The notes beneath the pieces were generated by a model that was not told where the DNA came from, did not search any database, and worked only from the letters and a program-made list of their open reading frames with translations. A DNA stretch of 64,000 nt from Aplysia californica (lineage: Eukaryota), in the NCBI RefSeq assembly GCF_000002075.1, contig NW_004797572.1, positions 421,828 through 485,827 on the forward strand, written 5' to 3'. A program made the position numbers and the translations under genes. Shown here one piece after another: positions 1 through 64,000 of this stretch. How positions within the stretch are numbered: the stretch's first letter is position 1; the number at the start of each line of letters is the position of its first letter.

Positions 1-3000
1 CTGGGGCAGGCTCGCTCCAGTCTTTGATAGATGGTCTGCAGTCTCATTCCCTGGTACTCCAGAATGGCCAGGCACCCACTGCAGTGTGACCCGGACGCCA
101 TAGATGATTGGTTCTCTGTTCTTGGGTGGGTCAAACTCCTCAAGTAGTTTTGTTGCTTCTTGCATAAAGTAGGTCTTCTGGATGCATGTTCTTGGTTCCC
201 ACTCATCTGCCATTTTCCTGTTTTCGTTCGTGTCTTCTAGCCGCTCAAATTTTTCATAGGTGTTGAGTGTGGCACTCTTTCTTCTGAGGTCCAGTGATTC
301 TATGTTGGTGTGGATTTTGTAGGCGCTTGTAGGCGTGGTCTTCATCGCGCCAGAAACAAATCTGAGTGCTTGGTTCTGTACTCTGTCAAGCTGTGAAAGG
401 GAGCTTTGGCTGGCTATGGATTGTAGTGGTATGTAGTCAATCACAGATCTGACATACCCTATATAAAGTTGTCGGAGGGTTGCTTTGTCAGCTCCCCAGT
501 TGAGTAATGAAAGGTGTTTCAGGAGGTTTAGTCTGGAGGTGGCTTTCTTGGTCAGCTCCTCTAAGTGCTCTTTGAGAGACAGCTTTCGGTCCAGTTGTAC
601 ACCAAGGTACTTGGGGTAGTCCTCATGGGAGGCCTTCCTCAAGTGTCCTCTGTGAAGAAATCTTGCTGTCACATGACGTCTGGATAGTTCTGCAAGACAG
701 AAAGTTCTTGATCCAACTGTACATCTTTCCTGCTATCCCAAGCTTTTGCATTTTGTAGAACAGTCCCAGTCTCCACACACGGTCATACGCCTGCCTCAGG
801 TCGATGAAGACGGCCACAACATTGTCTTTATCTTGAAAGGCATCGCTGGTCATCTGGGCAAATCTGATGAGGTGGTCAATAGTTCTTTTGCCTTTCCTGA
901 ATCCTGCCTATGATGTGCTGATTGTTCCAGTGTTTTCCATCCACCAGTACAGTCTGTCGTTGACCATTCTCTCGACGACCTTACCCAGGCATGATGTTAA
1001 AGAGAATGGTCTGTAGCTTGAAGGCTGGCTTGCTGGTTTGTCCTTTTTTAGTATCGGTGTGATGTTTGCTTTCTTCCATTCTTTTGGGAGCTGTCCCTCA
1101 TTCCAGGTCCTATTGAAGAAGTCCAGGAGTATCAAGAGTGAAGACTCTGTCAGGTTGAGGATCATCTCATTGGTGACGTGGTCTGGTCCAGGGGCCTTTC
1201 TCTTTTTACACTTTTTGAGGGCTGCCTTCATTTCCGTCAGATTGAACTCCTCAAACACCTCCAGGTTTGCCTTGGGGGTCTGTTCTGCCCTTTTGGTCAG
1301 CTGCTTTATTGTGTGGCTCAGTTTGTTCTGGTTTCCTTTCTTGCTGATGCTAGCAAAGTATTTATTCATAACCTCAGCTCTGCATGTTTCTCCTTTCTCA
1401 GTTGGTTTCATTGGGGTGGGGTTTTTCCTTCTTTTTGTACCTGAGAGATTGGTAAGCAGGTTCCAGGCTTTCCTCCCGTCCTTACGCAGGTCTAGTTCTC
1501 CACAGTGTTCTCTCCATGTTTGTCTTTTCGCACTTTTGGTCTTCAGTTTTACCTTGGCAGTCAGGTAGTTATAGTGCTTTCTGTTTTCGGCTGTTGGGTT
1601 CTTCTCAGCACGCCGTCTGGCTTTCTTTCTGGCCTTGGTCAGTTGTTCCAGTTCTTTGTCCCAATAAGGGCAGAACTTCTTAAGGTTCCCTCTTGGAATC
1701 GCTTCCTTAGCAGATGTCTTTAGTGCTGTGGTGATGTCCTTGTAGCACTCATCAATTGGGTTGGTCGTGCATACATCCAGGAGTCTACTTTCAAATTTCT
1801 CTTAGTCGAGCTCCCAGTTTGTTTTCTTGTAGTTCCAACTGCGTCTTATGGGGTTGGTCGGTTCTCGTTTCCTGTTGCTGGATATTTGCAGTAGGATTGG
1901 GCGGTGGTCACTTCCTATGTCATCAAGGACAGTCATGGAGCAGTGCGGGTGACGGCTCTATGAAGTAGGGTGGGAGGTGTCTTGTCATTCTGAAGTGAAA
2001 TGAGGCTGCTTGATCTCAGTAGTTTTTCTAGAACTGTTCCTGTCAAGTCTGTATCACTGTAACCCCACAGTGGAGATTGAAATCTCCCGCAAGAATGGTA
2101 TATTTATGGTCTGTATTCGGGAAGTTCAGCTCGAGAGTAGATCTCGGTGAGCAGTATACATTGTAGAAGGTGTAGGTTGTTCCATCTGACTGCTGCACAT
2201 TCACTTCCTGTATGTCAGTCTCGTCATCGGTTTCTGGGTGAGAAACCTCAGCGGTGATGTCATTACGGATGAAGGTTGCAATACCTTGACATCTGGTGCA
2301 ATTGCAGTGGTACATTGAGTAGCCTGTCAAATGGAGCTCTATCCGCTTGGGTAGTTGGGTTTCCTGTATCAGGGCTACATGAATTCTTAAGTCTGACAGT
2401 GTCTTTGCAAGCTCCATTTTCTTGTTCTGTATTGATGAGATGTTCAGTATATTCAATGTCTGTGTGTCTGTAGGTTGGGGGGGTCTGTAGTGTCTGTGTG
2501 TTGCTTGTGGCCCCTATACCTGCAGTGTGGGTCCTATGTAGCTGACTTGTCACTCCCGCCCCCGGGTGAAGGCAGAGAGCGTGGACCTTGATAACCGAGG
2601 TGACATCCGAGCTCGTATAGTTTCATCTGTTGTAGAGGCATTTTATTGGTTTGGGGGTTGTGAAGGCTTGTATGCATCCCTGTAGGATCTCAGGTAGGTG
2701 GTAGTCTTGTCCTGATACTAGCTTGTGCCCAAACATCTTGCCACAAGAGAGCAAAGGTGCAATGTTCACTGTCCTGCTTTCCATCAACCTTCACAGGGAT
2801 TTCTTAGACAGTAGACAACCGTAGGGGGTGTAGGCACACTCTAGTTCTGAGAGATGGGAGCCTCAAAGTGCAACCAATGACAAGTGATCATCTGAGCAGT
2901 CCAGTAAGGGGTCCCATTGAGTAAGGGAGTAAGGGGTAACGCATTCCTTCCACAGTGAGTCGTCTACATCACCAAGCGTAGCTTGTGTTTGCCCAATCCC

Positions 3001-3530
3001 CGCCACCAGCTGTCTCCTGACTATCTGCTATTAACATTTCCGTTCATAGGGCAGAATAATTCGAGGGATGGCCAAATCTACTCAGAGGATCATCACGTCA
3101 TGGGTCAGCGAGCATTTGCCAGGATATCTGTAGGGACGTCATCTGTTTCCAGGCAGCCTATTCCTTACAGCTACAAGGCCTTCTGGTTCTGCGGAGGCAT
3201 CTCACAATGAGTCATCTGGCAGTCTGTGGGTACCATGCCCCGTCTGTAGAGCTCCCACGAGAGGGAGGGAAGAAGATGTCGACAGTGAGTTCCGGAATGA
3301 ACAGGTTGGCCTGCTGTGATGCCAGACCTACCTTCTACGAGCCAAAGGGTCGTTGCTCATTTCGCACCTCACAGGCCTATGGTACCTCCTGGCCAGAGCT
3401 CCGCCTGCAACCCCTACTCCTATGCACAGAGCAAGGGTCCCCAGGCTGCTCGACAAGGACGGGGAGTTGACTTGGTTGAAGCTGGCTTGCCAGAGAGCGT
3501 CCGGGGTTTCACCCTCAACCCTTACAGCCC
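1..3530 (-). mobile_element. Ingi/Nimb (I-group) non-LTR retrotransposon, degenerate and internally deleted; APE endonuclease - RT - RNase H; 3' end lies outside the window
   Basis: Minus-strand pieces: APE (2043-2456: ALIQET, NVYCSP, ILAGDFN); RT (KAPGPD, SYRPFSLTSCLGKVVERM, FIDLRQAYDRVW, EEGLP); thumb (PKYLGVQLD..WGAD..LRQLY); RNase H C-terminus (VTLQWVPGHSGVPGNETADHLSK, 1-100). Frameshifts and stops present. 5' boundary set by the ribozyme G at 3530. Confidence 0.9.
3399..3530 (-). ncRNA. HDV-like self-cleaving ribozyme (degenerate) at the LINE 5' end
   Basis: Manual fold: P1 GGGCUGU/GCAGCCU, P2 CUCC/GGAG, P3 CCG/CGA, L3 UCCUUGU, P1.1 CC/GG, 11-bp P4 stem, candidate catalytic C at 3407. 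Confidence 0.7.
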
Positions 3531-3736
3531 ATGTACCTATATAAATAGACCTACTTTCATCTGATCTCACCTGTTTGTTTTCATAAGAGATTTACGACGC
3601 ACGCAACTGCATAAAGCCATATGAGCGAGCGAAAAAAAGTTGGTTCTATTCGCAAGTTCACTGCACAGCCCGATTCTGGTCAACACCTCTACTAAAATGC
3701 TAAAATACTAAAAATTAGGTGCAAATAAAATCTTAA

Positions 3737-4740
3737 CTCATTCGCTACATATTATTTTCGGCTTGTGGACGAATTTTTTTCGGAAGGGCGAAATGAGATG
3801 ATGACTAGCGCTCAGTTCAAAGGTCTGTGGGGCCACAAATTCAAATAAATATCAACATATCATGTACCAAAATTTTCAGTATGCTTTGTTGAATACATCT
3901 GTCAGGTTTATTCGTGTATTTTTCAACTTTTGTCTGCAAAAGGCGATTGATAATAAATGCAAAACAATTTTGCTTGGAGGCGGATAAAATTTGAAAATAA
4001 AAAATAAATCATCTTTGCTGAAACTAAAAAAAATATGTTTGCACTTAGCAAAATAACCATAAATGAATATAGAACTGGGAATATTGAAAAATTTGCAGTT
4101 ATTTACATGATACATTCCATAAAATTTGTACATTTGGATCATAACATCCGATATTTTTTTTTTTTAAAATGTTTTTTTTTAAATCTTGAAAAAAGGACAA
4201 TAAGTATGCATTCACAAACAGAAAAAAAAACACTCTCTATCTCATATGAAATTATTCAGAATACATGTCTTCAGTGGTACTTTTTGTGTAATTTCACCAA
4301 AAAGTAGTGATTTTGGGGAGAAAAAAATATTTTGACAATTTAGATCTCAACCTAGATCTAGCAAAAATATTGATTTACTGGCAATTTGAGTCCAATAGTA
4401 TCAATATTATAAAGAAGAGTCATACATTTCTTTAGTGAGCAAAATAATGATACATTTTGTTGTGTAAAAGTACTAAAACTGGTGTCTGGGCTATAGTTCG
4501 GGCATCCCGATAAAACAAAGTCGTATAACTACGAAATCGCGTTTCAAAACTGAATCTAAACTTCTGATTTTCAGTGGAAAGCCTGGACCGGAAGTCAATG
4601 TTATATTATAACCTTTATTTTAACATGAATATGAGGATTGGAATAAAAATTTAAGCTAGAATTACAGGACGGTTCTCGAGCCGAGCGTACGGAAGACACT
4701 GTCGCCGCACCGCTGCCCACGGCTCGGCACAGCTAATGAG
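3737..4740. mobile_element. Non-autonomous TTAA-type (piggyBac-like) DNA transposon
   Basis: TTAA on both sides (3733-3736, 4741-4744); TIR CTCATTCGCT / CTCATTAGCT; a related partial copy lies at ~8285-8760. Confidence 0.7.
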
Positions 4741-4789
4741 TTAATTCAAATTAACTTTTAAAATATATCATTAAAAGTTTTAAGGTTTT

Positions 4790-5140
4790 TTAAAATTTTC
4801 CATAAAGGCCACAAAGGCCTTTATAAAATCAAGGAATCAGTTTGGATCAACGACGGAAAACAAATCTTGCAATTTTTCGCACCTAAAATATTTCCTTCGG
4901 GTCTCTCCGAAGTCTAGATTATATTCTGTTAAAATGTGTCTAATGGTGAAATCTGTGTCACATCCGACACAGAACGGCTTCCCATCTCCCTGAAGGAGGT
5001 ATAAAATGTCAGGGATGTGTGTCCCATGCATAATCGAGTAAAAATGACATCGTCTCTTCTGGAGAGGCCCACAGGTTTTCGCGGACCCAGTTTGGGCTTA
5101 ATGCTTTGAAGTTTGTTGTTTTCTTGTCTTTGGTTGGATC
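4790..5140 (-). mobile_element. 3' fragment of an I/Nimb-group LINE (C-terminal zinc-knuckle region)
   Basis: PFCVGCDTDFTIRHILTE...RRKYF resembles the CCHC tail of I-group ORF2. Confidence 0.6.
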
Positions 5141-5863
5141 CTGATTAGACTGCTTGCAAAATAACATATTATAAATTCATGCGCCCCTCCCTCTCAATTC
5201 AACCTGAGCATTTTACTATGTGATGCAGTAGTGTTTTGTACTCCTTCTAGAAACATATCAGGAGCGTCTAGAAAGGTTATTCGAATGGGCGTAACTACTC
5301 GTAATGTCTTATCAGCTTATGAGAGGGGGTTATTCATGATGTGTTTGTAACCCTTTATAACTTTATACTAGAAAGCTATGAAAGAAAGAGTGTTATTCTC
5401 ATTGTCGATTAACACACTCCCACGGTATTCATGGCGAAAACACACGTTTCCCGGCGCACATGCTGTACACTAACAGTACACACTGGGTGACCCCGGCGGC
5501 CTGCCCGGAACGTCCGACGTAATCGGTTGCTGATAAGATTCACATCTCAGTCTCAGCACAGACGCAGGACAAGAGTTAAAGTAAATCCTGGAGTTAAGAA
5601 CGTAAACCATGGCAATTTCATTATAATAGATCTAGATCTAGATCTATTAGTAGGTAGATCTAGTAACATACTGGCTTTAGGACTTTAGGCCTTCCGTACT
5701 GATTTTGATAGCCATTGAGTATAATATAATTAACATTCATTGAGTTCAGAGTGGTCGCTCGTTACGGAAGTCTTCCCCCGGAATTGAACACTTTCTAGAT
5801 TTAGAAGAAAGTATAGATTTCTAGGCCTATCAAAAATAGAACATCTAATTTAGAATCTATACT

Positions 5864-6123
5864 TGGGAAGATTGAAGAATACCGGACCACTCGTACATTA
5901 TTGCACAAAAAAGTGGGGTAGGTGGGGCGGGTGGTTGGGGTGGAGGAGGGGGGAGGGGGGGTTCAGGGGGGTCTCCCCCCTGACAAAATTTTAATGAATA
6001 GATCTACCGGTCCGAGATTTTCCATTGAGAGATATTAAAAACGGGAAAATTAAATATTAATTCCTAAGGTTGAGACATAGAGGCAAAGTCAGTCCGCTGG
6101 TCCGGTATTCTTCAATCTTACCC
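5864..6123. mobile_element. ~260-bp G-rich MITE, copy 1
   Basis: TIR (T)GGGAAGATTGAAGAATACCGGACCA / GGGTAAGATTGAAGAATACCGGACCA; imperfect 6-bp TSD TATACT/TAAACT; near-identical inverted copy at 43397-43649. Confidence 0.85.
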
Positions 6124-6454
6124 TAAACTTGAACAAAACTGCGTAAAGGTTAACATTCATGAAACGGGCCAAACGTTTTTTGTTGTTTTGTTTTTTTTAA
6201 ATTTAAAGCAAGTCAAAAGGCAAAAAAGGAAGTATTAAAATTGGTAGCCTGCCTCAGGCTGACTGGACTTCTCACTTTCTGCAAGAGATGCTCGATAATA
6301 TAAATAATCGAAGTCAGTTTAAGTGGTCTAGAATCTAGCTTGAGCTAAAACCTGTAATTTAAAGTTCTTACCAACTCCAAGTTTAGTACGACTATCAGTT
6401 TTTCTCCAAATCTTCATTGTTATCTGCCTCTAACGATTCAGTGTAGCAGAACAC

Positions 6455-6662
6455 TTCACTTCCGCGATCATAGTTACTTCCCTGATCGCTGATTGTGTTT
6501 CAAGCAGGCAGCCATAACAGTCACGTGACAATTATCCCTTCCGATGAGTGAGCACGCATCCTGTCGCTAAGGATAACAATATGGCGTCTTGTTTGTAAAT
6601 CACAGTCAAAACAGAAGCTGTTGGCTACCGCTCGCATAATTCTGGTGTTCTTTCCGTGAAAA
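6455..6662 (+). promoter_or_regulatory. CFAP206 promoter and putative non-coding exon 1
   Basis: ETS-like ACTTCCG (~6458), palindromic E-box GTCACGTGAC 6520-6529, RFX X-box-like GTCGCTAAGGATAAC 6563-6577, YY1-like AATATGGCG from 6578, splice donor GTAAGA at 6663; matching acceptor CCACAG at 10479, just before the ATG exon. Confidence 0.55.
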
Positions 6663-7001
6663 GTAAGAATATGTCAAACCATCTCAATGTAATAACTGGG
6701 GTAATGTTTTTTTAAGATGAGGATGGTCACCATAAAGCCTTTCCCCCGTTTGCAGGGTCCTGGTAGATCTAAAATCTACTCGTGTGAACTTAAAATATAA
6801 ATCTAAATCTAGATCTAGATCTAGTCTATATGAAGTAGGGGCCTAGGCTATGATTATGAACTTGCATTTGAACTTTTTTTTTTTTATAGTCGAGGTCAGC
6901 GTAAGTAATTTCATAAGATAAAACTGAACTTAAAATCTTCAACTGACTTTAGACAGTGTTACAAATGTTTAGCTTATAAGATAGAGTATGCATGAGCTTA
7001 T

Positions 7002-7960
7002 CTAGTGTGTGAATAGGCCGTCGAGTCCGAATAACATTTTTTCATATTCGGACTGGAGTCCGAATAAAAGAATTTCATATTCGGACTCCGAATAAGAAAA
7101 AATGTTTTTCGGACACGGGTCCGGAAAAAAGTAAGTGTCTTCGTTCTATAGATCTAACGTTCAGTGCTTCCAATTTTCCGCCATTTTTTAGTTAAAATTT
7201 CCCCCACACCTTGTCTGCCGATCCAATGCCCGCTGCCTCATTGATACGCCCCCCCCTACCCCCCATGTTTCCCACTTTCTTTGTTGTAGAAAAAGGTAAA
7301 ATTTAAGATTAGCAGATCTCCTGGCACCTGCCATATTATATGAGCTGTGTAAGACAGATTCGTTCAAATACACAAGCCTGTGTCATCTCGATTGTTTACC
7401 AAGAAAAAGTTGTGTTGCTGTGTAGAGCCGAGCATACGGCAACTTTTGATTCCATAGACCAGCGCACAATTCATTACGTAGATCTACGTCAAGACTAGCT
7501 TATTATTGTAATAATGATCAGTTGCCGGGGGGAGGGGGGGGGGGGACTGACGCGTATGCGACGTTCAATGCCCGGACCGATAGCGCCCCCCCCCCCCTTT
7601 ACCCGACACACACACACAGCCACACATGTGCAGGCTGCCCATCCGACACCGACACACGCTAACGAGCCATCTTTAATTGCTTCTGATGACCTCTTGACAA
7701 ATAAACATTTATTAGAAGCGCTCTAACTTTTCAGGCTGGCCTCAAATTCATCATAAGATAAAAACTCGGCTCCGGCACAATTTAACGCCATTTTGCCCGA
7801 AGTGATCCCGGTCTCTACCCAGCCTGAGGCGAGTCACGAGTGAGGCAGGACAGGAAGCCGGAGTCACGAGTCACAGGAAGTCGGAAGTGATGTCATACTG
7901 GACAAGAATCAGAGTCCGAATAACATTTTTTCATATTCGGACTCGAGTCCGAATAGTCAT
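7002..7960. mobile_element. DNA-transposon remnant with palindromic GAGTCCGAATA..TATTCGGACTC subterminal repeats (hAT-like?)
   Basis: Hairpin units at 7023-7090 and 7912-7955; internal segment shared with the MITE at 31858-32635. Confidence 0.5.
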
Positions 7961-9034
7961 TTCGGTGTGAATAACTATGTTAAATTACTTCTGTCTTTTT
8001 TTATTTTAAGATAGATTTAACTAGATCTAATTCCCATGGTTTGTAAACTGCTCTGGTTGGATATTTTAATTCATTGATTTAATATAAAGTTGATATTTTT
8101 AAAAAGTTTGCTGCATAGATATAATACATCACTCTGCACAGCACCAAAAACTGGCCAAAACTGCTCTTCTCAGCAGCAGCTGAAAGTCATTTAATCAACA
8201 GCAGCACCACTGCCGGCTGCTCCTTAAAAGTGCATGATGTTCTATAAAAGTAGAAAAAAGAAAATTTCCGCTCTCAGTTCTCTTCATTCGCTACGTATTA
8301 TTTTCGGCTGGTGGACTAATTTTTTTTCGGGAGGGCGAATGAGATGATGACAAGTGGGCAGTTAAAAGGTATTTATTGGGGCCACAAATTCAAATAAATA
8401 TCAATTTAACGTATTATATACCAATATTTTCAGTATGGTTTGTAGAATATATCTGTAATGTTTATTTATGTATTTTTCAACTTTGGTTCCAGTAAGAGAC
8501 GATTATGCAACACAATTTTGATAGGATGCGGATAAAATTTGAAAATAAAAAATTAGTAATCTTTGGTGAAACTCATATGTTTGCACCTAGTCAAATGATA
8601 CATCAAAATAACCATAAATGAATATAGAACAGGAAAATATTGAAAAGTTTGCAGTTATTTACCTACATTTCATAATATTTTGATAGATGATGGTAAAAAT
8701 GACCTTCTGTATCTTTCTTTATTACAAATCTTTTTTAGACTTGGAAAAAAATCTCAAATTGAACACTTCGTATGTTAAAAGCCCTGTTGTCATTCATTAG
8801 CTTTAAAAAAAGTGTGTAAAACTGTCATGGTATATAACCCCACAATCGGTTTCAAGTGCACACAGAGCGGGAGCTAACCCCTGTCATGCCAACCTGACAG
8901 CATGGAGTCTGCTGAAACTACCACCCCTGGATTCGGCACTGTAGTGTCCAAATCAAAATGTGTATTTCTGTGTAATTTTTTCCTTTGTTCATCAATGATG
9001 TGGTACTTTACTTTACTTTTTACTTTTTCATATT

Positions 9035-10185
9035 CTGTTGCTGTTAATCGTCGAGGGGAGATGCAGTTTTGTATGGTAGGCCAGCTCCGCAGCCCTTTCA
9101 GTTGTGATGTTATGTTTTCTTAGGGTTTCCTTGACACCATCGATACACCTTTTGTGTGGCTTTCCTCTTCCTTTATAACCTGAGTGCTTGGGGTTTTAGG
9201 CTTTCGAGGCTTGCTGGTCAGGTGACATGCATAACAGGTGGCCAGACCATTTTATCCTCTGTCTTTCTATGTAATGCAGGCAGGACTCAGTGCCGATAGC
9301 TGCTCTTACTTCTTCATTTCTCTGCCTGTCTCATATAGTGATGTTAAGGGTTTTGCGGAGACATTTCATTTCTCATGCAGTGATTTTGCTTCCATGGGTT
9401 TTGCTTAAAGTCCAGGTCTGGCACTGATAACATTATGTTGGTATGAGTATTGAGGTGATAAGCTGTCTCTTTGTGTCCGTGGAGATGTTTGGATGAGATA
9501 GGAGGGGTGCGAGCTGGTAGGTGACAGCGTTTGCTTTTTTAGTTCGCATTTCTATTTCTCTATCTATGAACATGTTTTCAGAAAAAGTGCTGCCAAGATA
9601 TTTAAAGTCCTTCACCTGTTTCAGTTGTTTACTATTGACATGGATATTCAGGAGACTATGGTTTCAGCTCACTTTCATAACTTCTGTTTTTGATGTGCTT
9701 ATTTTCATGTTGAATTTTTCACAGCTGTTGTTGAGTTCGGTAGTGTGATTTTGGAGGCTTTGTTTGTCATGATGAATAAGACATTGGTCGCCTGCTAACA
9801 GAAATTCATTTAGGTTTTCTGGGCTTTGGTTTGCGTCTTGCGTTATTGTGTACATATATATTATAAACAGGAGGGGAGAAAGAACGCATCCCTATCGTAC
9901 TCCAGATCTTACTTTGAACCAGTCTGTATTGCCTTCCCTAGTTCTGCTGTTGGTATATAGAGCTCTGACATTATCTAACATTTGTCCTCTGACGCTATAC
10001 TTTTCGAGTATCTTCCAGAGTTTTACATGGTTTACTCTGTCAAAAGCCTTCTCCTGGTCTATAAAGACGATGTTGGATTTTTTGTTGTGTTCGATTGTTT
10101 TTTTACATATCTGTCGTAATGCGAATACAGCATCCATGCATCCTCTTCCCTTTCGGAATCGAAACTGAGCTTTGCTCAAATTTCT
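9035..10185 (-). mobile_element. RTE-clade LINE, 5'-truncated, degenerate RT and 3' end
   Basis: QFRFRKGRGCMDAVFALRQ..FIDQEKAFDRV, FKVRSGVR, MKISTSKTEVM, FKYLGS; stops and frameshifts. Confidence 0.85.
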
Positions 10186-10499
10186 CTGTTGTAGTAATGA
10201 TGTAGTAATGCTCTCAATTTGAAATTCTTTTCCTTTTGCCTAAGTATTTAGGGTCGACTTGAGACTGGTTTTTGGTTTGTTCTTTCTACTGTCATTCCAG
10301 AGAGTTACCCGGTTTAATGCCTTGAAAAAGAGATTATTGCATGGCCATTTGCAAATTTCATTGGCAGAGGTAAACAGTTCTTTTAGTTTAATTGGGATCA
10401 CTCAATGTTCTCATACTGTAACCTTGAATGGAAATAATGTTTACTATTGGAGCTATATAGAAGTTTATGATATCCACAGATACACTAAAAAAAAGCAAA

Positions 10500-10607
10500 A
10501 TGTCTCGAGCTCAAGCAGAAAGTGTCATTAAAAACATCATCAGGGAAATTGCTCAGGAATGTGCTGGAAAAGGTCAAGCTGTGTCAGAGACACTGGTGGC
10601 TTTCATG
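10500..10607 (+). CDS. CFAP206: CFAP206 coding exon 1
   Basis: MSRAQAESVIKNIIREIAQECAGKGQAVSETLVAFM|gtttgt. Confidence 0.95.
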
Positions 10608-24607: not shown

Positions 24608-27600
24608 ACAGACACAGACAACATGTGCTTGTGTGGTAATACATCATTATTTGGAGAAAAAAATGCACAACCTCTACAGACATGCTTCAGTTCACACTCA
24701 TAGGCTACTTTCACTTTTTCTGCCACCCTTACATACATCAGCTCACTTGTTTTCCCTTTCTTTTCTAATCATTGTCATAAAGTCTTGGCATTTACTTTTC
24801 TCCTTAAGCAGCACTGTAATATTTAATGTTTTTTGCAAGGTTGGATCTTTCGTCAGATACCTGCTGTACTACACTTATAATATTATTTTCCAGAGTCGAG
24901 AAGCAGGCAAAATGATTGAAAAGCCTGTGACAAAGTGTGATAGTGCATCTCAGACTGACACTCACATCCTAGAATCCAACATTGTAAAGACATATGAGTG
25001 GAATGAGTGGGAGCTGCGGAGGAAAGCTATTAAACTGGTGAGATTTCTCAGGCTAAGTTTTCATTTAAAAAATGATCCTGTGTAACATTGGGAACTTTCT
25101 TAAAATAGAGGCTGGTATCTAATTTAGAGTGTTCTGGGATATCTTTGAAAGGCTGTGATGAATGTAAAATAGTACTCTTGAGACTGTCAGAGTTATTATT
25201 CTTTACCTTTAATGGCCCAATGAAAGAAAGTAGTTTCTTTGAGTTTGTATAATGTCAGTGGTTAAAAAGTCTCCCTACTATGACCACTAATCTGTTAATG
25301 GTGAGGCCCCTAGTGCACACTTCATCTAGCATGCAAACCAAGGGATCTTAGGTGCACAGGTCCAGAAGGCTTCTGGGAGCAGGGCTAAAAAAAGGATTAA
25401 GACCAATTTGATATGGCGATATGGAGTCGTGCAATAGAAGCCACAGAAAGTCATGTCTATAATATACAACATTATCATTTACTGACTGTTTGTCTTGTAC
25501 TGTTTTGATCATTGATAGAAAGTCATTGTGGACAATACTCTGTACTAAAAGTGAAATAATAAAGTTTTCAATAGTCAAATACTTTTTTCTGCTTTTCGTG
25601 CGATTTATACATTACAAATGCCTGTGTTCATAAGGACCCCATTTCAATATATTTCAGGCAAACTTGAGAACTAAGGTGACCCATGCTATGCAGACACATG
25701 GAAGCAACATGCGGCGAGACAATGAAACTCAAGTGTATCTGCCAAAGTAAGTGTCAGACTCATTGCCCAATGTCAACCGCTGAATACATTTGTCTATTTG
25801 AAAGATACATGCTGTTAGCAGTGAACACATAACAGCATACTTTCTCATTCTGCTCCACTCCCTGCTTTATGGTTTTGGCTGTTCTGTCCACATCTAATGC
25901 TAAGTGATACATAAAAAAGATAAATGGATTCGTGGCAGGTATTGCACACCTTTTGTATCAAAGCAGGCCCGTAATGCTTAGTTCATTCCTATGATAGCTA
26001 GCAAGTCATAATAACAATGCACTGTGTTTTAACTCACTTGAGCCAGTTCCTGTTACGAGACGCGAATGCCAGCCCGGTGGCCAGATCCCGCGTATATACA
26101 GCCTGCGCTTTATAGATTGATATCTATGGTGGGTTTTTTTTAAACAAGCAAGAGAAGTGCCAGCAGTTGACCCCCAATTTGTTTCATTTCGTGAAAAGTT
26201 TTATGAAGTTATACACGATACTTTTTTAGCTGTTACGGATTTAGTCAGGCACCCCTAAATTGCGATAGAAGCTCTGGGTACGGAAACAAAGTCGCAATCA
26301 TTTTTAGAGTGGAGATAGCCTCAAAAAGTCATAAATGAAACTTGTTTGAAGCATTTAAAAGGTCTGATTGTGAACTAAAAGTAGAAGGCTAAAGCTCCCA
26401 CAATGTCAGTCAAAACATACGAGAATTTAAGTTGCTAGATCTATGGACAGAGGATGTAGATCAGGCAATGAACAGTTGGAGTTGTAGGTTAGTGGAAGTG
26501 AAAGTAGGTATCAAAATAGCTTTCTTCTTCCGCCAAGTCTAATCTTAGGGATAAAATAAAAACTATTAGGACAAATTAGGTGCAATTTTCCGTTTCTGTG
26601 AGAGCGTTTCTTTCTTTTTTTTTGCATTTTATAAAATTAATAATAATATAATTATGATACTTTCACACTCTTTTTGTGGTTATGTTCCCCAACACTATCA
26701 GGCTGTATTGGTTGTTGGGTGAAAAATAGCTCGGGCTCATATGTGAGGTAATATTATGGCTCCACTGTATGTCAGGTCACTATAAGTAACCTTTTTGTTG
26801 AACTCACTTGAGCCTTTTCCCTTGTATTTACGAGATGCGCCGCTGGCCCATTGACTACGGGATGTGCTTTATCGATCGACATCTCCAGTGTTTTTCAGTT
26901 ACTAGATCTAGCTTCGGGAAGCGGCAAACCAACAGTTGAGCTGCTTGTTTCATTTCATTTAAAATTTGATGAAGTTTTGTGCCACACTTTTTTACCAGTC
27001 ACCCCCGCATTGCGATAGATGATTATATTGTAAATTGGGTGTGTTTTTTTAAATTGCGTCATTGTCATTTCAAAATATTGAAAAAATAAAAACTGTTCGG
27101 ACAAATCAGATGCAGTTTTTTTCGGGGAGAGTATTTCTTTCTTTCTTTAGTGTCGTTTTAAATATTTTATTATGATAGCTTTCAGTCTTTTTGTTGTTAA
27201 CGAATTAATATAGGCCTACCTCAAGACTGTCAGGCTGGGATGGTTGTTGGGTGAAATATAGCTCAGTTAGCTCAGTGAGTTAGTAAAAGAACTACCTTCA
27301 CAAATGTTAATAGAATCATGCATTTCCCATTCGCATGTGAAACCACAGAGTCCATAGCAGTCATCGTGCTAACACAAAGTGAACTAGCTACAGCATGAGG
27401 ATGGGAACATCCAGCCATGCCTTCTAATACTTTAATGGCTTCAGTGGCAATCTAGGGTCACACATAATGTCTAGCAGTGACATCGCTTAGATATGTGATC
27501 ATTGGAGTTTGTCCTCAAGCAAGATATGTTGACCGTAGCTGAAAAATAGGCTGCTGCTCAGAAGCCAACAGCAGTGCTATGCTACTGATTCAGTTTATGG

Positions 27601-29233
27601 TGTTACATTATTGATCACTATGCTGAATTTTTTTATACGGGTTCCCTTTGGGGGTCAATAATAAGGTTTTCCCTTCTTTCTTTCTTTTGTTTATGACACA
27701 GTAAAGGATACAATGCAAAACGTAGGAGAAGCCATAAAATAATATTCACCATTTGTTTTGCCTCTCTCACCCTGGTATTTGATATCTTCTCCACCTCCAG
27801 CCAGCTGTGTCTCACAAGCCTAAGACCTGCCTTTAAATTTAACTCCCAGGTGGATCTCTGCATTCCTCTCTTCCTCTTCTCCTTTGGGGGATCCATTTGA
27901 GGCTTTGTCATGTATTTAATAACATTTTTCCTTTTCAATTGGAAATGTTTGTGATAATTGTATTAAAAAAGGAACTGGTGATCCTGTGATCTTGACCCGT
28001 TGACTTATTTCAATCTTCAATAAGGATTTATATAATACATATTTGAATCACGTGTTTGGCAGTTTCAACATTAAACATTGGTTCATGCAATTTGACTTGC
28101 CTTGAAACAGGAGTCTTTGACCGAGTGGTTATGCCAAAGGCTCAGCTTTGTTTTCCCATGTAGGCTATATTTTTATGCTGATTGGTTTATCCCATAGTTT
28201 AATTCTTTCTGGATCAAACAGCCTACAACTACATAATACATATAATATAGATGTGGTGGGTTATAGAAGTCGCTTGATTTCATTTTGTAATTTTTATTTA
28301 AAAGTTACTCATTAACAGTTTGTTTCAATGATATTTTGATGGTCTCCTTTACACATCCATAAATCTTTGAAAAAAAAAACTGTCTAAGTGGCGAGGTTTC
28401 CATTGCTTATTTTCATTCAGTTGCTCACTCTATCATCATTTCAGAGTAAATGTTTCAAACCACACTCACACTTGGTCCCTGCTGTGCATTGTCAGCTGTA
28501 CTGTACATTTGGATCAATGTGTCGTGCTAGAGGGCAGGTCACCAGTGGTCTCCAGCTGTTACAGCTCTTTTTAACTTCTCGTGTCATAAGCAATTGCATT
28601 CTTATGCTGTTCAATAAGTATTCAAAGCATTGACACGCAAGACTGTTTTGACTTTTAAGTAACAATAAGGCTGGATCCTGCCTGTGGTTTCAGGGTCATA
28701 AAATGATCCACAGTGCATCAGCAAGAGGTCTGACCCCTTAAATAGGGATAAAAATACATGATCTTTTATGACTCAAATAGAGTAGGCGTACGTGTGTCGT
28801 TTTATGTTTAGTTTGTACCGGTATTTCAGTTGTCTTTCCTTCATCTCTTTTTACTTTTGTTCTCTCATCAATGGACCGAGTCTAGAGGGATGTTGAACAA
28901 CTCAACATTTTAAAATAACCAGAACTCTATTGATCTGTTTGTGGGGATCATCACAAATTTTGAGAAACAGTTAGGAAAGGGGAAAAACAGAATGTGTTAT
29001 GATAACCCTACCACATTTTTAATTGGGATTTCTCTTATGTCATCTCCAGAGACCAGAATACGCAGACCAAACGTGACAACTACAGTAACGTCTCCAAACC
29101 CCAAGTGTTCTTGGAGGGCTTACGAGGAGGTGGCATGTCCGTGCCCACTGCCATGAACAAGGTGGACCTCACCGTAGACGTGTCAGAGCCACCAATTGTC
29201 AGTCAGTACATGGTGCGGCCAAAAGAGCAATGA
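10500..29233 (+). CDS. CFAP206: Cilia- and flagella-associated protein 206 (radial spoke base), 15 coding exons, 637 aa
   Basis: join(10500-10607,11840-11923,12942-13032,13966-14154,14424-14582,15171-15376,15713-15832,16299-16403,19461-19547,20908-21012,22410-22552,23460-23559,24894-25037,25658-25746,29050-29233) = 1914 nt, open frame, all GT-AG. Recognised from MSRAQAESVIKNIIREIAQEC.., LDTVKMQVYFDMNY, LLRSGLGSPTD, IVTGIRLFNKECGKGGEGIDD, YEWNEWELRRKAIKLANLR. Confidence 0.97.
11840..11923 (+). CDS. CFAP206: CFAP206 coding exon 2
   Basis: ag|VKAVVLDPSNEFNVDRTLTKDDVQKLIR|gtaagt. Confidence 0.95.
11967..12480. mobile_element. Tc1/pogo-type MITE remnant (TA-CAGTCGAAC terminus), right end unclear
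   Basis: TA|CAGTCGAACCTG start followed by GGCCACCTG subterminal repeats. Confidence 0.4.
12942..13032 (+). CDS. CFAP206: CFAP206 coding exon 3
   Basis: ag|LCVDRLMDSRSPALDTVKMQVYFDMNYTTR|gtgagg. Confidence 0.95.
13184..13605. mobile_element. ~420-bp MITE family (other copies ~10690-11110 and inverted 39073-39499)
   Basis: TIR ATCAGGCGCTCGTCAA / TTGACGAGTGCCTGAT; shared core TTACCTCTGAA..CTCCTTCAA in all three copies. Confidence 0.7.
13966..14154 (+). CDS. CFAP206: CFAP206 coding exon 4
   Basis: ADFLDEHRRVLESRL...GLGSPTDIAVVREAT|gtattg. Confidence 0.95.
14424..14582 (+). CDS. CFAP206: CFAP206 coding exon 5
   Basis: AALQSVFPQTELGTF...GKGGEGIDD|gtgagt. Confidence 0.95.
14800..14959. other. 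Assembly gap (N run); others at 18568-18872, 30836-30935, 38542-38711, 52962-53262
   Basis: Direct reading; several gaps abut simple repeats. Confidence 0.99.
15171..15376 (+). CDS. CFAP206: CFAP206 coding exon 6
   Basis: LPAILNEAIPATTQ...RQHETFLRIIL|gtgggt. Confidence 0.93.
15713..15832 (+). CDS. CFAP206: CFAP206 coding exon 7
   Basis: NDVISCAHQV...SKTAVPTAQVY|gtaagt. Confidence 0.93.
16299..16403 (+). CDS. CFAP206: CFAP206 coding exon 8
   Basis: PQFIHLAQLWSSFQDEMVLLSVLSNILASLEPFTR|gtaaac. Confidence 0.93.
16458..18469 (-). mobile_element. Decayed Chapaev-like (CMC/Transib/RAG1-related) DNA transposon in the CFAP206 intron after coding exon 8
   Basis: Imperfect 23-bp TIRs (CACCGCTCTTTTAGTTGGCTCGG vs CAGCGATCTTTTAGTTAGTCCGG, 18/23). 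Frameshifted transposase C-terminus ..YMAAFRRYFP/KVIPKQHIS*QHCIPHIQQHMFALGLLGEQDTESSHQ. Confidence 0.65.
19461..19547 (+). CDS. CFAP206: CFAP206 coding exon 9
   Basis: GHRELFSDDVLVPYLEGLSVKTDKERIEE|gtaagc. Confidence 0.9.
19675..20045 (-). mobile_element. RTE LINE 3' end with (TAAG)n tail
   Basis: RWRWIGHVLSR..ALHWTPEGRRKRGRPKVTWRR..AQNRQSWRSFVAAL; ACTT repeats at 19675-19690. Confidence 0.9.
20908..21012 (+). CDS. CFAP206: CFAP206 coding exon 10
   Basis: TSSQRVNTKDY...WLFLDTTKNFAKLRLQYR|gtgcgt. Confidence 0.9.
22410..22552 (+). CDS. CFAP206: CFAP206 coding exon 11
   Basis: GYCAYSLGKYDRLLLPANPEIG...AAYEFAQNPQ|gtaaga. Confidence 0.93.
23460..23559 (+). CDS. CFAP206: CFAP206 coding exon 12
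   Basis: YIAMVADGAKKSPELIQLLELHTQFSTITPYSQ|gtattt. Confidence 0.93.
23617..24420. mobile_element. Tigger/pogo-type MITE
   Basis: TA TSDs; TIR CAGTGGAGTCC..ACAACGAG / CAGTGGAATCC..ATAACGAG. Confidence 0.8.
24468..24620. repeat. Imperfect (CA)n microsatellite
   Basis: Direct reading. Confidence 0.95.
24894..25037 (+). CDS. CFAP206: CFAP206 coding exon 13
   Basis: SREAGKMIEKPVTKCDSASQTD...EWNEWELRRKAIKL|gtgaga. Confidence 0.95.
25658..25746 (+). CDS. CFAP206: CFAP206 coding exon 14
   Basis: ANLRTKVTHAMQTHGSNMRRDNETQVYLP|gtaagt. Confidence 0.93.
26033..27279. mobile_element. Two tandem copies (26033-26747, 26803-27279) of a TTAA-type MITE
   Basis: Both begin CTCACTTGAGCC, end GCTCA..GTGAG, and share internal blocks; TTAA-like flanks. 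Confidence 0.6.
27690..27920 (-). mobile_element. Highly degenerate RTE LINE 3' fragment
   Basis: PPKEKRKRGMQRSTW...HSWLEVEKIS resembles the RTE C-terminus. Confidence 0.45.
29050..29233 (+). CDS. CFAP206: CFAP206 terminal coding exon 15
   Basis: DQNTQTKRDNYSNVSKPQVFLEGLRGG...VRPKEQ*. Confidence 0.92.
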
Positions 29234-30475
29234 ACCCTTCCATAATGAACTCTTTGAGGTGGAATTTCTTTGATTTGTCAAAATAAGGATTTTGAGAAAC
29301 ACAATATTCATTCTGGGGAGAAAAGTACATCTTTAATAAGAAATCATGTAAAGTCAGCTGAGCAATAAAAATGAATGCCTCAGCCTTAAAAGACAGTCAA
29401 GCAACATTAGTCAGTTGTTGTTTTTTTTCCATTTTACAGACATTTACTTCTTGTTCTTTTTGCTTTTTAACTTTTCATGATTTTCCCATTTTGTAATCTG
29501 ACTGTGATGACAAACTGCTGCTATGCTACATCATCCCTTCTAGAGCAGCCCTAGGCTTAGGCTTATACATCTTTATAGTTTTCATTAAATTCTTGAAATA
29601 AAATAAGTGTTGGAACAACAATTTTGACAATTATTGATATAAAGCTCCCAGAGACCATTAAATATAAATGACTTCAGAAACAGGAACACTAGAGGTAACA
29701 AAATGGGTTAGCCTCTACCACACACTAAATTGCTCATCGAAATGTGTTTGAACAACATTAACCCCTTCATGACAGATCCCGTACACTGTTCCTGAAACAT
29801 CATGACCCAGGATGTTGTCCTCACGTACAATATGCGCTTTAAAACCATCTGACTTTGGCAATCATTTGGACCGTAAGACATGCACCATTTCTTTTAGCTG
29901 TGGTTACTTTGGCCTTGAAAACACTGTTAAAGATGAAACTACCAAATGTGCGTGGTGAGGTAAGGTGTCAAATTCTCTCCTTAGGATACGAAAGATGATT
30001 TGCAAATCCTTCACTGTCGAGAAGATTATATCAGAACTATCTGTTCTAAGATCATGATATAACATTCATTGGCGAAATCCATTGACACTACATTCTTAGT
30101 TCGATATAGTGACAAAGGTACCTTGACCACCACACTGTGAATTTCTCAGCACAGCTTTTGCTTCTAGATTTTTGTATGAAATATAAATAACTCTGATTGT
30201 ACTGGAGGACTAATATTATTAGGACCACATCATACTCTAAAAAATGTCACGAAAATTCAGTGTAATGGAATTAGCTTTGTGTTCCTAATTCTTAACAACT
30301 GGCACAAAAATTATGTTTTTGTGAAAAAAGTACTAAATCACGGTGGCTGAATATATGACCCCATTTTTATAGTATAGCCTTGTTTTAATACATGATATGT
30401 ACAGTACTGTACAGTACTGCTTGATTTTTGAAAGCCTCTTATGGACAATTCTTTTTTAATAATGTATTTCAGCAC

Positions 30476-30481
30476 AATAAA
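30476..30481 (+). terminator. Candidate CFAP206 polyadenylation signal (alternatives 29364-29369, 29597-29602)
   Basis: AATAAA followed by a GT/T-rich downstream element (GTGTTTTGTTTGTTT). Confidence 0.5.
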
Positions 30482-31857
30482 AGTTGTATTTTGTTGAATG
30501 TATGTCCTGAGTGTTTTGTTTGTTTACTTCATATATACTGTGTTACTGCTCTATTTTTAGATAGCTAAAATAATTTGAATCTATTTCATGCACAAGAAGC
30601 CAATTTTTACTGCCATTATGATGAGATGGGGTATACTGTATACATACGTGTGGTATCAGTTGCGTATCTATGCTCAAGATGTATTTGGAGTGGCTAGTCG
30701 CCCGATCTGGGGTGGCTAGCATTTTGCTACATGAACGAATTCTGTCAATTATCCTGACACTTCTGGCCTGAGGGGATTTCTGCCCATGTTCCGTGTTCTG
30801 GCCCGGGGGGGGTTTCTCTCTCTTTCTCTCTCTCTNNNNNNNNNNNNNNNNNNNNNNNNNNNNNNNNNNNNNNNNNNNNNNNNNNNNNNNNNNNNNNNNN
30901 NNNNNNNNNNNNNNNNNNNNNNNNNNNNNNNNNNNCCCCCCTCTATCTTTTTCTCTCTCTGCTCACAGACAAAATTGTTCGCTTTCAACTCAGTGCTGGA
31001 ACATTTGTTTACACTCGTATCATGGGCCTCACGCGCTAAGACAAGTTCGCGCCCAAGTCTCGCTGTTGAAAAATGCAAGAAAAGATATATAATTTTTTTA
31101 CAATTTTCAAAAGAATGAAAATGAAGCAATTTTTTTCTCTCTTAAAAATGTTTGCTTTCTTAGCTTTTAACAATTGAACAGCTTGCCAACAATATGATCT
31201 TTTAACCCATTGACACACATCTGATACTTTATGGAATTGCATAACCTCCCACATCTTAATGGTTCAGGGAATGCAAAATCCATTGTATGAAAATGTTTTT
31301 AAGAGAAATAGACTATAAATCAATGTCTGTGATACTTATATATATCTATCCTTGCAGACATAATCACGGAATGTTTAGTCTTTAAATGGATCTACAATGG
31401 TTTTGAAGAGAATGTATTCAAAAGGATAGTGCAATAGCTTGATTGAAAATACCTTACAATTTTGTGTTATGTCTAGAAATTAAACTTCTTGGCTTCAGCA
31501 GACAACTAGTTGTCATATATCATTCTTTCCCTTCCACACTACACTTTTCAAATGTGTGTCGCCAGACCACCCATTTTATGGATGTGTGGTGTTAACTAGC
31601 TTTCTTAGTGACCCTATAAATCTTGCTAAACATAGAAAAATGCTGTTTCAAACTTTCAGATGGTGATATAGTCAGTTTTAACCCTCAACAGTCAAAAATA
31701 TATAGTTTGGGTACAAACTAAAGAAATACGCTGCAAAAGTTTTGGACTTGACATTGTTTGATTGTGATCAAGAATCAAAGAAGCAATTACCGCCAGCAAA
31801 GTCAATACAAAGGTGGGGAAAAAATTGTACTCATAAATATCAGAGGGACAGAAGATA

Positions 31858-32635
31858 GAGTGGAACTCGGATTCAACGAGCTCGGATTCAACGAGGATTG
31901 ATTCCCCGTTTATTTTCTTCTTTAAAATCAATAAAAATAACCCGGATTCAACGAGCACTTAAATCAGCTACTTCGGATTCAACGAGGTCGCTTCCACGGA
32001 GAACAGCCAGTGCGGACGTAGCTTTGCTCATTTTTCTCCCAAAACGAACTTTATCTATTCCGGGTAAACCATCCATTGCTTCTGCATCGTGAACCATTAT
32101 TCACTTGTCGATTGCATGCGACCAGTCAGCCGCCTTTTTTCAAACCAACACATGCGTTGTTGGCACGCGCACGTGTCTACTCTGACGCGTGTCGGGGTTG
32201 GATTGGGGGGGGGGGTACTACCGTCCGGGCATGGAATGTCGCAGATAAAAACGCGTCACAGTCTTTTTTTTTCCCTCGGCAACTGATCGTTATTACAATG
32301 ATAAGCTAGTCTTGACGTAGATCTACATAAATGAAGTGTACGCTGGTCTATGGAGTCAAAAGTTGCCGTATGCTAGGCTTTACACAGCAACACAAGTTTT
32401 TGGTAAACAATCGAGATTACACAGATGTGTGCATTTGAACGAATCGGTCTTTTTTTTTACGCGGCTCATAATATGCAGGCATTTCAGGCACTACTTGTGA
32501 CTTCTCTTTATACATTACTTGTTCAGTGCCTGTAATTATCTACACAAAACCTCGTGTTTGCTATTATAACGAACACTCGGATTCAACAAGATTTTAGGTC
32601 AGGCCCAGCGACCTCGTTGCATCCGAGTTCCACTG
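31858..32635. mobile_element. Tigger/pogo-type MITE
   Basis: TIR (C/G)AGTGGAACTCGGAT(T/G)CAACGAG; internal CGGATTCAACGAG repeats. Confidence 0.8.
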
Positions 32636-35600
32636 GATAACGCAAAATTATCCCATTTTTTTCATTCTTTTTAACTACCCAGTATCAAGATTTGCTGACA
32701 TTAAATGAGCTTTACCAGATCACAAACAAGACACCTTGGTGAATCTTCAGGTTGTCTCATTTTTGTGGTCTGGCACTATGCTTTTTACAAAAACAGAATC
32801 TTGAAATGAGTAAGACGAAATTTAGTTTGTTTATAACTATAGTTTCATTAACCTCTTAATCCCCTTACAATGAAGGCGCACCTTGACAACAATCATCTGT
32901 AGCACACGTTCATCAGTGTGAAGAACAAGTGCAACATTATCAAGCAGAAAAAATCAGAGCACTAGTTTCTGTAAACAAGCCATTTATATGTTTTGATCAT
33001 CTTCTATACACTGATTTACTGAAGTACTCTCTCCCTGAACTTGGAACCTCAGGATGTCAGGATTTGGATAAAATTAGGGTCAGGCGCCTAGGGCTCAAAG
33101 GTTTCATCAAGTTTCACACTCCATTAAAATTAAACACAATAAAAATTGCTTCAAGGGTGGAATTTTCAGTCCTCAATGAGGATACCCAGCTGGGATGAAA
33201 CAAAAATAACAACAAACAGGACAATCTATTCAGCTTGCTCCAATATGAACTCATCACTTTGATGCCTCGGCCATAAACCAAAGTTTCAGCCACTTCCTGG
33301 GGTTCTTCTAACCTGCCTAATACATGATAGTCAATTGAAACAAATCTGATCAGAAGTAAATTTAATCATTCTGTCAGAAAAAAACCCAAAAGAAACAAGA
33401 ACCTTTATATTTCCCTTTATTCAAAAAAGTTAAGCCAAAACCATGACACACTAAAGAAAACCAACAGGTTATCACTGTAACTGTGAACATGACAAAGCCA
33501 AAGATTAATAACACTGCAATCTTCAAAATGAAAGATTACCAGAAACAAGCACCACAGTTTGCGGTTGTGTAAATGTAAAACATGAATCATTAAGTTCACA
33601 GTATGTTTGGATAGATATATAGATATAGGCAAGATTTTTTAATCAATTTTTAACGTAGGTGATTTTTTGGCCCCTCGACACAATTCAGATCATTTAGGAG
33701 GTGGGCTTCCGACCCTACTTATCATGGCCAACCGAGGCTGAGAGGGATACAGCATCCTAACAGAAGGACTGAAACACTCAGTAAAAGTTTCTTCCCACTT
33801 GGGAATTGAACTCATGTCTCCTGCAAGCAACAGTGAAGCACATAACCACTACACCAGTCACTGGTAGATAGGCAAGAGATAATTAAGCGCTCATGAAAAC
33901 AAAAATAAACTTGTGACACCCAACACAGAATTCAGACTTTGTCAAAAAAGTAGAAATATACCCAAACAACTGTCACATGTCACATCATAACCCCGACAAA
34001 ATGCATATAGAAATACCAGTATGTAACTAGACTGATAATTGCAACACTGTAAGAGAAGTAGGCCTGTAACACCTGCCAAACACCCACAATGGTAAGAGAG
34101 GAAAAATGATGGCCAAAAAGAATTGTCTGCACTCTCCCTAATCCACATTTTTAAAAAATAACAGCTTTTACAATTCATAAACTACAGCAATGAAATGCAC
34201 TGATGAAGATGCAAACGAAGTTAAACAAAGTGATAGAACTTGATACAGAAAAGTTAAAGAAGATGAAAACTAAACAAATTCTACCTTCCGAGTCTAGTCT
34301 CCTTATTACACCTTCAGGGACGGTTAAACGTTTCAACACAATAAGAAAATTTGCGCAGTCCATTTTAAAGCCAATACAAGATGGATTAATGGTGTTCCGC
34401 AATGAACGTGAGGAATATAATTCAATTGCTTCAATTCCCAGCTACCAAGTTGCAACCCCAGTGCTTTCTTGTCATATCTCCATTTTTAATAACAGTGAAA
34501 ACAGTTCATAACAAAGAGTGAGCTTAAGAAGATGTCACATTTTCACTGTTTTAAAAAATGGAGATACGACAATTAAGCACAGAAGTCGTGAAGTGTAGCT
34601 CGTGTCATGGGGGAAAAAATGAATACTCACATCTTTTTCAACTACATGAACAGAAAATAAAATCTTATTTTGGGCCGCCTTATACCTACAGACCAAAAAA
34701 AACCTTTACCCACGGGGAAAGTCTATATAACTCTCCAACAAAGCGCAAAACTCACACAAAAATTGACAGGAAGCAAGCTGAACCATGCAGAAGAAGAAAC
34801 ACATTACAAAAACAACAGTATTTTGGAAGCAGCCATGGCAGCTCCGAAGATACAGTTCACAGTTGAACAAAGTATTTATTATGGTTGGAACATTATTATA
34901 TTGAAACAAAGTCCCCTATGCAGACCCGGAATTTCTTCTGTAAATGGTTTGGAATCAGCCCCAAAGACCGTAATATACCAAGTAAAGTAACAATACCTAT
35001 GTGGGTGGCTGACTTCAAATCACATGGCTCTGATGAAAATAAAAACAAGAGATCAAAAACTTGGGTCACCCACAGTGGGAGATCGAAGCAAGCGCGCACT
35101 GTTGAGAAGGTGGCAGGGGTGGGGGAGTCTGTGAGCGAAGAACCTAAAGGTCAGTTCATTGTCATTTTATTTTTATTGTAATAACAATTGCTAGAGAATC
35201 TGTTCATTGTATGTTGAAGTACAATCTGAAGTTTAAACCATACAAGATCCAGGTAGGCCTACATCAAAGGCTCAGTAAATGGAAAATGTCAGAGTGTAAT
35301 TCCATCAAGCGCTTAGAGTGTGTATGGTCCAAAACGGACATCACATGGAGCAAGTGCTCTAACTTCCATTGAAAATTTGTCATAATAAATCCGGATGTGA
35401 ACAAGTGCGTATGCGAAATCTTGTGTTTCTATCTCTATTTTAACCGTTTTTATGGATGTCTCTGTGGATAAAGGTTTTTTGGGGTCACTTGGTATATACA
35501 TATGTTTCAATTTCTGTAACATGCAGCACAGACCTGTTACAAGCCATCTAGAGATAAAGCTGATACAGAGTAAAATGCAACCAGATTTGAAGCCCCCCCC

Positions 35601-36934
35601 TCCTAAAAAAAACATATATGAAGAACCCGAAGACAATAATTACACCTTCAATTTCCAAACCACACACGAACACAACTGCAGATGACATTATAAACCATTA
35701 TATTACATTATGATTCCGACTAATAACAAATACAAAGGTATAAATCAGCGGTTGTCAGGTATAAGAATGACAAAGGAAGAGCCACATAGCTGGTTTGATA
35801 TGCACAAAAAATTAGATAACAGATCCCTAATAACAAAGTAATAAAATAAAGAAAGGTTGAGTAACTGACACCATACTACAGTCAATCATTTCATTTTCAT
35901 GGAGCTTCACAGCATCATCACACCAGAACCAAATCAACTTAGAGTCGAGAAAAAGTTCCAAAAGTAGCTGAGTCAGCTTCAGCATCACATAAAACTAGAT
36001 CTATACCAAATATAAGAAAATTCAAATACCCTTTAATATGGTTATCATAGCTATAGAGAATTGCTTCTTGACGACAAAATATTTATCACGCAATTCTGGG
36101 GTTTTGATATAATATACATAATATATAGTATACCTCTCAATGTCAAATAAACACTCCCACACACATGGAATGAAAACTGTTTGACAACAAAACAGGAACA
36201 TTAGTCAAAGTGCTTATAGATAATATTATAATTTATAATGTATTTGCTCAGTAGTGCAAAGACCAAAATATTATCACAAAGTACTTAACCCGATCATTAA
36301 GGCCTTTGAGAACAAACTGAAAAAGCTGGCTCAAAAGAAGTAGGTTTCAAAATCAAACCCGGTTCTCAGGAGTGAGTTAACAACAACAATAAAAGGGGCT
36401 CAAGGAAACCTATTCCTAACATTGCGATACAAAATATGTGCATAACTACGTCTATAAGACAGCTTCAAGGGGATAAGATTTTATAAGGATTGAAAAATAT
36501 TCTAATTCAACTAGTCGGACATAAAAGAGCAAAATACAACGACTGAAAACATGTTACATGATACGATTGCTATTACCTGAACAAGATATATTCACTTTTA
36601 TAAAAAAAATAATGTAACTCAAAATATATTTGTGAATTTAAAAACACTCATTTGTCAGGCAATACTACTTAAAAATGGCCAGGCACCCAATTGTAAAAAC
36701 AAAAAGATGAAGAAGCCACTATGAATAAAATAAAACCAAATATTACAAAACTCGAACACAACACAAAAACAAAGTCACCACCTAAGAAGTCTAAATCGCA
36801 AATCTGGGACATCTATAAATTCTCAATAATCTGAAAAAAAGGAAGAAAATAGCCATTCCTTTTCATACTTTACTTACCCCCCCCCTCATTCTGTTCAAAA
36901 TTGAATTTTTTCCAATTGTTCACAAGAGATAATC

Positions 36935-37560
36935 CAATCCCTCCCTTCAGAGGGTTTTTACATTTAGGACGGAGAGTGCTTTGCCCACTCAACCCTGTTT
37001 TCAAACTCAAACAAAATTATCAAGTTTGATTCTATTGGCTCTAACCTTAATGCCATGCCACCAAGCAAGAAAGAGGAGTAGGGGTGCAATTTTGGGGTAG
37101 ACAAAATGTCACCCCATATCCATGTATGAGCACTTAGCAGCTAGAAGTTTGAAATTAGCTTGACCAATGTCTGCTGCCCTGATCACATCGCCAGCTAAGA
37201 AAAAGAGTTCTTCAAATTATTGTTACATGCACGGGAGGGGTTGCACTGGTTGACTGTGTTTATTACACCTATGGGTAGGTGTGTAAAGGGTGGAAGCAAA
37301 AGAGATGTTCAAACGCCAAACAGTGGTCCTATGAAAAGCAAGCACTGGTGGCAATGGAAGAGTAGGACTGATGCATGTTATTACAAGAGAGGATAGCACT
37401 TGAGAGGTGTGAAGTTTTTTTACCACTGCTTGCTGATCGGATAAGCAGCCCGTGATCCCACCGCCTGGACCTTTGAACCCCCCATCCATCTCCCCCCTCC
37501 TAATTTCCACTGTCTAAGAAGGAAAATTTCCAAGATGGAATTTTTTTTCTGGCTCCCTGG
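36935..37560 (-). mobile_element. Degenerate inverted copy of the CAGTCGAAC MITE family
   Basis: Reverse complement matches internal blocks of 42532-43391 (CCACTGTTTG, CTTTCATAGGAC, CACACCTCTCA). Confidence 0.7.
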
Positions 37561-38435
37561 CAATTCCCTCTTGTTACACAGATTTGACTGTACTTAGTAC
37601 ATGTAGATGAATGATAATGAACAACTTAACATCATTTTGTTCACTGCAGTCAATAATCTTGAGTGTTCAGTGAATACAGTATTTTAGCACTCACCAAACT
37701 TACAAAGAGAATAAAATGCACAGTCCTATTGAGCAATTAAATGCCAAACAGAAAACACTTTTACTTTCTTTTTAGATTTTTTGAGTGTCAATCAACTGGT
37801 GAAAAGGAAGCAAAAGCTCTTCAGAACAGTCCATATACATGCTTTTAAAACAAACTTCATGAAAAAGAGCATAACGCACAAACTGTTTGACTTCTCAAAT
37901 AATCATGCCTTTAGGCAAAAAACCAAATTTCAATTTCACTGAAAAATTAAAGATGAATTGCAACATTTCATATTAGTACCAGACTCACAAGACACAAAAA
38001 CAGAAATATACTGTTACAAAAATATCATAATTCAGTACACTTTTAAAAAAGAATGTGCACACTATACATGTATATTGAGTACAGCAGATGGATTTAGGGA
38101 GCTGCCAACTAGGGAGAAAGAGACTTACTGTCATTGATATAGCATCCCAAGGGGGCAAAGTGTTAAAAACATTGATAGCGACATGGACAATTCAATACCG
38201 TAATTAAAACAAAAATTGTAAAGTTATTTGGATACATATTATGAATTATGCTAAGTCTGAATTTAAAAAAGGCAAACAAATCACTGCAAACAGAAAAGCA
38301 AAAATCTAAGGACTGTGGTAGAAACGCAATAAAACAAAAGAGGAATGTAAACCAATGATTTGAAAAGTAAACTTCTTATAAAATAAGAAAAGATCATTGT
38401 AATGACAAATTGCTAAAATATATATATATATATGT

Positions 38436-39045
38436 ATGCGGTAGAGTCTAGGGGGACCAGGATTTTGGTCCACGAAGACTGCGTGTCTAGGGGGACCAGG
38501 ATTTTGGTCCACGGAGATTAACATTGCGATCTTTTCATTCANNNNNNNNNNNNNNNNNNNNNNNNNNNNNNNNNNNNNNNNNNNNNNNNNNNNNNNNNNN
38601 NNNNNNNNNNNNNNNNNNNNNNNNNNNNNNNNNNNNNNNNNNNNNNNNNNNNNNNNNNNNNNNNNNNNNNNNNNNNNNNNNNNNNNNNNNNNNNNNNNNN
38701 NNNNNNNNNNNGGGGGGGGGGGGGCAGAGCGTGAGAGAAAGAGAGACGAATAAGTGTACATGATACAAAGGGAGCGATTTAGAGAAAAATGAATAGGACA
38801 ATAATAATGTGCATGCTCAGGCATGTTCTGCGTGCATGCGTGAGTGAGTGAGTACATTTTTAAGCTATTCTTCAAAATATTGTCCAACGAGCAACGATGC
38901 GACCGTCCCTGCCATTTGGGAAAACGAAATGACAGCTGGAAGCAGAAGGAAATGACTCATGAGGTCACGCATACGCAAAGCAAAATATTTTCATGGTCCC
39001 CCTAGACCATGTGTATCTGTGGACCAGGATCCTGGTATCGGAAGA
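38436..39045. repeat. Repeat element with tandem and inverted GTCTAGGGGGACCAGGATTTTGGTCCAC units, spanning an N gap
   Basis: Two tandem units 38445-38512 and inverted units 38994-39035. Confidence 0.5.
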
Positions 39046-40599
39046 CACTTCCTAATCCTACATAAATAATATGTGTCGTGACGTGGTGGAATAAGGTGCT
39101 CGTCAATTTTTGGGAATATGTGGTGATTGGTATCATATCTGTTCATTTGCCTTGCTTGTGGTGAAAAAAATATCCATCTATGTTGAATAGAAGTCGAAAT
39201 ATTTGCGATTGAAGGAGGTCAGGGTTGTCTGGTTTCAGAGGTAAAATTAGCGAGAAAATAGCCTCCAAAGTTTTGTAATTTCCATAGCTTGAGAATCCTT
39301 GGAAATTGAAAAGTGATATTTTTTTAGCCTTTAATCAATGTTTTTCAGTAAAATCTACACAGAAATATGTTTTTAAAGGGATGTAAAAGGTGCCAAAAAA
39401 AGAAAATTAGGAAAAAAATTCCCCTGCAGTCATAGAAAAATGCCAAATTCTTTGATTTCACTATTTTGACGAGCGCCTGATTTCACCACGATGATTCACA
39501 TATGATGCATGTACGTATCAGCAGGAACATTTACATTTAAATTAAAACTTACTGAAGTAAATTCATAATCAGATAATATTATGGCACTAAAAAAGTGTGT
39601 TGGTTAAATACTTTATTAACTCAATGACTCCCATCATTGCAACATTTGTTATTTTTCTTGGTCTAACCCCCTCCCCCCTCCCCCCACATTGCATCACCTG
39701 TGATATATACTGACTATTGACCGTTGATAGAGCACATTATCTGTTGTTACAATGGGTTTAGTTTCTAAACAAAAACAATAATTTTTACAATTGCCATTCT
39801 GTTTAAAATGTTAATTCAAACCACCAGAACTTTTTGACATAGAATGTTTTAACTTAGCCTAACCTGGACACTGAACAGCATCCCTGAGATTCTTTTCAGT
39901 CATGAAGGCAGATCTGTGAGTCACAGGTCTACCCTTGGTGTTCCTAGAAGTACTGGCAAATATTTCTACCTCTTCCACACAAAGCAGACTGGGACTATTG
40001 AGTAGCCTACATGCATTCTTTCATTTTTTGTTCATTTTCCTCTATAAAATTCCTTTAGTTCCGGTGTGACCCCAAGTTATTGGGCACTTCATGTTCATTG
40101 ATAAAAACATCTATAAATTATATCAAAGTCTGAAAAATAATGTGGAATAAATAGGGTCAAAATAAAAAGGCATACTAAACTTCAAAATTAGTTTTCTGAT
40201 AGATAGTTGTTCGGGCTTGTTTCTACTTTTTTAATTAAAGTAACAAATCCTTATTATATATATATATCTCTAATTTGCATGGAACCCAAGTTTTGTGTGA
40301 ATGTAGCAAAAAGTGTAAGATATTCTAAAAATACCCTTCACTTGTCTGGTTCCCTGAGATTTCTTTCAGCCAAAATACTGGTAGTCAGTGAGTTAAAATA
40401 TTTTAAAGGCTTTTGCGCAAAAAATGTAAGCCTTGCAAAAAAAAAGTTGTGCCCAGTCACATTCCTTTGTCTAACAACACTTCAAATTTCAGAGCAGACC
40501 TCTCATATCCAGTGACAAGTTTTTCTATCATCAGAGAAAGAAAAAGTCAAAATAGAAGAAAAAAAACAACTTTTCACCAAAATACACCATTAACTTTTT

Positions 40600-41994
40600 T
40601 TATACTAAAATAGTTCCTTTCCCAGCAAAGTACATCTCAATATCCTCCAAAGATTTACCCTTTGTTTCAGGAATATATTTTCCAACAAACCACACAGCTA
40701 TAGCACAACAAATACTAAAGAAATAGAAAATACCATCATTGCCCATAATCTGTTGAAAAGTAGCAAACTGGCTGGTTACAATAAAAGCTGATCCCCATGA
40801 AGCAATGATTGCAACTGATCCTGCAGTACCTTTGCAGCGAGTCGGAATCATTTCTGACATGATAAGCACAGGGACAGGACCCCAACCAAGAGAAAATCCA
40901 ATTATGTAAGTAGTAAGGCAACAAACTGGTAACCATGTTTTAAGAGACTGTCCAAGATAACCTGAACTAGACAGCTTGTAATACAGCCCAAATAAGAAGA
41001 GCGTTAAGGCCATCACAAGACCGCCAATGTGAAGAAGTTTCTTTCTTCCGGCACTGTCCATGAGATAAACAGCAACAATAGTGGCAAATATTTGGACAAT
41101 TCCAATTATTTCAGTAGCAGCGTAAGCAAAATCACCGACAGCAGTTTCAAAAATTGAAATGGAATAAAACATGACAGCGTTTATACCAGAAAGCTGCTGA
41201 AAAATCATAATGCAAACAACTAAAAATATAGGATGTGACAGTTCTCTTTTCATTAGCATTTCTGAAAATGAAACACTCTCTTCAGGATCTGAACCTTCCT
41301 CAATTTCTTTGCATTCTTCACTGACATCAGTGTGTGGATCTCTGAGACTACTCAGAGCTTTGAAAGCATCTGCTTTTCTGTTTTTCATGAGCAGCCACCG
41401 AGGAGTTTCAGGAATGAAAAATGTCAATAGCCCACCTAGCACACTGGGAATAATGCATAAGTTTGCAAGCCATCTCCATTCAAAAAATGACCCCAAAATA
41501 TAAGCTGCGGCTATTCCAATGGTGATGAGCAGTTGCACACTTGAACCCAAGATGCCACGCATGGAAGGAGTGGAGATTTCAGCAATGTACATTGGGACAC
41601 ACACTGTGACCATTCCACTCCCAATGCCAGTTAAAAATCTACCGAAGTTGCATTGGTATGTTTCTGAGGCTGAAGCAATGATGAAAAATCCAGCTGCAAA
41701 CGGTATCGATAAAAATGTCAGAGAAAGCTTTCGCCCTGCCTTTTCGATGAGCCATCCACCCAGCGGACCACCAAGCAATGCACCGATCGTAAGAAGAGAT
41801 CCAAACCAACTGCTGTCTTCCTTCTTAATAACTCCACGTTTGATCATGCTAGGGATAGCTGGAGAGCTGTAGCCAATAGCTAATCCAAAATTCATCGCTC
41901 CTAATAAAGCACAAAAGGCAATGAAGATAAGCTTTTGGTGAGATCCTTCATACTTTGTGTTGATCACACGCCCAGCGGTTTGTTTGTCGGCCAT
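40600..41994 (-). CDS. MFS sugar porter, class III GLUT (SLC2A8/SLC2A6) / Tret1-like, single coding exon, 464 aa
   Basis: Uninterrupted ORF from ATG 41994 (AAGATGG context). About 12 hydrophobic segments. Motifs GRK, PMYIAEIS, PETPRWLL, QQLSGINAVMFY, GRKKLL, GWGPVP..SE, PETKGKSLEDIE. Confidence 0.95.
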   Translation of the reverse strand: MADKQTAGRVINTKYEGSHQKLIFIAFCALLGAMNFGLAIGYSSPAIPSMIKRGVIKKEDSSWFGSLLTIGALLGGPLGGWLIEKAGRKLSLTFLSIPFAAGFFIIASASETYQCNFGRFLTGIGSGMVTVCVPMYIAEISTPSMRGILGSSVQLLITIGIAAAYILGSFFEWRWLANLCIIPSVLGGLLTFFIPETPRWLLMKNRKADAFKALSSLRDPHTDVSEECKEIEEGSDPEESVSFSEMLMKRELSHPIFLVVCIMIFQQLSGINAVMFYSISIFETAVGDFAYAATEIIGIVQIFATIVAVYLMDSAGRKKLLHIGGLVMALTLFLFGLYYKLSSSGYLGQSLKTWLPVCCLTTYIIGFSLGWGPVPVLIMSEMIPTRCKGTAGSVAIIASWGSAFIVTSQFATFQQIMGNDGIFYFFSICCAIAVWFVGKYIPETKGKSLEDIEMYFAGKGTILV

Positions 41995-42024
41995 CTTCAA
42001 ACGCTACGTTGTTGCTTTGCTTGC

Positions 42025-42100
42025 ATGACGTCCAAAGCGTGACCTCCTCGCAGGCAGGCTGAGGCAGGTCATATTTAGGTCATGTGACATGTCATGTGAT
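42025..42100. promoter_or_regulatory. Sugar-porter proximal promoter: CRE-like site, perfect DR5, two CLEAR/M-box-like E-boxes
   Basis: TGACGT ~42026; AGGTCA-TATTT-AGGTCA 42066-42082; GTCATGTGAC 42079-42088 and GTCATGTGAT 42091-42100. Confidence 0.55.
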
Positions 42101-42531
42101 CTGCTGTGTCTTCACGCTTCATTCGCGAAGCCAGACGCAAGTTACATAACAGTAAAACTTAACAGCACGAAATTAAGAAGCCAGAGGGTTATCTGTCTCC
42201 TATTTGTGTAAAAGAACGAAAGAACATAATCCACACAAAAGCAGTAAGGAAATATTGTCTAATCTATAACGTTCACCTATCTAGAATCTATGTTTACTTA
42301 TTTGTGTTCAGATCTATTATAAATATTGGACTATTCTAATCTAGAGAGCATGACTATGACATGATTAATAAATCTAATAAATTATAATGATTTTGTAATG
42401 ATGTGCAACGTGCTGAGGCTAGACAGCGAGACTAGAGTCTCGTTCACTAGATCTAGATCTAGATCTAGACAGCGACTAGATCTAGATTCTAGATCCACCA
42501 GCGATCGCCTTTGGTATGAGCTGTTCTAATA

Positions 42532-43391
42532 CAGTCGAACCTATGTAAGACGGAATCGCAAGGGAGCGGGAAAAAAATTCTGTCTTAGACAGGGGAATTT
42601 AGGGGGTGGGGGGTTCAAAGGCCCAGCCAGTTGGATCAAGGATCGCTTGTCCGATCGGCAAGCAGTGGTCAAAACTTCACACCTCTCAGCTGCTATCCTG
42701 TCTGATAGTGACATGCGTCAGTCTTACTTATCCAATTACCACTAGTGCTTGCCTTTCATAGGACCACTGTTTGACGTATTAAAAACAGAAACGTTTGAAC
42801 ATCTCCTTTGCTTCCACCCTTAGTCCCACCCACCAATGCCACCCCTCACTGTCATCATTGTAACAACGATTCGAGGAACTCTTTTTTCAGCAGGCCGTAC
42901 GATCAGGGCGGCAGGCATTGGTCAATCTTATTCCACACCTCTGGCTTCTAGCTACCCAGGAAAGTTTCCCTAGTGGCTGGCTACTCGAGCACTCTCACGG
43001 GCAGTCGTGAGATATCACACCCACACTACACTGACCATCTGTAGCGCTCAGTGCTCACACGATGGGGTAACATAGGGTTACTTCTACTCTACCCCCATTG
43101 CACCCCTACTCCCCTTCCTCGCCCAGCGGCATGGCCATGGCATCAAGTTTAGAGCCAGCGGAATCAAACTTGCGAGTTTTGTTTCAAATCAGGGCTGAGC
43201 GGGCAAAGAATTTTCCGTCTTAGACAGGTGAAACCCTCGGAAGGGAGCAGATTTTTCTTTCCGTTTCCGCGTTGGACAGGTTTCCGTTTTATACAGGTAA
43301 TTAAAGATGAATATATCAAGGGGGGAGCGGGGATATTCCGTTAAGACAGGTTTCCGTTTTACACAGGTTTCCGTTAAGGCAGGTTCGACTG
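42532..43391. mobile_element. Tc1/pogo-type MITE, 860 bp
   Basis: TA TSDs; TIR CAGTCGAACCT..TAA.ACGGAA; second copy at 49479-50299. Confidence 0.9.
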
Positions 43392-43396
43392 TATAT

Positions 43397-43649
43397 GGGT
43401 AAGATTGAAGAATACCGGACCAGCGGACTGACTTTGCCTATGTCTCAACCATAGGAATTCATAATTTTCCCGTTTTTAAATCTCTCAATGGAGAATCTCG
43501 GACTGGTAGATCTATTCATTAAAATTTTGTCAGGGGGGAGACCCCCCTGAACCCCACCCCCCCTCTCCTCCACCCCAACCACCCTCCCCACTTACCCCAC
43601 TTTCTCGCGCAATAATGTACGAGTGGTCCGGTATTCTTCAATCTTCCCA
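43397..43649. mobile_element. ~255-bp G-rich MITE, copy 2 (inverted relative to copy 1)
   Basis: Same TIRs and internal sequence as 5864-6123; ATATAT TSD, whose left copy is split by the adjacent MITE. Confidence 0.85.
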
Positions 43650-43777
43650 ATATATATGAATGTTAGGCCTAGATCTAGATTCTAAATCTAGATTGTCTAT
43701 ATAATATTATTTTTCAATTTGGTAGGTGCTATCTAGATTCTAGATCTAGATCTAGAATCTAATCTAGATCTAGTCAT

Positions 43778-44527
43778 TTATGACTTACAACGCCGCGTTC
43801 TGAATAGCTCCCGTGCTATTTGAAACGCCGCGTTCTGATCAATTAACTCCCAGCTATTTGAAACGCTGCGCGTTCTGAATAGCTCCCACTCCCACGCCAG
43901 TCTAGTTCTAAGCCTAGTAGCCATCGTTTCTCCATAATAATATTGTAATTCTGCCGGGCGCCGGCGTTTTTTAATTAGCAGGGGGTAGTGTCTACATTCT
44001 CTAACGTTAATAGGCCTAGAGAACGAATACAAGCTGTCTACGTTCTCTAATGTTCATAGTGATTCCAAGCGTGGCATCGAATCCCGATCCCGGAAAATTT
44101 TATTTTTTTTTCATCTCCTGAGCCTAAACTAAAAAAATAAAAATTAGACTCATAGCTCAAGGAAATAAGCCACTATTGAACTTTAACCAGGCCTAAATTG
44201 GTAGGAAAAGTATCGGCCTATACTTTGTAGAATGCTCCTCTTGGGGACATACATGCTTCATCACTACATAAAAAACTATAATTTTATAATTATGGGAAAA
44301 AATTGTGTGTCAGTCGGGAAGAGGAGAAGAAGAAAAAAAACCTTCCAGGACCGGAATTCGATCCCACACTCATAAAACAATGGTTTGACTTCAAACGCAG
44401 ACGCGCTGTCCATTAGGCCATAGAACTTCCAACAACGAAAGGTGGATATTAAGCTTGATATTTGACACACTGTGTTTTATTTAGCACGTTGGCGCTAATC
44501 GCAACGCGGCGTTGCAAATAGGCATAA
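43778..44527. mobile_element. Inverted-repeat element with tandem subterminal repeats and an internal tRNA-like segment
   Basis: Left TTATGACTTACAACGCCGCGTT (AACGCCGCGTTCTGA x3), right AACGCGGCGTTGCAAATAGGCATAA; A/B-box tRNA-like sequence 44341-44422 on the minus strand. Confidence 0.5.
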
Positions 44528-45984
44528 CTTCCTTTCAATTTTCATCATTTACCATTCTAAAATAGAAGAGGCTACTACTATTAGTTACTATAAATTAAGT
44601 TTCTCGATCCTTGAATTCTATAAAATTGGGAGGCATAAAATTGCTTAGAAAATGTCTTTAACAAAATATTATCTCATCTTCCATAACCCATATCTCAACC
44701 GTAACTGTGTAAGCCTGCTTCGTTTCCCTTCTTCTCTTGGTTAAACACTAATAACCAATGTCCAAGCACCTAATATGTTTTCAACTGCTCAATTTAAAAC
44801 TGTTTCATTCGGAATCAACGTTTGGTCTCCATCAAACTTTCATGAAAAAAATGTAGCAATCTAACATGACTCTCCGAAAACGCTCTCCAGAGAGATAATG
44901 GGACGCTTTGTTACTTTGTACAGCACCAGTCGTATTTAATAAAGGATTCAGTTGATGGGGAAACAGTGAGTTGCTGTTTCATACCACAAAATAAATATAT
45001 TATAACATCAAATCATTAAAAAATTGTAGTTAGATTAAGTGTCGCCTCAATATGTCCACTTTTTAAGTTGGACAATGAAATTTACATTCATACAGCTGTG
45101 TCTTTATTTGTCGGGTAATTCTATAAAATGATGTCGACCAGTGACAGCTTGCTAGATGTACTGAGGCATTATAGCCATCGTTGGGATGTCAAATGACTGG
45201 ACAGCAAAGTAATATGACGTCGGATCAGTACGTCTGGCGACATTGATGCAGTGCTTATGAATTTCTCGCTTGATACTTTATAAAAACTAACCCCCCCCCT
45301 TCTCCAGTTCCTGTCTATTTTCTCCTCTCTCCCTTCTGTTCTTACTCTTATGCATCAGCTTCTTTGCTCTTGTCAATACGCATGGTCAGAATACGTAAAG
45401 ACAGACAGAAACACACACAAAGTGATAATTTTTTATAATCCTATTAAATTATACTTGGGCAGGGGGGTGGTTTGTTTGCTTGTGTAAAAGGCCTGGTATG
45501 TTTATATTGACACAATGGTAAACCAACTGCCTATCGTCACCCATGCCAAATTATATTCCCGACGGCAGAGACCAGGGACAACACCGAATGAGCAGTGATC
45601 CTTGACCAATCGACCACTCGTCGTTTTCCCTTACACTAAGCTCTGGTTCAGAGTTGGCCAGTGTAAGGGAAAACAACGAACTCTGAATTAATTAACAACG
45701 GATTAGGATATGACTAAAAAAAATTGTCACCTTCGGGTGCAGAATTAAATACTCTTTGTTTGTATGTAAAAATAAAAAAATTGACAAATTTTGACCATTC
45801 GTCATGTTCCCCTACGACGGCAGACCAAGTGCACACAACTCCAAATTTCACAAACCAAGCAGTAAAAAAAGAAATGACCATAAATGTTTCGTTTGAATTA
45901 TAGAGTTCAATTAAAGGATTGAATATTTTGATGACCAAGTCCTGAGCAGGCTTCTAACACATCTTCAAAGTTTTTGTTGTCACT

Positions 45985-46452
45985 GCCATGTAAAGGCTCT
46001 CGTGGTCTTGGCTCTAAAATGTTTTCCTTTCACCCCCTTTCCTGCTCTCTAACCATGTTCTGTCATCTGCTTTTGTTTCCAACTTCTGCCTCCTCCTCTC
46101 CCTCCTCCCCTCCCCCTCTTTTGCCCTCTCCTCTGGGCTCCTGACTCCTTATGCAGCCTTTCTCTTGCTACTCCTTGTCTCCTTTTTACTGCTGTCTTTC
46201 ATTCACACCCCTGATCTTGGGGTAGGTAAGATCTAACACCTAGCCTTCTCGGATAAGAGCAAAAAAAATTTCAGAGGTCCCATGTGCAAGTTACGCACAT
46301 TAAAGATCTCTTGGTGGTCCTAAAATCAAGGAAAGTTGATTTCAGCCGCCAACAAGCAAAATTCAAAATTAATTCCTACCAAACTGAAAATGCTTATAGT
46401 ACGTGTCCAGCGAGCTCATGTGGCCTTATGCAGTTGTGAGCACCGTAAAACA
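45985..46452 (+). mobile_element. tRNA-derived SINE with Deu/Nin-like core (5'-truncated)
   Basis: Core CTTCTCGGATAAGAG..GAGGTCC..GTGCA..TTAAAGATC; aligns with the copies at 61022-61512 and 52424-52843. Confidence 0.7.
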
Positions 46453-46749
46453 TTACGAAAAAGAAAAAAATGCCAGTGGTATAGCGGTGGGGCAGCCAAA
46501 CTGACTTTGCTGGCCAGATCTGACCCATAAGCTGTAGAATTGGTGACCCCTGATTTAGATATATTTCAGGATCATTCTAACGAGGTTCACAGGAGTCTGC
46601 AATGCCCAGCTTTTGGGTACATCGATTTGGTCTTCTGGGATTGATCGTCTATCTTTTCCTGGGTTATTGATGCTTCAATTGAGGAAAAAATAAATCTCGA
46701 AAAGCTCAATTTTGTCGAAAATAATAGCCATTTACTTTTATCTCTCTCT

Positions 46750-49092
46750 GTTGCCCTTTTTAACTCCCAGTGGAGAATAGGCCATTAACAAAACATTTCT
46801 CCAGGGAAGCCTGTCTTATGCATCCTTTTCTAGCTGTTTCCATGATGTCCCCGCCTTTTCCATTTCCACTTGTACCGCTCGCCTCCATGTCATCTTTGGT
46901 GTTCCTTTCTTACGTTTTCCTTGTGGATTCCATGTCAAAGCCTGTCTGATGATGTTTGTCGGGGATCTCCTCAGGATGTGTCCAATCCATTTCCATTTCT
47001 TCACCTGTATGTCTTCCTGTTGAGCATTTGTGACTCGATCGTACCACTTGATCCCCACTATCCTTCTTAGGCATCCATTTATGAAGCTCTGCAGTTTCTT
47101 TGCTGCTAATGCTGTGAGCCTCCATGTCTCTGAACCATACTGTAGAACAGTCTTCACGTTTGTTTTGAAGATCCTCAGCTTGGTGTACAATCCCAGTTCC
47201 TTAGACATCCATATATTCCTGAGGATGATGAATGCTGCTCTTGCACCTTGATGTCTTCATCTGTACCCCCTGCCTTGTTGATGACTCTTCCCAGGTAGAT
47301 GAGGGATTCAACATCTGCCAATGGTGCCCCTTACAGTGTGATAGGAACATCGGCTGCATTCATTCAAAGAACTTTCGTTTTATCCATGTGAATATGGAGT
47401 CTAATGCTATGGGAGAAGGTCCTGTGGCGATCTGTGTTCTGTTGCATCTGGGCTCGACTGTGAGAAAGAAGAGCCAAGTCGTCGGCAAAGTCCAAGTCTT
47501 CCAACTGACTGGAAAGGGTCTACTGTATGCTTTTGCGTTGTCCCGATGTTGTCTGTCTCATTATTCAATCCACTGCTAATTAAAAGAGAAAACGAGATAA
47601 CAGGCATCCCTGTCTCACTCCTGTTTTCACTTGAAACGAGTCTGTCCGCTACCCTCCAAGTAAAACACTGCAACTCATTCCCTCATACATCTTCTTGATC
47701 GATCTCACGAACTTGTCAGGTATTCCGTAGTGGCGCATGAGCTTCCATATTGAGTCCCCCTATTTAGGCTGTCAAAAGCTTTCTCGCAATCAACAAAGTT
47801 AACGTACAGGGAAGAGTTTCACTCTGTGGACTGCTCTACTAGTATCCTCAAAGTTGCAATCTGATCTGTACTTGATCTCTTTTTACGAAATCGTGCCTGC
47901 TCCTCTCTTAGTTTTACATCCACAACTTCCTTCAGTCTTTCCAGTTTGGTATGACTTAGTTAAAATCTTCCCAGGAATGGACAGGAGCATGATTCCTCTG
48001 TAGTTTTTACTCCCATGCAGGTCTCCTTTCTTGGATAGTTTCAAAAGCAAACCCTCTCTCCAATCCTGTGGAAATTCTTTGCTGTCCCATATCTTCCCTA
48101 TAATTCCATGAAGAATTCCTGCCGCCATGCTGATATCCACCCTGAGAACTTCTGGGGGAATACCATCTGGGCCGGCCGCCTTGCCTTCTTTCTGGTGTCT
48201 TATCGCCTCCTTGATCTCCTCTAAACTAGGCTTTTCTTCACTCACCTTCCAGATCAATCTCTGCTGGTGGAATGTCAAACTGTTTTTGTGGCCTTGGTCT
48301 GTTCAGTAGCTCTTTGAAATGCTCCTTCCAGCGTTCTTTCTGTTCATCTTGATTTGTGAGAAGCTTTCCCTCTTTATCCTTCACTGGCACATCCGCGTTC
48401 CTGTATCTGCCTGCAAGTTTCTTGGTGGTTTCATACAGTCCTTTTATGTTTCCTGCCCCTGCTGCTTCCTCTGCCTCGCGTGCTAGGTCATCTACATAGT
48501 TTCTTTTGTCATTCCGTATGTTGACTTTTACATCCTTCATTGCTTTGGCGTATTCTTCCTGGGACTTTGCTTTGGCTGCTCTTGTCTTGCTCCTGTTTAC
48601 CTGATCCTTTTTCTTTTTCCTGTCCTCTATCTTGAAATCTTCCTCAGAGTGGTGGCCGATATCCATGGCTTGTGCTCACGTTTCCACTTCCCCAGTACCT
48701 CTTGACACACAGTGGTCCTCCCATGTTTCTTCCACGCTGCTATCCTCGCCTTGTGTTTCCAACACTTGGAACCTGTTCTCAACTGCTACATTAAACTCCT
48801 ACATTAAACTCCTCTCTTGACTATGGCTCTCTCAGAAATCCCACATTGTACCGGCATCTATGATTGACAATCCCCTGCCTTTGCTTTAATTTTAGTAGGA
48901 TTGTTGAAATGAGCAGATGATGGACCGAAGCTACGTCTTCACCCCTGTAAACTCTAACATCCCCTATTGATCTCCTGAATTTCTTGTTGACACATGTATG
49001 TGATCAATCTGGTTTTCAGTTTATTGGTCTAGAGACACCCATGTTGCTTTGTGTATCTGTTTATGTGGGGAAAACAGTTCCTCCTATCATGA
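46750..49092 (-). mobile_element. RTE-clade LINE, 5'-truncated, fragmented EN C-terminus / RT / 3' end
   Basis: GGTVFPHK.IHKATW, AREAEEAAGAGNIKGLY, GKAAGPDGIPPE, KKGDL..NYRGIMLLSIPGK, VKTVLQYGSETW, WKWIGH..WNPQGKRKKG. Confidence 0.92.
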
Positions 49093-49478
49093 TTTACTTT
49101 TATACTTTGATGATAATGGTGATAATACTGATAAGTAATAATGATGATGATAATCGTTATGAAATAATAATAATAATAGATATAATTTTTTTAGCGCACA
49201 CACACAAACATATTTATGTTTTATATATCCCTACCGAAAATTAAGTCTTATGCCCGTTTACAAAGAGTCAAGGGACACAATGAAACTGTTTTAAATGTTG
49301 TTTAACATACTTAAGCGACATCAAAGCGAAGATCCCAAACCAGAGGTGCTGTTAATTCGAGTCTTTGCGCATTTTGAAGACATTATTCTTAGTCCTTTAT
49401 GGATGTAAGTCATATGTGCTAACATCAGTGATGTGCAAAAGTGCATGCTGCTTCATGGAGTGTGCAAAATGCCATGTA

Positions 49479-50299
49479 CAGTCGAACTTGTGTAAGACGG
49501 AATCGCAAGGATCCAGAAAAAAATTCCGTCTTAGGCAAGGAAATTAGGGGTCTCTTGTCAGGTTGGCAAGCAGTCACATAAGTGGTCAAAATTTCACACC
49601 TCTCATCTGCTGTCCTCTCTGATATGACTTGCGTCAGTTTTACTAATCCAATTACCACCAGTGCTTGCCTTTCATAGGACCACTGTTTGACCTTTTATTA
49701 AAAATAGAAACGTTTGAACATCTCCTTTGCTTCCACCCTTAGCCCCACCCATTGGTCACATTTGTGTAATTAGCTCAGTCAACCAATGCTACCCCTCACT
49801 GTCATGTAACAACGATTCGAGGAACTCTTTTCTCAGCTGGCTGTATGATCAGGGCAGTAGGCATTGGTCAAACTAATTTCACACTTCGGGCTTCTGGCTA
49901 CTAATGAAAATTTCTGTGCTGGAGCGCCACTCAAGCACTTTCACTGGCACTCGTGAGACTTCACATGTACACCACCCTGACCATCTTCATCGCTCAGGGC
50001 TCATATATATGGGGTAGCATCAAGATCTACCCTCAAATTGAACCCCTACTCCCCTTCCTCGCCCAGATGCATGGCGTTAAGTTAGAACTGGTTGAACCAA
50101 ACTTGCGAGTTTTGTTTCAAATCAGGGCTGAGTGGGCAAATCATTTTCCGTCTTTGACAGGTAAAACCCTCGGAAGGGAGCAGATTTTTCTTTCCATTTC
50201 CACGTTGGATAGGTCTTTCATTTTATACAGGTGATTAAAGAGGAATATATCGGGGGGGATTCCGTTTTGCGCAGGTTTCCGTTAAGGCAGGTTCGACTG
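49479..50299. mobile_element. Tc1/pogo-type MITE, copy 2
   Basis: TA|CAGTCGAAC...GTTCGACTG; collinear with 42532-43391. Confidence 0.9.
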
Positions 50300-50504
50300 C
50301 ATTTACCATCACGTTTCACAGACTAGGAAAGATGTCTGTGACACTGGTGACAATAAGGTTTTTGAGAAGACGTTATCAAGGAGATACATCTCCTGTGATG
50401 GATTTGGCTATCGACAAACTTGTACACATGCAACTCAGCACACACAAAACTGACACATTACTTTGACTACCCGCAAGTCAAGTAAAGCTCATGTCCGCCA
50501 AGGC

Positions 50505-50775
50505 CCACTGGCCAACCATTCCACCTTTGAGCCGAATAAAGCCCTTCTAATCCTACCGGACTCCCACTAAAGTCAATCTGAACCCCATCTAGCCAGCCTT
50601 GAGCCAAACAACACCTAAACTTTGCCATAAAACCCTACTAGTCTACCCATCCCACTAAACCCCACCCAACCACACACCAAACCCAGCTAAAGTAACCTCT
50701 GAGCCGATCAAAGCCTATCCGTCCCATCAAACCCAACTAAAGCCAGCCAGCCCCATACCACAACACCGTAAAGCT
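50505..50775. repeat. Degenerate C/A-rich tandem repeat (AAAGCC..CCA..CTAAA units)
   Basis: Recurring TAAAGCC / CCCACTAAA / TGAGCC motifs. Confidence 0.45.
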
Positions 50776-51253
50776 AATTTTAAAAAATTCTATTTAAATG
50801 TGCCCCATGTTCGAAAATTGATCACGCTGAAGTACAGAAATGAGTGTAGTCAAAACATATATTGCCCTATGTAATATAAGGGCTAAAGAAGCTGCAGGTT
50901 TGTGTAATAAGTTACACAAGATGACTCCTGGGGTGGTGCTGCATGAGGTGATTGGTTTACATGAACTGTGGACTCTGGTAAATTTTCCATAGTATAGAGG
51001 TGTTAGCTTTTTGTTGCAGCCTTGGCACTTAATATGTAGGTCAGAGTGTCTTTTCTTTTATTGTGCTAAAACTTTATCTCGGCATAGATCTAGTTATTAT
51101 CAGTGTTAGTACTTGATGGATTAAGTCAAGAGAGTCCTTAAAACCCGAAGTTCTGTTATCATTGATGGAAAGATAAAGTTGTCTAAAGTCACTTTTCGCA
51201 TTTGAGCAAGTAGAGAGCAATCAGTTGGATCTATTTCCTCAGATCGTGCAAAG

Positions 51254-51354
51254 ATGACCAAGTCTCTGGTGTTACTCATTGTCTGTGCTTGCATTGGATC
51301 AAGCTGGTGCGGTCCCTTTGAATTTCCATTTCATGCATCTTGCAATATAGACTG
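51254..51354 (+). CDS. Secreted protein coding exon 1 (signal peptide)
   Basis: Acceptor TTCCTCAG at 51242, AAGATG start, donor TG|gtaagt. Confidence 0.85.
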
Positions 51355-54300
51355 GTAAGTGCTTATATTTTCAATTGATGACACTTTTGAATGTTTTAAG
51401 TACCGTTTAGCCCATATTTTTTTCTTCATCTCGATCGCATTGCTCTTGAAGTGTAGTATCAAATTTCATATATACTGGGCCATCCCGCTCAGTTGTTCTG
51501 TTGGCCAGTACAGCCTCTGTTTGAGTGGACCCCTTTGTTGAGGTTTACAGCTCTGCACTGCAATTGCCTGGTAGGTCCTCACAGGGTTAAAGCCATATTT
51601 ACAAATACCGTCTTTAAATGTCATTTTTGTAGTTTTACATGGTATTATGGTTCCCTAGATAGTGCCTGCCTTGAGGCCCAATACCTCCAGTTTCAGCACT
51701 CCAGTTCCAGATCCTGAGACCTACCCTTGAAGTACAGGGAGGATTCCACCTTTGGGAGGACTCATAAATGCGATCCTTTTCCTCATGGTGCACCTGGTAG
51801 TGGATTCATAGGGCATATCGTGATGTGGTAGTGCCACCTACCACCTCATCCCATCCTGGTAAGAGCATTGCCAGTTGGTCCAGGGGCTGCTTATTCAACA
51901 TATTCACAGCTTATCTTCATAACAGTGACCGTTCCCTTTCTGTCACCATGCTGAGACCGCCCAGGTCGGGGGGATGGTTGCCCCTAACCTAGATCCCTTA
52001 TCATTTCAGTTATCTGTCTGTCTTTCATACAATTTGTGAGGGGGGAAAAGCTTCTTTCAGAGATTGAAAACAAATTACAGACTTAAATTTTTTCAAAAAC
52101 TCGTTTGAAATACCCTTATAATAATTTGGCTAGACCTTAATTATCATGTTTTTTTTAAGTACAGGAAGGTTGTTTTATGAATAAGAGAATTAATCTTGCA
52201 CAGGTTTTTACATTCAATATGGATTGCACATATCTCTGTCTATTCTTATCCTCAGGACTTTTGGGGCAACCTGTCAGAATGTCAGTCAAATCATCCAAGC
52301 TCAAATACAAAAATGGAGTGGGACTTCATGTGGCTCAGGAGAAAAATGTAGATATGAAGTAGGTAACCTGAGATTTGTTTATTTTGCTTTAATCAAATGT
52401 TAGCTCTTTGGGGGAGGAGGTAAGTGTTTTACAGCGCTAGCAACTGCATAAGCTCATATGAGCGTGCAGGACACCTTAAGCATTTTCAATTTCGTAGGAA
52501 TTTATTTTGAATTTTTTACAGGGTGGCAACCAAAGCCTACTCTTATCGCTTTTACGACCACCAAGGGATCTTTAACTGAAAGACAGCAGTAAGGAGCAGC
52601 CAAGGAGTAGCTGTAGAAAGGCAGCAGAAAAAGAGCCCAGAGGAGGGGGCAAAGAGGAAGCCGGTGGGGGGGGGGGGGGTGTTTAGAAAGTGGAGACGAA
52701 AACAGACAGCAGAACTTGATTAGAGAGCAGGAAAGGTGAAGGAGGAAATTTTTTAAAGAACATTTTCTATTGCTGTCAGGTTTTGAACGCGGGACCTATT
52801 GAATGAGAGGCAAACACCTAATGTCTAGACTATGAGAGCCCCCTGCTCTTGCTTTACATAACTCAAGCTCCATAAATTGTCAAACTGCTCAAATCAACAG
52901 ATCCTTATGTTTGATTTTTGCTTGTGGCTTTTGTTGGTTGTTCAAGTTATTACAACACCAANNNNNNNNNNNNNNNNNNNNNNNNNNNNNNNNNNNNNNN
53001 NNNNNNNNNNNNNNNNNNNNNNNNNNNNNNNNNNNNNNNNNNNNNNNNNNNNNNNNNNNNNNNNNNNNNNNNNNNNNNNNNNNNNNNNNNNNNNNNNNNN
53101 NNNNNNNNNNNNNNNNNNNNNNNNNNNNNNNNNNNNNNNNNNNNNNNNNNNNNNNNNNNNNNNNNNNNNNNNNNNNNNNNNNNNNNNNNNNNNNNNNNNN
53201 NNNNNNNNNNNNNNNNNNNNNNNNNNNNNNNNNNNNNNNNNNNNNNNNNNNNNNNNNNNNNNTTAAGCTATTTTCTGTTGATTCCCACTCAGGGAAGTTA
53301 TTTTTCCGAGCACAATGGCGCCGCTTAAGATTTTGGCTCGTCTAAGAACCTGTGTATAACAGAATGTTAATTCTCCATAATGTGCCTGTCACTGTCAGTC
53401 TGCCTGAGAACCAGGTTTGATTTCAGGGCGAAAAACTTTTCTTTGCTGCTTTACCCACACCTTCCACTTTCAAAGGAGCCCTCTTCAAGGCCAGATCATC
53501 AATACAGGAACTGTACTGATAAGCAGAGCTGGTTGTAACGAAGTACAAGTAGGCTACTCCGGTACTTGTACTTACGTTACAATTTTCGGTACTTTTACTG
53601 TACTCCGGTACATTTTGAGAATCAGTACTTTTACTGTACTCTGATACTTTTTATAAAAGTACTTTTGAGTATTTTTAAAGTACATTTTGAGTACTTTTGA
53701 AGCTTAATGAAAGGCATTTCTGATCATAATTAAGGGAACAAACACCCGGGCGGGCATAGCCGATCAACCAAGAGTTAAAACTTGAGATCAAAGAACGGCC
53801 AGTGGCGTCAAAGATCAGCCACTCTTGTGAATGAGATCACAAGTGTTGTAGAACTCAATGAAACAGTACAATGTTTGCCCCAGACGGGATCACACCCCAA
53901 ACTCGCACCTGAGCTCGCCAACTAAACTTACATCACTGGATGGGTGGGTATGGCTTACAAGTTCGCTCCAGGCAGGATCACATCGAACTGTGAACTCTTC
54001 CCAGACCATTGAAGGCAGTTTTTCCTTATTCCCGAATTTGCAAGACAGCCTGAATTTTAATTGGTGTGGTCACAACGTAATGGTGCGTAATGAAAAAGGC
54101 GGGGGGACTCAATCAGAGACGGAAGGCTGAAATATTTGGACAGGTAAAGGGGAGGGGCAACTGGATAAACATAGATATAAAGATCTTGAGACTCACGATA
54201 GGCTAATGAGTGTATATGCATGCCTCATGCCACCATGCAACTGTGATTGGTCATAAAGGTTGACCACTCTTTGCTCGCCAAATGTCATTAAACCCACACA

Positions 54301-57300
54301 GGGGTCACATCAGTTCATGGGTCACTGTTAATTCTTCCTTGGCTTCGTCGGCTAAGATCCCATATTTCCCTTGTTCCCGAGCACTGGGATCTTAGGCGGA
54401 GACTACCGTAGTAGAGAATCTTTGGTTACACTACACTTACTAGACTCTAGGAAACTACATGTATTTTGGTTTGCTGTGGGCGCCGTGGACTGCTCAGTGT
54501 GACCAAAATCTGTCTTACCACTATTATAATCAATTGAAACTGAAACTGAGTTTTCAATGTATATCTAACAAATTTTTAGGCTATCTAAATTTCTTTTTAA
54601 CTTTTTTTTTGTGGTTTATGCTTAAGGCTACCTTAATTCCTTGAGGATTTGTTAATGAAGAATTCAAGGCACTTTTCCATTTCTTTGCTGGCCATTTTCA
54701 TCTATTCTATGTTTGTTAAGGGCAACTTTGTCTCTACATTTTCCAATTTGGATACTTTTCCTACTTTCCGACCTCTTGGACTGACTAATATTTTGATCAC
54801 GTTGTCTCTGCTCAAACAAGTTTTATTCATAATATCACTTACTCACTAGTTGCGTCTTTTTGTTTGTTGGGGTTTTTTTCTTCTATTTCACGGACCTTTT
54901 CCACCTATGTTCAGTGCGTATATTCAAATGCTTTGTATACTGTTTACATTATTAGTAATAAATGGCCTAATTTGTCGAATATACTGGATAAAGTTTTTTA
55001 ATATGATGTTTTGCATTAGCACTGAAGTGTTTTAGCATTATATTAGCGGAAAGTACTCAAATTGTACTCATAAGTACTTTTTTCAAAAGTACTTGTAATC
55101 AAGTACATTTTACAGGAAAGTACTTTTACTGTACTTAAGTACACATTTCAGATTGTACTAAAATTTGTACTTAAGTACCTTTTTAAAAGTACTTTAACAG
55201 CTCTGCTGATAAGTTTAATAAAGCTAACACAGTTGTGATGTGTTTCAAACTGCACCACAAATTATCCAAAGCAAAGACCCCACCATAGATGCAGGCAGAT
55301 GAAATGATTTGATACTATACCTCATTACACTTGGTGATTCTTAATAAAGAAACAACAGCTGGACAGAAGGGTTGGGGAAGTCCTGCGGTCAATAAAATCT
55401 ACACCCTGTGTATGTAAACACTTACACAAATGATTTTTTCGGCATGCACATTAGCTCTGCCAAATGGGTCAAATTACGTACATGTAGTGAAGATGTTATT
55501 GGTTTTTAATTGGTACATGTACTATCTCTTGTTCCTCTCATGTGGTCAAGAGCATCCAATTGTCTTTTAAAAAGTGGCTAGTTCATGTTCATGTTTTCCC
55601 TTCACTGACGCAGCATTGCAACTGGTGCTGTATCATAGTTTCAACATGCAATCAAATCAAGTTGACAATCTCACATGATAAAAATTCACTCTGTTCTACT
55701 TTTGCTTGATTACTAAATCATAAGTAGAATTTGAAGATAACTTTAGCTCAATGAAGGTTGAGGATCAATACTAATCTCTTGTTCTCACTTGTGCCCAAAA
55801 CACTCCACACCGCTCAAAACATGTAACCCACATTAATTTTTTTCCAAAGTATGCCTCTCTTTCTCTCTTCCTTGGAGTGTCTTCAGCATACAGATCATTA
55901 TTTCATCATGGAATAAACAAGGGAAGTCAACAGGTAGATACTGAGTTGTGCCACTGAAAATCTGCCTAAAGAAGCTGACTGGCCTGAGACTGACACTGAA
56001 CCCACTTTTCTTGTTGCCTGATTACTGGGCTTTGAGGCCGTGACCACTATACCTCTCCGTTTGTTCTTAGATTCCATGTTCCACTTATCCTGGATTGGTT
56101 CCGATAGACATAATCAGAGAAGCCTGCCTCTTGAATTAACTGAACTGTGTTGATGATCATGTAAAACCTTTGCATTCGATGTCATTGATCGTCAACCTTC
56201 CTTGAGCTAATATTATCTTCAAATAATTCTTTTCATGATTACTTAATCAAGCTCAAAATCCCTTTAAGCCAAAATCAATCATTGGCTGTCAGTTTGGAGT
56301 GATGGAATGGTCCCAAACATTCCTGGCTTTTCCATTTTCATTAAATGTATTATTGAATATGTCAATGAACTTTAATAATGGTTTCACCCTTAAGCAAAAT
56401 TTTTTTGACATTAGAATTAGACTGATTTTTTAAAACAGTTATCTACCTGTTGACTTCCCTTGTTTATTCCATGCTGTTCATTTGTTTTTCTTCGGGTGGG
56501 GGGCGGGGAGAGAAGGGAGGTATATTATTTTTGCCTTTGATTGGAGGACATCATTGATGTGTTTGCTATTTTTTGTTGTCCCCTGTTGTGTCCGTTTTAT
56601 TTTTATTTTCTTGCTCAGCTGTGGGAAATCGTTATCAAGTGGTATCATTATAAAGTGTGATAGGTTAAGGTTGATAACATTTTATCTTGAAAATGGCCCT
56701 TCCAGCCTATTGCTATTCTTGAATACAGGAGGGACTTGTATTCGTTCCTGTAGAATGTTATTGAAATACAGAACTACAAAGGCTGTTTTTTTTAATGCTT
56801 ATATAATAGATTATTGTGTAACGGGTTTTTTTAATGTTCTTTTTCAGTTTGTCAGCTTTGATAACAACATACTCAAGGCAAAACACACAACACCAGTGAA
56901 GCATTATGCTGATGACCTCACTTTTGTTTTCAAGCCCAACAGTTCTCTGTGTCTGGTGAATGTGAGTATTGTATGATATGTGAAATAAAGCATGCATGTT
57001 GTTAATCCTATATGAGCACAAAACATTTTCCATGCCTTCATTGTGGAGATCATGGCAAAAGCTTGACAAGGAGAGAGGAAAAGAGAGATAGAGATTGGCA
57101 ATTATTCTCGGAAAGCATACTGTTGTTTCAATTTTTTTAAGGTTGCCTTCTTTTCAACCAATTCATTCAATATAACATGGAGAATAAAGCTCCGTCATAA
57201 AACAGATTGGCTGCTAAGTGTAAGATTCTGTTACGTCACTTTTCATAATGGCATAAAGTGAAGTTTTACATTAAGCAATAGAGATCATGTTCGTCCATGA

Positions 57301-59137
57301 TTCGCTGAGAAAATATGAATTGATGTACATGGTCACAAGTGCCAGTGTATAATTATATTAGAACTGATTAATATGCACCTTATATAAAAACAGTCTCTTG
57401 TCTTTTCCCTATTGTGCTTTTCTGATACTGTTTTTTTTTGTACAGGGTAAAAGTTCCTCTGAGACTTGGTATGCTGTGCTGGATGATGGCACAAACTATT
57501 GCAATCTGCACAACCTTATTACAGGTAAGCAAAATCGCTCAAGTGCTTGAACGTTATTTCTTACCCTTATTTTCGTCAGAGTGTCATTTAAGTAGCCATC
57601 TCCATGCATAGCAAAGCACTTTGTCTCCGTACTAATGCCACTCGACAATTTTTGGGAAAACCAGATCTAATCAATGTTAAAGTGGTCACCTATAAATAGC
57701 ACAGATATGAATCCTACAGGTATGTGAAGTCCCATGAAACCGCAGCTAAAGAAAAGCAACTTTACTCCCAAAACAGACCCTTTGTTTGCAACTCTCTGTG
57801 ACATTTTGGATAAAATGACACATTGTTATGTCCAAAAATTTAAGAGTTGATGCCCAAAGGGTTCATGTACTAAAGAAAACCAATTGCTCCTAAGCAGACT
57901 AACAATGGGCACATTTAATGTTATTTCCAAGTTTTGTGTGGTATTTGTGATTGCTCTGTTTTCCATTTTGTTTTAAACTATCGTGACAAAATATAATAAC
58001 AAAATATAGTTTACTGCAGAGACAAAATTCTCCATTCATTGGATGCAATGTGTGTCCATTCTATTTATATTGATACTCCTCAATACACGCGCGAAGAGAA
58101 TTCTATGTTTCTTTGCTTTTAACACAATGTTGCAAAGCTTGATTTTTGAAAGTCAGTTTTGAGTACCATATCTCGGGCGTTTCTTATGATAGATGATTTA
58201 TTAAGGTGTCAGATGATGCAGAATTTATTAAACTTTAAATTGATATGCCATATGAGTGGGTAATGCGAGGCTTTAACATGATTGGGTGATTACATTTTCA
58301 AGTTTCTTTTGGACGCCTCTGTAGTATATATATGTGTTGTTGACATGTCCATAAGATGTATCTAAGCATGCTCTGGGGGTTGAGAGAGATCAGACAGGTG
58401 GACAGCACTCCTATGGTTATGTGTGTGCATGTAAAGTGAGAGGAGCATGAACATTGTGGGGGTGGAATGTCAGAAGAGAAGCAGATAGAACCGTCATAAA
58501 TTTTTTATCCCCGGCTACTGAAGAGTGATAGACATAGTTTCACCTAATGAGTTTCCTGTTAGTCTGTGGAACCAAACATACCATATAAGCCATACTGCAA
58601 CTTTGTTTTGCAAGTAATACATCAATTGACACAGTCATGCATTTGAACAAATCAGCCTTTTGACACAGTTGGCTCAGTGCCTGCAATTATAAATCTGAAA
58701 AGCTCTCATTGCCACTGAAAGTGAAGGTGTCTGTGGTGTGGGACTTAAGAAATTCGCTATTGCTCACAGAAGGCCTCGATCCTATGTGGGGAGAATTTTT
58801 ACTAAGTATCCGTCTTTTTGCTGGGACATCGTATCCATTTCATCTTGAGTTGGCCCTGACAGGGAGGGTTGAAGCACTCATTCTAAATGATTAAAACTGT
58901 GTCAGTGGGGGCATAAAACACTTACATTTTTAAAGACAAAAAGAATGTCAAGCTGATGACTTCATTGAAACTGAGTTTTACTGTATGCTTGGGAGACAGA
59001 TGATGAAGTTGGTTTTTATGATTCCTTTCTTATTGTCCTCCTCAGGTTCTGGTCTTGATAAGCTTAAACCATACAAGGAGAGCACCAGTAACTCAAAATG
59101 CACCCAGTATTCTTCAGCAAACTGTGAGAAGTACTGA
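51254..59137 (+). CDS. Secreted Cys-rich uncharacterised protein, DUF1499-like, 5 coding exons, 162 aa
   Basis: join(51254-51354,52256-52358,56848-56961,57446-57524,59046-59137) = 489 nt, all GT-AG, phases 2,0,0,1 consistent: MTKSLVLLIVCACIGSSWCGPFEFPFHASCNIDWTFGATCQNVSQIIQAQIQKWSGTSCGSGEKCRYEFVSFDNNILKAKHTTPVKHYADDLTFVFKPNSSLCLVNGKSSSETWYAVLDDGTNYCNLHNLITGSGLDKLKPYKESTSNSKCTQYSSANCEKY*. Confidence 0.9.
52256..52358 (+). CDS. Secreted protein coding exon 2
   Basis: ctcag|(W)TFGATCQNV...GEKCRYE|gtaggt. Confidence 0.85.
52424..52843 (-). mobile_element. tRNA-derived SINE (same family), inverted, internally deleted
   Basis: Reverse complement matches the head, pyrimidine-rich middle and tail of 61022-61512. 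Confidence 0.65.
53524..55205. mobile_element. Non-autonomous hAT transposon, 1.68 kb
   Basis: Perfect 8-bp TSD CTGATAAG (53516-53523, 55206-55213); TIR CAGAGCTG; dense AGTAC/GTACT subterminal repeats. Confidence 0.9.
56848..56961 (+). CDS. Secreted protein coding exon 3
   Basis: ttttcag|FVSF...HTTPVKHYADDLTF...CLVN|gtgagt. Confidence 0.88.
57446..57524 (+). CDS. Secreted protein coding exon 4
   Basis: tacag|GKSSSETWYAVLDDGTNYCNLHNLIT|gtaagc. Confidence 0.88.
58140..58322. mobile_element. Tc1/mariner terminal fragment
   Basis: Ends GTTTCTTTTGGACGCCTCTG|TA. Confidence 0.4.
59046..59137 (+). CDS. Secreted protein terminal coding exon
   Basis: ctcag|GSGLDK...CTQYSSANCEKY*; candidate AATAAA at 59716-59721. 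Confidence 0.88.
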
Positions 59138-61021
59138 TGTTCATGCAGGAAATCTAGTTAGTTTTTAGAGGATTGAACACAAAGCTAGTATTACTTTTTT
59201 CTCTTTTGCTTTTTACATTATTAACCCATTCCCTAAGTGCCGCATGAAATCATACTGCAGATCTCATTACTGCTGGCTACATGTGCATCGTATGCTGTGG
59301 GGGATCAAGGAATATTTTTCCTCCCTCACTGAGACGTGGGACAGCGTGTGTGGGGGAAATTAATTTAATACTCTCATGAATAATGCATCTACCGCCTTTC
59401 TGTCTCTTACTTGTGTTCATTTGCTGGCACTCTTAACAGAAATAGCTTCTCGTTGACCAAAATCATTTGATTCTCATTTATGTCTAGATGTTGAAATGCT
59501 CCAAGGAAAGTGAAAATTTTGCTATTTATTTTTATTTTAATGAAAATTATGACTTGAGTCTTTCTATGACAGAAAAGAAACTGATGTTTAATATCAAATA
59601 TCATAATATAGTAGTATAAGTGATTGTGATTTGTGAAGCCCTGTGTATTTTTTAATAAGCAATAATAATTATAATCCACTATGCATGGCCACTCGGGCTA
59701 AATGAGCACTTGGGCAATAAATTGAATTAGGAAGGAGTGGGTATGAATTTTTCTTGTAAAAGTATGATGTACATCCGAGGAAAAGATAAATTGTTGTTCA
59801 TGTTTCTCAGTGGTTGTTTTTTGGATGAACTTGCTTGTACTTGCCTTCGAAATTCTAGTAAATTTTTTTCATTTTTGATATTTCAGTTGTTTCTCTGAGT
59901 TTATTTAGTTCAAATGTGCTTCTTATATAAATCCTTTTCTTCAGTTATTGACATCGCAGGGTGAAGGGAGATGTGATATAAGACACAAGTGCGAGAGTGG
60001 ATCAGATAGTAATGGAATTTGCCACAAATGCTAAAATGTTACCTTAAGTCTTAAATGCAGTACACCTAATTGGTTGCTTTTAAGCACAAGGGGGCTATCC
60101 GGAAAAATGCTGTTTTGAAAAAATCGAAGGTAAAGTTTTTGAACCCTTGTTAAGTTTCTTTAAAAGACGAGAGTTTTCACTACGACCAAAAAAAATACAC
60201 ACCAGTGAAACCAAACTTATCCTATAGGGAGGGCAATGCCTATTTTTGGTGTAGGTCAAGATTTCTGGAAACCCCTGAAATCTGGGTTAGCCCGCTGTCC
60301 TTAAAAGCAACAAATTAATCTATACCATGTCTTCTCTCGAACCAACCATTGGAGTTTCATCATCATGTGACGTCTCTCTAACTCTTGATTATTTTTATGA
60401 CATCAGAAACTACGGATTGTTTGCGCTCTGGAGGAAACAAGATGATGCTCACAAAAGAAAATTTTCATTTTACATCTGTATGAACTTTGAACTTGACAAA
60501 GCATGAAAATTAGCAAAGTGTTTGTGCTGAATGTGCTTTTTTTTATATGACACAGTATATCACTGGGAAGAAAAATTTTTTGAATGGAGACGCACAGTGC
60601 AGTAACCCACATTCTAGCCACCCAAGTTCCCTTGTGAAGAGAAAACCGTTGATGTTACCTAGCATTACATTGCGCAAGATCCCCATATCTCTTTAAAAGA
60701 ACTTAATGACATGTCTGGGCTTTTGTTTGGTTTGGTTGAAAACATTATTCGTGGAGGACTCCATGTTAAAAAAGTATGTTCCCGTTGGATAACCCATTTA
60801 CTAAGGAATATAAAAGGAGTGTAAATGTGTCACAAAATTGCTCAGTAGATTTGGAACCCGTGGGCCCACGTGACTTACAGCCTTTGTCTTAAGGGAGGAA
60901 ACACAGATTCCCATTTTCAGAATTCCATCACCACGGCTGAATTACTTGTCACGATAGATTTAAAAAATGAGACATGCCTGTCATTTTGCTTCCAGGATTT
61001 CAAAGAAGAAAGGGGGGGGGG

Positions 61022-61512
61022 GGGGCTCTTGTGACCTAGAGGTTAAGGTGTTCACCTCTCTTACAAAGGTCCTCTGTTTGAATCTGGGTAGTGGCAGAAA
61101 AATTTTCTTCTCTAAAATTGTCTCCTTTCACCTTCTTTCCTTCTCTCTTGCAATATTCTGTCGTCTGCTTTCGTCTCCACTTTCTTCCCCCACCCCCTCC
61201 ACTGGGATCCTGACTTTTTCTGCAACCTTTCTACTGCTACTCTTTGGCTCCTTTTTACTGGTGTCTTTCAGCCACGCCCCTGATCTTCTGGTAAGAAAGA
61301 TGTACACCTAGCCTTCTCGGACAAGGGCGAAAAATCTCGGAGGTCCGGTGTGCAAGTTGCTCTCGTTAAGATCCCTTTATGGTCCAAAATCGATAAGAGT
61401 CGGCTTCGACCGCCACCCGATCAAAATTCAAAATTTCCTACCAATTAAAAATGTTTGGTGTGTCTCGTGCGCTCATAATATGACCTTATGCAGTTGCGAG
61501 CGCATTAAAACA
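61022..61512 (+). mobile_element. Near full-length tRNA-derived SINE with Deu/Nin-like core
   Basis: A-box-like TGACCTAGAGGTTAAGG, B-box-like GTTTGAATC, core CTCGGACAAG..GAGGTCCGGTGTGCA..CGTTAAGATCCC, tail CTTATGCAGTTGCGAGCGC. Confidence 0.75.
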
Positions 61513-61559
61513 CAAAAAGAAAGAAGAAAGAGGCTTTTAACTTTTACTGTCTTTTTCAA

Positions 61560-62070
61560 TTCCAGTAGTGTCCTTGTGGTTGGCATCATACCCACACAAA
61601 ACCACTGTGACTCCTACTATGAGCGAAAGTTACTGCCCCAGTTTAAAAAATGTCACTGACGAGCAAAAACCAAAGACCATAATTCTTTTCCATACATGCT
61701 CCTCCATGACAATGCAGCTCCCAAGAAAGCAAGGGTCACAACTCTGTGCATGCAACAAGAGTAAGGGATGCAAGTTTTTTCTCTTCATCCAGTCTACACA
61801 CCTGACTCCCGAGGACTTCTACTTCTAGTACTTCAGGTTATCCTATTTTGAAAGATGAGGTTGATGGACAAAAGTTTGAAAGCATTCAGGACTTCCCAAG
61901 AACAGTATTCAAAAGTGCGAAACATACCAGAAGCTGATTTCCACATAGCCTTTCAGTAGTAGTAGCTGTAGAGGCTGAAATCCTGCATACAAAGTCGAGA
62001 AGAACATTTAAAGGTACTAAGGCAACAAAGGCCCTTTTGTATTTGGTTAACTGAATTTACAAAACAACCG
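61560..62070 (+). mobile_element. Degenerate mariner transposase fragment
   Basis: Frameshifted HPVYTPD(L)TPEDFYF..LKDEVDGQKFE, matching the mariner HPPYSPDLAPxDFxLF motif. Confidence 0.55.
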
Positions 62071-62441
62071 TTCTAGTATAAAGGAATGCTTCACTCATGT
62101 GCTTGCTGTTGTAAGTCCATTAAATTTAGATCTAAATTTAATCTTTCATCGAGTGTTCGAAACTCGTTTATCCAAATAATATGATGTAGGCCTACCAGTA
62201 AATGTGTGCCAGATGTTACTGAGAAGCAATCCTAAAACCAAGCACAAATGTCTGGTGTTCATTAATTTTTTACTCCTGGTCAGAGCACTGGCAATATAAT
62301 ATGCCTTTGGAGATCTGGAAAGCCTAATGGGTTTTTTCAGAGGGGGAAGGGGGAGATTGAAAAAAGTGCATGTTAGAATCAGACTAAGCCTTTCTTTTGT
62401 TTATTCTGATGTACCTAAAGGAGTTTAGACTCTCTCTCTCT

Positions 62442-62475
<34 letters not shown>

Positions 62476-62542
62476 TTATAGTCAGCAGGAGGTGTGCTAG
62501 TTTGACCCTGCCACTGCCTGAAAGTGCCAACCTAGGATTTGC

Positions 62543-62544
62543 AG

Positions 62545-62578
<34 letters not shown>

Positions 62579-62835
62579 TGTCAGATCTGTGACAGACATC
62601 GGCGATCATGGTTCTCCATTCATTCCTTTGCTCGGATGCTTTCAAAAAAGCCACGTTTCCCCGATCTTTCCCCGTTACCCATTTGTTTAGGTTCCCCAAG
62701 TATGTTGTTCTGGGCCTTCCCCTGCCTCGCTTGCCCTCAATTTTGCCAGTGAGAGCTAGATGTTCAAGACTCTTATGTCTATTTATGTGTCCCAAAAACT
62801 GCATCTGTCGTTTCCTGATTGTTCAGCATAAGGAC
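62543..62835 (-). mobile_element. RTE LINE 3' end with (GAT)n tail
   Basis: QFLGHINRHKSLEHLALTGKIEGKRGRGRPRTTY..WRTMIADV; (CAT)n on the + strand. A (CT)n(CA)n microsatellite lies just upstream at 62430-62472. Confidence 0.9.
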
Positions 62836-64000
62836 AAAAATACCCTTCTATAAAAAATATCTGCCCCTCTTAAGAAGAAAACTAGTGTCTTCAGCATGCA
62901 AAGCGATAAAACTGACCTTAATACCAAAGACACCTCTGTCCAAAGGAACAGCAAAACAATTCAAATCCAAGTCCTGATAAGTATTTATCCCCCAGTCACC
63001 ATGGGCATGCATCAGCTATTAGGTTTTCTTTTTTTCTTTTTGCAGAGAATTTCTCAAACTATCACCTTAGGCACTCCTCTGTCCGTGAGCCCGTAACAAT
63101 ATATGTAATGTAACTGCTGGTATTTTTGTTTTCTATTCCTTTGGGTGTTTTTTTTGAAGAAACATGAAGTTGATCTAACTGAGTGGGTATTGGATATGGT
63201 GTGGTACATTATAAAGTAAATTATAACATTCCCTTTGACACTGTGTAATTATTTAAAGAGCAGGCAGTTCAATCCCATGCGCAATGTATGTTGGACAAAA
63301 AGGCACTGAAAAAAGATTCATGGACGAAGTAATAGTAATAGAAAAAAAAACCCCAAATTTTATAACTAAAATGTTTACTGGAACCTCTCCAAGAAACACT
63401 CATAATATAGATCTTCCAATATATGCACATGAACCCTCATCAATTTAAACAGGCAGCACTACTTTAATTTAACATAAATTAAAGTATTAAAAGACAGTTT
63501 CAGTTATTTATTTGTACAAGAAATGACTGAAATGAAAAGTACAAACAAGTCAACCACTGACCCGGTCCAAGTAATGGATAGTAGTTTATTAGATATGTAG
63601 ACTCTTGCATGTATGTTTATATCAGGAGACCCAACAGAAATGACACCAAGACACAAACACAATTGCAGATGTGTTGTTTTTTTTACACTTATGTACAATC
63701 TTGTCCAACATATAACTCTTCAAACATATTTATTTGTGGACATGAAAGTATCAGGAAACAAGACTTCATGGAGAAAAAAAAAAAGACCACGTATTGCAAA
63801 CAAAAAGTGCAGTGAAATTACTACAAAATAATCTTTTAACGAATTTCTATACTTGAAACTTTGCTCTACCATAATCAAGGTTCAACAAGGGCCTAAAGAG
63901 AGATCATTTTTATGCTTATGTCACCTGTATTTTCCATTCCTGTGAATGAATGGATGGTTGGTACACAAATGAAAGAAAAACTACTGAACTAATAACCTCT

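What the first reader, a model, noticed from the sequence alone, without database searches (positions are those of the whole stretch)
3399..3530. HDV-like ribozyme fold at the exact 5' end of an Ingi/Nimb-type LINE
Seen on the minus strand: a nested double pseudoknot. P1 GGGCUGU (3530-3524) pairs with GCAGCCU (3449-3443), with a G-U wobble at the putative cleavage G. P2 CUCC/GGAG; P3 CCG/CGA around L3 UCCUUGU (HDV-type UCCUCGY with one C>T); GG for P1.1; an 11-bp P4 (GACCCUUGCUC/GAGUAGGGGUU); C at 3407 in J4/2. J1/2 carries its own multi-hairpin insert (GGUUGAG/UUCAACC enclosing GGGU..ACCC and CUGG..CCAG). Upstream of G3530 the sequence turns AT-rich, consistent with an element boundary. Known: HDV-like ribozymes cap R2, RTE and L1Tc/ingi retrotransposons. 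Inference: this mollusc-type family self-processes its 5' end. This copy has a P3 mismatch and lacks the J4/2 A, so it may be inactive.
Basis: partly seen in the sequence, partly recalled or inferred. Interest (0 to 1): 0.75.

Follow-up and report, generated by a model that had tools for sequence, protein, structure and literature searches.

The report
HDV-like ribozyme capping a gastropod LINE
The first 132 bases of this dead jumping gene (a LINE) fold like the hepatitis-delta-type self-cutting RNA that other LINEs use to trim their own front end; it is a new example of a known trick, and this copy has lost one conserved core base.

Summary
Observation confirmed; interpretation supported by computation, but cleavage itself is untested.

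Evidence for a real ribozyme family:
- G3530 is the exact 5' end of the LINE family. All 30 fetched copies have unrelated upstream DNA, and 26 of 30 start GGGCTGT.
- Two sister LINE families in the same genome (RT piece about 42-52% identical) also start at the predicted cleavage base of an HDV-type fold.
- P1, P2, P3 and P1.1 carry compensatory changes between families: 9 of 15 pairs changed on both sides, 94.7% of cells paired against 74.2% in shuffles.
- The J4/2 motif C-N-R-A-Y and the L3 pattern U-N-(C/U)-N-N-G-U are kept.

- The P3 C.A mismatch is family-wide (29 of 29 copies), not damage to this copy.
- The missing J4/2 A is copy-specific (A>G at 3404; 22 of 29 copies have CAGAC).

Limits:
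- Rfam does not recognise this family.
- RNA reads were too few to show a 5' end.
- The LINE has APE, RT and RNase H; its exact clade (Ingi or Nimb) was not testable.

It is a new member of a known kind. This scan already flagged the same kind of ribozyme on two other pieces of this genome.

The parts
3399..3530 (-). Whole HDV-like ribozyme fold, 132 nt, the first bases of the LINE copy. Predicted cleavage is immediately 5' of G3530.
   Evidence: model R1, 166.8 bits, window 3530-3396. This is the only match in the window.
3524..3530 (-). P1 5' strand GGGCUGU. G3530 is the +1 base.
   Evidence: The family boundary lies here in 30 of 30 loci.
3474..3520 (-). Peripheral domain inserted in J1/2. 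It is closed by an 8-bp helix, 3520-3513 with 3481-3474.
   Evidence: the helix is in the MFE and centroid folds. The helix is kept with changes in family 2.
3463..3466 (-). P2 5' strand CUCC.
   Evidence: 3 of 4 P2 pairs change on both sides between families.
3450..3462 (-). P3 (CCG/CGA, with C3462.A3450 unpaired) around L3 UCCUUGU.
3443..3449 (-). P1 3' strand GCAGCCU.
3441..3442 (-). GG of P1.1, pairing with C3457 and C3458 of L3.
3409..3439 (-). P4 hairpin, 11 bp with a 9-nt loop. In this copy C>U at 3434 turns one C-G pair into U.G.
3403..3408 (-). J4/2, GCAGGC here and GCAGAC in most copies. C3407 is the candidate catalytic C. G3404 replaces the conserved A.
   Evidence: CAGAC in 22 of 29 copies; CAGGC in 3 of 29, including this one.
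3399..3402 (-). P2 3' strand GGAG.
2043..2456 (-). Remnant of the apurinic-type endonuclease domain of the LINE.
   Evidence: PF03372, E 4.9e-06.
623..1411 (-). Two broken pieces of the reverse transcriptase (908-1411 and 623-853). The element runs on past window base 1 into an N stretch, which I left alone.
   Evidence: PF00078, E 7.2e-04 and 1.2e-06.

Best explanation
Window 3530-3399 (minus strand) is a decayed copy of an HDV-like self-cleaving ribozyme. It forms the first 132 nt of an APE-RT-RNase H LINE family of a gastropod-like genome.

Proposed mechanism (inferred from the family's known chemistry, not shown here):
- The element is transcribed, at least partly, as part of longer read-through RNA.
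- The nested double pseudoknot folds during transcription.
- The 2'-OH of the base before G3530 attacks the phosphate, with the J4/2 cytosine (C3407) as general acid and a bound divalent ion helping.
- The LINE RNA is released with a 5'-OH exactly at G+1.
- Reverse transcription of that RNA gives genomic copies that all begin at this G.

The folded ribozyme stays on the 5' end and may also protect it or help translation. That is speculation taken from reports on other LINEs, which I recall and did not see here.

This particular copy belongs to a dead element with a broken ORF. It carries A>G at the conserved J4/2 adenine (3404), so it is probably impaired.
For: 1. Exact 5' end.
- 34 of 39 non-self genome matches begin within one or two bases of G3530.
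- All 30 fetched loci have unrelated upstream DNA, except one duplicated pair and (AT)n runs.
- 26 of 30 begin GGGCTGT; the other 4 differ by one or two substitutions.

2. Two sister LINE families show the same coincidence.
- Family 2: 31 of 39 matches start exactly at G1 of GGGGAUC.
- Family 3: 33 of 39 matches start at the first C of a C-run.

3. Covariation on a model-derived alignment of families 1 and 2.
- 94.7% of cells are paired, against 74.2 +/- 2.0 in shuffles (0 of 500 reach it).
- 9 of 15 pairs change on both sides.
- The covariation score is 0.297, against 0.114 in shuffles and at most 0.048 when partners are slid.
- P2 was not part of the model's structure, yet 3 of its 4 pairs change on both sides.

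4. Conserved unpaired core.
- J4/2 reads CAGAC in family 1, CUGAC in family 2 and mostly CUAAC in family 3 (11 of 13 parsed copies; CUAAU and CAAAC once each), each directly before P2.
- L3 is 7 nt with U at position 1 and G at position 6 in all three families. Position 3 is C in families 1 and 2 and U in family 3.

5. A curated HDV-like model (Rfam RF02682) aligns end to end with family 3 at 30.4 bits, E 0.006.

6. The ribozymes lie about 2.0-2.1 kb upstream of the same RT segment in families 1 and 2.
Against: - No cleavage assay has been done.
- No Rfam family reaches its gathering score in the window, and no HDV model hits family 1 or 2 even at E 10.
- P2 is only 4 bp.
- P3 has a C.A mismatch in all 29 family-1 copies.
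- There is no covariation within the family, as expected for dead copies.
- The MFE fold is not significantly stable (z -1.58). That method cannot see pseudoknots.
- The covariation rests on few independent lineages (family 1, 2a, 2b and one variant copy).
- The poly(A) RNA runs gave 0-3 reads per bin on the 5' part and no pile-up of starts, so in vivo processing is not shown.
- A precise 5' end is also what an internal promoter would give.
Confidence: 0.85

Rival explanations
1. The 5' end is set by an internal promoter that starts transcription at G+1. The conserved pseudoknotted fold serves another purpose, such as protein binding, translation or stability, without catalysis. It would be an ex-ribozyme or a look-alike.
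For: - Precise 5' ends alone do not separate initiation from cleavage.
- P2 is short and P3 is imperfect in family 1.
- Rfam HDV models do not hit family 1.
- In L1Tc the same 77 nt were reported to be both promoter and ribozyme (abstract of PMC3383444), so the two roles can coexist.
Against: - The full HDV-specific topology covaries across families: P1 to the very first base, P2 crossing it, and P1.1.
- The C-N-R-A motif is kept at a fixed distance from P2.
- A structure with another job has no reason to place its first pair exactly at +1 in three families.
Confidence: 0.1
2. Chance: a GC-rich 5' UTR that happens to satisfy a permissive HDV descriptor.
For: My descriptor finds about 2.45 matches per 190,240 shuffled positions. 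It also gives one unrelated match on the window's plus strand at about 57909-58102.
Against: A chance match would have to start at the exact boundary base in independent families. The rate is about 1.3e-5 per position, and the helices keep pairing through changes on both sides.
Confidence: 0.02

Closest known systems
L1Tc/ingi ribozyme (L1TcRz in the Pr77 hallmark) of trypanosomatid Ingi-clade LINEs
   Same: An HDV-like ribozyme occupies the first bases of an APE-type LINE RNA, so the element's 5' end is the cleavage site. It is shared by related elements (abstracts of PMC3185411 and PMC4035085, seen).
   Different: L1TcRz is 77 nt long and doubles as a promoter. The fold here is 132 nt, with a 47-nt domain inserted in J1/2 and an 11-bp P4.
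R2 element ribozyme (and the HDV-like ribozymes reported for RTE, R1, R4 and LOA LINEs)
   Same: Self-cleavage from a co-transcript gives the precise 5' end of the LINE (abstracts of PMC3774820 and PMC3414825; passage of PMC5786205 listing six clades).
   Different: R2 inserts into 28S rDNA and is cut out of an rRNA co-transcript. The copies here are dispersed, with unrelated flanks. Nimb and I are not among the six clades listed in that 2018 passage; Ingi is.
Rfam RF02682, HDV ribozyme from F. prausnitzii (a compact HDV-like ribozyme)
   Same: Sister family 3 aligns over the whole model at 30.4 bits, E 0.006, with matching P1 and P3/L3.
   Different: The score is below the gathering score of 44. 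The window's own family does not match at all. The 3' half of that alignment disagrees with my P2 assignment.
Minimal HDV-like ribozymes without P4
   Same: Sister family 2 replaces P4 with a 5-nt linker.
   Different: The window's family keeps a long P4. Family 2 also carries a large J1/2 domain, so it is not small.

Membership tests
HDV-like self-cleaving ribozymes | Nested double-pseudoknot order: P1 5', J1/2, P2 5', P3-L3-P3, P1 3', P1.1, P4, J4/2, P2 3'. | tested here: met
   (coordinates in the parts list). The same order is found in families 2 and 3, with family 2 lacking P4.
HDV-like self-cleaving ribozymes | A P1 of about 7 bp whose first pair involves the +1 base, typically G.U. This feature is recalled, not taken from a call. 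| tested here: met
   7 of 7 pairs, starting with G3530.U3443. Families 1 and 2 both start with G.U. Family 3 uses a C-run/G-run instead.
HDV-like self-cleaving ribozymes | A 3-bp P3 closing a loop of about 7 nt that supplies P1.1. | tested here: inconclusive
   L3 is 7 nt and P1.1 is CC/GG. P3 has only 2 standard pairs plus C.A in 29 of 29 copies. The same position is A-U or C-G in families 2 and 3.
HDV-like self-cleaving ribozymes | A catalytic C in J4/2 in a C-N-R-A context a few bases before P2 3'. The motif is recalled, not taken from a call. | tested here: not met
   This copy reads CAGGC, with G at 3404. The family meets the feature: CAGAC in 22 of 29 copies, CUGAC in 15 of 15 family-2 copies, and C-N-A-A in all 13 parsed family-3 copies (CUAAC 11, CUAAU 1, CAAAC 1; the 14th, L087, did not fit the pattern).
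HDV-like self-cleaving ribozymes | Helices supported by compensatory change. | tested here: met
   9 of 15 pairs changed on both sides, with 0 of 500 shuffles reaching the paired fraction or the score. No covariation within the family.
HDV-like self-cleaving ribozymes | A match to a curated covariance model (Rfam HDV-type families). | tested here: not met
   No match in the window at gathering score. No HDV model at E up to 10 for 3300-3650 or for a core-intact copy, L010. Only sister family 3 gets a sub-threshold RF02682 match.
HDV-like self-cleaving ribozymes | Site-specific self-cleavage leaving a 5'-OH, dependent on the J4/2 C. | not testable with these tools
   Needs a bench assay. The RNA reads were too sparse.
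LINE 5'-end processing ribozymes (R2 / RTE / L1Tc type use) | The cleavage site coincides with the element's 5' terminus in full-length copies. | tested here: met
   30 of 30 loci; 31 of 39; 33 of 39.
Ingi or Nimb clade of non-LTR retrotransposons | One long ORF with APE endonuclease, RT and a C-terminal RNase H. | tested here: met
   The window holds pieces of PF03372 and PF00078. An 80%-identical relative, P0001, has PF03372/PF14529, PF00078 and PF00075.
Ingi or Nimb clade of non-LTR retrotransposons | Placement of the RT inside the clade on a tree with reference elements. | not testable with these tools
   No reference LINE library is available. The only lead is that a paper classifies many Elysia marginata elements as Ingi (passages of PMC11203168), and one named relative here is from that species.

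The most novel reading that the evidence does not exclude
HDV-like ribozymes may be the ancestral 5' cap of the whole RNase-H-bearing (Ingi/Nimb-like) LINE radiation in heterobranch gastropods, and they have been remodelled freely. Three forms are seen here:
- a large J1/2 domain with P4,
- no P4,
- a homopolymer P1 with a C at +1.

The inserted J1/2 domain could then act as an internal promoter, as Pr77 does in L1Tc. The roughly 70-bp 'LINE promoter' heads shared by Nimb LINEs and mollusc LP-SINEs (passages of PMC4758252) could be ribozymes of the same kind.
Probability: 0.2. Interest if true: 0.55.

Novelty: new member of a known kind. Interest (0 to 1): 0.4.

Why it matters
- It adds a mollusc LINE lineage to the elements that use an HDV-type ribozyme to define their own 5' end.
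- It gives three natural, related variants of the fold in one genome: a large J1/2 insert, loss of P4, and a C-run P1. Together they form a ready-made comparative series for asking which parts of the fold are dispensable.
- For genome annotation, the ribozyme gives a base-exact marker of full-length copies of these families.
- It does not change the general picture, which has been established since 2010-2011 for R2, RTE and L1Tc.

Tried and rejected
Steps that led nowhere or gave little:
- Rfam at gathering score on the whole window and at E up to 10 on 3300-3650: no ribozyme match.
- Plain MFE folding of a core-intact copy: it finds the J1/2 helix and P4 but cannot show the pseudoknots. z = -1.58, which is uninformative.
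- Covariation within family 1: none (93.5% paired against 93.6% in shuffles), as expected for copies that decay neutrally after insertion.
- A MAFFT alignment across families 1 and 2: it put the core out of register, so I did not use it. I used the model-derived alignment A4 instead.
  - A4 still contains 6 spurious antisense or partial rows.
  - One of them (L019:1585-1691:+) has letters in the P1 columns and was counted.
- The wider model alignment A2: it mixed in many spurious and weak family-3 rows, so I did not use it.
- Model R1 found nothing convincing in 13 of the 20 upstream loci of other LINE copies. The all-against-all comparison shows that most of these are 5'-truncated.
- RNA reads: 0-3 reads per bin over 3267-3521, in one of three poly(A) runs, with no listed start pile-up. 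This is inconclusive. One contig of run X1 stops matching exactly at 3530.
- tRNA scan upstream of the element: nothing.
- I considered an alternative J4/2/P2 for family 2 (GGCGAAC followed by GUUGG) and rejected it. The CCGY/RYGG pairing has compensatory changes between subfamilies 2a and 2b.

Literature:
- Searches found no report of an HDV-like ribozyme in a gastropod LINE.
- Ruminski et al. 2011 and Webb et al. 2009 are not held and supplements are closed, so their lists may contain mollusc examples that I could not see.
- What I say about those two papers is recalled, or comes from passages of papers that cite them.

Full report
**What is in the window**

- P1: GGGCUGU (3530-3524) pairs with GCAGCCU (3449-3443), 7 of 7 pairs, beginning with the wobble G3530.U3443.
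- P2: CUCC (3466-3463) with GGAG (3402-3399).
- P3: CCG (3462-3460) with CGA (3452-3450). Two pairs form, and C3462.A3450 does not.
- L3: UCCUUGU (3459-3453).
- P1.1: G3442 and G3441, able to pair with C3457 and C3458.
- P4: an 11-bp hairpin, 3439-3429 with 3419-3409.
- J4/2: GCAGGC (3408-3403), with C3407.
- J1/2: a domain closed by an 8-bp helix, 3520-3513 with 3481-3474.

Downstream on the same strand lie broken pieces of an endonuclease (2043-2456) and of a reverse transcriptase (908-1411 and 623-853). The element continues past window base 1. There it shows an RNase H-like motif and then runs into an N stretch, which I left alone. So the fold sits at the head of a dead LINE copy.

**The boundary**

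- A search of the window's own genome (927 Mb) with 3540-3380 gave 40 scored matches of 77 candidates.
- 34 of the 39 non-self matches begin at query base 9-12, which is window 3532-3529.
- I fetched 30 loci and lined them up. The 40 bases upstream are unrelated from copy to copy. The exceptions are one duplicated pair (L019 and L020) and (AT)n runs in L003 and L007.
- 26 of the 30 begin GGGCTGT. The other 4 have one or two substitutions in these seven bases.
- Two copies carry a run of extra G just upstream (L002, L006). Four sit directly after an (AT)n or (ATCT)n microsatellite (L003, L004, L007, L058).

**This copy against its family**

The 29-copy alignment shows four differences of the window copy from the majority inside the fold.
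- G for A at 3502, in the J1/2 domain.
- U for C at 3480, which turns a G-C pair of the J1/2 helix into G.U.
- U for C at 3434, which turns a C-G pair of P4 into U.G.
- G for A at 3404, in J4/2.

The majority J4/2 reads CAGAC (22 of 29 copies). That fits the C-N-R-A context which I recall as typical of HDV-like ribozymes.

The C.A mismatch is present in all 29 copies. It is a trait of a family that nevertheless produced many copies with exact 5' ends.

Within the family there is no covariation (93.5% of cells paired against 93.6% in shuffles). That is expected, because LINE copies decay neutrally after insertion. This test therefore says nothing either way.

**Is the fold more than a lucky pattern?**

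Standard tools do not recognise it.
- No Rfam family reaches its gathering score in the 64 kb.
- No ribozyme model matches 3300-3650 at E up to 10.
- The MFE fold of a core-intact copy is not unusually stable (z -1.58).

I wrote a descriptor for the fold with these requirements:
- a P1 of 7 perfect pairs starting with G,
- at least 2 inner pairs in P3,
- L3 of the form U-N-C...G-N,
- a G after P1,
- C-N-R-A plus 0-2 bases before a P2 of at least 4 pairs.

It matches shuffled sequence about 2.45 times per 190,240 positions. A match alone therefore proves little in a 927-Mb genome. The argument has to come from position and from evolution.

**Sister families**

The RT piece 908-1411 finds many LINE copies in the genome: 150 were scored of 3761 candidates. 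They include groups that are only 39-54% identical. I fetched about 4.3-4.8 kb upstream of 19 of them, plus one long copy of the window's own family. I searched these with a covariance model built from the 29 copies. The model contained P1, the J1/2 helices, P3 and P4, but not P2 or P1.1.

Family 2 (RT piece 42-49% identical):
- The model found its own family twice, and also a second family in L044 (23.2 bits, E 8e-4), L049 and L047.
- In L044 the match lies about 2.03 kb upstream of the RT segment. The corresponding distance in the window is 2.12 kb.
- These copies begin GGGGAUC. 31 of 39 genome matches start exactly at that G, and the flanks are unrelated.
- The helices differ but still pair:
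  - P1: GGGGAUC with GAUCCCU, or with GGUCCCU.
  - P2: CCGC with GUGG in one subfamily, and CCGU with ACGG in the other.
  - P3: ACC with GGU, and in one copy (L072) CCC with GGG.
  - P1.1: AC or GC with GU.
- P4 is absent and replaced by five bases.
- J4/2 reads CUGAC in 15 of 15 copies.

Family 3 (RT piece about 50-52% identical):
- I found it from a weak model match (L046, 7.5 bits) that lies where the homology between copies begins.
- 33 of 39 genome matches start at the first C of a C-run.
- Its fold has these parts:
  - P1: a C-run paired with a G-run, both variable in length.
  - J1/2: short.
  - P2: GACCC with GGGUC.
  - P3: ACC with GGU.
  - L3: UCUUCGU.
  - P4: a hairpin is present.
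  - J4/2: CUAAC in 11 of 13 parsed copies.
- Rfam's model of the F. prausnitzii HDV ribozyme (RF02682) aligns with it end to end at 30.4 bits, E 0.006. That is below its gathering score of 44.

**Formal count of covariation**

MAFFT put the cores of families 1 and 2 out of register. I therefore used the alignment that model R1 makes of 7 family-1 and 10 family-2 copies. On it I counted P1, P2, P3 and the first P1.1 pair.
- 94.7% of 262 cells are paired, against 74.2 +/- 2.0 in shuffles (0 of 500 reach it).
- 9 of 15 pairs have changes on both sides (6 of 500 shuffles reach this).
- The covariation score is 0.297, against 0.114 in shuffles (0 of 500) and at most 0.048 when the partners are slid by 1-3 columns.
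- P2 was not in the model, so the alignment was not fitted to it. It still pairs in 97.1% of cells, and 3 of its 4 pairs change on both sides.

Caveats:
- The rows descend from only a few active lineages, so the number of independent events is small.
- The alignment holds six spurious antisense or partial rows, one of which has letters in the P1 columns.

**Mechanism**

Taken together, the data fit one reading. The LINE is transcribed with upstream sequence, the 5' region folds into the HDV-type double pseudoknot, and it cuts itself just before G+1. Reverse transcription then copies an RNA that starts at that G.

What is shown:
- the fold,
- its conservation through compensatory change,
- the coincidence of +1 with the element end in three families.

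What is inferred:
- the chemistry (C3407 as general acid, a 5'-OH product), which is transferred from what is known of the class,
- the existence of read-through precursors.

RNA evidence was sought and failed. Three poly(A) RNA-seq runs of the same organism label gave 0-3 reads per 51-base bin over 3267-3521, in only one run, with no listed pile-up of starts. A contig of run X1 (probably DNA) stops matching exactly at 3530 (table 8). That only restates the boundary.

**Rival readings**

- An internal promoter that starts at +1, with a non-catalytic structured leader, cannot be excluded without a bench test. It does not explain why the first pair of a crossing pseudoknot should involve the first base in three families, nor why C-N-R-A is kept next to P2. 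In L1Tc, promoter and ribozyme share the same 77 nt (abstract of PMC3383444), so the two readings need not exclude each other.
- Pure chance is not tenable.

**Comparison with what is known**

- HDV-like ribozymes at LINE 5' ends are established for R2, RTE, L1Tc/ingi and others (abstracts seen).
- The element here has the APE-RT-RNase H order. An 80%-identical relative, P0001, shows it in full.
- Its only named relatives come from the gastropods Elysia marginata and Arion vulgaris.
- One paper classifies many E. marginata elements as Ingi (passages of PMC11203168).
- I could not place the RT on a tree with reference elements, so 'Ingi/Nimb-type' remains plausible but unproven.
- My three literature searches found no report of such a ribozyme in a gastropod LINE. 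The two key primary papers are not held and supplements are closed, so a prior listing cannot be excluded.
- PMC4758252 (passages) describes a roughly 70-bp 5' domain shared by Nimb LINEs, an RTE and mollusc 'LP-SINEs', and reads it as a promoter. Whether that domain is also an HDV-like ribozyme is an open lead that I could not test.

**Earlier notes of this scan**

Two earlier findings on other pieces of the same genome describe HDV-like ribozymes at LINE 5' ends.
- One has an AC/GU P1.1, which is my family 2; I reproduced it independently.
- The other is about 130 bases long.
- Both agree with this report and did not change it.

**Verdict**

This is a real feature, a new member of a known kind. 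The window copy is a decayed and probably impaired example. Interest is moderate: the mechanism is familiar, but the three remodelled variants in one genome make a useful natural series.

Noticed in passing
L044:2135-2257 (+), L049:1924-2046 (-), L047:1958-2080 (-), and L064-L075: A sister LINE family whose 5' end is an HDV-like fold without P4 (a five-base linker instead). It has a roughly 70-nt J1/2 domain and an AC/GU or GC/GU P1.1. Two subfamilies differ by compensatory changes in P2.
   Followed up: yes
L046:1945-2045 (+), L060, and L076-L087: A third LINE family whose P1 is a C-run paired with a G-run. Both vary in length between copies (6-17 C, 6-17 G), so the +1 base is C. Rfam RF02682 matches it below threshold (30.4 bits).
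   Followed up: partly
L002 and L006 just upstream of +1; L003, L004, L007 and L058 upstream flanks: Some family-1 copies carry 7-11 extra G before G+1. These may be untemplated or stuttered additions at the 5' junction. Several copies sit directly after (AT)n or (ATCT)n microsatellites, which hints at a target preference.
   Followed up: no
window 3573-3630 and 3726-3900: Just upstream of the LINE lie pieces of very abundant repeats. They are well covered in poly(A) RNA (up to about 128 reads per bin) and have many loose ends, meaning reads from other copies. No tRNA-like gene was found there.
   Followed up: partly
L019 and L020 (contig C469, about 5 kb apart): Two family-1 copies with identical upstream flanks. 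This is a local duplication, not two insertions.
   Followed up: no
L058:2397-5420 (+): The longest open frame of this family seen here (1007 aa). It contains internal tandem duplications in the RT and downstream of it (a 14-aa unit repeated four times), so it is not an intact gene.
   Followed up: no
window 57909-58102 (+): A single match to my permissive HDV descriptor, with no supporting context. It is at the rate expected by chance.
   Followed up: no
L031:4700-6300 (genome contig C302, just before the window's start): The 3' part of this LINE copy is interrupted by a long N stretch. I did not fill it or look it up.
   Followed up: no

Follow-up and report, generated by a model that had tools for sequence, protein, structure and literature searches.

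Aplysia californica LOC101846747 encodes a predicted secreted eight-cysteine protein, a remote relative of bacterial DUF1499 and possibly a lysosomal lipid binder

A stretch of Aplysia californica DNA had been predicted, from its letters, to hold a hidden five-exon gene for a secreted protein resembling bacterial DUF1499. We asked whether this gene is real, to what family its product belongs and what the product might do. The window analysed was the whole stretch of 64,000 nucleotides, and positions were counted from its first letter. A 489-nt frame, encoding 162 amino acids and the stop, was spliced from five coding exons, and every intron had the form GT..AG. A single contig of run X6 (1,572 nt; depth 181; the RNA type of the run is a software guess) contained all four coding-exon joints. 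In raw poly(A) RNA reads of runs X21 and X23, joint 1 was covered by 2 reads and joint 4 by 1. The following features were located.

40600..41994, minus strand: neighbouring gene, an uninterrupted 464-aa sugar porter ORF, head-to-head with and outside the gene
42079..42099, no strand assigned: a tandem pair of M-box (TCATGTGA) motifs, about 30 bp 5' of exon 1 and predicted as MiT/TFE sites
42130..42243, plus strand: non-coding exon 1, its 5' edge placed from the contig's 114 loose 5' letters
51243..51354, plus strand: transcript exon 2, which is coding exon 1 (ATG at 51254), with the predicted signal peptide, H27 and C30
52256..52358, plus strand: coding exon 2, with helix 1, C40, C59 and C65
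56848..56961, plus strand: coding exon 3, with the central strands, H81, T83, Y88, D90, D91 and C103
57446..57524, plus strand: coding exon 4, with S109, S111, the W114-Y115 aromatic loop, D119, N123, C125, N126 and helix 2
59046..59137, plus strand: coding part of the last exon, with an extra strand, a Cys-bonded tail (C151, C159) and TGA
59138..59880, plus strand: 3' UTR, ending at poly(A) sites 59878/59880

Poly(A) tails were present at both sites in runs X21-X23, with 23-37 tailed reads per listed site. The non-coding first exon lay about 9 kb 5' of the coding exons, a GT donor directly followed its end at 42243, and the 125-nt leader of the transcript contained no ATG. The protein was identical to that of RefSeq LOC101846747, annotated as "uncharacterised". 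LOC101846747 is a real, spliced and expressed gene. The in-frame assembly of the original prediction was therefore borne out by the 489-nt frame and the joints. The count of five was right for coding exons, but the transcript has six with the non-coding 5' exon, and the gene was not hidden, as RefSeq already annotates it. Coding exon 3 did lie inside a spurious ORF, a 180-codon stop-free frame at 56434-56973. An alternative exon-2 donor at 52363 broke the frame and was rejected. A sequence search of the A. californica genome for paralogues matched only the five exons and a PF07386 profile search of it gave no match; distant copies could escape both.

The product was compared with 120 homologues, out of 220 matches listed, and 30 proteins were looked up. 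A signal peptide was predicted, the call being based solely on hydrophobicity and alignment. Cysteines 11, 13 and 19 fell in the leader and eight were mature (30, 40, 59, 65, 103, 125, 151 and 159). Eight cysteines were counted in 116/120 homologues and nine in the other 4, which supported the claim of a secreted, disulfide-rich product. The two predicted sequons were present at N42 and N99, but their positions were poorly conserved (4/120 and 14/120 homologues, respectively); at least one sequon occurred somewhere in 96/120. Net charge had a family median of -3 and was +1 for the Aplysia protein. The polar residues were conserved across the family alignment, as had been claimed: H27, H81, D90, S109, S111, D119 and N123 were near-invariant from protists to frog, and H81, D90, S109, S111, D119, N123 and N126 were invariant or nearly so among the 120 homologues. 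Rather than a catalytic site, those shared with DUF1499 may form a buried structural network.

The link to DUF1499 (PF07386) was examined by profile comparison. The Aplysia protein (P0001) scored 17.7 bits (E 0.005), below the Pfam gathering cut-off of 22.6 bits, and coding exon 3 alone gave a weak match (E 0.046). Some homologues, P0128 (23.4 bits) and P0064 (24.1 bits) among them, exceeded the cut-off, and P0077 already carried the DUF1499 label in a precomputed annotation. At E<=0.1, 89 of the 120 homologues matched DUF1499 (best 9.3e-6); the runner-up family was matched by 7. When the 120-homologue alignment was compared by hhalign with 70 bacterial DUF1499 sequences, picked by a motif overlapping the match and all 70 verified as DUF1499, the probability was 91.4 with a pairwise E of 9.3e-7 over 70 columns at 19% identity. 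D90, D91, S109, S111, D119, G121 and N123 were aligned, S-x-S and D-x-G-x-N being invariant in the bacterial set by construction because they belong to the selecting pattern. T83/S, Y88/F, D90/D and D91/D were also aligned and are absent from that pattern. Both predicted models had a strand-helix-four strands-helix order (not superposed directly) and the same top fold match, 5wi2, and DUF1499 proteins of bacteria and plastids share with the Aplysia family an N-terminal hydrophobic leader or anchor. In contrast, the Aplysia family differs in its eight cysteines, in H27/H81, in a longer aromatic loop and in a strand and tail added at the C-terminus. Neither the bacterial arginines nor the N-terminal CPxxPNC motif of DUF1499 (59-60/70) is present in it. 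Two arginines of the bacterial pattern stand opposite K108 and E112, and R141 (69/70, unselected) stands opposite N126. H81 had no counterpart in the 70 bacterial proteins, where the column was mostly Phe; it looks as if H81 and the bacterial Arg at N126 had traded places as partners of a buried Asp. From profiles and models, the view that the Aplysia family is a remote homologue of bacterial DUF1499 holds, but membership in the Pfam family does not.

A direct search for prokaryotic members with the 120-homologue alignment gave 17 pattern matches and zero confirmed, and a plasmid tblastn match (E 3) was dismissed as noise. P0001 had no NCBIfam match. Bacterial DUF1499 neighbourhoods were scanned for 123/155 flanking ORFs from 80 loci, and no family appeared more than 4 times (metallo-beta-lactamase fold, 4; TerC, HSP20, M20 peptidase and BamB-like, 2 each).

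The Aplysia protein was predicted to be a small helix-grip (KA1/BamC/START-like) domain. Its fold neighbours included KA1 (Z 10.0, rmsd 2.3, 93 aligned), BamC (Z 9.0, rmsd 3.1, 99 aligned) and a Bet v1-like protein (Z 9.0, rmsd 3.4, 110 aligned), with START/Bet v1-type matches at Z 7-9; matches of Z 8-10 are barely above the software background of 7-8. KA1, BamC and AHA1/START/Bet v1 share the predicted fold over residues 25-143 (Z about 8-10), but at 6-16% identity, and they are cytosolic or bacterial and without the disulfide frame. KA1 domains bind acidic phospholipids through a basic surface, with which the family's median charge of -3 contrasts, the Aplysia protein having +1. Sequence and profile searches of the PDB gave 0 matches and thus no solved relative. 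The sole Foldseek match at E<=0.001 was spermine synthase (TM 0.37), which was not accepted as functional. A homodimer prediction run without an alignment scored 0.00, which is evidence neither way.

Members of the family were found in brown algae, Phaeothamnion, Ancoracysta, a diplonemid, sponges, ants, a springtail, fish and frog, with about 45-65% identity from sponges to sharks and several paralogues per genome in molluscs. The protist and algal members contradicted the idea of an animal branch, and the terrestrial ants and springtail that of aquatic animals. Amniotes, Drosophila, nematodes, fungi and plants were absent from the named matches listed (120 of 220; 30 looked up). No sign of transfer into animals was seen, and we claim no origin or transfer because the quick tree left 33/70 forks open. 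In this tree, soluble and anchored forms were sisters in oyster, nemertean and crinoid pairs. Teleost paralogues kept the cysteines and lost D90, Y88, Y115 or N123; D90 was lost or changed in fish and ant paralogues. Because of this erosion and of the missing bacterial invariant arginines, the residues common to the Aplysia protein and DUF1499 may be structural, as a buried network, rather than catalytic. The Atlas label "C-type lectin domain-containing" was rejected, as no family covered the aligned part; it probably originates from fusion records such as P0243. No literature on the family was found under gene or protein ids, and the "DUF1499" literature, in the parts accessible, did not concern animals. 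The family was absent from the two supplements searched of an oyster phagosome paper, whose protein tables are probably outside these.

Signs of location were sought in the relatives. A long N-terminus followed by a transmembrane helix was present in 28/120 close homologues. YxxPhi or [DE]xxxL[LI] occurred in 21 of these 28 tails, compared to 6.0 in shuffles (0/5000 reached 21), and after de-replication in 16/21 compared to 3.8. A bulky hydrophobic residue stood at +3 of 23/42 tail tyrosines, compared to 3-8 of them at other offsets. The enrichment was not replicated in 15 more divergent tails (5/15, 3.3 expected; 905/5000 shuffles). The Aplysia protein has no such tail. The domain was joined to lipocalins in six proteins (P0132, P0175, P0176, P0185, P0283 and P0285), which may reflect one stramenopile event, three of them making a supported group in the quick tree. 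It was joined to a papain-family protease in P0171 and to a C-type lectin in one record, P0243, and a sponge beta-galactosidase isoform (P0286) ended in its last part.

The tandem M-boxes, as defined in PMC6355916, sit in the head-to-head gap of about 135 bp common to the sugar porter gene. The pattern, which was derived from this locus, had 47 matches genome-wide, some inside tandem repeats, compared to 4 for the reversed control. Hexosaminidase and sulfatase start within 100 bp of 2/40 other sites; 5/40 lie within or next to genes of non-lysosomal kinds (ketoacyl synthase, GPCR, Schlafen, Mind bomb SH3 and M13 peptidase), and at 33/40 the gene was not confidently identified. The M-boxes may serve only the sugar porter, in which an N-terminal dileucine motif was absent.

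The fish homologue wu:fc46h12 (named Megalobrama record) had 42% identity to the Aplysia protein over 141 aa and kept all eight cysteines, but is a diverged paralogue (D90Q, N123T, Y88 and Y115 lost). According to 10.1101/314534, zebrafish wu:fc46h12 is expressed like gch2 in xanthophores, which it marks, and also in heart and dorsal aorta; the zygotic knockout is viable, and maternal-zygotic mutants show mostly transient heart oedema. In spotted scat skin it co-varies with apod, scarb1, stard10 and bco2 (PMC11773731). In PMC12146710, the pterinosomes of xanthophores are considered lysosome-related organelles that contain concentric lipids. EPDR1 offers a works-like comparison: according to PMC6363788, it is small and disulfide-bonded, occurs both in lysosomes and in secreted form, and is built on the fold of a bacterial envelope protein. 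It has been proposed as a lipid transporter or activator, and its lysosomal lipid-binder family includes a fish-specific clade and a cathepsin-fused one. In contrast, its fold is that of LolA, and it was not among the listed sequence or fold matches of the Aplysia protein. NPC2 and GM2AP, also accessory proteins of the lysosomal lumen, are likewise comparable only in how they work.

From four indirect clues, namely the sorting motifs, the lipocalin and cathepsin fusions, the M-boxes and the xanthophore-marking wu:fc46h12, we read a probable lysosome-type location and a likely greasy ligand. We tentatively favour a helix-grip, DUF1499-related protein bound for lysosomes or lysosome-related organelles that would bind lipids or similar hydrophobics without enzymatic activity. 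The endolysosomal location is probable, and a carrier role is reasonably likely once that location is granted.

An enzyme reading is less likely. In it, the product would be a small hydrolase, lyase or isomerase of the lumen, and H81, D90, S109, S111, D119, N123 and N126 would form its site between the sheet and helix 2, beneath the W114-Y115 loop. Near-invariance across protists, sponges and vertebrates fits an enzyme as well as a binder, and helix-grip neighbours include cyclases, norcoclaurine synthase and hydroxynitrile lyase. However, bacterial DUF1499 has mostly Phe for H81 and Arg opposite N126, D90 is not kept in fish and ant paralogues, and the best fold match is the cavity-poor KA1 domain. 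A secreted or cell-surface binder (mucus, haemolymph, matrix or immune), whose tail motifs would serve surface recycling only, is unlikely. YxxPhi motifs also serve endocytosis, and the signal peptide, four predicted disulfides, variable glycosylation, mollusc paralogues and heart and aorta expression would suit it; the M-boxes and the cathepsin and lipocalin fusions argue against it, and sponge-to-shark identity seems higher than would be expected of a protein of immunity or mucus. It is improbable that the product is a lectin of the lumen, or a binder of glycolipid headgroups, that assists lysosomal glycosidases: an aromatic pair adjoining Asp/Asn/Ser is typical of sugar sites, as at W114-Y115, and the sugar porter neighbour, P0286 and P0243 agree with it, but the last two are single records resembling gene-model read-through, and no lectin was among the fold matches listed. 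That the Aplysia family and DUF1499 are alike only through a common fold, with no ancestor in common, is improbable, since the breadth of homologue matches and the aligned residues outside the selecting pattern weigh against the sub-cut-off score, the short alignment and the motif-chosen set.

As a lysosomal lipid binder, the Aplysia protein would enter the ER and form four disulfides. It would reach endolysosomes as a soluble form, type II membrane relatives using their YxxPhi/dileucine tails, and the tandem M-boxes would co-regulate LOC101846747 with lysosomal genes. The conserved hairpin tip (84-88) and the aromatic loop (114-120) might engage membrane or ligand and then pass the ligand on to a lipocalin, a hydrolase or another partner. 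D90/S109/S111/D119/N123 and H81 would chiefly keep the sheet packed against helix 2.

The gene was already catalogued, and therefore the value lies in the family, which is broad in reach (sponges to sharks, and protists) and has neither a described function nor a solved relative by sequence. It is possible, if rather doubtful, that this is an ancient eukaryote-wide family of lysosomal and pigment-organelle lipid or carotenoid cofactors on the DUF1499 fold, controlled by MiT/TFE boxes, whose members would be either soluble or membrane-bound and self-sorting, with wu:fc46h12 as the member recruited to vertebrate xanthophores. Linking DUF1499, endolysosomal sorting and a zebrafish xanthophore marker with an existing knockout would offer an inexpensive way to learn what the bacterial DUF and its eukaryotic relatives do. 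If true, the family would add a new class to the lysosomal accessory proteins, one invisible to lysosome proteomics in species without it.

The five coding exons (51254-51354, 52256-52358, 56848-56961, 57446-57524 and 59046-59137, plus strand) were spliced at GT..AG sites into a frame of 162 aa, as claimed in the original prediction. The two predicted sequons were located at N42 and N99, and the predicted eight cysteines of the mature part were accompanied by three in the leader. The RNA junctions named there as a check were also seen. All four coding-exon joints were present in one contig of run X6 at a depth of 181, and among raw poly(A) reads (three runs, one study), three reads crossed joints and tails were found at 59878/59880. 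The 114 unplaced 5' letters of the X6 contig mapped to ~42130-42243 and were followed by a GT donor, and an AG acceptor was located at 51242. From this loose end of the contig we infer the first joint, giving a transcript of six exons with a first intron of ~9 kb. The gene had been described as hidden. Its product has the same sequence as 'uncharacterized protein LOC101846747 [Aplysia californica]', and therefore the gene is not new. Many RNA reads on the minus strand, showing loose ends and mismatches, piled up on intronic repeat fragments at 52533-52576 and 54600-55000; they probably come from a transcribed repeat elsewhere. A tRNA-like stretch, possibly a SINE head, was noted by eye at ~52770-52840 (minus strand); ARAGORN found no tRNA across the window. 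Three long frames at 1-2513 (minus strand) resembled, by eye, endonuclease/reverse-transcriptase-like pieces of a non-LTR retrotransposon.

The family was broad. Of 236 candidates in the homologue search, 220 proteins reached E<=0.001, and exhaustive searching yielded 428 representatives at the same threshold. Taxa, identities and conservation were drawn from 120 homologues listed out of the 220. Among these matches were sponges, Trichoplax, cnidarians, molluscs, nemerteans, a brachiopod, a bryozoan, a rotifer, echinoderms, hemichordates, sharks, crustaceans and a springtail, with local identities of 45-68%. Since look-ups added brown algae, Phaeothamnion, Flectonema, Ancoracysta, ants, teleosts and a frog, the family is eukaryote-wide, and not the animal branch that had been proposed. 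A direct search for prokaryotic family members confirmed none. In the 120 homologues, seven cysteines, Y67, T83, D90, S109, D119, T122, N123, N129 and T152 were invariant, and H27, C59, H81, Y88, S111, W114, Y115 and Q153 were nearly so. The domain occurred in two tandem copies in P0145, P0213 (from the diplonemid Flectonema), P0223 and P0241.

The predicted likeness to DUF1499 held at the level of profile and predicted fold, but not at the formal cut-off. The Aplysia protein scored 17.7 bits against a cut-off of 22.6, while DUF1499 was matched by 89 of the 120 homologues at E<=0.1 and the next-ranked family by 7. Using a pattern built from the predicted motif, 80 bacterial loci were retrieved. 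Ten ORFs were omitted as redundant, partial or with long doubtful N-termini, and all 70 aligned ORFs were DUF1499. Profile-profile alignment with the eukaryotic family gave a probability of 91.4% over 70 columns, with agreement also outside the selecting pattern (T83/S, Y88/F, D90/D, D91/D). AlphaFold2 predicted an identical order of secondary-structure elements for the Aplysia protein (pLDDT 86.8) and for a cyanobacterial member (92.4). The best structural match of both was the Chk1 KA1 domain (Z of 10.0 and 10.4, respectively), followed by AMPK, Aha1, BamC and Bet v1-like folds. The eukaryotic branch has neither the arginines nor the CPxxPNC motif of bacterial DUF1499; its additions are predicted disulfides, a pair of histidines and a tail at the C-terminus. 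The eukaryotic family is a remote relative of DUF1499 that fails the formal cut-off. Two neighbouring DUF1499 genes were seen in a Chamaesiphon genome (L048:2956-3941), and a longer bacterial subtype (L011, L021, L022, L053, L059, L061, L068) carried several N-terminal hydrophobic segments and an 'HD(I/V)(T/S)TD' motif.

We considered what the conserved polar residues might do. Strand alternation in the secondary structure of the model, read without coordinates, suggested that H81, T83, D90, S109 and S111 point towards helix 2, close to D119, N123 and N126. In bacterial DUF1499, position 126 is Arg and position 81 is not His, and the eukaryotic family shows the reverse, which suggested that a buried Asp has exchanged partners. 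Teleost paralogues kept the cysteines and lost several of these residues. On these three grounds we tentatively favoured a reading in which the polar residues would hold the structure as a network and hydrophobic loops would engage membrane or ligand. The ligand or catalytic site originally predicted agrees with the invariance of D90, S109, D119 and N123, but the structural network was preferred and a putative enzyme appears somewhat less likely. A putative extracellular binder is more doubtful still, and a putative lectin is improbable.

About a quarter of the close homologues (28/120) were predicted type II membrane proteins. YxxPhi and dileucine motifs are known signals for endocytic and lysosomal sorting. 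They were strongly enriched, occurring in 21 of these 28 tails against 6.0 in shuffles, and after de-replication in 16/21 against 3.8. A further 15 divergent tails, several of them insect-like, showed no significant excess (5 with a motif against 3.3 in shuffles). Two predicted M-boxes lay directly upstream of the first exon, within a ~135-bp gap shared with the following feature.

40600-41994, minus strand: uninterrupted sugar porter ORF of 464 aa (Sugar_tr, E 6e-91), head-to-head with the gene

This porter is possibly GLUT8/Tret1-like; no dileucine motif was found at its N-terminus. Additional single CLEAR/M-box motifs were noted at 6520, 668 and 60363. Lysosomal genes carry M-box and CLEAR elements to which MiT/TFE factors bind (PMC6355916). 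The tandem pattern gave 47 genome matches at 41 distinct sites, and the control gave 4. Of the 40 other sites, the first 25 were covered by scanning 150 of 689 frames and the last 15 by a selection of ~108. Hexosaminidase and sulfatase were found at two sites, five lay in or beside non-lysosomal genes, and neighbours without confident identity were seen at the remainder. The beta-hexosaminidase and sulfatase starts lay <100 bp from the tandem M-boxes (loci L128/L174 on G000:C20 and L139/L172 on G000:C275), a hint of a lysosomal regulon under MiT/TFE control in Aplysia. The M-box pattern is a modest lysosomal clue for the gene. Together, tail motifs and M-boxes pointed to lysosome-type compartments as the probable site of action.

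In the literature searched, the teleost member wu:fc46h12 was the only one with experimental data. According to 10.1101/314534, its expression at 24 hpf resembles that of gch2 and is absent in sox10 mutants; the knockout is viable, and maternal-zygotic embryos show mostly transient heart oedema. A pigment-cell study names it among its probes (PMC6588384), in spotted scat it is grouped with genes for carotenoids and pteridines (PMC11773731), and a single expression table includes it (PMC5752677). Pterinosomes are regarded as lysosome-related organelles (PMC12146710). The domain was joined to one to three lipocalins in six proteins, which may stem from a single stramenopile event, and to a papain-family protease in one. 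EPDR1 offers a precedent of a lysosomal lipid binder built on a bacterial fold, with cathepsin-fused forms (PMC6363788). From the fusions, wu:fc46h12 and this precedent, we infer that the family may serve in lipid-type handling. Two further records may be read-through gene models: a sponge beta-galactosidase isoform whose C-terminus is the final portion of the domain (P0286), and a fish-like member joined to a C-type lectin (P0243).

The literature searched, in which few subscription papers were covered, yielded no paper on the family, the fold or a link between wu:fc46h12 and DUF1499. The DUF1499 label is already carried by a few members in databases through automatic annotation. The gene itself is already on record, and its family belongs to a known kind without an assigned function.
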